Source: Escherichia coli
Lineage (GTDB): Bacteria; Pseudomonadota; Gammaproteobacteria; Enterobacterales; Enterobacteriaceae
Length of the DNA stretch: 59,866 nucleotides
Reading direction: 5' to 3' (one strand)
Assembly: GCF_003334385.1 (NCBI RefSeq)
Contig: NZ_QOWN01000029.1
Under the pieces are notes generated by a model, which had not been told where the DNA came from, ran no database searches, and saw nothing but the letters and a program-made list of their open reading frames with translations. Made by a program: the position numbers and the translations under genes. Shown here in pieces: positions 1 through 59,866 of the stretch; the first letter of the stretch is position 1; each line of letters starts with the position of its first letter.

Positions 1-97
1 TTATCGTGAGAGTAATTCATCGGCACGTTAAATCATATCAGGCGTAATACCACAACCCTTAAGTTAGCGCTTATGGGGTTTTTCCCCACCGTTCAGG

Positions 98-431
98 GTG
101 TTCCCCGCGCCAGCGGGGATAAACCGGTCATCACGATGAATCAAAATTTCGCCCGGCTGTGTTCCCCGCGCCAGCGGGGATAAACCGCTTCTCCACCGTT
201 TGGCGAATCGGTGTGAGGGGTGTTCCCCGCGCCAGCGGGGATAAACCGAATCTATTGTGAATTTGAAATGGTCCAGCACTGTGTTCCCCGCGCCAGCGGG
301 GATAAACCGGGTAAAAACACGGTCTGAACCGACATTCATGTGTGTTCCCCGCGTCAGCGGGGATAAACCGGGCGCACTGGATGCGATGATGGATATCACT
401 TGGAGTTCCCCCGCCCCTGCGGTAGAACTCC
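98..431 (+). CRISPR. Type I-E CRISPR array, 6 repeats and 5 spacers (iap-proximal trailer end)
   Basis: 29-nt repeat GTGTTCCCCGCGCCAGCGGGGATAAACCG at 98-126, 159-187, 220-248, 281-309, 342-370 (one C>T), with 32-nt unique spacers; degenerate terminal repeat GAGTTCCCCCGCCCCTGCGGTAGAACTCC at 403-431. Orientation matches crRNA sense on + strand. No cas genes in window. Confidence 0.95.
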
Positions 432-452
432 CAGCTCCCATTTTCAAACCCA

Positions 453-1490
453 TCAAGACGCCTTCGCCAGCTCCTTCACCAACGGTAGCATTATCCGCAT
501 AACGTCACGGCAGCGACGTTCTATTCTTCCAGGAAGTGCCTTATCAATATGCTGTTGATTATCCAGTCTTACGTCATGCCAGCTATTTCCCGCAGGGAAT
601 GCGGCTGTTTTTGCGCGTTGCTGATAACCATCCTTATTCCCAAGATTCCAGTTAGTCGCTTCCACCGAAAGTACAGCAATGCCCGCTTTGTCGAATATTT
701 CTGCGTCATTACAACACCCAGTGCCTTTCGGATAATTTTTATTCAAACCCGGATTGGTCGTTGCGGCTATTCCGTGACTGCGCGCAATTGCCAGCGCCCT
801 GTCGCGCGTTAATTTCCTTACTGCTTCAGGGGTTTTTACACCGCTGTTGAAATACAATTTATCGCCAACAATTAAGTTATCGAGATTAATCACCAGCAGC
901 GTATTTTTCTTTTCGGTGTCACTCATCCGCTTGAGTAAATTCTCAGCGCCTAATTTCCCTTCCTCTTCGCCGCTGGTCGCCACAAATCGAATACCATACT
1001 CGGTAGGCGTATTTTTCAGGCGTTCTGCCAATTCCAGCATGACACCTAAACCTGCGGCGTTATCATCCATTCCTTGTAACGTCAGCCCGCCGAGATTGGC
1101 ATCGGCGTCAGCATCGCTCAGCGGGGCGTAAGTATCCAGATGCGCCATAATGATGATCTGCTGCGGCGCTTTGCCTTCATGAGCGGCAATCACCGTACTT
1201 CCTGTCACGTTATGCCAGTTCTTGCGATTATCGCGGGCGGTATAAATATACCGACTATTAAATGTCCGAATATCACTGCGATAACCCATTTGCTGAAACT
1301 GTTGGCGAATATAATCGGCAGATAACATTTCTGCTGGAGTTCCGGTCATGCGTCCCGGAAAGAAAGTAGCAATATGTCGTGCCTGGGTATTAGCAAAATC
1401 GCCAGGTTTAGGTGACGAGGCGTGTACGGGGAGAATAAAGCATACGCCGAGCGCTAGGGCAGCGGTACGGTGGCGCAATGCGGAAAACAT
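453..1490 (-). CDS. iap: Alkaline phosphatase isozyme conversion aminopeptidase
   Basis: 345-aa ORF with signal-peptide-like N-terminus and M28-peptidase-like sequence; classic position convergent with the CRISPR array. Confidence 0.9.
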   Translation of the reverse strand: MFSALRHRTAALALGVCFILPVHASSPKPGDFANTQARHIATFFPGRMTGTPAEMLSADYIRQQFQQMGYRSDIRTFNSRYIYTARDNRKNWHNVTGSTVIAAHEGKAPQQIIIMAHLDTYAPLSDADADANLGGLTLQGMDDNAAGLGVMLELAERLKNTPTEYGIRFVATSGEEEGKLGAENLLKRMSDTEKKNTLLVINLDNLIVGDKLYFNSGVKTPEAVRKLTRDRALAIARSHGIAATTNPGLNKNYPKGTGCCNDAEIFDKAGIAVLSVEATNWNLGNKDGYQQRAKTAAFPAGNSWHDVRLDNQQHIDKALPGRIERRCRDVMRIMLPLVKELAKAS

Positions 1491-1741
1491 AGTGAGTCCT
1501 TAAATACCATGCAAATTTTTTTACCGCCATAGTATGAAACTGCCGCTGCGCTAAAACAATTTCAAATCTTCCTAAACGCCCGAAATCCGGTGCCTTAAGC
1601 ACTTTTTGATATTAGCTTTGCCAAATCGTTATTCCGTTAAGGAACTACTCATTCTAATTGGTAATTTCATTCGTTCTCTTACGCTCCCTATAGTCGAAAC
1701 ATCTGATGGCAAGAAAATAGCGGTATTGCAAAGGAACGGTT

Positions 1742-2650
1742 ATGGATCAAATACGACTTACTCACCTGCGGCAACTGGAGGCGGAAAGCATCCACATTAT
1801 TCGCGAGGTGGCGGCAGAATTCTCAAATCCGGTGATGCTCTACTCTATCGGTAAAGATTCCAGCGTCATGCTGCATCTGGCGCGCAAGGCGTTTTATCCA
1901 GGTACGCTGCCTTTCCCGTTGCTGCATGTCGATACCGGCTGGAAATTCCGCGAGATGTATGAGTTCCGCGATCGTACGGCGAAAGCCTACGGCTGCGAGC
2001 TGCTGGTGCATAAAAACCCGGAAGGCGTGGCGATGGGGATTAATCCATTCGTGCACGGCAGCGCGAAACATACCGATATTATGAAAACTGAAGGCCTGAA
2101 ACAGGCGCTGAACAAATACGGTTTTGATGCCGCCTTCGGTGGTGCGCGCCGTGACGAAGAGAAATCCCGCGCTAAAGAGCGAATCTACTCTTTCCGTGAC
2201 CGCTTCCATCGCTGGGATCCGAAAAATCAGCGCCCAGAGCTGTGGCACAACTACAACGGGCAAATTAACAAAGGCGAAAGCATCCGCGTCTTCCCGCTCT
2301 CTAACTGGACCGAGCAGGATATCTGGCAATACATCTGGCTGGAAAATATCGACATTGTGCCGCTGTATCTCGCTGCGGAACGTCCGGTTCTGGAACGCGA
2401 CGGTATGTTGATGATGATTGATGACAACCGTATCGACCTGCAACCGGGCGAAGTGATTAAAAAACGGATGGTGCGTTTCCGTACGCTGGGCTGCTGGCCG
2501 CTGACCGGTGCGGTGGAGTCAAATGCACAAACACTACCGGAGATCATCGAAGAGATGCTGGTTTCTACCACCAGTGAACGTCAGGGCCGCGTGATTGACC
2601 GCGACCAGGCGGGGTCTATGGAGCTGAAAAAACGTCAGGGGTATTTTTAA
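1742..2650 (+). CDS. cysD: Sulfate adenylyltransferase subunit 2
   Basis: 302-aa ORF, PAPS-reductase-like fold motif SIGKDSSV; immediately upstream of cysN. Confidence 0.95.
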
Positions 2651-2651
2651 G

Positions 2652-4079
2652 ATGAACACCGCACTTGCACAACAAATCGCCAATGAAGGCGGCGTCGAAG
2701 CCTGGATGATTGCGCAACAACATAAAAGCCTGCTGCGTTTTCTGACCTGTGGTAGCGTCGATGACGGCAAAAGTACCCTGATTGGTCGCCTGCTGCACGA
2801 TACCCGCCAAATCTACGAAGATCAGCTCTCATCGCTGCATAACGACAGTAAACGTCACGGCACCCAGGGCGAAAAGCTGGATCTGGCACTGCTGGTGGAC
2901 GGCCTGCAAGCTGAGCGCGAACAGGGCATCACCATTGACGTGGCTTACCGCTATTTCTCTACCGAGAAGCGTAAATTTATTATCGCCGACACCCCAGGGC
3001 ACGAGCAGTACACCCGCAATATGGCGACTGGCGCATCGACATGTGAACTGGCGATCTTACTGATCGATGCCCGTAAAGGCGTGCTCGATCAAACCCGTCG
3101 TCACAGTTTTATCTCCACACTGTTGGGGATCAAACATCTGGTCGTGGCGATCAACAAAATGGATCTGGTGGATTACAGTGAAAAGACGTTCACCCGTATT
3201 CGTGAAGATTATCTGACCTTTGCCGGGCAGCTGCCGGGTAATCTGGATATCCGCTTTGTGCCGCTCTCTGCACTGGAAGGCGACAACGTGGCTTCGCAAA
3301 GTGAAAGTATGGCGTGGTACAGCGGTCCAACACTGCTCGAAGTGCTGGAAACCGTGGAGATCCAGCGAGTGGTGGATGCTCAGCCAATGCGCTTCCCGGT
3401 GCAGTACGTTAATCGCCCGAATCTCGATTTTCGTGGTTACGCCGGAACGCTGGCATCCGGTCGCGTAGAAGTCGGGCAACGAGTCAAAGTGCTGCCCTCT
3501 GGTGTGGAATCAAACGTCGCCCGGATCGTGACTTTTGATGGCGATCGCGAAGAAGCCTTTGCCGGAGAAGCGATCACCCTGGTGCTGACGGATGAGATCG
3601 ACATCAGCCGTGGCGATCTGCTGCTGGCGGCAGACGAAGCGTTACCAGCTGTGCAGAGCGCGTCGGTGGATGTGGTATGGATGGCGGAACAGCCGCTTTC
3701 CCCGGGCCAGAGTTATGACATCAAAATTGCCGGTAAGAAGACGCGTGCTCGTGTTGATGGCATTCGTTATCAGGTTGATATTAATAACCTTACCCAACGC
3801 GAAGTTGAAAACCTGCCGCTGAACGGCATCGGCCTGGTGGATCTCACTTTTGACGAGCCACTGGTGTTAGATCGTTATCAGCAAAACCCGGTTACCGGTG
3901 GGCTGATTTTTATCGATCGCCTGAGCAATGTGACCGTAGGTGCCGGTATGGTGCATGAGCCAGTTAGCCAGGCAACTGCTGCGCCATCTGAATTTAGTGC
4001 ATTCGAACTGGAATTGAATGCCCTGGTTCGCCGCCACTTTCCACACTGGGGCGCGCGCGATTTGCTGGGGGATAAATAA
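2652..4079 (+). CDS. cysN: Sulfate adenylyltransferase subunit 1 (GTPase)
   Basis: 475-aa ORF with GTP-binding motifs ([18 protein letters not shown]); start 2 nt after cysD stop. Confidence 0.95.
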
Positions 4080-4684
4080 TGGCGCTGCATGACGAAAACG
4101 TCGTCTGGCATAGCCATCCGGTCACTGTGCAACAACGCGAGCTACACCACGGTCATCGTGGTGTAGTGCTGTGGTTTACCGGCCTCTCCGGGTCCGGTAA
4201 ATCAACGGTCGCCGGGGCGCTGGAGGAGGCGTTACATAAACTCGGCGTCAGTACGTATCTGCTGGATGGCGATAATGTTCGCCACGGATTATGCAGCGAT
4301 CTCGGTTTTAGCGATGCCGATCGTAAAGAGAATATCCGTCGCGTCGGTGAAGTGGCGAATTTGATGGTTGAAGCCGGACTGGTGGTGCTGACCGCATTTA
4401 TCTCGCCACACCGCGCCGAACGCCAGATGGTTCGTGAACGCGTAGGAGAAGGGCGCTTTATCGAAGTGTTTGTCGATACGCCGCTGGCGATTTGCGAAGC
4501 CCGCGATCCAAAAGGCTTATATAAGAAAGCGCGTGCCGGTGAACTGCGCTACTTTACGGGAATAGATTCCGTTTACGAAGCGCCTGAATCGGCAGAAATT
4601 CATCTCAATGGTGAACAATTAGTAACAAATTTGGTACAGCAATTATTAGATCTGTTGAGACAGAACGATATTATCAGATCCTGA
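4079..4684 (+). CDS. cysC: Adenylylsulfate (APS) kinase
   Basis: 201-aa ORF with P-loop GLSGSGKST; start overlaps cysN stop (TAATG). Confidence 0.95.
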
Positions 4685-4733
4685 GACACCACCGGGTTTC
4701 CATGCCCGGTTCGTCAAAGTAACAGGATCAAAT

Positions 4734-5057
4734 ATGCGTAATAGCCATAACATTACACTAACAAATAACGACAGCCTTACTGAGGATGAAGAAACCACAT
4801 GGTCACTGCCTGGTGCCGTGGTCGGTTTTATCTCCTGGTTATTTGCGCTGGCGATGCCGATGTTGATTTATGGCTCTAACACGCTGTTCTTCTTTATCTA
4901 CACCTGGCCTTTCTTTCTTGCGCTGATGCCCGTCGCGGTAGTGGTGGGGATTGCGCTGCATTCATTGATGGACGGAAAGCTACGCTACAGTATTGTTTTC
5001 ACCCTGGTGACAGTAGGCATTATGTTTGGCGCACTGTTTATGTGGCTACTGGGCTAA
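4734..5057 (+). CDS. ygbE: Inner membrane protein YgbE (DUF3561)
   Basis: 107-aa hydrophobic ORF with 3 predicted TM segments, conserved position between cysC and ftsB. Confidence 0.8.
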   Translation: MRNSHNITLTNNDSLTEDEETTWSLPGAVVGFISWLFALAMPMLIYGSNTLFFFIYTWPFFLALMPVAVVVGIALHSLMDGKLRYSIVFTLVTVGIMFGALFMWLLG

Positions 5058-5250
5058 TTTGTACTTTCCCGTCTCCTCTGTTCATAATTCAAACCGTAAC
5101 TAATAATGAGATTATGTTCTGCACGCCCTGGGTATACGTAACAATGGACAAATGTGGTACATTTGCCCGCGTTGTCGCGGTATCCCCAACAGAGGATGTA
5201 GAGTCGTCTTCGGATGCATGGGATGATGATGCCGTTTTTCAGGGGGCAGG

Positions 5251-5562
5251 ATGGGTAAACTAACGCTGCTGTTGCTGGCTATTCTGGTCTGGCTACAGTA
5301 TTCGCTGTGGTTCGGTAAGAACGGTATACATGACTATACCCGCGTCAATGATGATGTGGCGGCACAGCAAGCTACAAACGCGAAACTTAAAGCGCGAAAC
5401 GATCAACTTTTTGCCGAAATTGACGATCTCAATGGCGGCCAGGAGGCGCTCGAAGAGCGTGCGCGTAATGAACTCAGCATGACCAGGCCGGGCGAAACTT
5501 TTTATCGTCTGGTGCCTGACGCGTCGAAGCGCGCACAGTCTGCGGGGCAAAACAATCGATAA
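5251..5562 (+). CDS. ftsB: Cell division protein FtsB
   Basis: 103-aa ORF, N-terminal TM helix followed by coiled-coil; upstream of ispDF. Confidence 0.9.
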
Positions 5563-5580
5563 ATCAGCCCGGGAATTAAC

Positions 5581-6291
5581 ATGGCAACCACTCATTTGGA
5601 TGTTTGCGCCGTGGTTCCGGCGGCCGGATTTGGCCGTCGAATGCAAACGGAATGTCCTAAGCAATATCTCTCAATCGGTAATCAAACCATTCTTGAACAC
5701 TCGGTGCATGCGCTGCTGGCGCATCCCCGGGTGAAACGAGTCGTCATTGCCATAAGTCCTGGCGATAGCCGTTTTGCACAACTTCCTCTGGCGAATCATC
5801 CGCAAATCACCGTTGTAGATGGCGGTGATGAGCGTGCCGATTCCGTGCTGGCAGGTCTGAAAGCCGCTGGCGACGCGCAGTGGGTATTGGTGCATGACGC
5901 CGCTCGTCCTTGTTTGCATCAGGATGACCTCGCGCGATTGTTGGCGTTGAGCGAAACCAGCCGCACGGGGGGGATCCTCGCCGCACCAGTGCGCGATACT
6001 ATGAAACGTGCCGAACCGGGCAAAAATGCCATTGCTCATACCGTTGATCGCAACGGCTTATGGCACGCGCTGACGCCGCAATTTTTCCCTCGTGAGCTGT
6101 TACATGACTGTCTGACGCGCGCTCTAAATGAAGGCGCGACTATTACCGACGAAGCCTCGGCGCTGGAATATTGCGGATTCCATCCTCAGTTGGTCGAAGG
6201 CCGTGCGGATAACATTAAAGTCACGCGCCCGGAAGATTTGGCACTGGCCGAGTTTTACCTCACCCGAACCATCCATCAGGAGAATACATAA
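5581..6291 (+). CDS. ispD: 2-C-methyl-D-erythritol 4-phosphate cytidylyltransferase
   Basis: 236-aa ORF, N-terminal PAAGFGRRM nucleotidyltransferase motif. Confidence 0.95.
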
Positions 6292-6770
6292 TGCGAATTG
6301 GACACGGTTTTGACGTACATGCCTTTGGCGGTGAAGGCCCAATTATCATTGGTGGCGTACGCATTCCTTACGAAAAAGGATTGCTGGCGCATTCTGATGG
6401 CGACGTGGCGCTCCATGCGTTGACCGATGCATTGCTTGGCGCGGCGGCGCTGGGGGATATCGGCAAGCTGTTCCCGGATACCGATCCGGCATTTAAAGGT
6501 GCCGATAGCCGCGAGCTGCTACGCGAAGCCTGGCGTCGTATTCAGGCGAAGGGTTATACCCTTGGCAACGTCGATGTCACTATCATCGCTCAGGCACCGA
6601 AGATGTTGCCGCACATTCCACAAATGCGCGTGTTTATTGCCGAAGATCTCGGCTGCCATATGGATGATGTTAACGTGAAAGCCACTACTACGGAAAAACT
6701 GGGATTTACCGGACGTGGGGAAGGGATTGCCTGTGAAGCGGTGGCGCTACTCATTAAGGCAACAAAATGA
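6291..6770 (+). CDS. ispF: 2-C-methyl-D-erythritol 2,4-cyclodiphosphate synthase
   Basis: 159-aa ORF starting [12 protein letters not shown]; start overlaps ispD stop. Confidence 0.95.
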
Positions 6771-7796
6771 TTGAGTTTGATAATCTCACTTACCTCCACG
6801 GTAAACCGCAAGGCACCGGGCTGCTGAAAGCCAATCCGGAAGACTTTGTGGTGGTGGAAGATTTGGGCTTTGAGCCTGATGGTGAAGGTGAGCATATTCT
6901 GGTTAGAATCCTCAAAAACGGCTGCAATACCCGTTTTGTGGCGGATGCACTGGCGAAATTCCTGAAAATTCATGCCCGTGAAGTCAGCTTCGCTGGGCAA
7001 AAAGACAAACATGCTGTTACGGAACAGTGGTTATGCGCTCGCGTGCCGGGCAAGGAAATGCCCGATCTGAGCGCCTTTCAACTGGAAGGCTGCCAGGTGC
7101 TGGAGTATGCGCGGCACAAGCGCAAGCTGCGTTTAGGGGCGCTGAAAGGAAACGCCTTTACCCTGGTTCTGCGCGAAGTGAGCAATCGCGATGACGTTGA
7201 ACAACGTCTGAACGATATTTGCGTAAAAGGTGTACCGAACTACTTCGGTGCCCAACGTTTTGGGATTGGCGGTAGCAACTTGCAGGGGGCGCAGCGCTGG
7301 GCGCAAACCAATACTCCGGTGCGCGATCGCAATAAACGGAGTTTTTGGTTGTCGGCAGCCCGCAGTGCGTTGTTTAATCAGATTGTTGCTGAGCGCCTCA
7401 AAAAAGCAGACGTTAATCAAGTTGTTGACGGCGATGCGCTACAATTAGCCGGACGTGGTAGCTGGTTTGTCGCAACCACCGAAGAACTGGCGGAATTACA
7501 GCGTCGCGTTAACGATAAAGAGCTGATGATAACCGCCGCATTGCCGGGCAGTGGCGAATGGGGAACTCAGCGTGAAGCGCTGGCATTCGAACAAGCAGCT
7601 GTCGCCGCAGAAACTGAATTACAAGCTTTACTGGTGCGCGAAAAAGTTGAAGCCGCGCGCAGAGCGATGCTGCTGTATCCGCAACAATTAAGCTGGAATT
7701 GGTGGGATGACGTCACCGTAGAGATCCGTTTCTGGCTTCCGGCGGGTAGTTTTGCAACCAGCGTTGTCAGGGAACTTATCAACACAACAGGTGATT

Positions 7797-7816
<20 letters not shown>
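6767..7816 (+). CDS. truD: tRNA pseudouridine(13) synthase
   Basis: 349-aa ORF, overlaps ispF stop (ATGA). Confidence 0.9.
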
Positions 7817-9178
<1,362 letters not shown>

Positions 9179-9317
9179 AACGTGAGGAAATACCTGGATT
9201 TTTCCTGGTTATTTTGCCGCAGGTCAGCGTATCGTGAACATCTTTTCCAGTGTTCAGTAGGGTGCCTTGCACGGTAATTATGTCACTGGTTATTAACCAA
9301 TTTTTCCTGGGGGATAA

Positions 9318-10457
9318 ATGAGCGCGGGAAGCCCAAAATTCACCGTTCGCCGCATTGCGGCTTTGTCACTGGTTTCGCTATGGCTGGCAGGCTGTTCTGA
9401 CACTTCAAATCCACCGGCACCGGTCAGCTCCGTTAATGGCAATGCGCCTGCAAATACTAATTCTGGTATGTTGATTACGCCGCCGCCGAAAATGGGGACG
9501 ACGTCTACAGCGCAGCAACCGCAAATTCAGCCGGTACAGCAGCCACAAATTCAGGCTACTCAACAACCGCAAATCCAGCCAGTGCAGCCAGTAGCTCAGC
9601 AGCCGGTACAGATGGAAAACGGACGCATCGTCTATAACCGTCAGTATGGGAACATTCCGAAAGGCAGTTATAGCGGCAGTACCTATACCGTGAAAAAAGG
9701 CGACACACTTTTCTATATCGCCTGGATTACTGGCAACGATTTCCGTGACCTTGCTCAGCGCAACAATATTCAGGCACCATACGCGCTGAACGTTGGTCAG
9801 ACCTTGCAGGTGGGTAATGCTTCCGGTACGCCAATCACTGGCGGAAATGCCATTACCCAGGCCGACGCAGCAGAGCAAGGAGTTGTGATCAAGCCTGCAC
9901 AAAATTCCACCGTTGCTGTTGCGTCGCAACCGACAATTACGTATTCTGAATCTTCGGGTGAACAGAGTGCTAACAAAATGTTGCCGAACAACAAGCCAGC
10001 TGCGACCACGGTCACAGCGCCTGTAACGGTACCAACAGCAAGCACAACCGAGCCAACTGTCAGCAGTACATCAACCAGTACGCCTATCTCCACCTGGCGC
10101 TGGCCGACTGAGGGCAAAGTGATCGAAACCTTTGGCGCTTCTGAGGGGGGCAACAAGGGGATTGATATCGCAGGCAGCAAAGGACAGGCAATTATCGCGA
10201 CCGCAGATGGCCGCGTTGTTTATGCTGGTAACGCGCTGCGCGGCTACGGTAATCTGATTATCATCAAACATAATGATGATTACCTGAGTGCCTACGCCCA
10301 TAACGACACAATGCTGGTCCGGGAACAACAAGAAGTGAAGGCGGGGCAAAAAATAGCAACCATGGGTAGCACCGGAACCAGTTCAACACGCTTGCATTTT
10401 GAAATTCGTTACAAGGGGAAATCCGTAAACCCGCTGCGTTATTTGCCGCAGCGATAA
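9318..10457 (+). CDS. nlpD: Lipoprotein NlpD (LysM / M23 peptidase domain, amidase activator)
   Basis: 379-aa ORF, lipobox LAGCS, proline/glutamine-rich repeats (QQPQIQP x4), LysM and C-terminal M23 domain. Confidence 0.95.
9919..9954 (+). promoter_or_regulatory. Candidate major rpoS promoter inside nlpD (-35 TTGCGT, 17-bp spacer, -10 TATTCT)
   Basis: Motif inspection; the predicted start (~9954) lies ~567 nt upstream of the rpoS ATG, matching my recollection of the long rpoS 5' UTR. Not verified. Confidence 0.4.
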
Positions 10458-10519
10458 ATCGGCGGAACCAGGCTTTTGCTTGAATGTTCCGTCAAGGGAT
10501 CACGGGTAGGAGCCACCTT

Positions 10520-11513
10520 ATGAGTCAGAATACGCTGAAAGTTCATGATTTAAATGAAGATGCGGAATTTGATGAGAACGGAGTTGAGGTTTTTGACGAA
10601 AAGGCCTTAGTAGAAGAGGAACCCCAGTGATAACGATTTGGCCGAAGAGGAACTGTTATCGCAGGGAGCCACACAGCGTGTGTTGGACGCGACTCAGCTT
10701 TACCTTGGTGAGATTGGTTATTCACCACTGTTAACGGCCGAAGAAGAAGTTTATTTTGCGCGTCGCGCACTGCGTGGAGATGTCGCCTCTCGCCGCCGGA
10801 TGATCGAGAGTAACTTGCGTCTGGTGGTAAAAATTGCCCGCCGTTATGGCAATCGTGGTCTGGCGTTGCTGGACCTTATCGAAGAGGGCAACCTGGGGCT
10901 GATCCGCGCGGTAGAGAAGTTTGACCCGGAACGTGGTTTCCGCTTCTCAACATACGCAACCTGGTGGATTCGCCAGACGATTGAACGGGCGATTATGAAC
11001 CAAACCCGTACTATTCGTTTGCCGATTCACATCGTAAAGGAGCTGAACGTTTACCTGCGAACCGCACGTGAGTTGTCCCATAAGCTGGACCATGAACCAA
11101 GTGCGGAAGAGATCGCAGAGCAACTGGATAAGCCAGTTGATGACGTCAGCCGTATGCTTCGTCTTAACGAGCGCATTACCTCGGTAGACACCCCGCTGGG
11201 TGGTGATTCCGAAAAAGCGTTGCTGGACATCCTGGCCGATGAAAAAGAGAACGGTCCGGAAGATACCACGCAAGATGACGATATGAAGCAGAGCATCGTC
11301 AAATGGCTGTTCGAGCTGAACGCCAAACAGCGTGAAGTGCTGGCACGTCGATTCGGTTTGCTGGGGTACGAAGCGGCAACACTGGAAGATGTAGGTCGTG
11401 AAATTGGCCTCACCCGTGAACGTGTTCGCCAGATTCAGGTTGAAGGCCTGCGCCGTTTGCGTGAAATCCTGCAAACGCAGGGGCTGAATATCGAAGCGCT
11501 GTTCCGCGAGTAA
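10520..11513 (+). pseudogene. rpoS: RNA polymerase sigma factor RpoS (sigma-S), frameshifted allele
   Basis: ATG at 10520 encodes [10 protein letters not shown]...EEEP then reads CAG TGA (stop at 10628-10630). The rest of RpoS (from ...[14 protein letters not shown] to ...EALFRE) continues in the +1 frame to 11513. The span is 994 nt = 993 + 1, consistent with a single extra C in the run at 10622-10625. Confidence 0.85.
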
Positions 11514-11526
11514 GTAAGCATCTGTC

Positions 11527-11560
11527 AGAAAGGCCAGTCTCAAGCGAGGCTGGCCTTTTC
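11527..11560 (+). terminator. Rho-independent terminator downstream of rpoS
   Basis: GC-rich hairpin AAAGGCCAG...CTGGCCTTTTCTG followed by T-run. Confidence 0.7.
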
Positions 11561-11569
11561 TGTGCACAA

Positions 11570-11600
11570 TAAAAGGTCCGATGCCCATCGGACCTTTTTA
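11570..11600. terminator. Bidirectional hairpin terminator between convergent rpoS and ygbN
   Basis: AAAAGGTCCGATG-CCCATCGGACCTTTTTA: perfect stem flanked by A-run and T-run. Confidence 0.7.
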
Positions 11601-11606
11601 TTAAGG

Positions 11607-12971
11607 TCAAATTACCGCCCATACGCACCAGGTAATTAAGAATCCGGTAAAACCGAGAATGGTCGTTAACACTGTCCAGGTTTTCAGACCGTCTGCTACC
11701 GATAACCCCAGATATTTGGTCACAATCCAGAACCCTGAGTCATTAATATGTGACGCACCAAGCCCACCAAAGCAGGCTGCCAGCGTCACCAATACGCACT
11801 GAATCGGATTCAATCCCATCACCGCTTCTGAGAGTAACCCGCCGGTTGTCAGTATTGCTACGGTTGCTGACCACTGCGATGCACGCAGCGCCAGTGAAAT
11901 AATAAATGCGGCTGGTAACAGAGGCAGGTCAATCATTTGTAGCATGTTGGCAAGGGCTTTGCCGACGCCCGATTCCACCAGCACTTTGCCAAATACCCCT
12001 CCAGCACCAGTAACCAAAATCACTACCGCCGCAGTAGGAAGCGCTGAGCCCATAATGTCGCTGGTGTGTTGTAAGCTCCAGCCGCGACGTAAAGCCAATA
12101 ACCAGAATGCCAGCACCAGCGCAATCATTAGAGCTACCATTGGTGAGCCGATCAGCTGTAGCGTACCAAGCAGGGGATGCGAAGGCGGCATCAGTGTTGC
12201 GGAAACCGTACCCGCCATGATAATCGCGATAGGAATAACAATTAGCGAGGTGACCAGCGCGACGCCCGGTGGATTTATTTTATCGCTTAATTTTGTCGCG
12301 CCTTCCTCACTGGCCGGAGCCAGTTGCATCTGTTCCAGTACTTCTACTGACATCGCATATTGGCGCTTATTGATTATTTTCGCTGCAAAGTAGCCAACAA
12401 CCCCTACGGGAATAGAAATCGCAATACCGATGATGGTTAGCCAGCCGATGTCTGCGTGGAGTAACCCCGCTGCGGCGACAGGGCCTGGATGCGGCGGTAC
12501 CGCCACGTGAACAGTGAGCATGATCCCAGCGACAGGCAGGCCAAATTTGAGTGGCGATATTTTGGCAACCTTGGCAAAACCGTAAATGATTGGCGCAAGA
12601 ATAATAAAGCCGACATCAAAGAAGACGGGAATACCGAGGAAGAACGCTGCCAGAGTCAGCGCAGCGATAGTTCGTTTGTCACCTAACTTGCGACTGAAAT
12701 AATTAGCCAGTGACTCTGCACCACCAGAGTGTTCGATCATACGCCCCAGCATAGCGCCCAGACCAATAATAATAGTGACGGAACCAAGCACACCGCCCAT
12801 CCCGGCGATCATCACTTTACCCACTTCGCCCGCCGGTATACCCGCCGCAAGTGCGACTAACAGGCTGACGAGGAGCAGAGCAACGAATGGTTGTACCTTT
12901 GCCTTGATGACCAGCAGCAACAGCATGATTACGCCAGTTAACGCAATGCATAACAATGTAATTGTGGACAT
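11607..12971 (-). CDS. ygbN: GntP-family permease (putative tetronate / acid-sugar transporter)
   Basis: 454-aa polytopic membrane ORF resembling gluconate:H+ symporter family. Confidence 0.85.
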   Translation of the reverse strand: MSTITLLCIALTGVIMLLLLVIKAKVQPFVALLLVSLLVALAAGIPAGEVGKVMIAGMGGVLGSVTIIIGLGAMLGRMIEHSGGAESLANYFSRKLGDKRTIAALTLAAFFLGIPVFFDVGFIILAPIIYGFAKVAKISPLKFGLPVAGIMLTVHVAVPPHPGPVAAAGLLHADIGWLTIIGIAISIPVGVVGYFAAKIINKRQYAMSVEVLEQMQLAPASEEGATKLSDKINPPGVALVTSLIVIPIAIIMAGTVSATLMPPSHPLLGTLQLIGSPMVALMIALVLAFWLLALRRGWSLQHTSDIMGSALPTAAVVILVTGAGGVFGKVLVESGVGKALANMLQMIDLPLLPAAFIISLALRASQWSATVAILTTGGLLSEAVMGLNPIQCVLVTLAACFGGLGASHINDSGFWIVTKYLGLSVADGLKTWTVLTTILGFTGFLITWCVWAVI

Positions 12972-13059
12972 GGGAAACCCTGTCTGAAAGTTATAGTTAA
13001 CCTACCCCATCCGTAGATGGGGGGATGTATGGGTACGTTGTAATTAGGGATTTAACGAA

Positions 13060-13836
13060 TTAGCGCCAGGCGTCAAACCAGCCAAGCCCTTCTTCGGTGA
13101 GGCCACGAGGTTTATATTCACAACCGATCCAGCCCTGATATCCCACCTCATCGAACAGGCGGAACAGCCACGGATAGTTGATTTCTCCATCGTCCGGTTC
13201 ATGTCGATCAGGTAGTCCGGCAATTTGTACGTGCGCATATTTCCCGGCGTAGTCGCGGATTAAATGCGTCAGGTTGCCATCTACTTTTTGCGCATGAAAA
13301 GTATCTAGTTGAATAAACACGTTATCTCGCGCAACTTCTTCAACAATAGCCAGTGCCTGATACTGGCTGGAGAAGAGATAATGAGGCTTAACGCCGGGGC
13401 TGAGTGCTTCAACTAATATTCGCTTGCCGTGTGGCGCAAAGCGGTCGGCAGCGTAGCGGAGATTATCGATAAATACTGCCCGGTACCGTTCAGCATCTTC
13501 GCCAGCGGGCACGACGCCTGCCATCACATGGACTTGTTCACAATTGAGCGCCAATGCATATTCCAGTGCCAGGTCGATGTCTGCGTGTGCTTCGTGCTCA
13601 CGTCCGGGAAGGGCGGATAATCCCCATTCCCCCGCATTAATATCTCCGGGAGCGGTATTGAACAGCGCCAGTGTCAGATGGTTTTGCTCCAGTTGCTTTT
13701 GGATTTGCAGGGTGGAGTAGTCATAGGGAAACAGAAATTCCACAGCATCGAACCCGGCTTTTCGCGCTGCGGCGAAGCGTTCAATAAAAGGCACTTCGGT
13801 GAACATCATGGATAAATTAGCTGCAAAACGAGGCAT
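13060..13836 (-). CDS. ygbM: 2-oxo-tetronate isomerase (hydroxypyruvate isomerase family, TIM barrel)
   Basis: 258-aa ORF starting [21 protein letters not shown], Hyi-like. Confidence 0.85.
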
Positions 13837-13840
13837 TGCA

Positions 13841-14479
13841 TTAACTCCTTAATTCCGCAATTTCACCTGCGGTCAGATAACGGATCGGGCGGTCACCGAG
13901 AATAAAAATCAGCTTTGCCGTTTCCTCCAGCTCTTCCATATTGTTGGCGGCTTCTTGCAGGCTTTCACCGCAAACCACTGGGCCATGATTTGCCAGTAAA
14001 AAAGCCTGATTGTCTGCTGCCAGTTCCGCCAGATCCTGTGCGATGCGTTTATCGCCCGGTCGGTAATAAGGCACCAGCGGGACATTTCCCATCCGCATCA
14101 CCACGTATGGTGTGAACGGACGAATAACGTTGCTGCTGTCCAGCCCTTGCAGGCAGGAAAGCGCCGTCGACCATGTGCTGTGCAAATGCACCACCGCTTT
14201 ACAACGCGGATTGTTGCGATACAGCGCCAGATGAAAGAGCACCTCTTTCGAGGGTTTGTCACCACTTAACCATTCGCCATCCGCGGCGACTTTGGAAAGC
14301 CGCTGCGGATCGAGATTGCCCAGGCATGAACCTGTCGGTGTCGCCAGTAAATTCCCGTCAGGTAAAAGCAGCGACAGATTGCCAGCCGAACCGGTTGCAT
14401 AGCCGCGCTGAAAGAATGAACTGGCAATCCGCGTCATCTCCTCTCGCAAAGACTGCTCTACTTTTGCGAAATCGCTCAT
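13841..14479 (-). CDS. ygbL: 3-oxo-tetronate 4-phosphate decarboxylase (class II aldolase/adducin family)
   Basis: 212-aa ORF, class II aldolase fold; 4-nt overlap with ygbK. Confidence 0.85.
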
Positions 14480-15738
14480 GATAAAAACTCTCTTTGGGCT
14501 CGTGAAAAAAAGGCGTCATCACCGAAGTTGCCAGATTTAAGGGCGAGTGAGACAGGCTTATCCAGTGCGTTTACCCACGGCACGCCGGGGGAAATGGTTG
14601 GGCCAATATGAAACCCTTTTATTCCCAGGCTCTGTGTGACTACGCCGGAGGTCTCACCGCCTGCGACAATAAAGCGTGTCACGCCTTCCGCTGCTAACCG
14701 CGCCGCTAGTTGAGAAAACAGTGTTTCTACTGCCTGACTGGCTTTTTGTGCACCGTATTGCTGTTGAATTGCTGCCAATGCGTCAGTGCTGGCGGTGGCA
14801 AAAACCAGTGGAGCAAGTACACTTTCCTGGCCCAGAACCCACTCTGCCAGTTCGTGTGCATAAGCGGCCAGAGTTTCAATTGAGAGGCAGCGTGCCACAT
14901 CAACTTCACGGGCTGGTGCAATTTGACGGTAATGTGCTACCTGGCGGTTGGTCATTTGAGAGCATGAACCGGAGAGCACTACGCCGCGCCCAGCGAGCGG
15001 ACGCCCTGCTTTGCGAGCCTGGTTACCGTTTTCTTGCGCCCACTGCCGGGCCAGGCCAATCGCCAGACCAGAACCGCCCGTTACCAGTGGGGCATCGCGC
15101 AAGGCTTCTCCCTGAATTTCCAGATGGTGTTCGGTCAGCGCATCAAGCACCGCGTAGCGGTAGCCCTCTTGCTGTAAGCGAGCCAGCTCTTGACGAACGG
15201 CATCCACACCTTGTTCGAAAACATGTGCCGAAACGACGCCGCAGCGCCCTGTGGATTGCGCTTCAACCAGACGGGGAAGATAGCTGTCGGTCATGGGATT
15301 TACCGGGTGATGGCGCATCCCGGATTCGGCCAGCAGTTGATTCATTACGAACAAATACCCCTGATAAACCGTACGTCCGTTGACCGGCAGGGCCGGAGAG
15401 AAGACCGTAAACGGCGTGTCGAGAGCATCCATTAAGGCATCGGTAACCGGGCCAATATTACCTTTCGCCGTACTGTCGAAAGTAGAGCAGTATTTGAAAT
15501 AGATCTGTTTGCAACCTTGCTGTTGCAACCAGCTCAGAGCCGCCAGCGATTGCTGTGTGGCTTCAACCACTGGACAGGAGCGCGTTTTCAGGCTGATCAC
15601 CAGTGCGTCGATTGCTTCCGGCATTTTACCTGTTGGAACACCGTTAATTTGTACCGTTGGTAGACCGTTTTCCACCAGAAAACTGGCGATATCCGTCGCG
15701 CCGGTAAAATCATCGGCGATAACGCCAATCTTGATCAT
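14476..15738 (-). CDS. ygbK: 3-oxo-tetronate kinase (DUF1537 four-carbon acid sugar kinase)
   Basis: 420-aa ORF starting MIKIGVIADDFTGATD (DUF1537 signature). Confidence 0.85.
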   Translation of the reverse strand: MIKIGVIADDFTGATDIASFLVENGLPTVQINGVPTGKMPEAIDALVISLKTRSCPVVEATQQSLAALSWLQQQGCKQIYFKYCSTFDSTAKGNIGPVTDALMDALDTPFTVFSPALPVNGRTVYQGYLFVMNQLLAESGMRHHPVNPMTDSYLPRLVEAQSTGRCGVVSAHVFEQGVDAVRQELARLQQEGYRYAVLDALTEHHLEIQGEALRDAPLVTGGSGLAIGLARQWAQENGNQARKAGRPLAGRGVVLSGSCSQMTNRQVAHYRQIAPAREVDVARCLSIETLAAYAHELAEWVLGQESVLAPLVFATASTDALAAIQQQYGAQKASQAVETLFSQLAARLAAEGVTRFIVAGGETSGVVTQSLGIKGFHIGPTISPGVPWVNALDKPVSLALKSGNFGDDAFFSRAQREFLS

Positions 15739-16643
15739 GATTTCGCTCCCGGTAGAGTGATGCCAGAGAAAATCTTGATAACTGCGCTATCGTCTTCTTT
15801 CCCGTAACCCGCGTTACTGGCGCTGGTGAACATATTCAATGCTGTTGAGGCCAATGGCAGCGGGAAGTGCAGGGCTTTGGCTGTATCGGCAACCAGACCA
15901 AGATCCTTAACAAAAATATCGACGGCTGAATGCGGGGTGTAATCGCCATCCACCACATGACGCATCCGGTTTTCGAACATCCAGGAATTTCCGGCGGCAT
16001 TGGTCACGACGTCATACATCACATCCAGCGGGATCCCCGCACGGGCTGCAAGTGCCATCGCTTCGGCTCCGGCAGCAATATGTACGCCCGCTAACAACTG
16101 GTGAATAATTTTTACGGTCGAACCTAGTCCCGGTTCTGCACCTATGCGATAAACTTTTCCGGCAACGGCTTCCAGCACGGGTGCCAGTCGTTCAAAGGCA
16201 ATATCGCTACCGGAGGCCATGATAGTCATTTCACCGTTAGCGGCTTTTACTGCACCACCAGAAACTGGCGCATCCAGCATTTCCAGATCGAATCCAGCCA
16301 GAGCGGTAGCAATTTCTTGCGCATCAGCACTAGCGATAGTGGAAGAAACCATTACTGCCGTACCGGGTTTCAGATGTTGTGCAACGCCTGTTTCACCAAA
16401 CAGCACCTGTTTAACCTGGGCCGCATTGACCACCAGCACCAGCAGTGCGTCCAGTTTTTCGGCAAACGTCGCGGCGTTATCAGAAACCCCGCAAGCACCT
16501 GCCTCTTTCAACGTAGCGCAGGCATTGCTGTTCAGGTCTGCGCCCCAGGTAGAAAGACCTGCGCGGACACATGACAGTGCTGCTCCCATTCCCATTGACC
16601 CTAAGCCAACGATACCGACATGAAACTCAGATCCCGTTTTCAT
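15735..16643 (-). CDS. ygbJ: L-threonate dehydrogenase (3-hydroxyisobutyrate dehydrogenase family)
   Basis: 302-aa ORF with N-terminal Rossmann motif VGIVGLGSMG. Confidence 0.85.
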   Translation of the reverse strand: MKTGSEFHVGIVGLGSMGMGAALSCVRAGLSTWGADLNSNACATLKEAGACGVSDNAATFAEKLDALLVLVVNAAQVKQVLFGETGVAQHLKPGTAVMVSSTIASADAQEIATALAGFDLEMLDAPVSGGAVKAANGEMTIMASGSDIAFERLAPVLEAVAGKVYRIGAEPGLGSTVKIIHQLLAGVHIAAGAEAMALAARAGIPLDVMYDVVTNAAGNSWMFENRMRHVVDGDYTPHSAVDIFVKDLGLVADTAKALHFPLPLASTALNMFTSASNAGYGKEDDSAVIKIFSGITLPGAKS

Positions 16644-16838
16644 CTGCTCTCCTTGTTAATTTAAGTGATATTTTGTTTGATATTGTGAATATAAGCGCTG
16701 GAAGATAACGATATGGTGATCTGATTCACATAAATTAACATTGTGTGTTATTTTATGTGAACTAAGCGTTAGTTGCGCCGCGCACGTTTCGCAGGCAAAT
16801 AGCGTAGAATGTCAGCAGGACAAAGGAAGGAGCAAAAG

Positions 16839-17606
16839 TTGATACCCGTAGAGCGTCGCCAAATCATCCTTGAGATGGTAGCTGAAAAAGGCATTGTCAG
16901 TATTGCTGAACTAACGGACAGAATGAATGTGTCACATATGACCATTCGTCGGGATTTACAAAAACTGGAGCAGCAGGGAGCCGTTGTGCTGGTGTCCGGA
17001 GGCGTCCAGTCTCCGGGACGCGTGGCGCATGAACCTTCTCATCAGGTAAAAACTGCGCTGGCAATGACGCAAAAAGCGGCTATTGGCAAGCTGGCGGCAA
17101 GTCTTGTTCAGCCGGGAAGTTGTATCTATCTGGATGCGGGAACGACCACGTTAGCGATAGCACAGCATCTGATTCACATGGAGTCACTGACTGTGGTCAC
17201 AAACGATTTCGTTATTGCGGACTACTTGCTCGACAACAGTAATTGCACAATTATTCACACTGGCGGTGCAGTGTGTCGGGAAAACCGTTCCTGTGTCGGG
17301 GAAGCCGCTGCGACCATGCTGCGCAGCCTGATGATTGATCAGGCTTTTATTTCTGCATCGTCATGGAGTGTGCGGGGGATTTCTACGCCAGCGGAAGATA
17401 AAGTCACGGTGAAACGGGCGATTGCCAGTGCCAGCCGCCAGCGAGTTTTGGTCTGTGATGCGACGAAATATGGTCAGGTGGCGACATGGCTGGCGTTACC
17501 ATTAAGCGAGTTTGATCAGATTATTACAGACGACGGTTTGCCGGAGAGTGCCAGTCGCGCGCTGGTGAAGCAGGATCTCTCTTTGCTGGTAGCGAAAAAT
17601 GAATAA
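16839..17606 (+). CDS. ygbI: DeoR-family transcriptional regulator of the ygb tetronate cluster
   Basis: DeoR HTH (SIAELTDRMNVSHMTIRRDLQKLE). Start placed at TTG 16839, preceded by strong RBS AGGAAGGAG at 6-nt spacing; the in-frame ATG at 16809 has no RBS and would add 10 residues. Confidence 0.75.
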   Translation: MIPVERRQIILEMVAEKGIVSIAELTDRMNVSHMTIRRDLQKLEQQGAVVLVSGGVQSPGRVAHEPSHQVKTALAMTQKAAIGKLAASLVQPGSCIYLDAGTTTLAIAQHLIHMESLTVVTNDFVIADYLLDNSNCTIIHTGGAVCRENRSCVGEAAATMLRSLMIDQAFISASSWSVRGISTPAEDKVTVKRAIASASRQRVLVCDATKYGQVATWLALPLSEFDQIITDDGLPESASRALVKQDLSLLVAKNE

Positions 17607-17629
17607 TGGCCTGCAATAACACCGGGTTA

Positions 17630-17655
17630 CTCATGCTTCACAGAAGAAGCATGAG
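17630..17655. terminator. Hairpin terminator between convergent ygbI and pphB
   Basis: CTCATGCTTC-ACAGAA-GAAGCATGAG perfect 10-bp stem, followed by T-rich run on + strand. Confidence 0.6.
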
Positions 17656-17656
17656 A

Positions 17657-18313
17657 CTACTTTATTTTATAAAATGACAGCCGCCCGCTGTTCGGCGATC
17701 CGGTATCAATATAAATCTGGTTAGCGAACGTCTGAATGTTATCAAACATCATATGTCCAAATATAAAATAATCAGCGCCGTTTATTTGTTGTAACTCGCC
17801 ATTAAGCGATTTCTGCACACGATCAACAGGCCAGAGTAATTCGCTCTCCGCTATTTCTTTACCAAAGAGATATTCACTCCCCGGATAATCTGCATGTGCG
17901 ATGGCATATTTTATGTTGTCGTTAGTGATTTCAATAATATGTGGAAGGTGATGGAATTTCAGCAACAGATCTATTGCCTCTTGTTGCTCTGAATCATTTA
18001 AATCGAAAAACCAGTCACCACCGCTGGCAAGCCACATATTGCCATCGCCAGTTTCGAATGCCTCAAGCGCCATCGCTTCGTGGTTGCCTTTAACCGACGT
18101 AAACCAGGGTTGGTTTAGCAGGCGCAGGACGTCAAGACTCTCCGGTCCACGATCAATATTATCGCCGACAGAAATAAGTAAGTCGATTTCGGGGAAAAAA
18201 GAGAGTTGATGTAAGCGGGATTGTAATAACTGATATTCACCATGAATATCACCAACGACCCATATATGGCGATAGTGATGGGCATTGATTTTTTGATAGC
18301 GTGTAGATGGCAT
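17657..18313 (-). CDS. pphB: Serine/threonine protein phosphatase 2 (calcineurin-like metallophosphatase)
   Basis: 218-aa ORF with metallophosphatase motifs GDIHG, GDNIDRG, GNHE. Confidence 0.9.
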   Translation of the reverse strand: MPSTRYQKINAHHYRHIWVVGDIHGEYQLLQSRLHQLSFFPEIDLLISVGDNIDRGPESLDVLRLLNQPWFTSVKGNHEAMALEAFETGDGNMWLASGGDWFFDLNDSEQQEAIDLLLKFHHLPHIIEITNDNIKYAIAHADYPGSEYLFGKEIAESELLWPVDRVQKSLNGELQQINGADYFIFGHMMFDNIQTFANQIYIDTGSPNSGRLSFYKIK

Positions 18314-18418
18314 GGTTTTACCCTGTAAAATAAGCTTTCCTATTATACAGGGTGTTTTTATTTTATTCGTCAGTTGTCGTTAATATTCCCGATAGCAAAA
18401 GACTATCGGGAATTGTTA

Positions 18419-20980
18419 TTACACCAGGCTCTTCAAGCGATAAATCCACTCCAGCGCCTGACGCGGGGTGAGTGAATCCGGATCAAGATTTTCCAGAGCT
18501 TCGACCGCAGGCGAAGTTTCTTCTGGTACTGACAGCAAAGACATTTGCGTACCATCCACTTGCGTAGCGGCGGCGTTCGGCGAAATGCTTTCCAGCTCAC
18601 GCAGCTTTTGCCGTGCGCGCTTAATAACCTCTTTTGGCACGCCTGCCAGAGCTGCAACCGCCAGGCCGTAGCTTTTGCTCGCCGCGCCATCCTGCACGCT
18701 GTGCATAAAGGCAATGGTGTCGCCGTGCTCCAGTGCATCGAGATGCACGTTAGCGACGCCTTCCATTTTCTCCGGTAACTGGGTCAGCTCGAAATAGTGG
18801 GTAGCAAATAACGTCAATGCCTTAATCTTATTCGCCAGATTTTCCGCGCACGCCCACGCCAGCGACAGACCATCGTAGGTGGACGTTCCACGCCCGATCT
18901 CATCCATTAACACCAGACTGTATTCGGTGGCGTTATGTAAAATATTGGCGGTTTCAGTCATCTCCACCATAAAGGTTGAGCGCCCGGACGCCAGGTCATC
19001 TGCCGCGCCTACGCGGGTAAAGATGCGATCGATAGGTCCAATCTCGACTTTTTGTGCCGGTACATAGCTGCCGATGTAGGCCATCAGCGCAATCAGTGCG
19101 GTCTGGCGCATATAGGTACTTTTACCGCCCATGTTCGGACCGGTGATGATCAACATGCGGCGCTGCGGCGACAGATTCAGCGGGTTGGCGATAAATGGCT
19201 CATTCAGTACTTGTTCAACTACCGGATGGCGACCTTCGGTAATGCGAATGCCCGGTTTATCAATGAAGGTCGGGCAGGTGTAGTTCAGGGTATAGGCCCG
19301 TTCCGCCAGGTTAACCAGCACGTCGAGTTCCGCCAGCGCGCTCGCGCTCTGTTGCAACGCTTCCAGATGCGGCAACAGCAGGTCGAACAGCTCTTCATAA
19401 AGCTGTTTTTCCAGTGCCAGTGCTTTGCCTTTTGAGGTGAGAACTTTATCTTCGTACTCTTTTAGCTCTGGAATGATGTAGCGCTCGGCGTTTTTCAGCG
19501 TCTGGCGACGCATGTAGTTGATGGGTGCCAGATGGCTTTGCCCACGGCTGATTTGAATGTAGTAGCCGTGCACCGCATTAAAGCCAACTTTCAGCGTGTC
19601 CAGGCCGGTACGTTCACGCTCGCGGACTTCCAGACGCTCCAGATAATCGGTCGCGCCGTCAGCCAGCGCGCGCCACTCATCCAGCTCTTCGTTATAGCCC
19701 GATGCGATAACACCACCGTCGCGTACCAGCACCGGCGGTGTGTCGATGATTGCTCGCTCCAGCAGATCGCGCAGCTCGGCAAACTCGCCCATCTTCTCAC
19801 GTAGCGCCTGTACCGGTGCACTATCGACAGTTTCTAACTGCGCACGCAGCTCCGGCAGTTGCTGGAAAGCGTGGCGCATACGGGCCAGATCGCGTGGGCG
19901 AGCAGTTCGTAAAGCCAGACGTGCCAGAATGCGTTCCAGGTCGCCGACCTGACGCAGTACCGGCTGTAGCCCGGCGGTGAAATCCTGCAATGCGCCAATA
20001 GTTTGCTGGCGCTCAAGCAACACGCGGGTATCGCGCACTGGCATATGCAGCCAGCGTTTCAGCATACGGCTGCCCATCGGCGTGACGGTGCAGTCGAGCA
20101 CAGAAGCCAGCGTATTTTCCGCACCACCCGCCAGGTTCTGGGTGATTTCCAGATTACGACGCGTCGCGGCATCCATAATGATGCTGTCCTGCTCACGTTC
20201 CATGGTGATGGAACGAATATGCGGCAGAGTCGTACGTTGGGTATCTTTCGCATACTGCAACAGACAACCGGCAGCACAAAGTCCGCGCGGCGCGTTCTCG
20301 ACGCCAAAACCGACCAGATCGCGGGTCCCAAATTGCAGATTCAACTGCTGGCGCGCGGTGTCGATTTCAAACTCCCACAGCGGGCGACGGCGCAGGCCGC
20401 GACGGCCTTCAATTAACGACATTTCAGCAAAATCTTCTGCATACAGCAGTTCCGCAGGATTAGTGCGTTGCAGTTCTGCCGCCATCGTTTCGCGGTCAGC
20501 CGGTTCGCTCAGGCGAAAACGCCCGGAACTGATATCCAGCGTCGCGTAGCCGAAACCTTTGCTGTCCTGCCAGATAGCCGCCAGCAGGTTGTCCTGACGC
20601 TCCTGCAACAGGGCTTCATCGCTGATGGTGCCTGGCGTAACGATACGCACAACTTTGCGCTCAACCGGACCTTTGCTGGTCGCCGGATCGCCAATTTGTT
20701 CGCAGATGGCAACGGACTCTCCCTGATTCACCAGTTTGGCGAGATAGTTTTCCACCGCATGGTAGGGAATCCCCGCCATCGGGATCGGCTCTCCCGCCGA
20801 AGCACCGCGTTTGGTCAGTGAAATATCCAGCAGTTGCGACGCGCGTTTTGCGTCGTCATAAAACAGTTCATAAAAATCACCCATCCGGTAAAACAGCAGG
20901 ATCTCGGGATGCTGGGCTTTCAGCCTGAGATACTGCTGCATCATGGGCGTATGGGCGTCGAAATTTTCTATTGCACTCAT
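18419..20980 (-). CDS. mutS: DNA mismatch repair protein MutS
   Basis: 853-aa ORF with Walker [10 protein letters not shown] and mismatch-binding N-terminal domain. Confidence 0.97.
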
Positions 20981-21226
20981 GGGGTTATGTCCGGTTCCCT
21001 GATATTAAATGGGGTGTGATGGTTTTTATTTTCGTTGTAATCACATAAGGCGCACATGATACCGGAGTTAATCATTTCAGGGGAAGAAGCGAACGGCGAG
21101 TTCTTGATGCTGGTTCCGGGAAAGATGCTGTTTTGCAGCTTTTGCGTGATGCTTATGAAGCAAGTACGCAAAATTGTATCGGTTGGCTAACCCTTCTTCT
21201 TTGGAGTCATAGTGCCCTTTAAGATT

Positions 21227-21249
21227 AAGATGTAATATAAATACATCTT
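21227..21249. promoter_or_regulatory. NsrR-type operator (inverted repeat) upstream of ygbA
   Basis: AAGATGTAATATAAATACATCTT, a 23-bp near-perfect palindrome 18 bp upstream of the ygbA start, matching the NsrR box pattern AAGATGyATTTnAAATrCATCTT. Confidence 0.7.
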
Positions 21250-21266
21250 AATGAGGTGGAGGCAGC

Positions 21267-21620
21267 ATGTCCGGCAAGCGTATCTCTCGTGAAAAACTGA
21301 CGATTAAAAAAATGATCGATCTTTATCAAGCGAAATGCCCGCAGGCGTCAGCGGAGCCGGAGCATTACGAGGCGTTGTTTGTTTACGCGCAAAAGCGGCT
21401 GGATAAATGTGTGTTCGGCGAAGAGAAACCAGCCTGTAAGCAGTGTCCGGTGCACTGTTACCAGCCTGCAAAGCGTGAAGAGATGAAACAGATTATGCGT
21501 TGGGCCGGGCCGAGAATGCTGTGGCGTCATCCGATCTTAACCGTGCGTCATCTCATCGATGACAAGCGTCCGGTGCCAGAACTGCCGGAAAAATATCGTC
21601 CGAAAAAACCTCATGAATAG
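21267..21620 (+). CDS. ygbA: NsrR-regulated small protein YgbA (nitrosative stress)
   Basis: 117-aa Cys-rich ORF, conserved position between mutS and fhlA. Confidence 0.8.
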   Translation: MSGKRISREKLTIKKMIDLYQAKCPQASAEPEHYEALFVYAQKRLDKCVFGEEKPACKQCPVHCYQPAKREEMKQIMRWAGPRMLWRHPILTVRHLIDDKRPVPELPEKYRPKKPHE

Positions 21621-21656
21621 TATGCCGGACAGGCAGATCTGTCCGGCAATTTGCAG

Positions 21657-23735
21657 TTAAATCAATGCCGATTTATCAATTCCCAGCCGCTTCATCCGTG
21701 ACAGCAGGGTCGTGCGTTTCAGCCCCAGACGTTGCGCAGCGCCTTTAGGCCCGGCAACCACGCCGTTGGTTTCTTTCAGCACGCGCACAATCAACTGATA
21801 TTCATCTTCGCCCTCCAGGGCGACAACCGTTGCGGCAGGCGGCGTTTCAGGTTCCGGTAAAACAATATCTGGCAATGACAGCTGCAGCACGTTACCGCGT
21901 GTTAGCAATACCGCGCGCTCAATGACGTTTTCCAGTTCGCGTACGTTACCCGGCCACTCCATGTTGCTCAAGGTGCGCAGCGTCTCGGCAGGAATGCTGT
22001 CGATATTGCGCCCCAGACGACGGGCAATTTTGAAGGTAAAGGCTTTCGCCAGCAGCGGAATATCTTCCGGACGCTCGCGTAGTGGCGGCAGGTGAATCGG
22101 GAATACGTTCAGGCGGTAATAGAGATCGCTACGGAACTCACGGTCGGCGACCATTTTTTTCAGATCGCGGTTAGTCGCGGCGATTAGACGCACGTCCGTC
22201 TGAATGATTTTGTTGCTGCCGAGACGTTCAAACTCCTGTTCCTGCAATACACGCAGCAACTTCGGCTGTAACTCCAGTGGCATATCGCCCACTTCGTCGA
22301 GGAACAGGGAGCTTTTATCCGCCAGTTCAAAACGACCGATACGCTGGGCGCTGGCACCGGTAAAAGCCCCACGCTCATGACCAAACAGATCGCTTTCCAG
22401 CAATCCGGCAGGCATCGCCGCGCAGTTCATTTTGACCATGCGGCGATTATTACGCCCACTGAGATTATGGATCGCACGGGCAATCAGCTCTTTACCCGTG
22501 CCAGTTTCACCGAGGATCAGCACGGTACTGTCACTTTGCGCCACCATTTCAACTTGTTTAAGCACGCTGTACATGGCTTCGCTGCGGCCAATAATCTCGC
22601 CAAATTCACTATCAACATTGTTGAGCTGCTCGGTCAGGGCGAGGTTTTCATCAACCAGCCGTTCTTTCAGACGATGGATTTCCTGATAGGCGAGGGCGTT
22701 ATCGACAGCGATTGCCACACGTTCGGCAATCTGGCGCAGTAAATTCAGATTGGTAGTGGTAAACACTTTCTCTTCGCATTGCGCCAGTTTCAGCACGCCC
22801 AGCATGGTGTCGCCAGACATCAGCGGTAACAGGCACAAGGTTTGAATCTGGTTGCCCCAGGTGTCGAACAACATGCGTTCATAGGGGGCTAAATCGTCCC
22901 GCTCGTGGAGATTGATCAGCAGCATCTCTTTACTTTTGAACACGCGTTCGGTGAGGGTTCCGGCTTCATCGACTTCGCTCTGTTCGTGGGCGGGATGCTG
23001 TTTATCAAGATAGTGAGTGGAGTAGATGTTGAGTTTGTTTTTACGGTGGCTGCGTAAGACGATACTGATATCGTCAATGTCGAAATAGTAATGGATTTCT
23101 TTGGCGACTTCGCTGACCAGTTCGTCCATATCCAGGCGGGAAAGCACCGCGTTGGTGATGGCGACCAGGATGCGGAAGTTATCGCGTTCCCGGCATAACA
23201 ACTCATAGTCGACATTGTTAACGACGCGGCTCTGGATTTGTTCGGTGACGACAGAAACGATCTGCGTAAATGTTTGCAGACGATTGAACTCTTTTTCGCT
23301 CCAGGGGCGATCGTCATAACGAATAAATTCACAGCCACCAAAAATATGCCCTTCCGCCGCCAGTGGCATCAGGCAATAGTGACCAAATTTTGGGTATAGC
23401 CCACCTGCGTCCAGCTGCGGCCAGGTTTCACAAAATTCTTCGTAACTGCAATGCAGCGTATCAGGGCGCGACAAAATGCTGCGTACCGGACCGTGTGCCA
23501 GAACAGTTTCGTCTTCATATTTAATGGGGGTGTCTTTTTCACGCGACGCGTAATAAGACGCACGTTGAGTCTGCGCTTGCCACAACACAATAGCCGCGTT
23601 GTCGGCGAGCGCAGAACGCTTTACCAGTTGCGAAAGAGCCTCACACAGCGAGGCCAGATCGGGCTGCTGCAATAGTGTCCGAGTGATGTCGAACAACCCT
23701 TGTTGTCCGAGATCACTCATCGGTGTATATGACAT
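21657..23735 (-). CDS. fhlA: Formate hydrogenlyase transcriptional activator (sigma54 enhancer-binding protein)
   Basis: 692-aa product from MSYTPMSDLGQQ; GAF domains, AAA+ sigma54-interaction domain ([14 protein letters not shown]), C-terminal HTH. Confidence 0.95.
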   Translation of the reverse strand: MSYTPMSDLGQQGLFDITRTLLQQPDLASLCEALSQLVKRSALADNAAIVLWQAQTQRASYYASREKDTPIKYEDETVLAHGPVRSILSRPDTLHCSYEEFCETWPQLDAGGLYPKFGHYCLMPLAAEGHIFGGCEFIRYDDRPWSEKEFNRLQTFTQIVSVVTEQIQSRVVNNVDYELLCRERDNFRILVAITNAVLSRLDMDELVSEVAKEIHYYFDIDDISIVLRSHRKNKLNIYSTHYLDKQHPAHEQSEVDEAGTLTERVFKSKEMLLINLHERDDLAPYERMLFDTWGNQIQTLCLLPLMSGDTMLGVLKLAQCEEKVFTTTNLNLLRQIAERVAIAVDNALAYQEIHRLKERLVDENLALTEQLNNVDSEFGEIIGRSEAMYSVLKQVEMVAQSDSTVLILGETGTGKELIARAIHNLSGRNNRRMVKMNCAAMPAGLLESDLFGHERGAFTGASAQRIGRFELADKSSLFLDEVGDMPLELQPKLLRVLQEQEFERLGSNKIIQTDVRLIAATNRDLKKMVADREFRSDLYYRLNVFPIHLPPLRERPEDIPLLAKAFTFKIARRLGRNIDSIPAETLRTLSNMEWPGNVRELENVIERAVLLTRGNVLQLSLPDIVLPEPETPPAATVVALEGEDEYQLIVRVLKETNGVVAGPKGAAQRLGLKRTTLLSRMKRLGIDKSALI

Positions 23736-23808
23736 TTTGTTCTTCCAGGAAAGCACCGCAAAGCGGTGCAAAAGGTCATTGACTAACTATAGGAGATTTA
23801 GAATTTTA

Positions 23809-24819
23809 TTAGCATATACGCGGAAGCGGTTCGGCGTGTGGTAAATCGAGGGTTCGTTTCACGCCATACAGACCGGCAAGACGAACACCTTTACGTTCCA
23901 CCACTTCACCAATCAGCGCCGCGTCTTTCCCCAGTGGATGGGAATGTAACGCTGCCAGCACTTGCTCTGCCGCGTTGCGTTCAACAGCTATTACTAGTTT
24001 GCCTTCGTTGGCAAAGTTCAGGGCGTCCAGTCCCAGCAATTCGCAAACGCCACGCACGGCAGGTTTAACAGGCAGTGCCGCTTCTGAAAGTTCAATACCA
24101 CAACCGCAGGCTGCCGCGAACTCATGAACCACCGCGTTTACACCACCACGGGTGGCATCACGCAGCGCTTTCACGCCGGGAATGTCACGCAGCGTCTGAA
24201 TAAGCGGCGTCAGCACCGCGCAGTCGCTGACCAGTTCGCCATCCAGCCCCAGCTGCTCACGCAGGTTAAGGATAGTCGCCCCGTGGTCGCCGAGTGTACC
24301 GCTCACCAGCAATACATCGCCTGCGGTTAGCGTCTGTGCGCCCCAGTGAATATTCGCCGGAATTGCGCCCATGCCAGCGGTGTTGATAAACAGTTTATCT
24401 ACCGCGCCGCGCTGCACCACTTTAGTATCGCCAGTAACGATGGCAATGCCTGCCGCGCGGGCGGTTTCTGCCATGCTGGTCACTACGGCTTTCAGTGTCT
24501 CCATCGGCAATCCTTCTTCGAGGATAAAGCCACAGGAGAGATAGCGCGGAATAGCGCCACTGACCGCAACGTCATTGGCTGTGCCGCAAATCGCCAGCTT
24601 GCCGATATTACCGCCAGGGAAGAACAGCGGGTCAATAACGTAACTGTCGGTGGAGAACGCCAGACGGTCGCCTTCCGCTACCAGCTGCGCCAGATCAAGA
24701 CGTGCCTGATCTTCCTGCTCTGCCAGCCACGGGTTGGCAAAGGCTTCCATAAACAGGCTGTTGATTAATTGCTGCATCGCCTGGCCGCCGCTACCGTGGG
24801 CGAGTTGGATATTATTCAC
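23809..24819 (-). CDS. hypE: Hydrogenase maturation protein HypE (carbamoyl dehydratase)
   Basis: 336-aa ORF, AIR-synthase-like, C-terminal PRIC. Confidence 0.95.
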   Translation of the reverse strand: MNNIQLAHGSGGQAMQQLINSLFMEAFANPWLAEQEDQARLDLAQLVAEGDRLAFSTDSYVIDPLFFPGGNIGKLAICGTANDVAVSGAIPRYLSCGFILEEGLPMETLKAVVTSMAETARAAGIAIVTGDTKVVQRGAVDKLFINTAGMGAIPANIHWGAQTLTAGDVLLVSGTLGDHGATILNLREQLGLDGELVSDCAVLTPLIQTLRDIPGVKALRDATRGGVNAVVHEFAAACGCGIELSEAALPVKPAVRGVCELLGLDALNFANEGKLVIAVERNAAEQVLAALHSHPLGKDAALIGEVVERKGVRLAGLYGVKRTLDLPHAEPLPRIC

Positions 24820-25937
24820 GCTTCACTCTCCTGCTGACGATACTGATACCACGCGGCGCACGCTCCTTCGGAGGAAACCATCAGCGCACCAAACGCGGTT
24901 TGAGGATTACAGGTGTTACCAAACAGCGGGCATTGATGCGGCTTACATTTGCCCGTTAATACCTCACCACAACGCGCGCGCGGGTCATCGCAGACCTGCT
25001 GCGGTGCCGGGCGGAAATGTGCTTCGGCATCGAATCGTTGATAATCCGGCGTCAGGTGCACGCCAGAAGATTCAATCACGCCTAAGCCGCGCCATTCGCT
25101 GTCGCCGTTGACACAGAACACATCGGCAATCGCCTGTTGCGCCAGCAGGTTACCGGCATCCGGTACCACTCGACGATACTGATTCTCTACCTTGCTGTGG
25201 GCCGCTATTTTCTGCTGCACCAGCATGACCACGCCTTGTAGTAGATCAAGGGGTTCGAATCCAGCAACCACCAGCGGACGATGAAAATCGCTGGCGATAA
25301 AATTATAGGCGTCGGTGCCGATAACCATACTGACGTGACCCGGCGCGAGGAACGCATCGATACCGTTATCCGGCTGTTCCAGCAAACTGCGCAACGTCGG
25401 GATAAGCGTAATGTGCTGGCAGAAGAAGTAAAAATTCTGCACATCACGCGCTTTCGCCTGTTGCAGAGTGATAGCGGTGGTCGGCATAGTGGTTTCAAAA
25501 CCTAAGCCGAAGAACACCACTTTGCGGGTTGGATTCTCCTGCGCCAGTTTCAACGCATCCATCGGCGAGTAAACGATGCGCACATCGGCACCGCGTGCTT
25601 TTGCCTGCAACAGCGATCCCTGTTTCCCCGGCACGCGCATGGCGTCGCCAAAGGTACAGAAGATGACTTCCGGATGGCTGGCAATCTCCACGCAGGTGTC
25701 GATTCTACCCATCGGCAGTACGCACACCGGGCACCCCGGACCGTGGATAAACTCAACGTTTTCCGGCAGTAACTGGTCGAGGCCGAATTTAAAGATAGCG
25801 TGGGTATGACCGCCACACACTTCCATAATCCGCAGAGGGCGTTCGGCGGTGTAAGAGAGATGTGAAGCACGTTCGCGCAGATGCTCAATTAACTGCATCA
25901 CCTGTTCCGGCGCGCGATATTCATCAACAAAACGCAT
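24816..25937 (-). CDS. hypD: Hydrogenase maturation protein HypD (Fe-S)
   Basis: 373-aa ORF with CGxH and GPGCPVC motifs. Confidence 0.95.
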   Translation of the reverse strand: MRFVDEYRAPEQVMQLIEHLRERASHLSYTAERPLRIMEVCGGHTHAIFKFGLDQLLPENVEFIHGPGCPVCVLPMGRIDTCVEIASHPEVIFCTFGDAMRVPGKQGSLLQAKARGADVRIVYSPMDALKLAQENPTRKVVFFGLGFETTMPTTAITLQQAKARDVQNFYFFCQHITLIPTLRSLLEQPDNGIDAFLAPGHVSMVIGTDAYNFIASDFHRPLVVAGFEPLDLLQGVVMLVQQKIAAHSKVENQYRRVVPDAGNLLAQQAIADVFCVNGDSEWRGLGVIESSGVHLTPDYQRFDAEAHFRPAPQQVCDDPRARCGEVLTGKCKPHQCPLFGNTCNPQTAFGALMVSSEGACAAWYQYRQQESEA

Positions 25938-26209
25938 TATTTTTCCTCGCCATACAACAGCGCGCCGACATCCGGCTCAACGTCAAACATGTTTTGTAAG
26001 GCGTCGAGAGTGTCGCGTGCTTCGGCTTCATTAATTACGCTCATGGCAAAGCCAACGTGTACCAGTACCCACTGGCCCACGCGCGGCTGACCGTTTTCAT
26101 CGCAGTTGCCGACTAACGTTAAATCGACATCGCGCTGAATGCCGCAGACGTCGACTTTCGCCTGGTTGCCGTCAATGGTGCGGATCTGGCCGGGAACGCC
26201 TATGCACAT
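25937..26209 (-). CDS. hypC: Hydrogenase maturation chaperone HypC
   Basis: 90-aa product starting MCIGVPGQ (conserved N-terminal Cys2). Confidence 0.9.
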
Positions 26210-27072
26210 CGCTGTGTCTCCAGCCAGTTCAGCCACTGGTCCATCCCTTCGCCGCTGGTGGCGGAAATAAGGATGATTTCAATTTCTGGATTGACTTCGC
26301 GGGCGCAGGCGATGCACTTTTCAACGTCAAAGTTGAGATACGGCAACAGGTCAACTTTGTTGAGCAGCATCAGCGAGGCGGCGGCAAACATATGCGGATA
26401 TTTCAGCGGTTTGTCTTCACCTTCGGTAACGGAAAGCACCGCCACTTTGTGTTTTTCACCGAGATCGAAGCTGGCCGGGCATACGAGGTTGCCAACGTTT
26501 TCGATAAACAGAATACCGTTATCGTCCAGTGGCAGACGCGGTGCGGCGTCGGCAATCATCTGTGCGTCAAGATGGCAGCCTTTACCGGTGTTCACCTGAA
26601 TCGCTGGTGTGCCGGTAGCGCGAATGCGTGCGGCATCGTTCACGGTTTGCTGGTCGCCTTCAATAACTGCGCACGGAACGCTGTCTTTCAGGCGCATTAG
26701 GGTTTCCGTCAGCAGGGTGGTTTTACCGGAACCAGGGCTGGAAACCAGGTTGAGCACCAGTTGCTTGCGGGCAGCAAAGCGCGCGCGGTTGCGTTCAGCC
26801 AGACGGTTATTTTTGTCCAGCACGTCAATTTCGACTTCCAGCATCCGACGCTGGCTCATGCCCGGTGCGTGAGTGCCCGCTTCGCCATGACCGTAATGCA
26901 GGTCGCCTTCTTCAGTCTGGCTGGGGGTAAATTCAGGCGCTTTAATGCCGGTGATTTTCATCTTCGGGCGTGCCGCCGGGGCAAATGGCGCGCTACGAAA
27001 CGCGGAATGAGGGTTATGTTCATCACCCTCGATATACAGGTTGCCTTCACCGCAACCGCATGTTGTACACAT
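26200..27072 (-). CDS. hypB: Hydrogenase nickel incorporation GTPase HypB
   Basis: 290-aa ORF, N-terminal CxxCGC metal site, His-rich stretch, GTPase motif GSGKTT. Confidence 0.95.
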
Positions 27073-27075
27073 CGC

Positions 27076-27426
27076 TCACTCCTGGTCTATTTCTATCCGC
27101 CGAATCTGTAAACCGTCGTCTGCCACAATCTGCAGCATGTCACCATGACACTGTGGACAGCGGCGGACGCGCTGGGTCAGTAGCGTCACATACTGTTGGC
27201 ATGTTTCACACCAGCATTCGGCCTCTTGTTCTTCGAGGTGCAGTTTACAACCTTCCGCCACGCTGCCGCGGCAAACCAGATCAAAACAAAAGGCAAGAGA
27301 GCTGGTTTCGACACAAGAAAATGCGCCAATTTTGAGCCAGACCCCAGTTACGCGTTTTGCGCCGTGTTTTGCGGCCTGCTGTTCGATCAATTCCAGTGCC
27401 CGTTGGCAGAGGGTTATTTCGTGCAT
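27076..27426 (-). CDS. hypA: Hydrogenase nickel incorporation protein HypA
   Basis: 116-aa product starting MHEITLCQ with two CxxC zinc motifs. Confidence 0.9.
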   Translation of the reverse strand: MHEITLCQRALELIEQQAAKHGAKRVTGVWLKIGAFSCVETSSLAFCFDLVCRGSVAEGCKLHLEEQEAECWCETCQQYVTLLTQRVRRCPQCHGDMLQIVADDGLQIRRIEIDQE

Positions 27427-27457
27427 ATCGCCTCCCATTAACTATTGCCAGCTACAA

Positions 27458-27472
27458 GCAATAATTGTGCCA
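27458..27472 (-). promoter_or_regulatory. sigma54 (-24/-12) promoter for the hyp operon
   Basis: Minus-strand TGGCACAATTATTGC (GG-N10-GC), about 30 nt upstream of hypA start. Confidence 0.65.
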
Positions 27473-27585
27473 GTGTTGATTATCCCTGCGGTGAATAATG
27501 TCGATGATGTCGAAATGACACGTCGACACGGCGACGAAATTCATCTTTAGCTTAAAAATCTCTTTAATAACAATAAATTAAAAGT

Positions 27586-27601
27586 TGGCACAAAAAATGC
27601 T
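27586..27601 (+). promoter_or_regulatory. sigma54 (-24/-12) promoter for the hyc operon
   Basis: TGGCACAAAAAATGCT (GG-N10-GC), about 37 nt upstream of hycA start. Confidence 0.65.
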
Positions 27602-27637
27602 TAAAGCTGGCATCTCTGTTAAACGGGTAACCTGACA

Positions 27638-28099
27638 ATGACTATTTGGGAAATAAGCGAGAAAGCCGATTACATCGCACAGCGGCATCGTCGCCTACAG
27701 GACCAGTGGCACATCTACTGCAATTCGCTGGTTCAGGGGATCACGTTATCGAAAGCGCGCCTGCATCACGCCATGAGCTGCGCGCCGGACAAAGAACTCT
27801 GTTTCGTCCTTTTTGAACATTTTCGCATTTACGTCACCCTGGCGGATGGCTTTAACAGCCACACCATCGAGTATTACGTCGAAACAAAAGATGGCGAAGA
27901 CAAACAGCGGATTGCGCAGGCGCAACTGAGCATTGACGGCATGATTGATGGCAAGGTCAACATCCGCGATCGCGAACAGGTTCTGGAACACTATCTCGAA
28001 AAAATCGCTGGCGTTTACGACAGCTTATACACCGCTATTGAAAACAATGTGCCGGTGAATTTAAGCCAACTGGTAAAGGGACAAAGCCCGGCAGCATGA
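27638..28099 (+). CDS. hycA: Formate hydrogenlyase regulatory protein HycA
   Basis: 153-aa ORF starting MTIWEISEKADYIAQRH. Confidence 0.9.
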   Translation: MTIWEISEKADYIAQRHRRLQDQWHIYCNSLVQGITLSKARLHHAMSCAPDKELCFVLFEHFRIYVTLADGFNSHTIEYYVETKDGEDKQRIAQAQLSIDGMIDGKVNIRDREQVLEHYLEKIAGVYDSLYTAIENNVPVNLSQLVKGQSPAA

Positions 28100-28223
28100 G
28101 CTGAGGCTTTGCCCGTTTTGCAGGCGTTACGCCTGTTTGGGGATGGGCGTGTCGATGAGTGTCGAAAATGACATTTCATCGGCATGTTTTCGTCAAAAAT
28201 GACAATCACCTGAGGAATGCCTG

Positions 28224-28835
28224 GTGAATCGTTTTGTAATTGCTGACTCCACGCTCTGTATCGGCTGCCACACTTGTGAGGCCGCCTGTTCAGAGACGCA
28301 TCGCCAGCACGGCCTGCAATCAATGCCGCGCCTGAGAGTGATGCTGAATGAAAAAGAATCTGCGCCGCAGCTCTGTCACCACTGTGAAGATGCACCCTGC
28401 GCGGTGGTCTGCCCGGTTAACGCCATCACCCGCGTCGATGGGGCCGTGCAGTTGAATGAAAGCCTGTGCGTAAGCTGCAAGCTGTGCGGCATCGCCTGCC
28501 CGTTTGGCGCAATTGAATTTTCCGGCAGCCGTCCGCTGGATATTCCGGCAAACGCCAATACCCCGAAAGCGCCACCGGCACCGCCTGCTCCGGCGCGTGT
28601 CAGCACATTGCTTGACTGGGTGCCAGGTATTCGCGCGATCGCCGTCAAATGTGACCTTTGTAGCTTTGATGAACAAGGTCCGGCCTGCGTGCGGATGTGC
28701 CCGACTAAAGCCCTGCATCTGGTGGATAACACCGATATCGCCCGCGTCAGCAAACGTAAGCGTGAGCTGACCTTTAACACGGACTTTGGCGATCTCACCT
28801 TGTTTCAGCAGGCTCAAAGTGGAGAGGCTAAATGA
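28224..28835 (+). CDS. hycB: FHL complex iron-sulfur subunit HycB (4x [4Fe-4S] ferredoxin)
   Basis: 203-aa ORF with four CxxCxxCxxxCP clusters. Confidence 0.95.
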   Translation: MNRFVIADSTLCIGCHTCEAACSETHRQHGLQSMPRLRVMLNEKESAPQLCHHCEDAPCAVVCPVNAITRVDGAVQLNESLCVSCKLCGIACPFGAIEFSGSRPLDIPANANTPKAPPAPPAPARVSTLLDWVPGIRAIAVKCDLCSFDEQGPACVRMCPTKALHLVDNTDIARVSKRKRELTFNTDFGDLTLFQQAQSGEAK

Positions 28836-30658
28836 GCGCAATTTCCCTGATCAATAGCGGCGTGGCGTGGTTTGTCGCCGCCGCTGTTCTGGCATTTCTC
28901 TTTTCTTTTCAAAAAGCGTTAAGTGGCTGGATAGCTGGAATTGGCGGCGCGGTTGGTAGTCTGTATACGGCAGCCGCGGGCTTCACTGTACTGACTGGCG
29001 CGGTTGGCGTGAGCGGTGCGCTGTCGCTGGTAAGCTACGATGTGCAAATCTCTCCGCTTAACGCGATTTGGCTGATTACGCTCGGTCTGTGCGGTCTGTT
29101 TGTCAGCCTCTACAACATTGACTGGCATCGCCACGCGCAGGTGAAGTGCAACGGCTTGCAGATCAATATGTTGATGGCTGCCGCCGTCTGCGCCGTCATT
29201 GCCAGCAACCTCGGCATGTTCGTGGTAATGGCCGAAATCATGGCCCTGTGCGCGGTGTTCCTCACCAGCAACAGCAAAGAGGGCAAACTGTGGTTTGCGC
29301 TGGGGCGTCTTGGCACTCTGCTGCTGGCGATTGCTTGCTGGCTGCTGTGGCAGCGTTACGGCACGCTGGATCTGCGCCTGCTGGATATGCGTATGCAACA
29401 GCTGCCGCTCGGTTCCGATATCTGGCTGCTCGGAGTGATTGGCTTTGGCCTGCTGGCCGGGATTATTCCGCTGCACGGCTGGGTGCCACAGGCACATGCG
29501 AACGCCTCTGCGCCAGCTGCCGCGTTGTTTTCTACGGTAGTCATGAAAATTGGCCTGCTGGGCATTTTAACCCTGTCACTGCTGGGCGGTAATGCACCGC
29601 TGTGGTGGGGGATCGCGCTGCTGGTGCTCGGCATGATCACCGCGTTTGTCGGTGGTCTGTATGCGCTGGTGGAGCACAACATCCAGCGCCTGCTGGCTTA
29701 CCACACCCTGGAAAATATCGGCATCATCCTGCTGGGGCTGGGCGCTGGCGTAACGGGTATCGCGCTCGAACAACCGGCGCTGATTGCTCTTGGCCTGGTC
29801 GGTGGTCTGTACCATCTGCTTAACCATAGCCTGTTCAAAAGCGTACTGTTCCTCGGGGCGGGGAGCGTCTGGTTCCGTACCGGTCATCGCGATATCGAAA
29901 AACTCGGTGGTATTGGCAAGAAAATGCCGGTTATCTCCATCGCCATGTTAGTCGGGCTGATGGCAATGGCTGCGCTGCCGCCGCTGAATGGTTTTGCCGG
30001 GGAATGGGTTATCTATCAATCATTTTTCAAACTGAGCAATAGTGGCGCGTTTGTTGCCCGTCTGCTGGGGCCGCTGCTCGCTGTGGGGCTGGCAATTACC
30101 GGTGCGCTGGCGGTGATGTGTATGGCGAAAGTCTATGGCGTCACGCTCCTCGGCGCGCCGCGCACCAAAGAAGCCGAAAACGCCACCTGTGCGCCGCTCC
30201 TGATGAGCGTAAGCGTAGTGGCACTGGCGATTTGCTGCGTAATTGGCGGTGTTGCTGCGCCGTGGCTACTGCCGATGCTCTCTGCTGCTGTACCTCTGCC
30301 GCTGGAGCCTGCTAACACCACCGTTTCTCAACCGATGATCACGTTGCTGCTGATTGCCTGCCCGCTGCTGCCATTCATCATTATGGCGATTTGCAAAGGC
30401 GATCGTTTGCCATCGCGTTCCCGCGGTGCGGCCTGGGTGTGCGGTTACGACCACGAAAAATCAATGGTGATTACCGCTCACGGTTTTGCCATGCCGGTGA
30501 AACAGGCGTTTGCGCCGGTGCTGAAACTACGCAAATGGCTGAATCCGGTGTCTCTGGTGCCGGGCTGGCAGTGCGAGGGGAGTGCGTTGCTGTTCCGCCG
30601 GATGGCGCTGGTTGAACTGGCGGTACTGGTGGTGATTATTGTTTCACGAGGAGCCTGA
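28832..30658 (+). CDS. hycC: FHL complex membrane subunit HycC (NuoL/Mrp antiporter-like)
   Basis: 608-aa polytopic membrane ORF. Confidence 0.95.
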   Translation: MSAISLINSGVAWFVAAAVLAFLFSFQKALSGWIAGIGGAVGSLYTAAAGFTVLTGAVGVSGALSLVSYDVQISPLNAIWLITLGLCGLFVSLYNIDWHRHAQVKCNGLQINMLMAAAVCAVIASNLGMFVVMAEIMALCAVFLTSNSKEGKLWFALGRLGTLLLAIACWLLWQRYGTLDLRLLDMRMQQLPLGSDIWLLGVIGFGLLAGIIPLHGWVPQAHANASAPAAALFSTVVMKIGLLGILTLSLLGGNAPLWWGIALLVLGMITAFVGGLYALVEHNIQRLLAYHTLENIGIILLGLGAGVTGIALEQPALIALGLVGGLYHLLNHSLFKSVLFLGAGSVWFRTGHRDIEKLGGIGKKMPVISIAMLVGLMAMAALPPLNGFAGEWVIYQSFFKLSNSGAFVARLLGPLLAVGLAITGALAVMCMAKVYGVTLLGAPRTKEAENATCAPLLMSVSVVALAICCVIGGVAAPWLLPMLSAAVPLPLEPANTTVSQPMITLLLIACPLLPFIIMAICKGDRLPSRSRGAAWVCGYDHEKSMVITAHGFAMPVKQAFAPVLKLRKWLNPVSLVPGWQCEGSALLFRRMALVELAVLVVIIVSRGA

Positions 30659-30660
30659 GA

Positions 30661-31584
30661 ATGAGTGTTTTATATCCGTTAATTCAGGCGCTGGTGTTAT
30701 TTGCCGTTGCGCCGCTGCTCTCCGGTATAACCCGCGTGGCGCGCGCCCGCTTGCATAACCGTCGCGGGCCGGGCGTGTTGCAGGAGTATCGCGACATTAT
30801 CAAACTGCTGGGGCGTCAGAGCGTCGGCCCGGATGCCTCCGGCTGGGTGTTCCGCCTGACGCCGTATGTGATGGTGGGCGTCATGCTGACTATCGCTACT
30901 GCGCTGCCGGTGGTGACCGTCGGTTCTCCGCTGCCGCAACTGGGTGATTTGATCACCTTACTGTATCTCTTTGCCATCGCGCGTTTCTTCTTTGCCATTT
31001 CTGGTCTGGATACCGGTAGCCCGTTTACCGCTATCGGCGCGAGCCGTGAAGCGATGCTTGGCGTGCTGGTCGAACCGATGCTGCTGCTTGGTCTGTGGGT
31101 TGCCGCACAGGTTGCCGGTTCCACCAACATCAGCAACATCACCGACACCGTTTATCACTGGCCGCTGAGCCAGAGCATCCCGCTGGTACTGGCGCTTTGT
31201 GCCTGTGCGTTCGCCACCTTTATCGAAATGGGCAAACTGCCGTTCGACCTGGCGGAAGCCGAGCAGGAGCTGCAGGAAGGCCCGCTCTCTGAATACAGCG
31301 GCAGCGGCTTTGGCGTCATGAAATGGGGTATCAGCCTGAAACAGCTGGTGGTGTTGCAGATGTTCGTCGGGGTGTTTATTCCGTGGGGACAAATGGAAAC
31401 CTTCACCGCCGGTGGACTGCTGCTGGCGCTGGTGATTGCCATCGTAAAACTGGTGGTCGGCGTCCTGGTTATCGCGCTGTTCGAAAACAGCATGGCCCGT
31501 CTGCGTCTTGATATTACTCCGCGCATTACCTGGGCTGGGTTTGGCTTTGCATTTTTAGCGTTCGTCTCCTTGCTGGCGGCGTGA
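30661..31584 (+). CDS. hycD: FHL complex membrane subunit HycD (NuoH-like)
   Basis: 307-aa membrane ORF. Confidence 0.95.
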   Translation: MSVLYPLIQALVLFAVAPLLSGITRVARARLHNRRGPGVLQEYRDIIKLLGRQSVGPDASGWVFRLTPYVMVGVMLTIATALPVVTVGSPLPQLGDLITLLYLFAIARFFFAISGLDTGSPFTAIGASREAMLGVLVEPMLLLGLWVAAQVAGSTNISNITDTVYHWPLSQSIPLVLALCACAFATFIEMGKLPFDLAEAEQELQEGPLSEYSGSGFGVMKWGISLKQLVVLQMFVGVFIPWGQMETFTAGGLLLALVIAIVKLVVGVLVIALFENSMARLRLDITPRITWAGFGFAFLAFVSLLAA

Positions 31585-31601
31585 TTAAAGAGAGTTTGAG
31601 C

Positions 31602-33311
31602 ATGTCTGAAGAAAAATTAGGTCAACATTATCTCGCCGCGCTGAATGAGGCATTTCCGGGCGTCGTGCTGGACCACGCCTGGCAGACCAAAGATCAGCTG
31701 ACTGTCACCGTAAAGGTGAACTACCTGCCGGAAGTGGTGGAGTTTCTTTACTACAAACAGGGTGGCTGGCTGTCGGTGCTGTTTGGTAACGACGAACGCA
31801 AACTGAATGGTCATTACGCCGTTTACTACGTGCTGTCGATGGAGAAGGGCACTAAGTGTTGGATTACGGTTCGCGTCGAAGTTGACGCCAACAAACCGGA
31901 ATATCCGTCCGTGACGCCGCGCGTTCCGGCGGCGGTGTGGGGCGAGCGTGAAGTGCGCGATATGTACGGTTTGATTCCGGTTGGTCTGCCGGATGAACGT
32001 CGTCTGGTGCTGCCGGATGACTGGCCGGATGAACTTTATCCGCTGCGTAAAGACAGCATGGATTATCGTCAGCGTCCGGCACCGACCACCGATGCTGAAA
32101 CCTACGAGTTCATCAACGAACTGGGCGACAAGAAAAACAACGTCGTGCCGATTGGTCCGCTGCACGTCACTTCTGATGAACCGGGCCACTTCCGTCTGTT
32201 CGTCGATGGCGAAAACATTATCGACGCCGACTACCGTCTGTTCTACGTCCATCGCGGCATGGAAAAACTGGCGGAAACCCGTATGGGTTATAACGAAGTG
32301 ACCTTCCTCTCTGACCGTGTGTGCGGGATCTGCGGCTTTGCCCACAGCACCGCCTACACCACGTCGGTGGAAAACGCGATGGGTATTCAGGTGCCAGAAC
32401 GTGCGCAGATGATCCGCGCCATTCTGCTGGAGGTAGAACGCTTGCACTCGCATCTGCTCAACCTTGGCCTGGCCTGTCACTTTACCGGCTTCGACTCCGG
32501 CTTTATGCAGTTCTTCCGCGTGCGTGAAACCTCCATGAAAATGGCAGAGATCCTTACCGGTGCGCGTAAAACCTACGGCCTGAACTTGATCGGCGGGATT
32601 CGTCGCGATCTGCTGAAAGACGACATGATCCAGACCCGCCAGCTGGCACAACAGATGCGTCGTGAAGTGCAGGAGCTGGTGGATGTGCTGCTGAGCACTC
32701 CGAACATGGAACAGCGCACTGTCGGCATTGGTCGTCTGGACCCGGAAATCGCTCGCGACTTCAGTAACGTCGGCCCGATGGTCCGTGCCAGCGGTCACGC
32801 CCGTGATACCCGCGCCGATCACCCGTTTGTCGGCTATGGCCTGCTGCCAATGGAAGTCCACAGCGAGCAGGGCTGCGACGTTATTTCCCGTCTGAAAGTG
32901 CGTATCAACGAAGTCTATACCGCGCTGAACATGATCGACTACGGTCTGGATAACCTGCCGGGTGGCCCACTGATGGTGGAAGGCTTTACCTACATTCCGC
33001 ACCGCTTTGCGCTGGGCTTTGCCGAAGCGCCGCGCGGCGATGATATCCACTGGAGCATGACCGGCGACAACCAGAAGCTGTACCGCTGGCGCTGCCGTGC
33101 CGCGACCTACGCGAACTGGCCGACCCTGCGCTACATGCTGCGCGGCAACACCGTTTCCGATGCGCCGCTGATTATCGGTAGCCTCGACCCTTGCTACTCC
33201 TGTACCGACCGCATGACCGTGGTCGATGTGCGTAAGAAGAAGAGCAAAGTGGTGCCGTACAAAGAACTCGAGCGTTACAGCATTGAGCGTAAAAACTCGC
33301 CGCTGAAATAA
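31602..33311 (+). CDS. hycE: Hydrogenase 3 large subunit HycE ([NiFe], NuoCD-like)
   Basis: 569-aa product from MSEEKLGQHY; N-terminal RxCGxC and C-terminal DPCxSC nickel ligands. Confidence 0.95.
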   Translation: MSEEKLGQHYLAALNEAFPGVVLDHAWQTKDQLTVTVKVNYLPEVVEFLYYKQGGWLSVLFGNDERKLNGHYAVYYVLSMEKGTKCWITVRVEVDANKPEYPSVTPRVPAAVWGEREVRDMYGLIPVGLPDERRLVLPDDWPDELYPLRKDSMDYRQRPAPTTDAETYEFINELGDKKNNVVPIGPLHVTSDEPGHFRLFVDGENIIDADYRLFYVHRGMEKLAETRMGYNEVTFLSDRVCGICGFAHSTAYTTSVENAMGIQVPERAQMIRAILLEVERLHSHLLNLGLACHFTGFDSGFMQFFRVRETSMKMAEILTGARKTYGLNLIGGIRRDLLKDDMIQTRQLAQQMRREVQELVDVLLSTPNMEQRTVGIGRLDPEIARDFSNVGPMVRASGHARDTRADHPFVGYGLLPMEVHSEQGCDVISRLKVRINEVYTALNMIDYGLDNLPGGPLMVEGFTYIPHRFALGFAEAPRGDDIHWSMTGDNQKLYRWRCRAATYANWPTLRYMLRGNTVSDAPLIIGSLDPCYSCTDRMTVVDVRKKKSKVVPYKELERYSIERKNSPLK

Positions 33312-33320
33312 GGAATCGCC

Positions 33321-33863
33321 ATGTTTACCTTTATCAAAAAAGTCATCAAAACCGGCACGGCGACCTCGTCTTATCCGCTGGAGCCGATTGCGGTTGATAA
33401 AAACTTCCGTGGTAAGCCAGAGCAGAACCCGCAGCAGTGCATCGGCTGCGCGGCCTGCGTCAATGCCTGCCCGTCAAACGCCTTAACGGTTGAAACTGAC
33501 CTCGCCACAGGAGAGCTTGCCTGGGAGTTTAATCTTGGGCACTGCATCTTCTGTGGACGCTGCGAAGAAGTCTGCCCGACGGCGGCGATCAAACTGTCGC
33601 AAGAGTACGAACTGGCGGTGTGGAAGAAAGAAGACTTCCTGCAACAGTCCCGCTTCGCGCTGTGCAACTGCCGCGTCTGCAATCGTCCTTTCGCCGTCCA
33701 GAAAGAGATCGACTACGCCATTGCGCTGCTTAAGCACAACGGCGACAGCCGCGCGGAAAACCACCGCGAAAGCTTTGAGACTTGCCCGGAATGTAAGCGC
33801 CAGAAATGCCTGGTGCCGTCCGACCGTATTGAACTGACTCGCCATATGAAAGAGGCCATCTGA
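33321..33863 (+). CDS. hycF: FHL complex iron-sulfur subunit HycF (NuoI-like)
   Basis: 180-aa ORF with two CxxCxxCxxxCP motifs. Confidence 0.95.
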
Positions 33864-34630
33864 TGAGCAATTTATTAGGCCCCCGTGACGCCAACGGCAT
33901 TCCGGTCCCCATGACGGTGGATGAATCCATCGCCAGCATGAAGGCGTCGTTACTGAAAAAAATCAAACGTTCTGCCTATGTTTACCGCGTGGACTGCGGC
34001 GGCTGCAACGGTTGCGAAATCGAAATTTTCGCCACGCTTTCGCCGCTGTTTGATGCAGAACGCTTCGGCATTAAAGTCGTTCCTTCACCGCGTCATGCGG
34101 ATATTTTACTGTTTACCGGCGCGGTCACCCGTGCAATGCGATCCCCTGCGCTGCGTGCGTGGCAGTCCGCGCCGGACCCGAAAATTTGTATCTCCTACGG
34201 TGCCTGCGGTAACAGTGGCGGGATCTTCCACGATCTCTACTGCGTGTGGGGCGGTACGGATAAAATTGTCCCTGTGGATGTTTATATCCCTGGCTGCCCG
34301 CCAACGCCTGCCGCCACGCTGTACGGCTTTGCAATGGCGCTCGGCCTGCTGGAGCAGAAAATTCACGCCCGTGGGCCGGGTGAACTGGATGAACAACCGG
34401 CGGAGATCCTGCATGGTGATATGGTGCAGCCGCTGCGCGTGAAAGTGGATCGCGAAGCACGTCGCCTGGCGGGTTATCGTTACGGTCGTCAGATTGCCGA
34501 TGATTACCTTACACAGTTAGGGCAGGGCGAAGAACAGGTTGCACGCTGGCTGGAAGCGGAAAACGATCCGCGTCTGAACGAGATTGTCAGCCATCTGAAT
34601 CATGTTGTTGAAGAGGCGCGTATCCGATGA
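33863..34630 (+). CDS. hycG: Hydrogenase 3 small subunit HycG (NuoB-like)
   Basis: 255-aa ORF with CGGCNGC and GCPP motifs. Confidence 0.95.
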
Positions 34631-35037
34631 GTGAAAAGGTGGTGTTCAGTCAACTGAGCCGTAAATTTATTGATGAGAACGATGCCACGCCCGCCGAGGC
34701 GCAGCAGGTGGTCTATTACAGCCTGGCGATTGGTCACCACCTTGGGGTTATCGATTGCCTGGAAGCGGCGCTCACCTGCCCGTGGGATGAATATCTGGCA
34801 TGGATTGCCACTCTGGAGGCAGGCAGTGAAGCCCGCCGCAAAATGGAAGGCGTGCCGAAATATGGTGAGATCGTCATCGACATTAACCATGTGCCGATGC
34901 TGGCCAACGCATTCGATAAAGCCCGGGCAGCGCAAACTTCGCAGCAGCAGGAATGGAGTACAATGCTGTTAAGTATGCTGCATGATATTCATCAGGAAAA
35001 CGCCATCTATTTGATGGTGAGGAGACTGCGTGACTGA
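34627..35037 (+). CDS. hycH: FHL maturation protein HycH
   Basis: 136-aa ORF, overlaps hycG stop. Confidence 0.9.
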
Positions 35038-35500
35038 CGTTTTACTCTGTGTTGGCAATAGCATGATGGGCGATGATGGCGCAGGTCCGCTGCTGGCGGA
35101 AAAGTGCGCCGCCGCGCCGAAAGGTAACTGGGTGGTGATTGACGGCGGTAGCGCACCGGAAAACGACATCGTCGCTATCCGTGAACTGCGCCCGACACGA
35201 CTGCTGATTGTCGACGCCACGGATATGGGGCTAAACCCCGGCGAGATCCGCATCATCGACCCGGATGATATCGCCGAGATGTTTATGATGACTACCCATA
35301 ACATGCCGTTGAATTACCTTATCGACCAGTTGAAAGAAGATATTGGCGAAGTGATTTTCCTCGGCATTCAGCCGGATATCGTCGGCTTTTACTACCCGAT
35401 GACCCAGCCGATTAAAGATGCGGTAGAAACCGTTTATCAACGACTGGAAGGCTGGGAAGGAAATGGCGGCTTCGCGCAGTTAGCGGTGGAAGAAGAGTAG
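35030..35500 (+). CDS. hycI: Hydrogenase 3 maturation endopeptidase HycI
   Basis: 156-aa ORF starting [20 protein letters not shown]. Confidence 0.95.
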   Translation: MTDVLLCVGNSMMGDDGAGPLLAEKCAAAPKGNWVVIDGGSAPENDIVAIRELRPTRLLIVDATDMGLNPGEIRIIDPDDIAEMFMMTTHNMPLNYLIDQLKEDIGEVIFLGIQPDIVGFYYPMTQPIKDAVETVYQRLEGWEGNGGFAQLAVEEE

Positions 35501-35570
35501 TTTTTCATTAAGGAATCAGGACAGGGATGTTCTTGATGGGGTGAACCAGCTCTGATGCCAAATGCTAAAT

Positions 35571-35651
35571 TGCCCGATGCGCTGCGCTTATCGGGCCTTC
35601 ATGGTTCGTGCGACATGTAGGCCGGATAAGGCGTTCACGCCGCATCCGGCA
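35571..35651. repeat. REP / BIME-like palindromic units
   Basis: TGCCCGATGCGCTGCGCTTATCGGGCC and GTAGGCCGGATAAGGCGTTCACGCCGCATCCGGCAC between convergent hycI and ascB. Confidence 0.8.
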
Positions 35652-35658
35652 CTGTTAC

Positions 35659-38549
<2,891 letters not shown>

Positions 38550-38805
38550 CGGATTTTATCCTGTTATCAGTAGGGTAGATGTAGTTGTTATCAGTCGACG
38601 TGACGGAAAAATGCCGATGCTGAAACGGAATTAAGAAACCGGTTTCACAAAATCATGAATGGTTGTCACTAAATAAGCAAGAGAGTGAATTGTTCATTTT
38701 TTATATTTGTGAAACCGGTCACCTGAATATTTTTCCCGCCGATTGTGCAAGGACAATCGGCAAACGGTGCAGTACACTGCGTTGATTGCGTGTAAAGGGA
38801 TGAAA

Positions 38806-39819
38806 ATGATGACGACGATGCTGGAAGTGGCGAAGCGCGCCGGGGTTTCAAAAGCGACCGTTTCCCGCGTGCTTTCAGGTAATGGCTACGTCAGCCAGGA
38901 GACTAAAGATCGCGTGTTTCAGGCGGTAGAAGAGAGCGGTTACCGTCCAAACTTGCTGGCGCGCAATCTGTCGGCGAAGAGTACTCAGACGCTGGGGCTG
39001 GTAGTGACCAACACGCTTTACCACGGCATTTATTTTAGTGAATTACTCTTTCATGCCGCGCGAATGGCGGAAGAGAAAGGGCGGCAGTTGCTATTGGCAG
39101 ATGGTAAACACAGCGCAGAAGAAGAGCGCCAGGCGATTCAGTATCTGCTGGATCTGCGCTGCGACGCGATCATGATTTACCCGCGTTTTTTAAGCGTGGA
39201 TGAGATCGATGACATCATTGACGCGCACAGTCAGCCGATAATGGTGCTTAATCGCCGCCTGCGCAAAAACAGCAGCCATAGCGTCTGGTGCGATCATAAA
39301 CAGACCAGTTTTAACGCCGTGGCAGAGTTGATAAACGCCGGGCATCAGGAGATTGCTTTCCTTACCGGCTCGATGGATTCCCCCACCAGCATTGAACGTC
39401 TTGCCGGGTATAAAGACGCGCTGGCGCAGCATGGTATTGCGCTCAATGAAAAACTTATCGCTAACGGTAAATGGACGCCTGCCAGCGGGGCCGAAGGGGT
39501 AGAAATGTTGCTCGAACGTGGGGCTAAATTTAGCGCGTTAGTTGCCAGTAACGACGATATGGCGATAGGTGCGATGAAAGCGTTACACGAGCGCGGCGTA
39601 GCGGTGCCAGAGCAGGTGTCAGTTATCGGATTCGATGATATCGCTATTGCCCCCTACACCGTTCCGGCGCTCTCCAGCGTAAAAATTCCGGTGACTGAGA
39701 TGATTCAGGAAATTATTGGACGGCTGATTTTTATGCTCGATGGCGGGGATTTCTCACCGCCGAAAACCTTCAGCGGAAAACTGATCCGCCGCGACTCACT
39801 CATTGCTCCTTCGCGATAA
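38806..39819 (+). CDS. ascG: LacI/GalR-family repressor of the asc operon
   Basis: 337-aa product from MMTTMLEVAKRAGVSKATVSRVL (HTH); start chosen among clustered ATGs at 38800-38811, so the exact start is uncertain by a few codons. Confidence 0.85.
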   Translation: MMTTMLEVAKRAGVSKATVSRVLSGNGYVSQETKDRVFQAVEESGYRPNLLARNLSAKSTQTLGLVVTNTLYHGIYFSELLFHAARMAEEKGRQLLLADGKHSAEEERQAIQYLLDLRCDAIMIYPRFLSVDEIDDIIDAHSQPIMVLNRRLRKNSSHSVWCDHKQTSFNAVAELINAGHQEIAFLTGSMDSPTSIERLAGYKDALAQHGIALNEKLIANGKWTPASGAEGVEMLLERGAKFSALVASNDDMAIGAMKALHERGVAVPEQVSVIGFDDIAIAPYTVPALSSVKIPVTEMIQEIIGRLIFMLDGGDFSPPKTFSGKLIRRDSLIAPSR

Positions 39820-39967
39820 ACATTGTCATCACATGTCATCGTCACTAGTGTCGATGACATCGTTTTTCCTGCATTACAGAAATTAATTTCCTTAAATAAC
39901 AGTAAATTAAAAACTGGCATGATTTGTGAATGTATCGGCGCATTAACTGTCATTGCTGGAGAATTTG

Positions 39968-40495
39968 ATGAACCGTTTCATCATTGCTGACGCGAGTAAA
40001 TGTATTGGTTGCCGTACCTGTGAAGTAGCGTGCGTGGTTTCTCATCAGGAAAATCAGGACTGTGCATCGCTGACCCCGGAAACTTTTTTACCGCGTATCC
40101 ATGTCATTAAAGGTGTGAACATTTCCACGGCGACAGTTTGCCGTCAGTGTGAAGATGCACCGTGCGCTAACGTCTGCCCGAATGGTGCTATCAGCCGTGA
40201 TAAAGGGTTTGTTCATGTGATGCAGGAACGTTGCATTGGTTGCAAAACCTGCGTTGTGGCTTGCCCGTATGGTGCGATGGAAGTGGTGGTACGTCCGGTG
40301 ATCCGCAACAGCGGCGCGGGTCTGAATGTACGGGCTGACAAAGCCGAAGCCAATAAATGCGACCTGTGCAACCATCGTGAAGACGGCCCGGCGTGTATGG
40401 CGGCTTGCCCGACTCATGCGCTGATTTGTGTCGATCGTAATAAACTTGAACAACTGAGCGCAGAAAAACGCCGCCGTACGGCGCTGATGTTCTAA
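39968..40495 (+). CDS. hydN: Electron transport ferredoxin-like protein HydN
   Basis: 175-aa product from [22 protein letters not shown]; multiple 4Fe-4S motifs. Confidence 0.9.
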
Positions 40496-40647
40496 AAATC
40501 TTACAGAACTGTTCTGGCATCAAAGGAATTCCCGGAAATATTCGTAGAATACGGAGCGGGCGGTATCGCCGACCTGTGACTGCCGGATGCGACGCTGTCG
40601 TGTCCGGCAGGGCGGGTTACGCAATTCATGATGGCGGGAATAACTCA

Positions 40648-42900
40648 ATGGCAAAAAACACATCTTGCGGTGTCCAACTGCGTATTCGTGGCAAAGTGCA
40701 GGGCGTCGGTTTTCGTCCGTTTGTCTGGCAGCTGGCACAGCAATTAAATCTTCACGGCGATGTCTGTAATGACGGCGATGGCGTAGAAGTCCGGCTGCGG
40801 GAAGACCCGGAAACGTTTCTTGTTCAATTGTATCAGCACTGCCCGCCGCTGGCGCGTATTGATAGCGTCGAGCGTGAGCCGTTTATCTGGTCACAACTGC
40901 CCACCGAGTTCACTATACGCCAGAGCACAGGCGGCACCATGAATACGCAAATTGTTCCCGATGCCGCTACTTGCCCTGCTTGCCTTGCCGAAATGAATAC
41001 CCCAGGCGAACGGCGTTATCGTTATCCGTTTATCAACTGTACCCACTGCGGCCCGCGTTTCACCATTATTCGCGCCATGCCTTACGACCGCCCGTTTACC
41101 GTGATGGCGGCGTTTCCGCTATGTCCGGCCTGTGACAAAGAGTACCGTGACCCGCTCGATCGTCGCTTCCACGCCCAGCCGGTGGCCTGCCCGGAGTGTG
41201 GCCCGCATCTTGAATGGGTAAGTCATGGTGAACATGCGGAACAAGAGGCGGCATTACAGGCAGCTATCGCACAGTTAAAAATGGGCAAAATTGTCGCCAT
41301 CAAAGGGATTGGCGGATTTCATCTTGCCTGCGATGCACGTAACAGTAACGCGGTGGCGACACTTCGGGCGCGCAAACATCGCCCGGCGAAACCGCTGGCG
41401 GTCATGTTGCCAGTGGCTGACGGTTTACCAGACGCTGCGCGCCAGTTGCTTACCACGCCCGCCGCGCCGATTGTGCTGGTGGATAAAAAATACGTTCCTG
41501 AGCTTTGTGATGATATCGCCCCTGACCTTAACGAAGTCGGGGTAATGTTGCCTGCGAACCCGCTCCAGCATTTGCTGTTACAGGAACTGCAATGCCCGCT
41601 GGTGATGACCTCCGGCAACCTGAGCGGTAAACCACCAGCTATCAGCAACGAACAGGCGCTGGCGGATTTGCAGGGCATTGCCGACGGATTCTTGATACAT
41701 AACCGCGACATCGTGCAGCGGATGGATGATTCGGTGGTGCGCGAAAGCGGCGAAATGCTGCGCCGTTCGCGGGGGTATGTGCCGGATGCGCTGGCTTTGC
41801 CTCCGGGCTTTAAAAATGTTCCGCCTGTGCTGTGTCTCGGCGCGGATCTGAAAAATACCTTCTGCCTGGTGCGCGGTGAACAAGCGGTGTTGAGTCAGCA
41901 TCTGGGCGATTTAAGTGACGATGGCATCCAGATGCAGTGGCGCGAAGCGTTACGCCTGATGCAAAACATCTACGATTTTACCCCGCAATACGTTGTGCAT
42001 GACGCGCATCCGGGCTATGTCTCCAGCCAGTGGGCGCGTGAAATGAATCTGCCGACGCAAACGGTACTGCATCATCATGCCCATGCAGCGGCGTGTCTGG
42101 CAGAGCATCAGTGGCCGCTGGATGGCGGTGATGTCATTGCTTTGACGCTCGACGGTATCGGTATGGGGGAGAACGGCGCTTTGTGGGGCGGCGAGTGCCT
42201 GCGGGTGAACTATCGCGAATGTGAGCACCTGGGCGGCTTGCCTGCAGTGGCGCTTCCGGGTGGCGATTTGGCAGCGAAGCAGCCGTGGCGAAACCTGCTG
42301 GCGCAGTGCCTGCGCTTTGTGCCGGAGTGGCAGAATTACTCTGAAACAGCAAGTGTGCAACAGCAAAACTGGAGCGTGCTGGCGCGGGCCATTGAGCGTG
42401 GAATTAACGCGCCGCTGGCGTCATCGTGTGGGCGTTTTTTCGATGCAGTGGCGGCGGCACTGGGCTGTGCGCCAGCCACGTTAAGTTATGAAGGTGAAGC
42501 GGCTTGTGCTCTGGAGGCGCTCGCAGCCTCATGCCACGGAGTGACGCATCCGGTGACAATGCCGCGGGTGGACAATCAACTGGATCTCGCCACTTTCTGG
42601 CAGCAGTGGCTGAACTGGCAGGCACCGGTTAATCAACGCGCGTGGGCGTTTCATGATGCGCTGGCGCAGGGTTTTGCCGCGTTGATGCGTGAGCAGGCCA
42701 CGATGCGTGGTATCACTACGCTGGTATTTAGCGGCGGGGTTATTCATAACCGTTTGCTGCGTGCACGTCTGGCGCATTATCTCGCTGATTTCACATTGCT
42801 CTTTCCACAGAGTTTACCGGCGGGTGATGGCGGTTTGTCTCTGGGGCAGGGGGTTATTGCTGCGGCGCGTTGGTTAGCGGGTGAAGTCCAGAACGGATAA
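40648..42900 (+). CDS. hypF: Carbamoyltransferase HypF (hydrogenase maturation)
   Basis: 750-aa product from [28 protein letters not shown] (acylphosphatase domain), two Zn-finger CxxC pairs, YrdC and Kae1-like domains. Confidence 0.95.
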
Positions 42901-42923
42901 AACGTGTTGCATTTGGACACCAT

Positions 42924-43006
<83 letters not shown>

Positions 43007-43027
43007 ATTTTAGGCACAGTAGCCCAC

Positions 43028-44161
43028 CTACATCGGCAATGTTTTCAACAATCCAAATGCCTCTTTCATCCGATCCTCACTGACCACAAAGGCGCGAAGC
43101 TGGTCAGCATCGTCAACGCCGCGCGCCACCATTCCCTGGCGTTCGGTATTAATTTGCCAGCGTAAATCCTGACGCTGGGTTTCGCCTGCCAGATGCAGCG
43201 GTAATTCCGGCGTTTTGATTTTCACCAGCATCGCCGGGAGTTTCAGCGGCGTGTTATTGCCGAGAAGATTTTTTGCCAGCACCATCGCGCTAAGTTGAAT
43301 CGGCTGGAGGAACGGCAATACCTGACCGTTAATTTCCGCGCAATCGCCCAGCGCGTAAATATCGGTATTACTGGTTTGCAGATAACTATCGACGCAAACG
43401 CCGCGATTAATCGTCAGCCCGGCGCGTCGTGCCAGGGCGGTTTCCGGGCGCAGTCCGGTGGCGGCAATTACCGCATCCACTTCGATGCTACGCTGGCGGT
43501 CCAGCGTTGCCAGAATGCCAGAATCCGTTTTTTCCAGCCCCTGCAACTGAGATTTCAACAGCAGATGAACACCCATCTCCGTCAACCGATGCTGCAAGCG
43601 GCTGCTTACTTCCGGTGGCATTAACGACGCCAGAATACTGGCAGCGTTGTCGATTAGCGTGACCGCTTTGCCTGCACGACAAAAATCCATCGCCAGTTCG
43701 CTACCAATCAAACCACCGCCAACAATCAACACGCGTCGGGCATCCCGCAGTTGCGTTTCACAGGCGCGATACTCTTGCTGACTATTTAACGTCAGCATTA
43801 ACTCACGCCCAGGCACAGGCGGGACAAAGGCGCTGGCACCGGTTGCCAGCACTAACTTGTCGTATTGCCACTGATTATTCTGGCTTTTCACCACATGGGC
43901 TTCGGCATCGATATCCGTCACCCAGGTGTGCGGAAACAGGCGCAGATTAAACTGCTCGGCAAATTCACCCGCCGTCTGGCGGGTAAGGTCGTCGGCACGT
44001 TGCCCCTGACTGATAACATGGCTGAGGTCAGGTTTGTTGTACTCATCTATGCTGTCGGCGGCAATCAAGGTTAATGGAATAGTGGCGTCCTGTTTGCGAA
44101 TATTTTTCACCAGTTGTCGGGCGGCGAAGCCCGAACCAATGATCACAATGCCGTTGCTCAT
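43028..44161 (-). CDS. norW: NADH:flavorubredoxin oxidoreductase
   Basis: 377-aa ORF with FAD motif GSGFAA, overlaps norV stop. Confidence 0.95.
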
Positions 44162-45597
44162 TTTGCCTCCGATGCCAGTTCGTCAAAGACGTCTTTGCCG
44201 AGGGAGCATTCCGGGCACAGGAAGTTATCCGGGACTTCACTCCACGGCGTTCCTGGTGCAACGTCCTGCATTGGCTCGCCTTTTGCCGGATCGTAAATCC
44301 ACCGGCAGACGCTGCACTGCATCCGTGGGCCGAGGTCAGCCGTCGTGGCGGCAGAGGTTTCTTCTTTAACTACCGTATTCACCGTGCTCTGCGGCAGCGG
44401 CGCGAGCGCCCACTGACGGGCGATTTCGCGACCGTGTTCACGGCATAACTCCAGAGCGTCCTGGTCTGGTCGCCATTTGGCTTTCAGGCTGAGCGACATT
44501 TCGAAACCCGCATCCTGCAGGCGCGTGGAAAGACGATCCACCGCACCGCCGCTCCAGCCGTGAGAGCCGAAAGCACTGGCGCGTTTGTTACGGAAGCGTA
44601 AACCAGTCATCTCCTCCACCAGCCCGGCGATTTTCGGCATCATCACGTTATTCATCGTCGAAGTGCCGACCAGCACGCCTTTTGAGCGGAAGACATTGGT
44701 CAGGATTTCGTTTTTATCGCTTCGGGCGACGTTGAAAATTTTCACCGCCACGCGTGGGTCGGTTTCCGCAATCCCCTGGGCGATAGCGTCAGCCATCATG
44801 CGGGTGTTATTCGACATGGTGTCGTAGAAAATGGTGATTCTGTCTTCCTGATAATCAGCCGCCCATTTCAGGTACAGCTCGACAATTTGCGTCGGGTTAT
44901 CGCGCCAGACCACGCCGTGGGAGGTCGCTATCATATCGACTGGTAAGTTAAAGCCCAGGATCTCGGTAATTTTCGGCGTTACCAGGCGGCTGAACGGCGT
45001 CAGGATATTGGCGTAGTAACGCTGGCACTGCTCGAAAAGCTCCGTCTGATCCACTTCATCGTTGAACAGATGCTCGTCACAGTAGTGCTGACCGAAAGCA
45101 TCGTTACTGAACAGCACCGCGTCGCCTGTCAGGTAAGTCATCATGCTGTCCGGCCAGTGCAGCATTGGTGTTTCGACAAAAATGAGCTGTTTGCCGTTGC
45201 CGATATCCAGCGTGTCGCCAGTTTTCACCACATTAAAATTCCACTCCGGATGATGGTGATGACCATTTATCGAGTCGATAGCGTTGGCAGTACAGTAGAT
45301 CGGCGTATCGGGAATTTGTGCCATCAGTTCGGTCAGCGCCCCAGCGTGGTCCTCTTCTGCATGGTTAATCACGATGTAATCGATATCCGCCAGATCGATT
45401 TCATTACGCAGGTTCTGCACAAATTCGCGGCTGAATTTATGGTCGACGGTGTCGATCAGCACGTTTTTTTCTTCGCGGATGAGGTAGCTATTGTAGCTGC
45501 TGCCGCGCAGCGTTTTATATTCCGTGCCGTGAAAATCACGCACTTCCCAGTCACGTTGACCAACCCAATGAATGTTATTTTTCACCACAATAGACAT
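44158..45597 (-). CDS. norV: Anaerobic nitric oxide reductase flavorubredoxin
   Basis: 479-aa ORF: metallo-beta-lactamase-like + flavodoxin + C-terminal rubredoxin (CxxC...CPxC). Confidence 0.95.
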
Positions 45598-45644
45598 AGC
45601 AACCTCAATTTATTCAGCGTGTTCTAAAAAGATGTCTTGCTAAT

Positions 45645-45660
45645 TGCAGATTGCGTGCCA
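45645..45660 (-). promoter_or_regulatory. sigma54 (-24/-12) promoter of norVW
   Basis: Minus-strand TGGCACGCAATCTGCA (GG-N10-GC), about 50 nt upstream of norV start. Confidence 0.7.
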
Positions 45661-45714
45661 GTTTTTTATCTGATTGTTTTTACTCTATAAATAAAATTAT
45701 GCCCATTAATGAGT

Positions 45715-45771
45715 AGTCAAAATGACTATCAATCAAATGGTCGATATGACAATATCTATAGTCAAATTGAC
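45715..45771. promoter_or_regulatory. Three NorR enhancer sites (GT-N7-AC inverted repeats)
   Basis: GTCAAAATGAC (45715-45725), GTCGATATGAC (45740-45750), GTCAAATTGAC (45761-45771), spaced about 21-25 bp apart between divergent norV and norR. Confidence 0.75.
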
Positions 45772-45783
45772 AGTGAGGCAAAG

Positions 45784-47298
45784 ATGAGTTTTTCCGTTGA
45801 TGTGCTGGCGAATATCGCCATCGAATTGCAGCGTGGGATTGGTCACCAGGATCGTTTTCAGCGCCTGATCACCACGCTACGTCAGGTGCTGGAGTGCGAT
45901 GCGTCTGCGTTGCTACGTTACGATTCGCGGCAGTTTATTCCGCTTGCCATCGACGGTCTGGCAAAGGATGTACTCGGTAGACGCTTTGCGCTGGAAGGGC
46001 ATCCACGGCTGGAAGCGATTGCCCGCGCCGGGGATGTGGTGCGCTTTCCCGCAGACAGCGAATTGCCCGATCCCTATGACGGTTTGATTCCTGGGCAGGA
46101 GAGTCTGAAGGTTCACGCCTGCGTTGGTCTGCCATTGTTTGCCGGGCAAAACCTGATCGGCGCACTGACGCTCGACGGGATGCAGCCCGATCAGTTCGAT
46201 GTTTTCAGCGACGAAGAGCTACGGCTGATTGCTGCGCTGGCGGCGGGAGCGTTAAGCAATGCGTTGCTGATTGAACAACTGGAAAGCCAGAATATGCTGC
46301 CAGGCGATGCCACGCCGTTTGAAGCGGTGAAACAGACGCAGATGATTGGCTTGTCCCCTGGCATGACGCAACTGAAAAAAGAGATTGAGATTGTGGCGGC
46401 GTCCGATCTCAACGTCCTGATCAGCGGTGAGACTGGAACCGGTAAGGAGCTGGTGGCGAAAGCGATTCATGAAGCCTCGCCACGGGCGGTGAATCCGCTG
46501 GTCTATCTCAACTGTGCTGCACTGCCGGAAAGTGTGGCGGAAAGTGAGTTGTTCGGGCATGTGAAAGGAGCGTTTACTGGCGCTATCAGTAATCGCAGCG
46601 GGAAGTTTGAAATGGCGGATAACGGCACGCTGTTTCTGGATGAGATCGGCGAGTTGTCGTTGGCATTGCAGGCCAAGCTGCTGAGGGTGTTGCAGTATGG
46701 CGATATTCAGCGCGTTGGCGATGACCGTTGTTTGCGGGTCGATGTGCGCGTGCTGGCGGCGACTAACCGCGATTTACGCGAAGAGGTGCTGGCAGGGCGA
46801 TTCCGCGCCGATTTGTTTCATCGCCTGAGCGTGTTTCCACTTTCGGTGCCGCCGCTGCGTGAGCGGGGCGATGATGTCATTCTGCTGGCGGGGTATTTCT
46901 GCGAGCAGTGTCGTTTGCGGCAGGGGCTCTCCCGCGTGGTATTAAGTGCCGGAGCGCGAAATTTACTGCAACACTACAGTTTTCCGGGAAACGTGCGCGA
47001 ACTGGAACATGCTATTCATCGGGCGGTAGTTCTGGCGAGAGCCACCCGCAGCGGCGATGAAGTGATTCTTGAGGCGCAACATTTTGCTTTTCCTGAGGTG
47101 ACGTTGCCGACGCCAGAAGTGGCGGCGGTGCCCGTTGTTAAGCAAAACCTGCGTGAAGCGACAGAAGCGTTCCAGCGTGAAACTATTCGTCAGGCACTGG
47201 CACAAAATCATCACAACTGGGCTGCCTGCGCGCGGATGCTGGAAACCGACGTCGCCAACCTGCATCGGCTGGCGAAACGTCTGGGATTGAAGGATTAA
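45784..47298 (+). CDS. norR: Anaerobic nitric oxide reductase transcription regulator (sigma54 enhancer-binding protein)
   Basis: 504-aa product from [18 protein letters not shown]; GAF domain, AAA+ ([14 protein letters not shown]), HTH. The longer six-frame ORF from 45709 would run through the NorR binding sites. Confidence 0.93.
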
Positions 47299-48260
47299 AT
47301 AATCCCGGCCTGATAGAAATCCTGCAGGTTTATTGCGCCGGTGAGTTTGCCGTTTTCATCCACCACCGGTGCGGCAGTGATTTTGCGCTTCATCAGGATC
47401 TCTTTGGCGTCGATGGCGCGACTTTGCGATTGCAACGTGGTGCCGCCGACCGTCATCGCTTCATTGACTGGCGTGGTGAGTGCGCCGCCGCCAACCAGCC
47501 AGCGACGTAAATCGCCGTCGGTAAAGACGCCTTGTACCTGTTGTTGAGCGTCACATACCGCCACCAGCCCCAGACCGGTGCGGCTGAGTTCCAGCATCGC
47601 ATCCATCACGCTGGCGGTTAACGCCACCTGTGGGATGGCATCGTCACGGCGCATCAGATGATGCACTTTATTCAGCAAGCGAGCGCCCAGTGCCCCGGCT
47701 GGGTGGGAGCGGGCAAAATCTTCTTCATTAAATCCGCGCGCCTGCATGACCGCCATCGCCAGCGCGTCACCCATCATCAGGGTATTGACGGTGCTGGAGG
47801 TCGGCGCAAGGTGCATCGGGCAGGCTTCGCGTTCTACGGAGATATCCAGCACCGCTTTTGCCGCCAGGCCCAGCGGTGACGTCGGTTTGCCGGTCATCGC
47901 CAGCAGCGCGATAGATTTATCTTCCAGACGCGGAATAATCAGATCCAGTTCCTTCGCGCCACCGGAGTAAGAGATAAACAGCATCACATCGCGGCTTTCG
48001 ATCATCCCCAGATCGCCGTGCAGCGCTTCTGCCGGATGGACAAAAAAAGCCGGAGTGCCGGTACTGGCAAGCGTTGCGGCGATTTTCTTACCAATGTGGC
48101 CCGATTTGCCAATTCCCGAAACCACCACTTTGCCTTCACAGTGCAGGATGATATTGGCGGCGCGAACAAAATCATCGCCCAGACGTTCCGGTAAACGGCT
48201 TGCTTCCTGCAACTCCAGCATTAACGTCTGACGTCCCGCGTTCAGTAGTGCTTCACTCAT
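47295..48260 (-). CDS. gutQ: D-arabinose 5-phosphate isomerase (SIS + CBS domains)
   Basis: 321-aa ORF; stop overlaps the convergent norR stop by 4 bp. Confidence 0.93.
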
Positions 48261-49026
48261 TGCTCTCTCCGGTTATGATCACATCGATCCCTTTCTCTTC
48301 CAGCGCCTGACGAAACGCCGGATCGATACCTGCGTCGGTAATCAGCTTATCGACGCTTTCAAGACTGCAAACTACGTTGGGGCTTTTACGGCCAAACTTT
48401 GATGAGTCCGCCATCAAAATCACTTCGCGCGCGGCATTGCACATTGCCTTACTGACGGTATAAACCTCGTTAAAGGTGGTTACGCCCGCATTGAGATCGA
48501 TGCCGTCGGTGCCCATAAACAATTTATCGAAGGTGAAATGCTCGAAGGCATTCTCTGCCAGTTGCCCGTGAAATGAGGCCGATTTTTTGCGAAACGTTCC
48601 GCCTGGCATCAGGATAGTTTGTTCGTTATCCAGTTCGGATAGCGCATTGACGATATGCAGGCTGTTGGTCATCACCGTGATGTTATTAAAGCGCGAGAGC
48701 AGGGGAACCATCTGCAAAACGGTACTGCCAGCATCAAGAATGATCGAATCGCCATCATGGATAAAACTAACGGCAGCTTCTGCAATCAGCTCTTTCTTGT
48801 GGGTGTTGATGAGTGTTTTATGATCGATAGGCGGATCGGATTCCTCTTTATTCAACACCACTCCGCCATAAGTACGAATGACGGTTCCGGCATGTTCCAG
48901 AATGACCAGATCTTTGCGAATGGTTGTGCCTGTGGTGTCAAAGTATTGCGCCAATTCTTCAACCGAGCATTTACCCTGCTTTTGCAGATACTCCAGAATG
49001 GCGGCCTGACGCTGACGAGGTTTCAT
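48253..49026 (-). CDS. srlR: DeoR-family glucitol operon repressor
   Basis: 257-aa ORF starting [29 protein letters not shown]. Confidence 0.93.
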
Positions 49027-49092
49027 GGGCGTGATTACCTGATTTAGGTTTCAAAATGATAACTTCGCAAGCAAGTAACATTCACAACGAAA

Positions 49093-49452
49093 TTATCCAC
49101 GTTTCAGTTTAAGCGCCAATGATAGAGCATTCTGTGATAGTGGATCATGGGGAAAGATCACATCGGGCTGTAAATCACCCGCATGCATACCGGTAATTGC
49201 GGGAATTTTTTGCGGTCGGGCGAAGACGGTCAGTCCTTTCATAAACAAGGTGTCGACGATGCGCTGCTGATCGTCCAGCGCGATGGCGACCACGACCCGC
49301 GGTTTAAAGCGCCCGCTGGAACGGCCCACGCCAACCCGCCCTTGCTGGCATAGTGTGTCGAAGGCACGGTTAAAACGAGAAATTTGCCAGCCGCCTAAGG
49401 CCAGTTGCGCACACCAGGCGATAACGGCGACGGTGATGAGTGCGGATACCAT
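49093..49452 (-). CDS. gutM: Glucitol operon activator GutM
   Basis: 119-aa ORF with N-terminal hydrophobic segment. Confidence 0.9.
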   Translation of the reverse strand: MVSALITVAVIAWCAQLALGGWQISRFNRAFDTLCQQGRVGVGRSSGRFKPRVVVAIALDDQQRIVDTLFMKGLTVFARPQKIPAITGMHAGDLQPDVIFPHDPLSQNALSLALKLKRG

Positions 49453-49486
49453 AACTTTTCCTTAATGTAGTGGCGGAAGTCCTGTA

Positions 49487-49513
49487 TGCCTGATGAGCGT
49501 AGCGCATCAGGCA
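49487..49513. repeat. REP-like palindrome (srlD-gutM intergenic)
   Basis: TGCCTGATGAGCGTAGCGCATCAGGCA, followed by a second hairpin CGGAGATCCTTAATGGATCTCCG at 49527-49549. Confidence 0.7.
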
Positions 49514-49556
49514 TTCTATAGTCTCACGGAGATCCTTAATGGATCTCCGCTGTTGA

Positions 49557-50711
<1,155 letters not shown>

Positions 50712-50721
50712 GTTTCAGCCT

Positions 50722-52259
<1,538 letters not shown>

Positions 52260-52496
52260 TTATTGTTTTATTACCAAACGGCAACCTAATCTAATCAGAT
52301 TGAAAGATTTAAAAGTGTTATTTTGATCGCAAAATGAAAGATAAATATTTTAATTTGAAAGTTTGAATAAAAGGATAGCGAGGGGAATGAGTTGAGTTAT
52401 GTAAAGTCCGTATCGGGCAGTGACTACCGCTTCCTTGTGCGGGGCGTGATGCTTTACCATACTTGCCCCTGGTTGAATCTGTTAAATGGACCCCTC

Positions 52497-53582
52497 ATGT
52501 TCAAGCGTCGTTATGTAACATTGCTTCCCCTTTTTGTGTTGCTTGCCGCCTGTAGCAGCAAGCCAAAACCTACTGAGACTGATACGACCACCGGAACGCC
52601 GTCTGGCGGCTTCCTGCTTGAGCCGCAGCACAATGTGATGCAGATGGGCGGCGATTTCGCTAATAACCCGAATGCCCAGCAGTTCATCGACAAAATGGTG
52701 AACAAACACGGTTTCGATCGTCAGCAGTTGCAGGAAATTCTCTCCCAGGCGAAGCGTCTGGATTCGGTACTGCGGCTGATGGATAACCAGGCACCAACCA
52801 CATCGGTGAAACCGCCATCAGGTCCGAACGGCGCATGGCTCCGTTATCGCAAAAAATTTATTACGCCGGACAACGTGCAGAACGGTGTGGTTTTCTGGAA
52901 TCAGTATGAAGATGCGTTGAATCGCGCGTGGCAGGTGTATGGAGTACCGCCGGAAATTATCGTCGGGATTATCGGCGTTGAAACCCGCTGGGGGCGCGTG
53001 ATGGGGAAAACTCGCATCCTCGATGCGCTGGCAACGCTGTCATTTAACTACCCACGCCGCGCGGAGTATTTCTCTGGCGAGCTGGAAACCTTCCTGTTGA
53101 TGGCGCGCGACGAGCAGGACGATCCGCTCAATCTGAAAGGTTCCTTTGCCGGGGCGATGGGCTACGGACAGTTTATGCCGTCGTCTTACAAACAATATGC
53201 GGTAGATTTCAGCGGCGACGGGCATATCAACCTGTGGGATCCGGTTGATGCGATCGGTAGCGTGGCGAACTATTTCAAAGCGCACGGCTGGGTGAAAGGC
53301 GATCAGGTCGCGGTAATGGCAAACGGTCAGGCTCCAGGCTTGCCAAATGGCTTCAAAACTAAGTACAGCATTTCGCAGCTTGCCGCCGCAGGTTTAACGC
53401 CACAGCAGCCGCTGGGCAACCATCAACAAGCCAGCCTGCTGCGTCTGGATGTTGGCACCGGCTACCAGTACTGGTACGGTCTGCCGAACTTCTACACCAT
53501 CACCCGTTACAACCACAGCACCCATTACGCAATGGCGGTCTGGCAGTTAGGACAAGCCGTGGCGCTGGCGCGAGTACAGTAG
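52497..53582 (+). CDS. mltB: Membrane-bound lytic murein transglycosylase B
   Basis: 361-aa product from MFKRRYVTLLPLFVLLAACSS (lipobox LAACS). ATG at 52497 chosen over the longer six-frame ORF from 52392, which lacks a signal peptide. Confidence 0.93.
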   Translation: MFKRRYVTLLPLFVLLAACSSKPKPTETDTTTGTPSGGFLLEPQHNVMQMGGDFANNPNAQQFIDKMVNKHGFDRQQLQEILSQAKRLDSVLRLMDNQAPTTSVKPPSGPNGAWLRYRKKFITPDNVQNGVVFWNQYEDALNRAWQVYGVPPEIIVGIIGVETRWGRVMGKTRILDALATLSFNYPRRAEYFSGELETFLLMARDEQDDPLNLKGSFAGAMGYGQFMPSSYKQYAVDFSGDGHINLWDPVDAIGSVANYFKAHGWVKGDQVAVMANGQAPGLPNGFKTKYSISQLAAAGLTPQQPLGNHQQASLLRLDVGTGYQYWYGLPNFYTITRYNHSTHYAMAVWQLGQAVALARVQ

Positions 53583-53726
53583 CTATTTACAAGAGGGGGG
53601 CGTGAGCTTCCCTCTGGCTAATCAGCTTTTTTCTGAATCCTCCTCGTAAAATTGCAACGCCAACACCATCTTCCTGACGAAAGTGCTATCTTGTCCGGCA
53701 TAAATTTTTGACTGACAGAGGTTGTG

Positions 53727-54224
53727 ATGACTGACAGTGAACTGATGCAGTTAAGTGAACAGGTTGGGCAGGCGCTGAAAGCCCGTGGCGCAACCGTAAC
53801 AACTGCCGAGTCTTGTACCGGTGGTTGGGTAGCGAAAGTGATTACCGATATTGCCGGTAGCTCCGCCTGGTTTGAACGCGGATTTGTCACCTACAGTAAC
53901 GAAGCCAAAGCGCAGATGATCGGCGTACGCGAAGAGACGCTGGCGCAGCATGGCGCGGTGAGTGAACCCGTCGTGGTGGAAATGGCGATAGGCGCACTGA
54001 AAGCGGCTCGTGCTGATTATGCCGTGTCTATTAGTGGTATCGCCGGGCCGGATGGCGGCAGTGAAGAGAAGCCTGTCGGCACCGTCTGGTTTGCTTTTGC
54101 CACTGCCCGCGGTGAAGGCATTACCCGGCGGGAATGCTTCAGCGGCGACCGTGATGCGGTGCGTCGTCAGGCTACTGCGTATGCATTGCAGACCTTGTGG
54201 CAACAATTTCTACAAAACACTTGA
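53727..54224 (+). CDS. pncC: NMN amidohydrolase (CinA-like C-terminal domain)
   Basis: 165-aa product MTDSELMQLSEQVGQAL with TAESCTGG motif. Confidence 0.9.
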   Translation: MTDSELMQLSEQVGQALKARGATVTTAESCTGGWVAKVITDIAGSSAWFERGFVTYSNEAKAQMIGVREETLAQHGAVSEPVVVEMAIGALKAARADYAVSISGIAGPDGGSEEKPVGTVWFAFATARGEGITRRECFSGDRDAVRRQATAYALQTLWQQFLQNT

Positions 54225-55365
<1,141 letters not shown>

Positions 55366-55384
55366 TCGTCTTGTTTGATACACA

Positions 55385-55415
55385 AGGGTCGCATCTGCGG
55401 CCCTTTTGCTTTTTT
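55385..55415 (+). terminator. Intrinsic terminator between recA and recX
   Basis: AGGGTCGCATCTGCGGCCCT hairpin followed by TTTGCTTTTTT. Confidence 0.7.
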
Positions 55416-55433
55416 AAGTTGTAAGGATATGCC

Positions 55434-55934
55434 ATGACAGAATCAACATCCCGTCGCCCGGCATATGCTCGCCTGTTGGATCGTGCGGTACGCATTCTGG
55501 CGGTGCGCGATCACAGTGAGCAAGAACTGCGACGTAAACTCGCGGCACCGATTATGGGCAAAAATGGCCCAGAAGAGATTGATGCTACGGCAGAAGATTA
55601 CGAGCGCGTTATTGCCTGGTGCCATGAACATGGCTATCTCGATGACAGCCGATTTGTTGCGCGCTTTATCGCCAGCCGTAGCCGCAAAGGTTATGGACCT
55701 GCGCGTATTCGCCAGGAACTGAATCAGAAAGGTATTTCCCGCGAAGCGACAGAAAAAGCGATGCGTGAATGTGACATCGACTGGTGCGCACTGGCGCGCG
55801 ATCAGGCGACGCGAAAATATGGCGAACCTTTGCCAACTGTCTTTTCAGAAAAAGTTAAGATCCAGCGTTTTCTGCTCTATCGTGGCTATCTGATGGAAGA
55901 TATCCAGGAGATTTGGCGAAATTTTGCCGACTGA
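55434..55934 (+). CDS. recX: RecA regulator RecX
   Basis: 166-aa ORF. Confidence 0.93.
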
Positions 55935-56061
55935 ACGCATACGGTATTTTACTTCCCAGTCAAGAAAACTTATCTTATTCCCACTTTTCAGTTACCAGCC
56001 CGGCGGTTAAGACACGCTGGAGCTGGTGGCGATATTTCGTTAGCTTGATTTCAGGATAATT

Positions 56062-58692
56062 ATGAGCAAGAGCACCGCTGAGATCCGTCAGGCGTTTCTC
56101 GACTTTTTCCATAGTAAGGGACATCAGGTAGTTGCCAGCAGCTCCCTGGTACCCCATAACGACCCAACTTTGTTGTTTACCAACGCCGGGATGAACCAGT
56201 TCAAGGATGTGTTCCTTGGGCTCGACAAGCGTAATTATTCCCGCGCTACCACTTCCCAACGCTGCGTGCGTGCGGGTGGTAAACACAACGACCTGGAAAA
56301 CGTCGGTTACACCGCGCGTCACCATACCTTCTTCGAAATGCTGGGCAACTTCAGCTTCGGCGACTATTTCAAACACGATGCCATTCAGTTTGCATGGGAA
56401 CTGCTGACCAGCGAAAAATGGTTTGCCCTGCCGAAAGAGCGTCTGTGGGTTACCGTCTATGAAAGCGACGACGAAGCCTACGAAATCTGGGAAAAAGAAG
56501 TAGGGATCCCGCGCGAACGTATTATTCGCATCGGCGATAACAAAGGTGCGCCATACGCATCTGACAACTTCTGGCAGATGGGTGACACTGGTCCGTGCGG
56601 CCCGTGCACCGAAATCTTCTACGATCACGGCGACCACATTTGGGGGGGCCCTCCGGGAAGCCCGGAAGAAGACGGCGACCGCTACATTGAGATCTGGAAC
56701 ATCGTCTTCATGCAGTTCAACCGCCAGGCCGATGGCACGATGGAACCGCTGCCGAAGCCGTCTGTAGATACCGGTATGGGTCTGGAGCGTATTGCTGCGG
56801 TGCTGCAACACGTTAACTCTAACTATGACATCGACCTGTTCCGCACGCTGATCCAGGCGGTAGCGAAAGTCACTGGCGCAACCGATCTGAGCAATAAATC
56901 GCTGCGCGTAATCGCTGACCACATTCGTTCTTGTGCGTTCCTGATCGCGGATGGCGTAATGCCGTCCAATGAAAACCGTGGTTATGTACTGCGTCGTATC
57001 ATTCGTCGCGCAGTGCGTCACGGTAATATGCTCGGCGCGAAAGAAACCTTCTTCTACAAACTGGTTGGTCCGCTGATCGACGTTATGGGCTCTGCGGGTG
57101 AAGACCTGAAACGCCAGCAGGCGCAGGTTGAGCAGGTGCTGAAGACTGAAGAAGAGCAGTTTGCTCGTACTCTGGAGCGCGGTCTGGCGTTGCTGGATGA
57201 AGAGCTGGCAAAACTTTCTGGTGATACGCTGGATGGTGAAACTGCTTTCCGTCTGTACGACACCTATGGCTTCCCGGTTGACCTGACGGCTGATGTTTGT
57301 CGTGAGCGCAACATCAAAGTTGACGAAGCTGGTTTTGAAGCTGCAATGGAAGAGCAGCGTCGTCGCGCGCGCGAAGCCAGCGGCTTTGGTGCCGATTACA
57401 ACGCAATGATCCGTGTTGACAGTGCATCTGAATTTAAAGGCTATGACCATCTGGAACTGAACGGCAAAGTGACTGCGCTGTTTGTTGATGGTAAAGCGGT
57501 TGATGCCATCAATGCAGGCCAGGAAGCTGTGGTCGTGCTGGATCAAACGCCATTCTATGCGGAATCCGGCGGTCAGGTTGGCGATAAAGGCGAACTGAAA
57601 GGCGCTAACTTCTCCTTTGCGGTGGAAGATACGCAGAAATACGGCCAGGCGATTGGTCACATCGGTAAACTTGCTGCAGGTTCTCTGAAAGTGGGCGACG
57701 CGGTGCAGGCTGATGTTGATGAGGCTCGTCGCGCCCGTATTCGTCTGAATCACTCCGCAACGCACCTGATGCACGCTGCGCTGCGCCAGGTTCTGGGTAC
57801 TCATGTATCGCAGAAAGGTTCACTGGTTAACGACAAGGTGCTGCGCTTCGACTTCTCACACAACGAAGCGATGAAACCAGAAGAGATTCGTGCGGTCGAA
57901 GACCTGGTGAACACACAGATTCGTCGCAATTTGCCGATCGAAACCAACATCATGGATCTTGAAGCGGCGAAAGCGAAAGGTGCGATGGCGCTGTTCGGCG
58001 AGAAGTATGATGAGCGCGTACGCGTGCTGAGCATGGGCGATTTCTCTACCGAGTTGTGTGGCGGTACTCACGCCAGCCGCACTGGTGATATTGGTCTGTT
58101 CCGCATCATCTCTGAATCGGGTACTGCTGCAGGCGTTCGTCGTATCGAAGCGGTAACCGGAGAAGGTGCTATCGCCACCGTTCATGCAGACAGCGATCGC
58201 TTAAGCGAAGTCGCGCATCTGCTGAAAGGCGATAGCAATAATCTGGCTGATAAAGTGCGCTCAGTACTGGAACGTACGCGTCAGCTGGAAAAAGAGTTAC
58301 AACAGCTTAAAGAACAAGCTGCCGCACAGGAGAGCGCAAATCTTTCCAGTAAGGCAATTGATGTTAATGGTGTTAAGCTGTTGGTTAGCGAGCTTAGCGG
58401 TGTTGAGCCGAAAATGTTGCGTACCATGGTTGACGATTTAAAAAATCAGCTGGGGTCGACAATTATCGTGCTGGCAACGGTAGTCGAAGGTAAGGTTTCT
58501 CTGATTGCAGGCGTATCTAAGGACGTCACAGATCGTGTGAAAGCAGGGGAACTGATTGGTATGGTCGCTCAGCAGGTGGGCGGCAAGGGTGGTGGACGTC
58601 CTGACATGGCGCAAGCCGGTGGTACGGATGCTGCGGCCTTACCTGCAGCGTTAGCCAGTGTGAAAGGCTGGGTCAGCGCGAAATTGCAATAA
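56062..58692 (+). CDS. alaS: Alanine--tRNA ligase
   Basis: 876-aa ORF starting [24 protein letters not shown]; class II aaRS motifs and editing domain. Confidence 0.98.
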
Positions 58693-58926
58693 TATAAGCG
58701 TCAGGCAATGCCGTGGACTCGCTTCACGGCATTCGCATTAACGCTATCGACAACGATAAAGTCAGGTTGAAGTTGTGTATATCGGCTAAACTTAGGTTTA
58801 ACAGAATGTAATGCCATGACTGCTTAGATGTAATGTGTTTGTCATTGCTTACTTTTTGGCGTTATATGATGGATAATGCCGGGATACAGAGAGACCCGAC
58901 TCTTTTAATCTTTCAAGGAGCAAAGA

Positions 58927-59112
58927 ATGCTGATTCTGACTCGTCGAGTTGGTGAGACCCTCATGATTGGGGATGAGGTCACCGTGACAGTTTTAGGGGT
59001 AAAGGGCAACCAGGTACGTATTGGCGTAAATGCCCCGAAGGAAGTTTCTGTTCACCGTGAAGAGATCTACCAGCGTATCCAGGCTGAAAAATCCCAGCAG
59101 TCCAGTTACTAA
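58927..59112 (+). CDS. csrA: Carbon storage regulator (RNA-binding global regulator)
   Basis: 61-aa [64 protein letters not shown]. Confidence 0.98.
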
Positions 59113-59427
59113 TCTTTCCGCGTCTCATCTTTATCGGTGAGACGCACCCTCAAAATTTCTCCTTCACTCTATAGTCTTTTCGCTTTACTCCCGTTCATTC
59201 AACTTAAGTCTCCATTTTTTTGCATTACTACTATCTGTCAGACCTCCATTCTTCTGTTGATAAAACACTCTTTTTGACGTTTTTACAGACTAATTGAACG
59301 TGAAGTGTGCAAACGATAAAAGTGTAGGAAAAATTGTTTGACTTATAAGTCTCAGAAAGTAATATGTGCGCCACGCAGCGACGATGAGCGATAAACAAGT
59401 TCTTCGAAGCACTCGTAAGAGGCGTGT

Positions 59428-59520
59428 GGTGAGGTGGCCGAGAGGCTGAAGGCGCTCCCCTGCTAAGGGAGTATGCGGTCAAAAGCTGCATCCGGGGTTC
59501 GAATCCCCGCCTCACCGCCA
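59428..59520 (+). tRNA. serV: tRNA-Ser (anticodon GCU), 93 nt with long variable arm
   Basis: GGTGAGGTGGCCGAGAGG...CCCCTGCTAAGGGAG...GGTTCGAATCCCCGCCTCACCGCCA; cloverleaf with anticodon GCT and encoded CCA. Confidence 0.95.
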
Positions 59521-59523
59521 TTT

Positions 59524-59600
59524 GCATCCGTAGCTCAGCTGGATAGAGTACTCGGCTACGAACCGAGCGGTCGGAGGTTCGAATCCTCCCGGATGCACCA
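59524..59600 (+). tRNA. argV: tRNA-Arg (anticodon ACG), 77 nt
   Basis: GCATCCGTAGCTCAGCTGGATAGAGTACTCGGCTACGAACCGAGCGGTCGGAGGTTCGAATCCTCCCGGATGCACCA; anticodon ACG, encoded CCA; only 3 nt after serV. Confidence 0.95.
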
Positions 59601-59798
59601 TATTCTACGTACTTTCAGCGATGAAGGTATGGAAGAGGTGGCGGTAATAACCGCAGGCACCAGGGAGGATAACGTTGCTTTAGCAACGGCCCGAAGGGCG
59701 AGCCGCAAGGCGAGTAATCCTCCCTGATGCACCATCTCTTACTTGATACGGCTTTAGTAGCGGTATCAAAAAATCTGCAGTAAAGTAAGTTTCCCGAT

Positions 59799-59866
59799 GC
59801 ATCCGTAGCTCAGCTGGATAGAGTACTCGGCTACGAACCGAGCGGTCGGAGGTTCGAATCCTCCCG
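59799..59866 (+). tRNA. tRNA-Arg (anticodon ACG), second copy, truncated by the window edge
   Basis: Identical to argV over the 68 nt present; the window ends before the last 9 nt. Confidence 0.9.

Follow-up and report, generated by a model that had tools for sequence, protein, structure and literature searches.

The 186 bp lying exactly between the start codons of norV and norR (positions 45598-45783 of the window, the whole 59,866-nt stretch of Escherichia coli DNA analysed here) almost certainly make up the divergent norR-norVW control region of E. coli, with norR beginning at the ATG at 45784. Scientifically, nothing here is new: this is one of the best-characterised sigma-54 enhancer regions, and the 504-aa start is the one found in current RefSeq annotation. 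Because the region is both known and identical to the K-12 reference, its interest is very low. The 80 species and 5,426 E. coli genomes compared below give clean, sequence-only support for the accepted norR start, and the locus carries a lesson for annotation: a longest-ORF rule pushes norR 25 codons into its own enhancer, and the resulting 529-aa over-extension still stands in some public records.

The identity of the locus follows from several kinds of comparison. The DNA is E. coli chromosome: an 801-bp query around the norR-norV spacer matched every one of the 5,426 complete genomes of the species, with identities of 95-100% and with the flanking genes annotated norR and norV. Alignment with a characterised norR-norV intergenic region, the check proposed with the sequence-only reading of this DNA, returned an identity: the whole spacer is the same as that of E. 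coli K-12 MG1655 (Hutchings et al., 2002; Gardner et al., 2003; Tucker et al., 2004, 2010). K-12 has the same three GT-N7-AC sites, sigma-54 promoter, flanking genes and 504-aa NorR, and apart from a reversed orientation there is no difference of substance. The spacer has a G+C content of 32%, compared with 53% for the whole window, and a scan against Rfam found no RNA family in or near it. The norV start codon lies at 45595-45597 on the reverse strand, and the gene order is norW (-), norV (-), norR (+), gutQ (-) and srlR (-). NorR, NorV and NorW all score above their NCBIfam equivalog cut-offs; NorR reaches 822 bits against NF003451 (cut-off 476), with residues 2-503 aligned to positions 3-511 of the 512-position profile, and its GAFTGA motif occupies residues 262-267 in 504-aa numbering. 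At its other end norR runs into the convergent gutQ ORF, the two stop codons sharing 4 bp (47295-47298), as they do in K-12; gutQ is called an incomplete pseudogene by PGAP in the best-matching genome. Three tRNA genes are clustered on the + strand at the end of the window (59428-59866), the last of them cut by the edge.

Table 1. Features of the norR-norVW locus in window coordinates, with the observations on which each row rests
Feature	Start	End	Strand	Basis
norW, NADH:flavorubredoxin reductase, 377 aa	43028	44161	-	ORF; NCBIfam NF003437, 684.6 bits (cut-off 392); RefSeq
norV, anaerobic NO reductase flavorubredoxin, 479 aa, intact	44158	45597	-	NCBIfam NF003954, 1045.5 bits (cut-off 711), residues 1-479 of 479
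norV 5' leader, predicted, 37 nt	45598	45634	-	Predicted +1 at 45634, rule of Bonocora et al. (2015)
Sigma-54 promoter of norVW, CTGGCACGCAATCTGCA	45645	45661	-	GG at 45659-45658, GC at 45647-45646; identical to ChIP-seq site OS25
IHF site, probable, AAACAATCAGATA	45667	45679	-	Two mismatches to WATCAANNNNTTR; in conserved A/T block 45661-45682
Spurious 25-codon N-terminal extension of longest norR ORF	45709	45783	+	Non-coding; no Shine-Dalgarno, stops, flat codon positions
NorR enhancer site 1, GTCAAAATGAC	45716	45726		Centre -87 from norV +1; -68 from norR ATG; Site1 primer and 21-bp oligonucleotide of Tucker et al. (2010)
NorR enhancer site 2, GTCGATATGAC	45740	45750		Centre -111 from norV +1; -44 from norR ATG; Site2 primer; column profile near 100%
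NorR enhancer site 3, GTCAAATTGAC	45761	45771		Centre -132 from norV +1; -23 from norR ATG; Site3 primer
Shine-Dalgarno GAGG	45775	45778	+	5 nt before norR ATG; anti-SD duplex -6.5 kcal/mol
norR, NO-sensing sigma-54 activator, 504 aa; GAF, AAA+ and HTH domains	45784	47298	+	RefSeq start; NCBIfam NF003451

On the norV side of the spacer, a -24/-12 element, TGGCACGCAATCTGCA, occupies 45645-45660 of the minus strand, 48 bp upstream of the norV ATG and directed toward it. The sequence-only reading had held that a minus-strand sigma-54 element drives norV, and the element is indeed the motif of a sigma-54 ChIP-seq peak, OS25, which was assigned to norV and flagged as experimentally confirmed in EcoCyc; the start predicted from it lies 37 nt ahead of norV (Bonocora et al., 2015; PMC4591121). 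The rule of that study sets the transcription start 19 bp downstream of the motif centre (PMC4591121); our coordinate map reproduces the published motif centre exactly, and the rule then gives a predicted norV +1 at window position 45634. Across the aligned species, the -24 GG of this promoter is kept in 77 of 79. At the -12 dinucleotide (positions homologous to 45645-45649), GC occurs in only 31 of the 79 species (Escherichia, Citrobacter, Salmonella and Kluyvera) and GA, as TTGAT, in 45, including Enterobacter, Klebsiella and Proteus; norV promoters without the canonical -12 C may have a different basal or regulated activity.

Farther from norV lie the three GT-N7-AC inverted repeats that had been read from the sequence as NorR sites, each at the position given for it, and they are the repeats on which the published experiments were done. 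The mutagenic primers of Tucker et al. [quoted passage not shown] Because these primers map onto the repeats, the three repeats are the experimentally defined enhancers, site 1 being the one nearest norV. Their centres are 24 and 21 bp apart. Mutation of any single site abolished induction of a norV-lacZ fusion (Tucker et al., 2010; PMC2831303), and the active NorR hexamer is thought to form from three dimers on the three sites (PMC2831303). With the predicted norV +1 at 45634 the sites span -82 to -137, and the published methylation protection by NorR, from -137 to -84 relative to the norV start (PMC2831303), translates into 45771 to 45718 and coincides with them.

Between enhancers and promoter, IHF binding has been described in the interval from the norV +1 to the NorR sites (PMC2831303). 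The best match to the IHF consensus in this part of the E. coli sequence, AAACAATCAGATA, is weak, with two mismatches. At the homologous position a perfect WATCAANNNNTTR is present in 24 of 79 species and a copy with one mismatch in 35, for a total of 59 of 79; in shuffled sequences the consensus was matched perfectly in 0.1% and with one mismatch in 3.9%. The binding itself is taken from the literature, and its position would probably be 45667-45679.

The way in which these elements act together is taken from published experiments on the identical sequence. Three NorR dimers occupy the three GT-N7-AC repeats, whose centres are at -87, -111 and -132 from the norV start, and on the enhancer DNA they appear to form a hexameric AAA+ ring. 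IHF bends the A/T-rich stretch that separates enhancers and promoter, and this lets the ring reach the sigma-54 RNA polymerase, held in a closed complex at TGGCAC-N5-CTGCA. Binding of NO to the non-haem iron in the GAF domain of NorR lifts the repression of the ATPase; the promoter is then melted and norVW transcribed.

Parts of this arrangement recur elsewhere. The GT-N7-AC core lies upstream of sigma-54 promoters of NO-detoxifying genes in Ralstonia eutropha (NorR-norA), Pseudomonas aeruginosa (hmp/fhp), Salmonella (norV) and Vibrio cholerae (NorR) (PMC2831303). These NorR-type regulons differ in their targets, which include a haem-b3 NO reductase and flavohaemoglobin, and the same paper describes the need for three sites as particular to the E. 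coli norVW promoter (PMC2831303). The authors' own comparison is with TyrR and its three TyrR boxes, where a hexamer built from three dimers on adjacent dyads has likewise been proposed (PMC2831303); the TyrR hexamer represses sigma-70 promoters, whereas NorR activates a sigma-54 promoter by ATP hydrolysis. NtrC at glnAp2 resembles NorR in its upstream dyad sites, in the looping of the DNA and in the use of an AAA+ hexamer to remodel the closed complex of sigma-54. In NtrC, however, oligomerisation is triggered by phosphorylation, while NorR appears to be pre-assembled on DNA, with NO releasing the repression by the GAF domain.

A sceptical reader might ask whether three short repeats and a -24/-12 match could be chance similarities with no regulatory role. 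Taken one at a time, the motifs would allow it: the window holds 16 copies of GTC-N5-GAC where 11.2 are expected, so that single sites are not rare, and the sigma-54 pattern with one mismatch allowed occurs 4 times against 3.6 expected. The non-randomness lies in the arrangement and not in the single motifs, since three GTC-N5-GAC within 60 bp were seen in 0 of 2,000 dinucleotide-preserving shuffles. Both position and sequence are also kept across species: of the norR upstream regions that we collected from 80 Enterobacterales species, nearly all have the three GTC-N5-GAC at -68, -44 and -23 relative to the norR ATG, and the mean column variability is 0.057 within the sites as against 0.347 in the spacers around them. 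Footprinting, mutagenesis and ChIP-seq have, moreover, been published on the identical sequence, and the mutagenesis, in which a change to any one site left no norV-lacZ induction, already refutes coincidence; the probability that we would still give it is negligible. A fourth GTC-N5-GAC, GTCACGTTGAC, falls within norV itself (45550-45560; codons 13-16, GQRD), some 74-84 bp past the norV +1. About 17 of 80 species keep it exactly, and it probably reflects coding constraint, not a NorR site. The loci of Proteus faecis and P. penneri have only two strict GTC-N5-GAC sites and are without an alignable norV promoter, and a norV-like divergent ORF is absent within 300 bp.

A different proposal complements activation of norVW by NorR from these sites: the three sites may also be operators, where bound NorR gets in the way of norR's sigma-70 promoter or of its early transcript and so regulates its own gene negatively. 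The geometry is suggestive. No more than 12 bp separate the last NorR site from the norR ATG, so that any norR promoter has to overlap the sites or be situated upstream of them. Negative autoregulation of norR was reportedly described by Hutchings et al. in 2002. The K-12 RefSeq record calls NorR a "dual regulator", and NorR at the three sites has been stated to regulate both norVW and its own divergent gene (PMC11334186). Against this stands a consensus scan of 45500-45900, in which a sigma-70-like site on the + strand was not found. Overall we regard such a second role as somewhat probable, with repression of the norR promoter presumably acting through the same three sites. A sigma-70-like TTGTCA-16-GATAGT on the minus strand (45725-45752) lies across NorR sites 1 and 2; it matches the consensus and no more, and chance alone would supply one such match in the region.

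The alternative that bears most directly on the annotation is that NorR is made, wholly or partly, from the in-frame ATG at 45709, as a protein of 529 aa with the enhancers inside its coding sequence. The ORF is real: it runs from 45709 to 47298 and covers all three NorR sites, just as the sequence-only reading had said of the longest norR frame. In K-12 (NC_000913.3), window position 45709 corresponds to 2,832,364 on the minus strand. That reading preferred the ATG at 45784, giving 504 aa, on the ground that the longer frame reads through the sites. The preferred start holds up on other evidence (the conserved ATG, the Shine-Dalgarno sequence, stops in the extension and the published residue numbering), and the reason originally offered is insufficient alone, because regulator sites can overlap coding sequence and reading through them is no proof that a frame is non-coding. 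The ambiguity about the start is a historical one. The longer frame is open in the window and in K-12, and it is on record on 48 contigs, including a legacy entry "putative ORF 529AA; ORF529 [Escherichia coli K-12]", as compared with at least 1,000 contigs carrying the 504-aa form; RefSeq, including K-12 NP_417189.2, gives NorR as 504 aa.

Initiation signals separate the two starts. The GAGG before norR is conserved at about 90% or more, and its Shine-Dalgarno pairing puts 45784 among the top 9% of the window's + strand ATGs. The ATG at 45709, in contrast, has no Shine-Dalgarno sequence: its 20 upstream nt give +1.5 kcal/mol, a value that 99.6% of the window's + strand ATGs equal or better. 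The codon homologous to 45784 is ATG in 80 of 80 species, tblastn matches all begin at residue 1 of the 504-aa form, and the N-terminus reads MSFSV in 58 of 78 sequences and MGFSV, MSFSL or MRFSV in most others. The 25 codons upstream fare differently. An in-frame stop interrupts them in 42 of 80 species, E. albertii, Salmonella and Klebsiella among these. Of the others, 24 have an open frame with no start codon at -25, and only 14 combine an open frame with ATG or GTG at -25; those 14 speak for the longer protein. Among close relatives, the ATG at 45709 is replaced by ATT in E. albertii, which also has a TAG, and by GTG in Escherichia sp. E1V33, which also has a TAA; and in 9 of 79 species the frame is broken by a change in length that is not divisible by three.

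Within E. coli itself both open and interrupted alleles occur. Diagnostic 32-mer queries against the 5,426 complete genomes found the K-12-type extension codons in 3,764 and a synonymous O157-type version in 309, both of them open at the two stop-prone codons, which makes the open allele with ATG 45709 the commonest in the species; alleles that keep this ATG and an open frame account for roughly 75% of E. coli genomes and also occur in Enterobacter-type species. The same queries placed a TAA at codon 8 (355 genomes) or at codon 9 (616 genomes), so that at least 971 of the 5,426 (18%) have a stop within the extension. A 91-mer from a GTDB representative labelled E. coli had zero exact matches among the complete genomes.

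Across the species, open frames are commoner than a simple shuffle null predicts (38 of 80 species against about 20), and this excess was considered as a sign of coding selection on the extension. It was rejected as such on four grounds: a frame incapable of encoding NorR is open in 32 of 80, the sites are free of stops in this phase, the species are related by phylogeny and the extension lacks a codon-position signature. Within the extension, variability differs little between the three codon positions (0.25/0.21/0.20), as opposed to 0.09/0.06/0.38 in codons 2-10 and 0.08/0.04/0.33 in codons 2-60 of the norR coding sequence. The apparent peptide conservation in the extension (SQND...YD...QND) consists only of translated half-sites. 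Across the 80 species, 209 of 236 NorR sites share one codon phase, and it is this shared phase, set by the 24- and 21-bp spacing, together with a site consensus that is stop-free in that phase, that accounts for an accidental long ORF from 45709.

The protein points the same way. In the alignment to the NorR family profile, residue 2 of the 504-aa form falls on position 3, and the profile has no room for 25 more residues. Functional studies use and number the 504-aa form: the nine residues examined in one of them (R75, Y98, D99, H111, C113, F264, G266, S292 and Q304; PMC2941729) all fit 504-aa numbering, and none fits 529-aa numbering. The supplements of Kim et al. (2012) and Cho et al. (2014) list no transcription start in the spacer, and a search for N-terminal or initiation evidence found no mention of norR, b2709 or P37013 in the TRAINSPOTTER supplements. 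Taken together, these observations support translation of norR from the ATG at 45784 as a 504-aa protein and make production from 45709 very improbable. We would give an equally small chance to a weaker version, in which the open-frame alleles yield a minor, 25-residue-longer proteoform or in which leader translation from 45709 through the enhancers is coupled to NorR autoregulation. The K. pneumoniae orthologue of norR, KPN_03044, was listed at 1551 nt compared with 1515 nt in E. coli (Kim et al., 2012; PMC3415461), a length that may be another start-site inconsistency of older annotation.

One natural variant touches the enhancers directly. The blood isolate E. coli AF3 (NZ_OZ547117.1) has a 45-bp deletion corresponding to window positions 45723-45767, which joins NorR site 1 to site 3 and leaves a single site; the deletion junction was found in 1 of the 5,426 complete genomes. 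Since the published loss of any one site abolishes norV induction, AF3 should be unable to induce norVW, although an assembly error is also possible.

The window holds other sigma-54 features as well. The promoters of hypA (27457-27472, -), hycA (27586-27601, +) and hydN (39914-39930, +) have motifs identical to the ChIP-seq-verified sites OS28, OS27 and OS26, respectively (PMC4591121). A further sigma-54-like sequence, TGGCACATCTACTGCA, lies in sense orientation at 27707-27722 (+) inside hycA (ORF 27638-28099), and this motif string is absent from the text of the ChIP-seq paper (PMC4591121). The longest hypA ORF in the window (27076-27438, -) starts at 27438 and encodes 120 aa. In the ChIP-seq table hypA lies 20 nt from the predicted +1, which by simple arithmetic would put its start at about 27426 and give a protein of 116 aa; this looks like the same longest-ORF pitfall as in norR.

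Follow-up and report, generated by a model that had tools for sequence, protein, structure and literature searches.

The locus and its spacers

The 59,866-nucleotide stretch of Escherichia coli DNA analysed here, referred to as the window, ends within the csrA-serV-argV-argY locus, and the region under study, positions 59601-59798, is the spacer of 198 nt that separates the tRNA-Arg genes argV and argY (Table 1), just as an earlier reading made from the letters alone (the sequence-only reading) had described it. The wider gene order in E. coli is alaS-csrA-serV-argV-argY-argZ-argQ-yqaB, with csrA directly upstream of the serV-argVYZQ operon. In a promoter scan of the + strand covering positions 1000-2600 of the locus sequence, in which 1238-1265 corresponds to 59338-59365 of the window, the site upstream of serV was the sole promoter-like site, and neither a promoter-like nor a terminator-like site was found on the + strand inside the array. 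In RefSeq, no feature is annotated in the argV/argY spacer or in the other arg spacers, and the open reading frames listed for the array overlap the tRNA genes.

A comparison of all spacers in the complete arg locus, which had been proposed as a check on the spacer's nature, explains its composition. These spacers are 198, 62 and 198 nt long, and one more related copy follows argQ. Because the 62-nt spacer between argY and argZ repeats the sequence found in the final 64 nt of the 198-nt ones, the latter can be divided into an insert of 134 nt (59601-59734 in the window) and 64 nt of ordinary inter-tRNA spacer, within which lies a further hairpin at 59743-59769. The first base of the insert is the one that follows the CCA of argV, and its 3' end duplicates the tRNA tail; beyond it the ordinary spacer resumes, and the presence of the insert regenerates the same 'CCA + spacer' junction that is found between argY and argZ.

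Table 1. Coordinates of genes, spacer parts and predicted RNA elements at the end of the window
Feature	Position	Strand	Remarks
Sigma-70-like promoter of the serV-argVYZQ operon	59338-59365	+	TTGACT-16-TAATAT
serV, tRNA-Ser(GCT)	59428-59520	+	
argV, tRNA-Arg(ACG)	59524-59600	+	final 19 nt, AATCCTCCCGGATGCACCA, are the repeated tail
raV, short-form tRNA-linked repeat (TLR)	59601-59734	+	Rfam RtT match (33.1-34.3 bits), alignment with tyrT RtT, name from the literature
Hairpin A	59608-59631	+	10-bp stem including two G.U pairs, loop GCGA
Hairpin B, GCGG-TAATAA-CCGC	59641-59654	+	in each of the 5 pairs counted (GCGGT with ACCGC), both sides vary between genera
Closing helix, 5' strand GCACCAGGGAGGAT	59657-59670	+	87.8% of cells paired, 3 pairs compensated
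Core hairpin 1, CGTTGC-TTTA-GCAACG	59673-59688	+	fold, tyrT alignment, Arg-type alignment
Core hairpin 2, GCCC-GAA-GGGC	59689-59699	+	nearly invariant in the family; part of the search motif
Core hairpin 3, GCC-GCAA-GGC	59702-59711	+	stem sequence varies freely, hairpin retained
Copy of the tRNA-Arg 3' end	59716-59734	+	3' strand of the closing helix plus single-stranded ACCA
Rare SNP, T for G	59725	+	creates the A-U pair that perfects the 10-bp repeat
Ordinary inter-tRNA spacer	59735-59798	+	stands alone (62 nt) between argY and argZ
argY, tRNA-Arg(ACG)	59799-59866	+	identical second copy of argV, truncated by the window end

Identity of the insert

The insert is raV, the TLR located behind argV, an element that is already known. 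The sequence-only reading offered no annotated function for the spacer, which holds as far as RefSeq is concerned, but the element had long carried a name as a TLR and is a relative of RtT. According to the citations in Stenum et al. (2021; PMC8144298), TLRs were first described by Egan and Landy in 1978, and their count in K-12 goes back to Rudd in 1999. [quoted passage not shown] The EcoGene names raV, raZ and raQ for the arg copies are likewise taken by way of this source, whose strain table lists a deletion 'argY/Z/Q, raQ/Z/V' at 2815672-2816445 (PMC8144298).

From the other K-12 TLRs, raV differs in nothing essential: it sits in the same position behind a stable RNA gene, possesses a tail copy of 18-19 nt and the common core, has several copies at its locus, and is itself an entry in the K-12 catalogue, the window copy being set apart by a rare substitution, T for G, in its tail. 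When the shift between MG1655 versions is applied, the interval 2815672-2816445 presumably extends from raQ over the greater part of raV.

The only specific Rfam family matched by the insert is RtT (RF00391), with 33.1 bits, an E value of 2e-4 and model positions 1-130. Scores of raV range over 33.1-34.3 bits (E 2e-4 to 2.5e-5), below the RtT gathering score of 45 bits, and its sister copies raZ (after argZ) and raQ (after argQ) reach 31 and 22.8 bits; the four tyrT-tyrV repeats of K-12, one of which is annotated as the small RNA rttR, score 133-137 bits. With the tyrT repeats raV has about 65 nt in common, consisting of AACGTTGC-loop-GCAACG, GCCCGAAGGGC, the third hairpin and GAGTAAT, and the alignment has each copy switching to its own tRNA tail, Arg or Tyr, after this common core. 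The exact core motif, GCAACGGCCCGAAGGGCGA, is found at 59683-59701.

raV is thus similar to RtT and rttR in hairpins 1-3 with GAGTAAT, in a closing helix formed by the tail copy, and in the ACCA 3' end, but it is without the 5' domain of RtT, a T-arm-like hairpin and a small GCGAG hairpin placed between closing helix and core (model positions ~20-65). The cmscan alignment skips this part, and in raV the 5' strand of the closing helix abuts hairpin 1; its tail, moreover, is that of tRNA-Arg rather than tRNA-Tyr. The low score of raV, 33 bits where the gathering score is 45, is explained by this short form, in which the T-arm-like domain is absent, and by gathering score and 5' domain raV falls outside RtT as modelled.

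A covariance-model scan, with tRNA pseudogenes in view, had been suggested as a check on the spacer. Neither ARAGORN nor the Rfam tRNA model finds a tRNA pseudogene there, so that this call is rejected, and the RtT match of 33.1 bits was obtained instead. Also discarded were an antisense 'tRNA-Arg(tcg)' called by ARAGORN at 59544-59615 and matches to Plastid-ycf2 and Plastid-psbl-rps4, all of them mirror images of real tRNA genes. Matches to mir-9128, AaHKsRNA22 and Pseudomon-groES lie far below the respective thresholds; among these three families, AaHKsRNA22 is the only one that resembles the core, and it was retained as a lead.

Predicted fold and the rare base at 59725

The spacer was described as highly structured, and its RNA is indeed predicted to fold at -82.5 kcal/mol, compared with -53.9 +/- 4.1 kcal/mol for 200 dinucleotide shuffles (z = -7.0), none of which folds as well. 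In the predicted fold of raV, hairpins A and B on the 5' side are followed by a four-way junction, in which a closing helix of 13-14 bp (59657-59670 with 59717-59730) encloses the three core hairpins and leaves ACCA unpaired. The short hairpins singled out by the sequence-only reading, at 59674-59687, 59689-59699 and 59641-59654, are all present in the sequence, as are the 10-bp inverted repeat, CAGGGAGGAT (59661-59670) pairing with ATCCTCCCTG (59717-59726), and the near-copy of the tRNA-Arg 3' end, AATCCTCCCTGATGCACCA (59716-59734), with 18 of 19 positions matching. As a direct repeat, the tRNA tail extends to 27 nt at 85% identity.

Both the perfection of the inverted repeat and the single mismatch in the tail are due to the T at 59725. 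K-12 carries G at the corresponding position, which is the sole difference between the window and K-12 over the entire spacer, and its tail copy is exact (19/19); a near-copy that differs by one base is therefore a correct description of this window but not a general trait of the element. Among the best 10 of 5407 matching E. coli genomes, SCU-104 alone is 100% identical, the other nine being 99.5% identical, and the 'perfect' 10-bp repeat is a rare variant. In an alignment of 14 Arg-type copies, the pair in question (alignment pair 63-128) is A-U in one copy, and the remaining 13 have an A.G mismatch there or a register with two single-base bulges. Conservation across genera, a second check that had been suggested, accordingly applies to the closing helix, which is kept in Arg-type copies, and the perfect 10-bp form is specific to the 59725 variant. 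By chance, 53 of 5000 dinucleotide shuffles (~1%) contain a perfect inverted repeat of 10 bp or more.

The 5' strand of the closing helix, GCACCAG-GGAGG, resembles an acceptor 5' strand fused to a T-stem 5' strand, and the helix as a whole may, on our own reading of the sequence, mimic the stacked acceptor/T-arm of tRNA-Arg. The tRNA-like structure proposed earlier is borne out in this sense, as a predicted acceptor/T helix that ends in ACCA. In common with minihelices made from tRNA acceptor and T arms, raV would have a helix of the T stem and part of the acceptor stem, the discriminator base and CCA, but the T-loop is replaced by a three-hairpin insert of ~45 nt, and one or two mismatches or bulges interrupt the part that resembles the acceptor stem.

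Distribution of the family

When one genome per bacterial species was scanned with the core motif, at least 120 loci were obtained. In Enterobacterales and Orbaceae (Gilliamella, Zophobihabitans), the motif occurs 50-125 nt behind genes for tRNA-Tyr, tRNA-Lys, tRNA-Arg(ACG) and tRNA-Pro. Among the matches listed, 74 elements lie at most 160 nt behind tRNA genes (Tyr 26, Lys 29, Arg 14, Pro 5), and each of them ends in the tail of its own tRNA, with at least 16 of the last 18 nt in agreement. The tail copy, 18-19 of 19 nt, follows the motif almost always after 30-37 nt and tracks substitutions that are specific to the species, such as those in the tRNA-Arg of Hafnia, Pragia and Pantoea; copies linked to 5S rRNA repeat the 3' end of the 5S gene at their terminus.

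Long forms behind Pro, Lys and Arg genes exceed the RtT gathering score, with 62-94 bits, and the Arg-linked ones reach 70.8 bits in Yersinia and 62.3 bits in Serratia. The gathering score is passed in Marinobacterium and Amphritea as well, and marginally, with 45.2 bits, in Photobacterium. Across Enterobacterales, Orbaceae, Oceanospirillales and Vibrionaceae, the core is nearly invariant while the surrounding spacer drifts, an invariance that is partly built in for hairpin 2 and half of hairpin 1, which the scan motif fixes. Within E. coli, copy number varies, with 1 to 6 matches per genome.

Conservation of the fold

Conservation of base pairing was assessed in 14 Arg-type short forms from ten genera, with slid partners and 500 shuffles as controls. 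Paired cells amount to 85.5%, compared with 32-48% in the slid controls, and 15 pairs change on both sides, compared with 8-10, values that none of the 500 shuffles reaches; the sequences counted are related to one another, and the structure tested was derived from one of them. Independently of these counts, RNAalifold recovers the closing helix, hairpins 1-3 and hairpin B. At the site of hairpin A, other genera hold a hairpin of differing sequence, with 5 pairs changed on both sides. Hairpin 3 exists in 50 distinct versions among 73 distinct elements of all tRNA types, and 42 of the 50 fold with at least 3 bp. These observations support, without proving, the view that compensatory changes maintain these helices from genus to genus. 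On the transcribed strand, G.U cells outnumber A.C cells by 38 to 16, as would be expected of an RNA rather than of duplex DNA.

The closing helix also appears to be matched to its host tRNA. In its type-specific part, the tail of the own tRNA type fits better than foreign tails of Tyr, Lys, Arg and Pro(CGG) type, an advantage that is modest and comes from an anchored test; without anchoring, the noise was too great, as the common ATCC/GGAT prevails. For Tyr and Arg elements, the Pro(TGG) tail is nearly as good a fit as their own. Substitutions specific to the tRNA are followed by the 5' strand of the closing helix as well, and the flanks of this strand are unrelated to tRNA.

Origin of the core

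The long forms indicate where the core may have come from. In Yersinia, the long form keeps tRNA-Arg sequence from the anticodon arm to GGTTCGA, and in Serratia from just upstream of the T stem to GGTTCGA; in both, the core comes next, and then ATC and the tail. In Citrobacter, Phytobacter, Kosakonia and Trabulsiella, the tyrT locus opens with a near full-length tRNA-Tyr-like sequence that is broken by the core exactly after GGTTCGA and whose acceptor 3' strand has decayed. Since the core sits exactly after GGTTCGA in the long forms and in the tRNA-Tyr-like sequences, it appears to have been inserted into the T-loop of a tRNA gene copy, and raV to be a shortened derivative.

Two parts of the sequence-only reading can be judged on this basis. 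A tRNA-derived remnant is supported by the 19-nt 3' end and by the strand that resembles fused acceptor and T-stem 5' strands, and it is partly vindicated by the placement of the core in the T-loop. The idea that the remnant arose from duplication of the arg unit agrees with the tandem-repeat architecture, but the module of ~65 nt is common to Tyr-, Lys-, Pro- and 5S-linked repeats, and a core common to several tRNA types cannot derive from an arg duplication.

Proposed processing of raV

It is proposed that raV is co-transcribed as part of the polycistronic serV-argVYZQ precursor, because no promoter-like or terminator-like site was found on the coding strand from argV to argY, and the tRNA genes farther downstream depend on read-through. 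RNase E would cut the AU-rich trailers just after each CCA, and 3' exonucleases would then trim the ends, stopping at the CCA proximal to the helix; RNase T is inhibited at CC. By analogy with the 171-nt rtT RNA that is released from the tyrT-tyrV transcript, the product predicted for raV would be a stable RNA of ~127-134 nt, and the duplicated tail would serve as a portable signal for 3'-end processing and protection. The annotated rttR begins 7 nt past the tyrV CCA, and its 3' end coincides exactly with the CCA of the tail copy.

A further parallel is offered by RrA, RrB and RrF, which are like raV in having the three-hairpin core and in ending in the 3' end of the upstream stable RNA. They are processed at the tail copy, and for RrB the 3' end maps 3 nt past the 5S-tail copy, both being attributed to RNase E (PMC8144298). 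Unlike raV, they lie behind 5S rRNA in rrnA, rrnB and rrnD, where they are enclosed by the dual terminators (PMC8144298). The sequence-only reading had called the spacer processing-site-like, and a role of the repeated 3' end as a processing signal is a proposal from the literature (PMC8144298).

In sum, raV is most likely a co-transcribed spacer RNA that is excised by tRNA maturation enzymes. We consider it probable, in the fuller form of this view, that the spacer is a TLR released by the tRNA maturation machinery with its tail acting as a processing or protection signal. Tandem tRNA-Arg genes mature with the TLR-free 62-nt spacer between argY and argZ, and raV is therefore not required for their processing. 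A viable strain without all 22 TLRs has been constructed (PMC8144298), and TLRs are thus dispensable in the laboratory. In the account given there, the sole functional claim for a TLR of a tRNA operon linked rtT to the stringent response, in the recovery of cells starved of amino acids, and was later withdrawn (PMC8144298).

Alternative explanations

This dispensability is in line with a more sceptical interpretation, in which raV is a neutral relic, a decayed tRNA copy with an old insertion that was spread by unequal crossing-over and gene conversion and is functionless as RNA and as DNA. The existence of the strain deleted for all 22 TLRs (PMC8144298), the variation from 1 to 6 matches per E. 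coli genome and the working argY/argZ spacer without a TLR all fit such a relic. So do the tRNA-Tyr-like pseudogenes with the core in the T-loop, which occur in several genera and suggest an origin in a damaged tRNA gene, and conversion alone could maintain the identity of the tail with the adjacent tRNA. It is harder to see why a relic should keep its core almost invariant across four groups while the spacer drifts, or show compensatory changes in five helices. The excess of G.U over A.C pairs on the sense strand also speaks against it, as does the closing-helix 5' strand, which follows tRNA-specific substitutions despite unrelated flanks. A neutral relic is accordingly regarded as possible but rather doubtful.

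A function in trans is unlikely, though attractive by analogy: excised raV might bind Hfq or CsrA, or pair with other RNAs, in the manner of RrA, RrB and RrF or of 3'ETS-leuZ. The latter, a by-product of tRNA precursor processing, is reported to act as a base-pairing sponge for sRNAs, and raV, whose sequence is unrelated to it, could likewise persist as a processing by-product. The three-hairpin core is common to raV and the rrB-type elements, its strict conservation suggests a specific partner, and csrA stands directly upstream of the operon. RrB binds Hfq and CsrA in vitro (PMC8144298). However, RrA, RrB and RrF have several exposed GGA motifs along with CsrA and Hfq binding in vitro, whereas the 19 TLRs of tRNA operons, raV included, are predicted to be non-binding, all with values below 0.01 in a predictor for CsrB/C-type RNAs (PMC8144298). 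raV itself has three GGA motifs, one predicted to be single-stranded (59632-59634) and two lying inside the closing helix.

The precision of the insert, with its flanking 19-nt direct repeats that start in the T-loop, calls to mind an element acting at the DNA level, either a cassette, mobile or spread by recombination, at TTCGA|A of the T-loop or the scar of an integrative element, with the 19-nt repeats as duplicated target or att sites. Long forms and tRNA-Tyr-like pseudogenes place the core exactly between GGTTCGA and ATCC, the same core stands behind at least four tRNA types, and Phage_Finder counts RtT among possible phage attachment targets. No associated recombinase was found, however, and the T-loop target is absent from the 5S-linked copies. 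Almost all matches in phage and plasmid collections are misfiled chromosomes: in BLAST searches for distant copies of the core plus closing helix, phage or plasmid carriage came down to misfiled chromosomes, one unannotated 'phage' record of 7 kb and a 'plasmid' fragment of 14 kb, and those matches in viral contigs that carry a genuine RtT lie where the contigs end and probably represent host flank. The G.U strand bias points to RNA, and recombination at the common 13-nt AGGTTCGAATCCT could spread the core equally well. A DNA-level element is therefore thought quite improbable.

A small-protein gene, conceived by analogy with tpr, the gene for a protamine-like protein that is annotated within rttR in the tyrT repeat, is rejected as extremely improbable: the 32-codon frame opened by the ATG at 59629 closes at a TGA that the 59725 SNP creates and K-12 lacks, the frame of raV was read as different from that of tpr across the common core, the array ORFs overlap tRNA genes, and variation follows base pairing rather than codons.

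Implications for tRNA-linked repeats

The invariant GCAACGGCCCGAAGGGCGAG of the core may be a candidate recognition site for a factor. A bolder and distinctly speculative model, to which we assign little likelihood, would treat the core as a discrete module that entered the T-loop (GGTTCGA/ATCC) and was disseminated to Tyr, Lys, Arg, Pro and further loci for stable RNAs, each copy being re-tailored to the acceptor/T helix and CCA of its host; the invariant core would be a putative factor site, and the excised RNAs would act as decoys or sensors of tRNA ends. If this were true, raV-like RNAs would signal or cushion how active the tRNA 3'-end enzymes are, in step with the level of stable-RNA transcription.

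As a rediscovery of a catalogued repeat, raV matters little in itself. RefSeq leaves TLRs unannotated and the RtT model of Rfam misses their short forms, and for this reason TLRs will go on being reported by genome scans as structured spacers lacking an explanation. TLRs are conserved, structured and transcribed together with the most abundant RNAs of the cell, and they have been known for more than 40 years without an established function. The comparative picture yields features that can be tested, namely tail copies that track their host tRNA, helices maintained by compensation, and cores located in the T-loops of tRNA-like pseudogenes.

Other occurrences of the core, and possible relatives

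The core of the tRNA-linked repeats (TLRs) is also present 3′ of 5S rRNA genes, and behind it comes the 5S 3′ end once more, AACTGCCAGGCATCAAAT, as a copy; these elements are TLRs of the rrA/rrB/rrF type. As an upstream GGCAGTT pairs with the 5S-tail copy, the closing-helix rule extends to the 5S-linked TLRs. The tyrT locus of Citrobacter, Phytobacter, Kosakonia and Trabulsiella opens with a near full-length tRNA-Tyr-like sequence, in most cases with GCA rather than GTA as its anticodon, and the core splits this sequence in the T-loop, exactly after GGTTCGA. The acceptor 3′ strand of these interrupted sequences is decayed, and a normal tRNA-Tyr gene lies ~80 nt downstream.

In Pectobacterium zantedeschiae, hairpins 1 and 2 together with a GGCGGACAAGGATTCCGCC hairpin occur in tandem copies, which lack the tail copy, are not matched by the Rfam RtT model and have no same-strand upstream tRNA gene detectable by ARAGORN. 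In addition, window 59651-59728 gave a sub-threshold match (18 bits; threshold 39.8) to AaHKsRNA22 (RF02902), an Aggregatibacter sRNA in Rfam, the consensus of which, AACGuUGGC..GCCAaCG gCcCcaaAgGgGc GAgcg..cgcGAgua, resembles the TLR core; judging from this likeness, TLRs may have a Pasteurellaceae relative in AaHKsRNA22.

Positions of TLR-related features (window or retrieved sequences, L)
Feature	Sequence	Position	Strand	Remark
5S-linked core	L024	170-188		
5S-linked core	L040	388-406		
5S-linked core	L043	7827-7845	-	
5S-linked core	L055	150-168		
5S-linked core	L057, L058, L064, L091, L092			
Interrupted tRNA-Tyr-like	L017	~416-560	-	
Interrupted tRNA-Tyr-like	L030	~1060-1200	-	
Interrupted tRNA-Tyr-like	L066	~167-310	-	
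Interrupted tRNA-Tyr-like	L085	~9890-10030	-	
Interrupted tRNA-Tyr-like	L114	~1020-1200	+	
Interrupted tRNA-Tyr-like	L127	6884 (core)	-	counted on reverse strand
P. zantedeschiae tandem copies	L038	~1000-1200	-	
P. zantedeschiae tandem copies	L037	9722-9740	-	
Terminator-like hairpin	L027	~320-350		ahead of TLR
Terminator-like hairpin	L034	~1010-1043		ahead of TLR
Terminator-like hairpin	L049, L050, L061, L076, L094			ahead of TLR
Viral-contig TLR	L007	46-335		
Viral-contig TLR	L009	4534-4649	-	near contig end
Viral-contig TLR	L012	12216-12644	-	near contig end
csrA	window	58928-59113		immediately 5′ of operon with three TLRs

Genomic surroundings of TLRs

The TLR at many Lys, Pro and long-form Arg loci comes after a strong hairpin that stands directly behind the tRNA and, with its T-run, resembles an intrinsic terminator. 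By analogy with rrB, which sits between terminators T1 and T2 and for which read-through has been reported (PMC8144298), such TLRs would be transcribed by read-through only.

Three IMG/VR ‘viral’ contigs carry RtT-scoring TLRs with Tyr- and Lys-type tails. Because two of the three lie close to a contig end, they are probably host flank beside predicted prophages; Phage_Finder includes RtT as a candidate attachment target. 5S-linked TLRs bind CsrA in vitro (PMC8144298), and csrA adjoins the TLR-bearing arg operon, probably by coincidence, since raV, the TLR following argV (59601-59734), has a single GGA outside helices.

Two kinds of antisense call in this operon were rejected as mirror-image artefacts of real tRNA genes: an ARAGORN ‘tRNA-Arg(tcg)’ (59544-59615, minus strand) and sub-threshold Rfam Plastid-ycf2 and Plastid-psbl-rps4 matches (59524-59598, minus strand).

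Variation in Escherichia coli

The raV tail copy has T at window 59725 where K-12 has G, a variant common to strain SCU-104 only among the best 10 of 5407 matching E. coli genomes. In the predicted fold of raV, this change alters the closing-helix register and lowers the energy from -60.3 to -63.0 kcal/mol. The 198-nt argV/argY spacer has 1 to 6 matches per E. coli genome (median 2), and thus the arg tRNA/TLR array grows and shrinks between strains.
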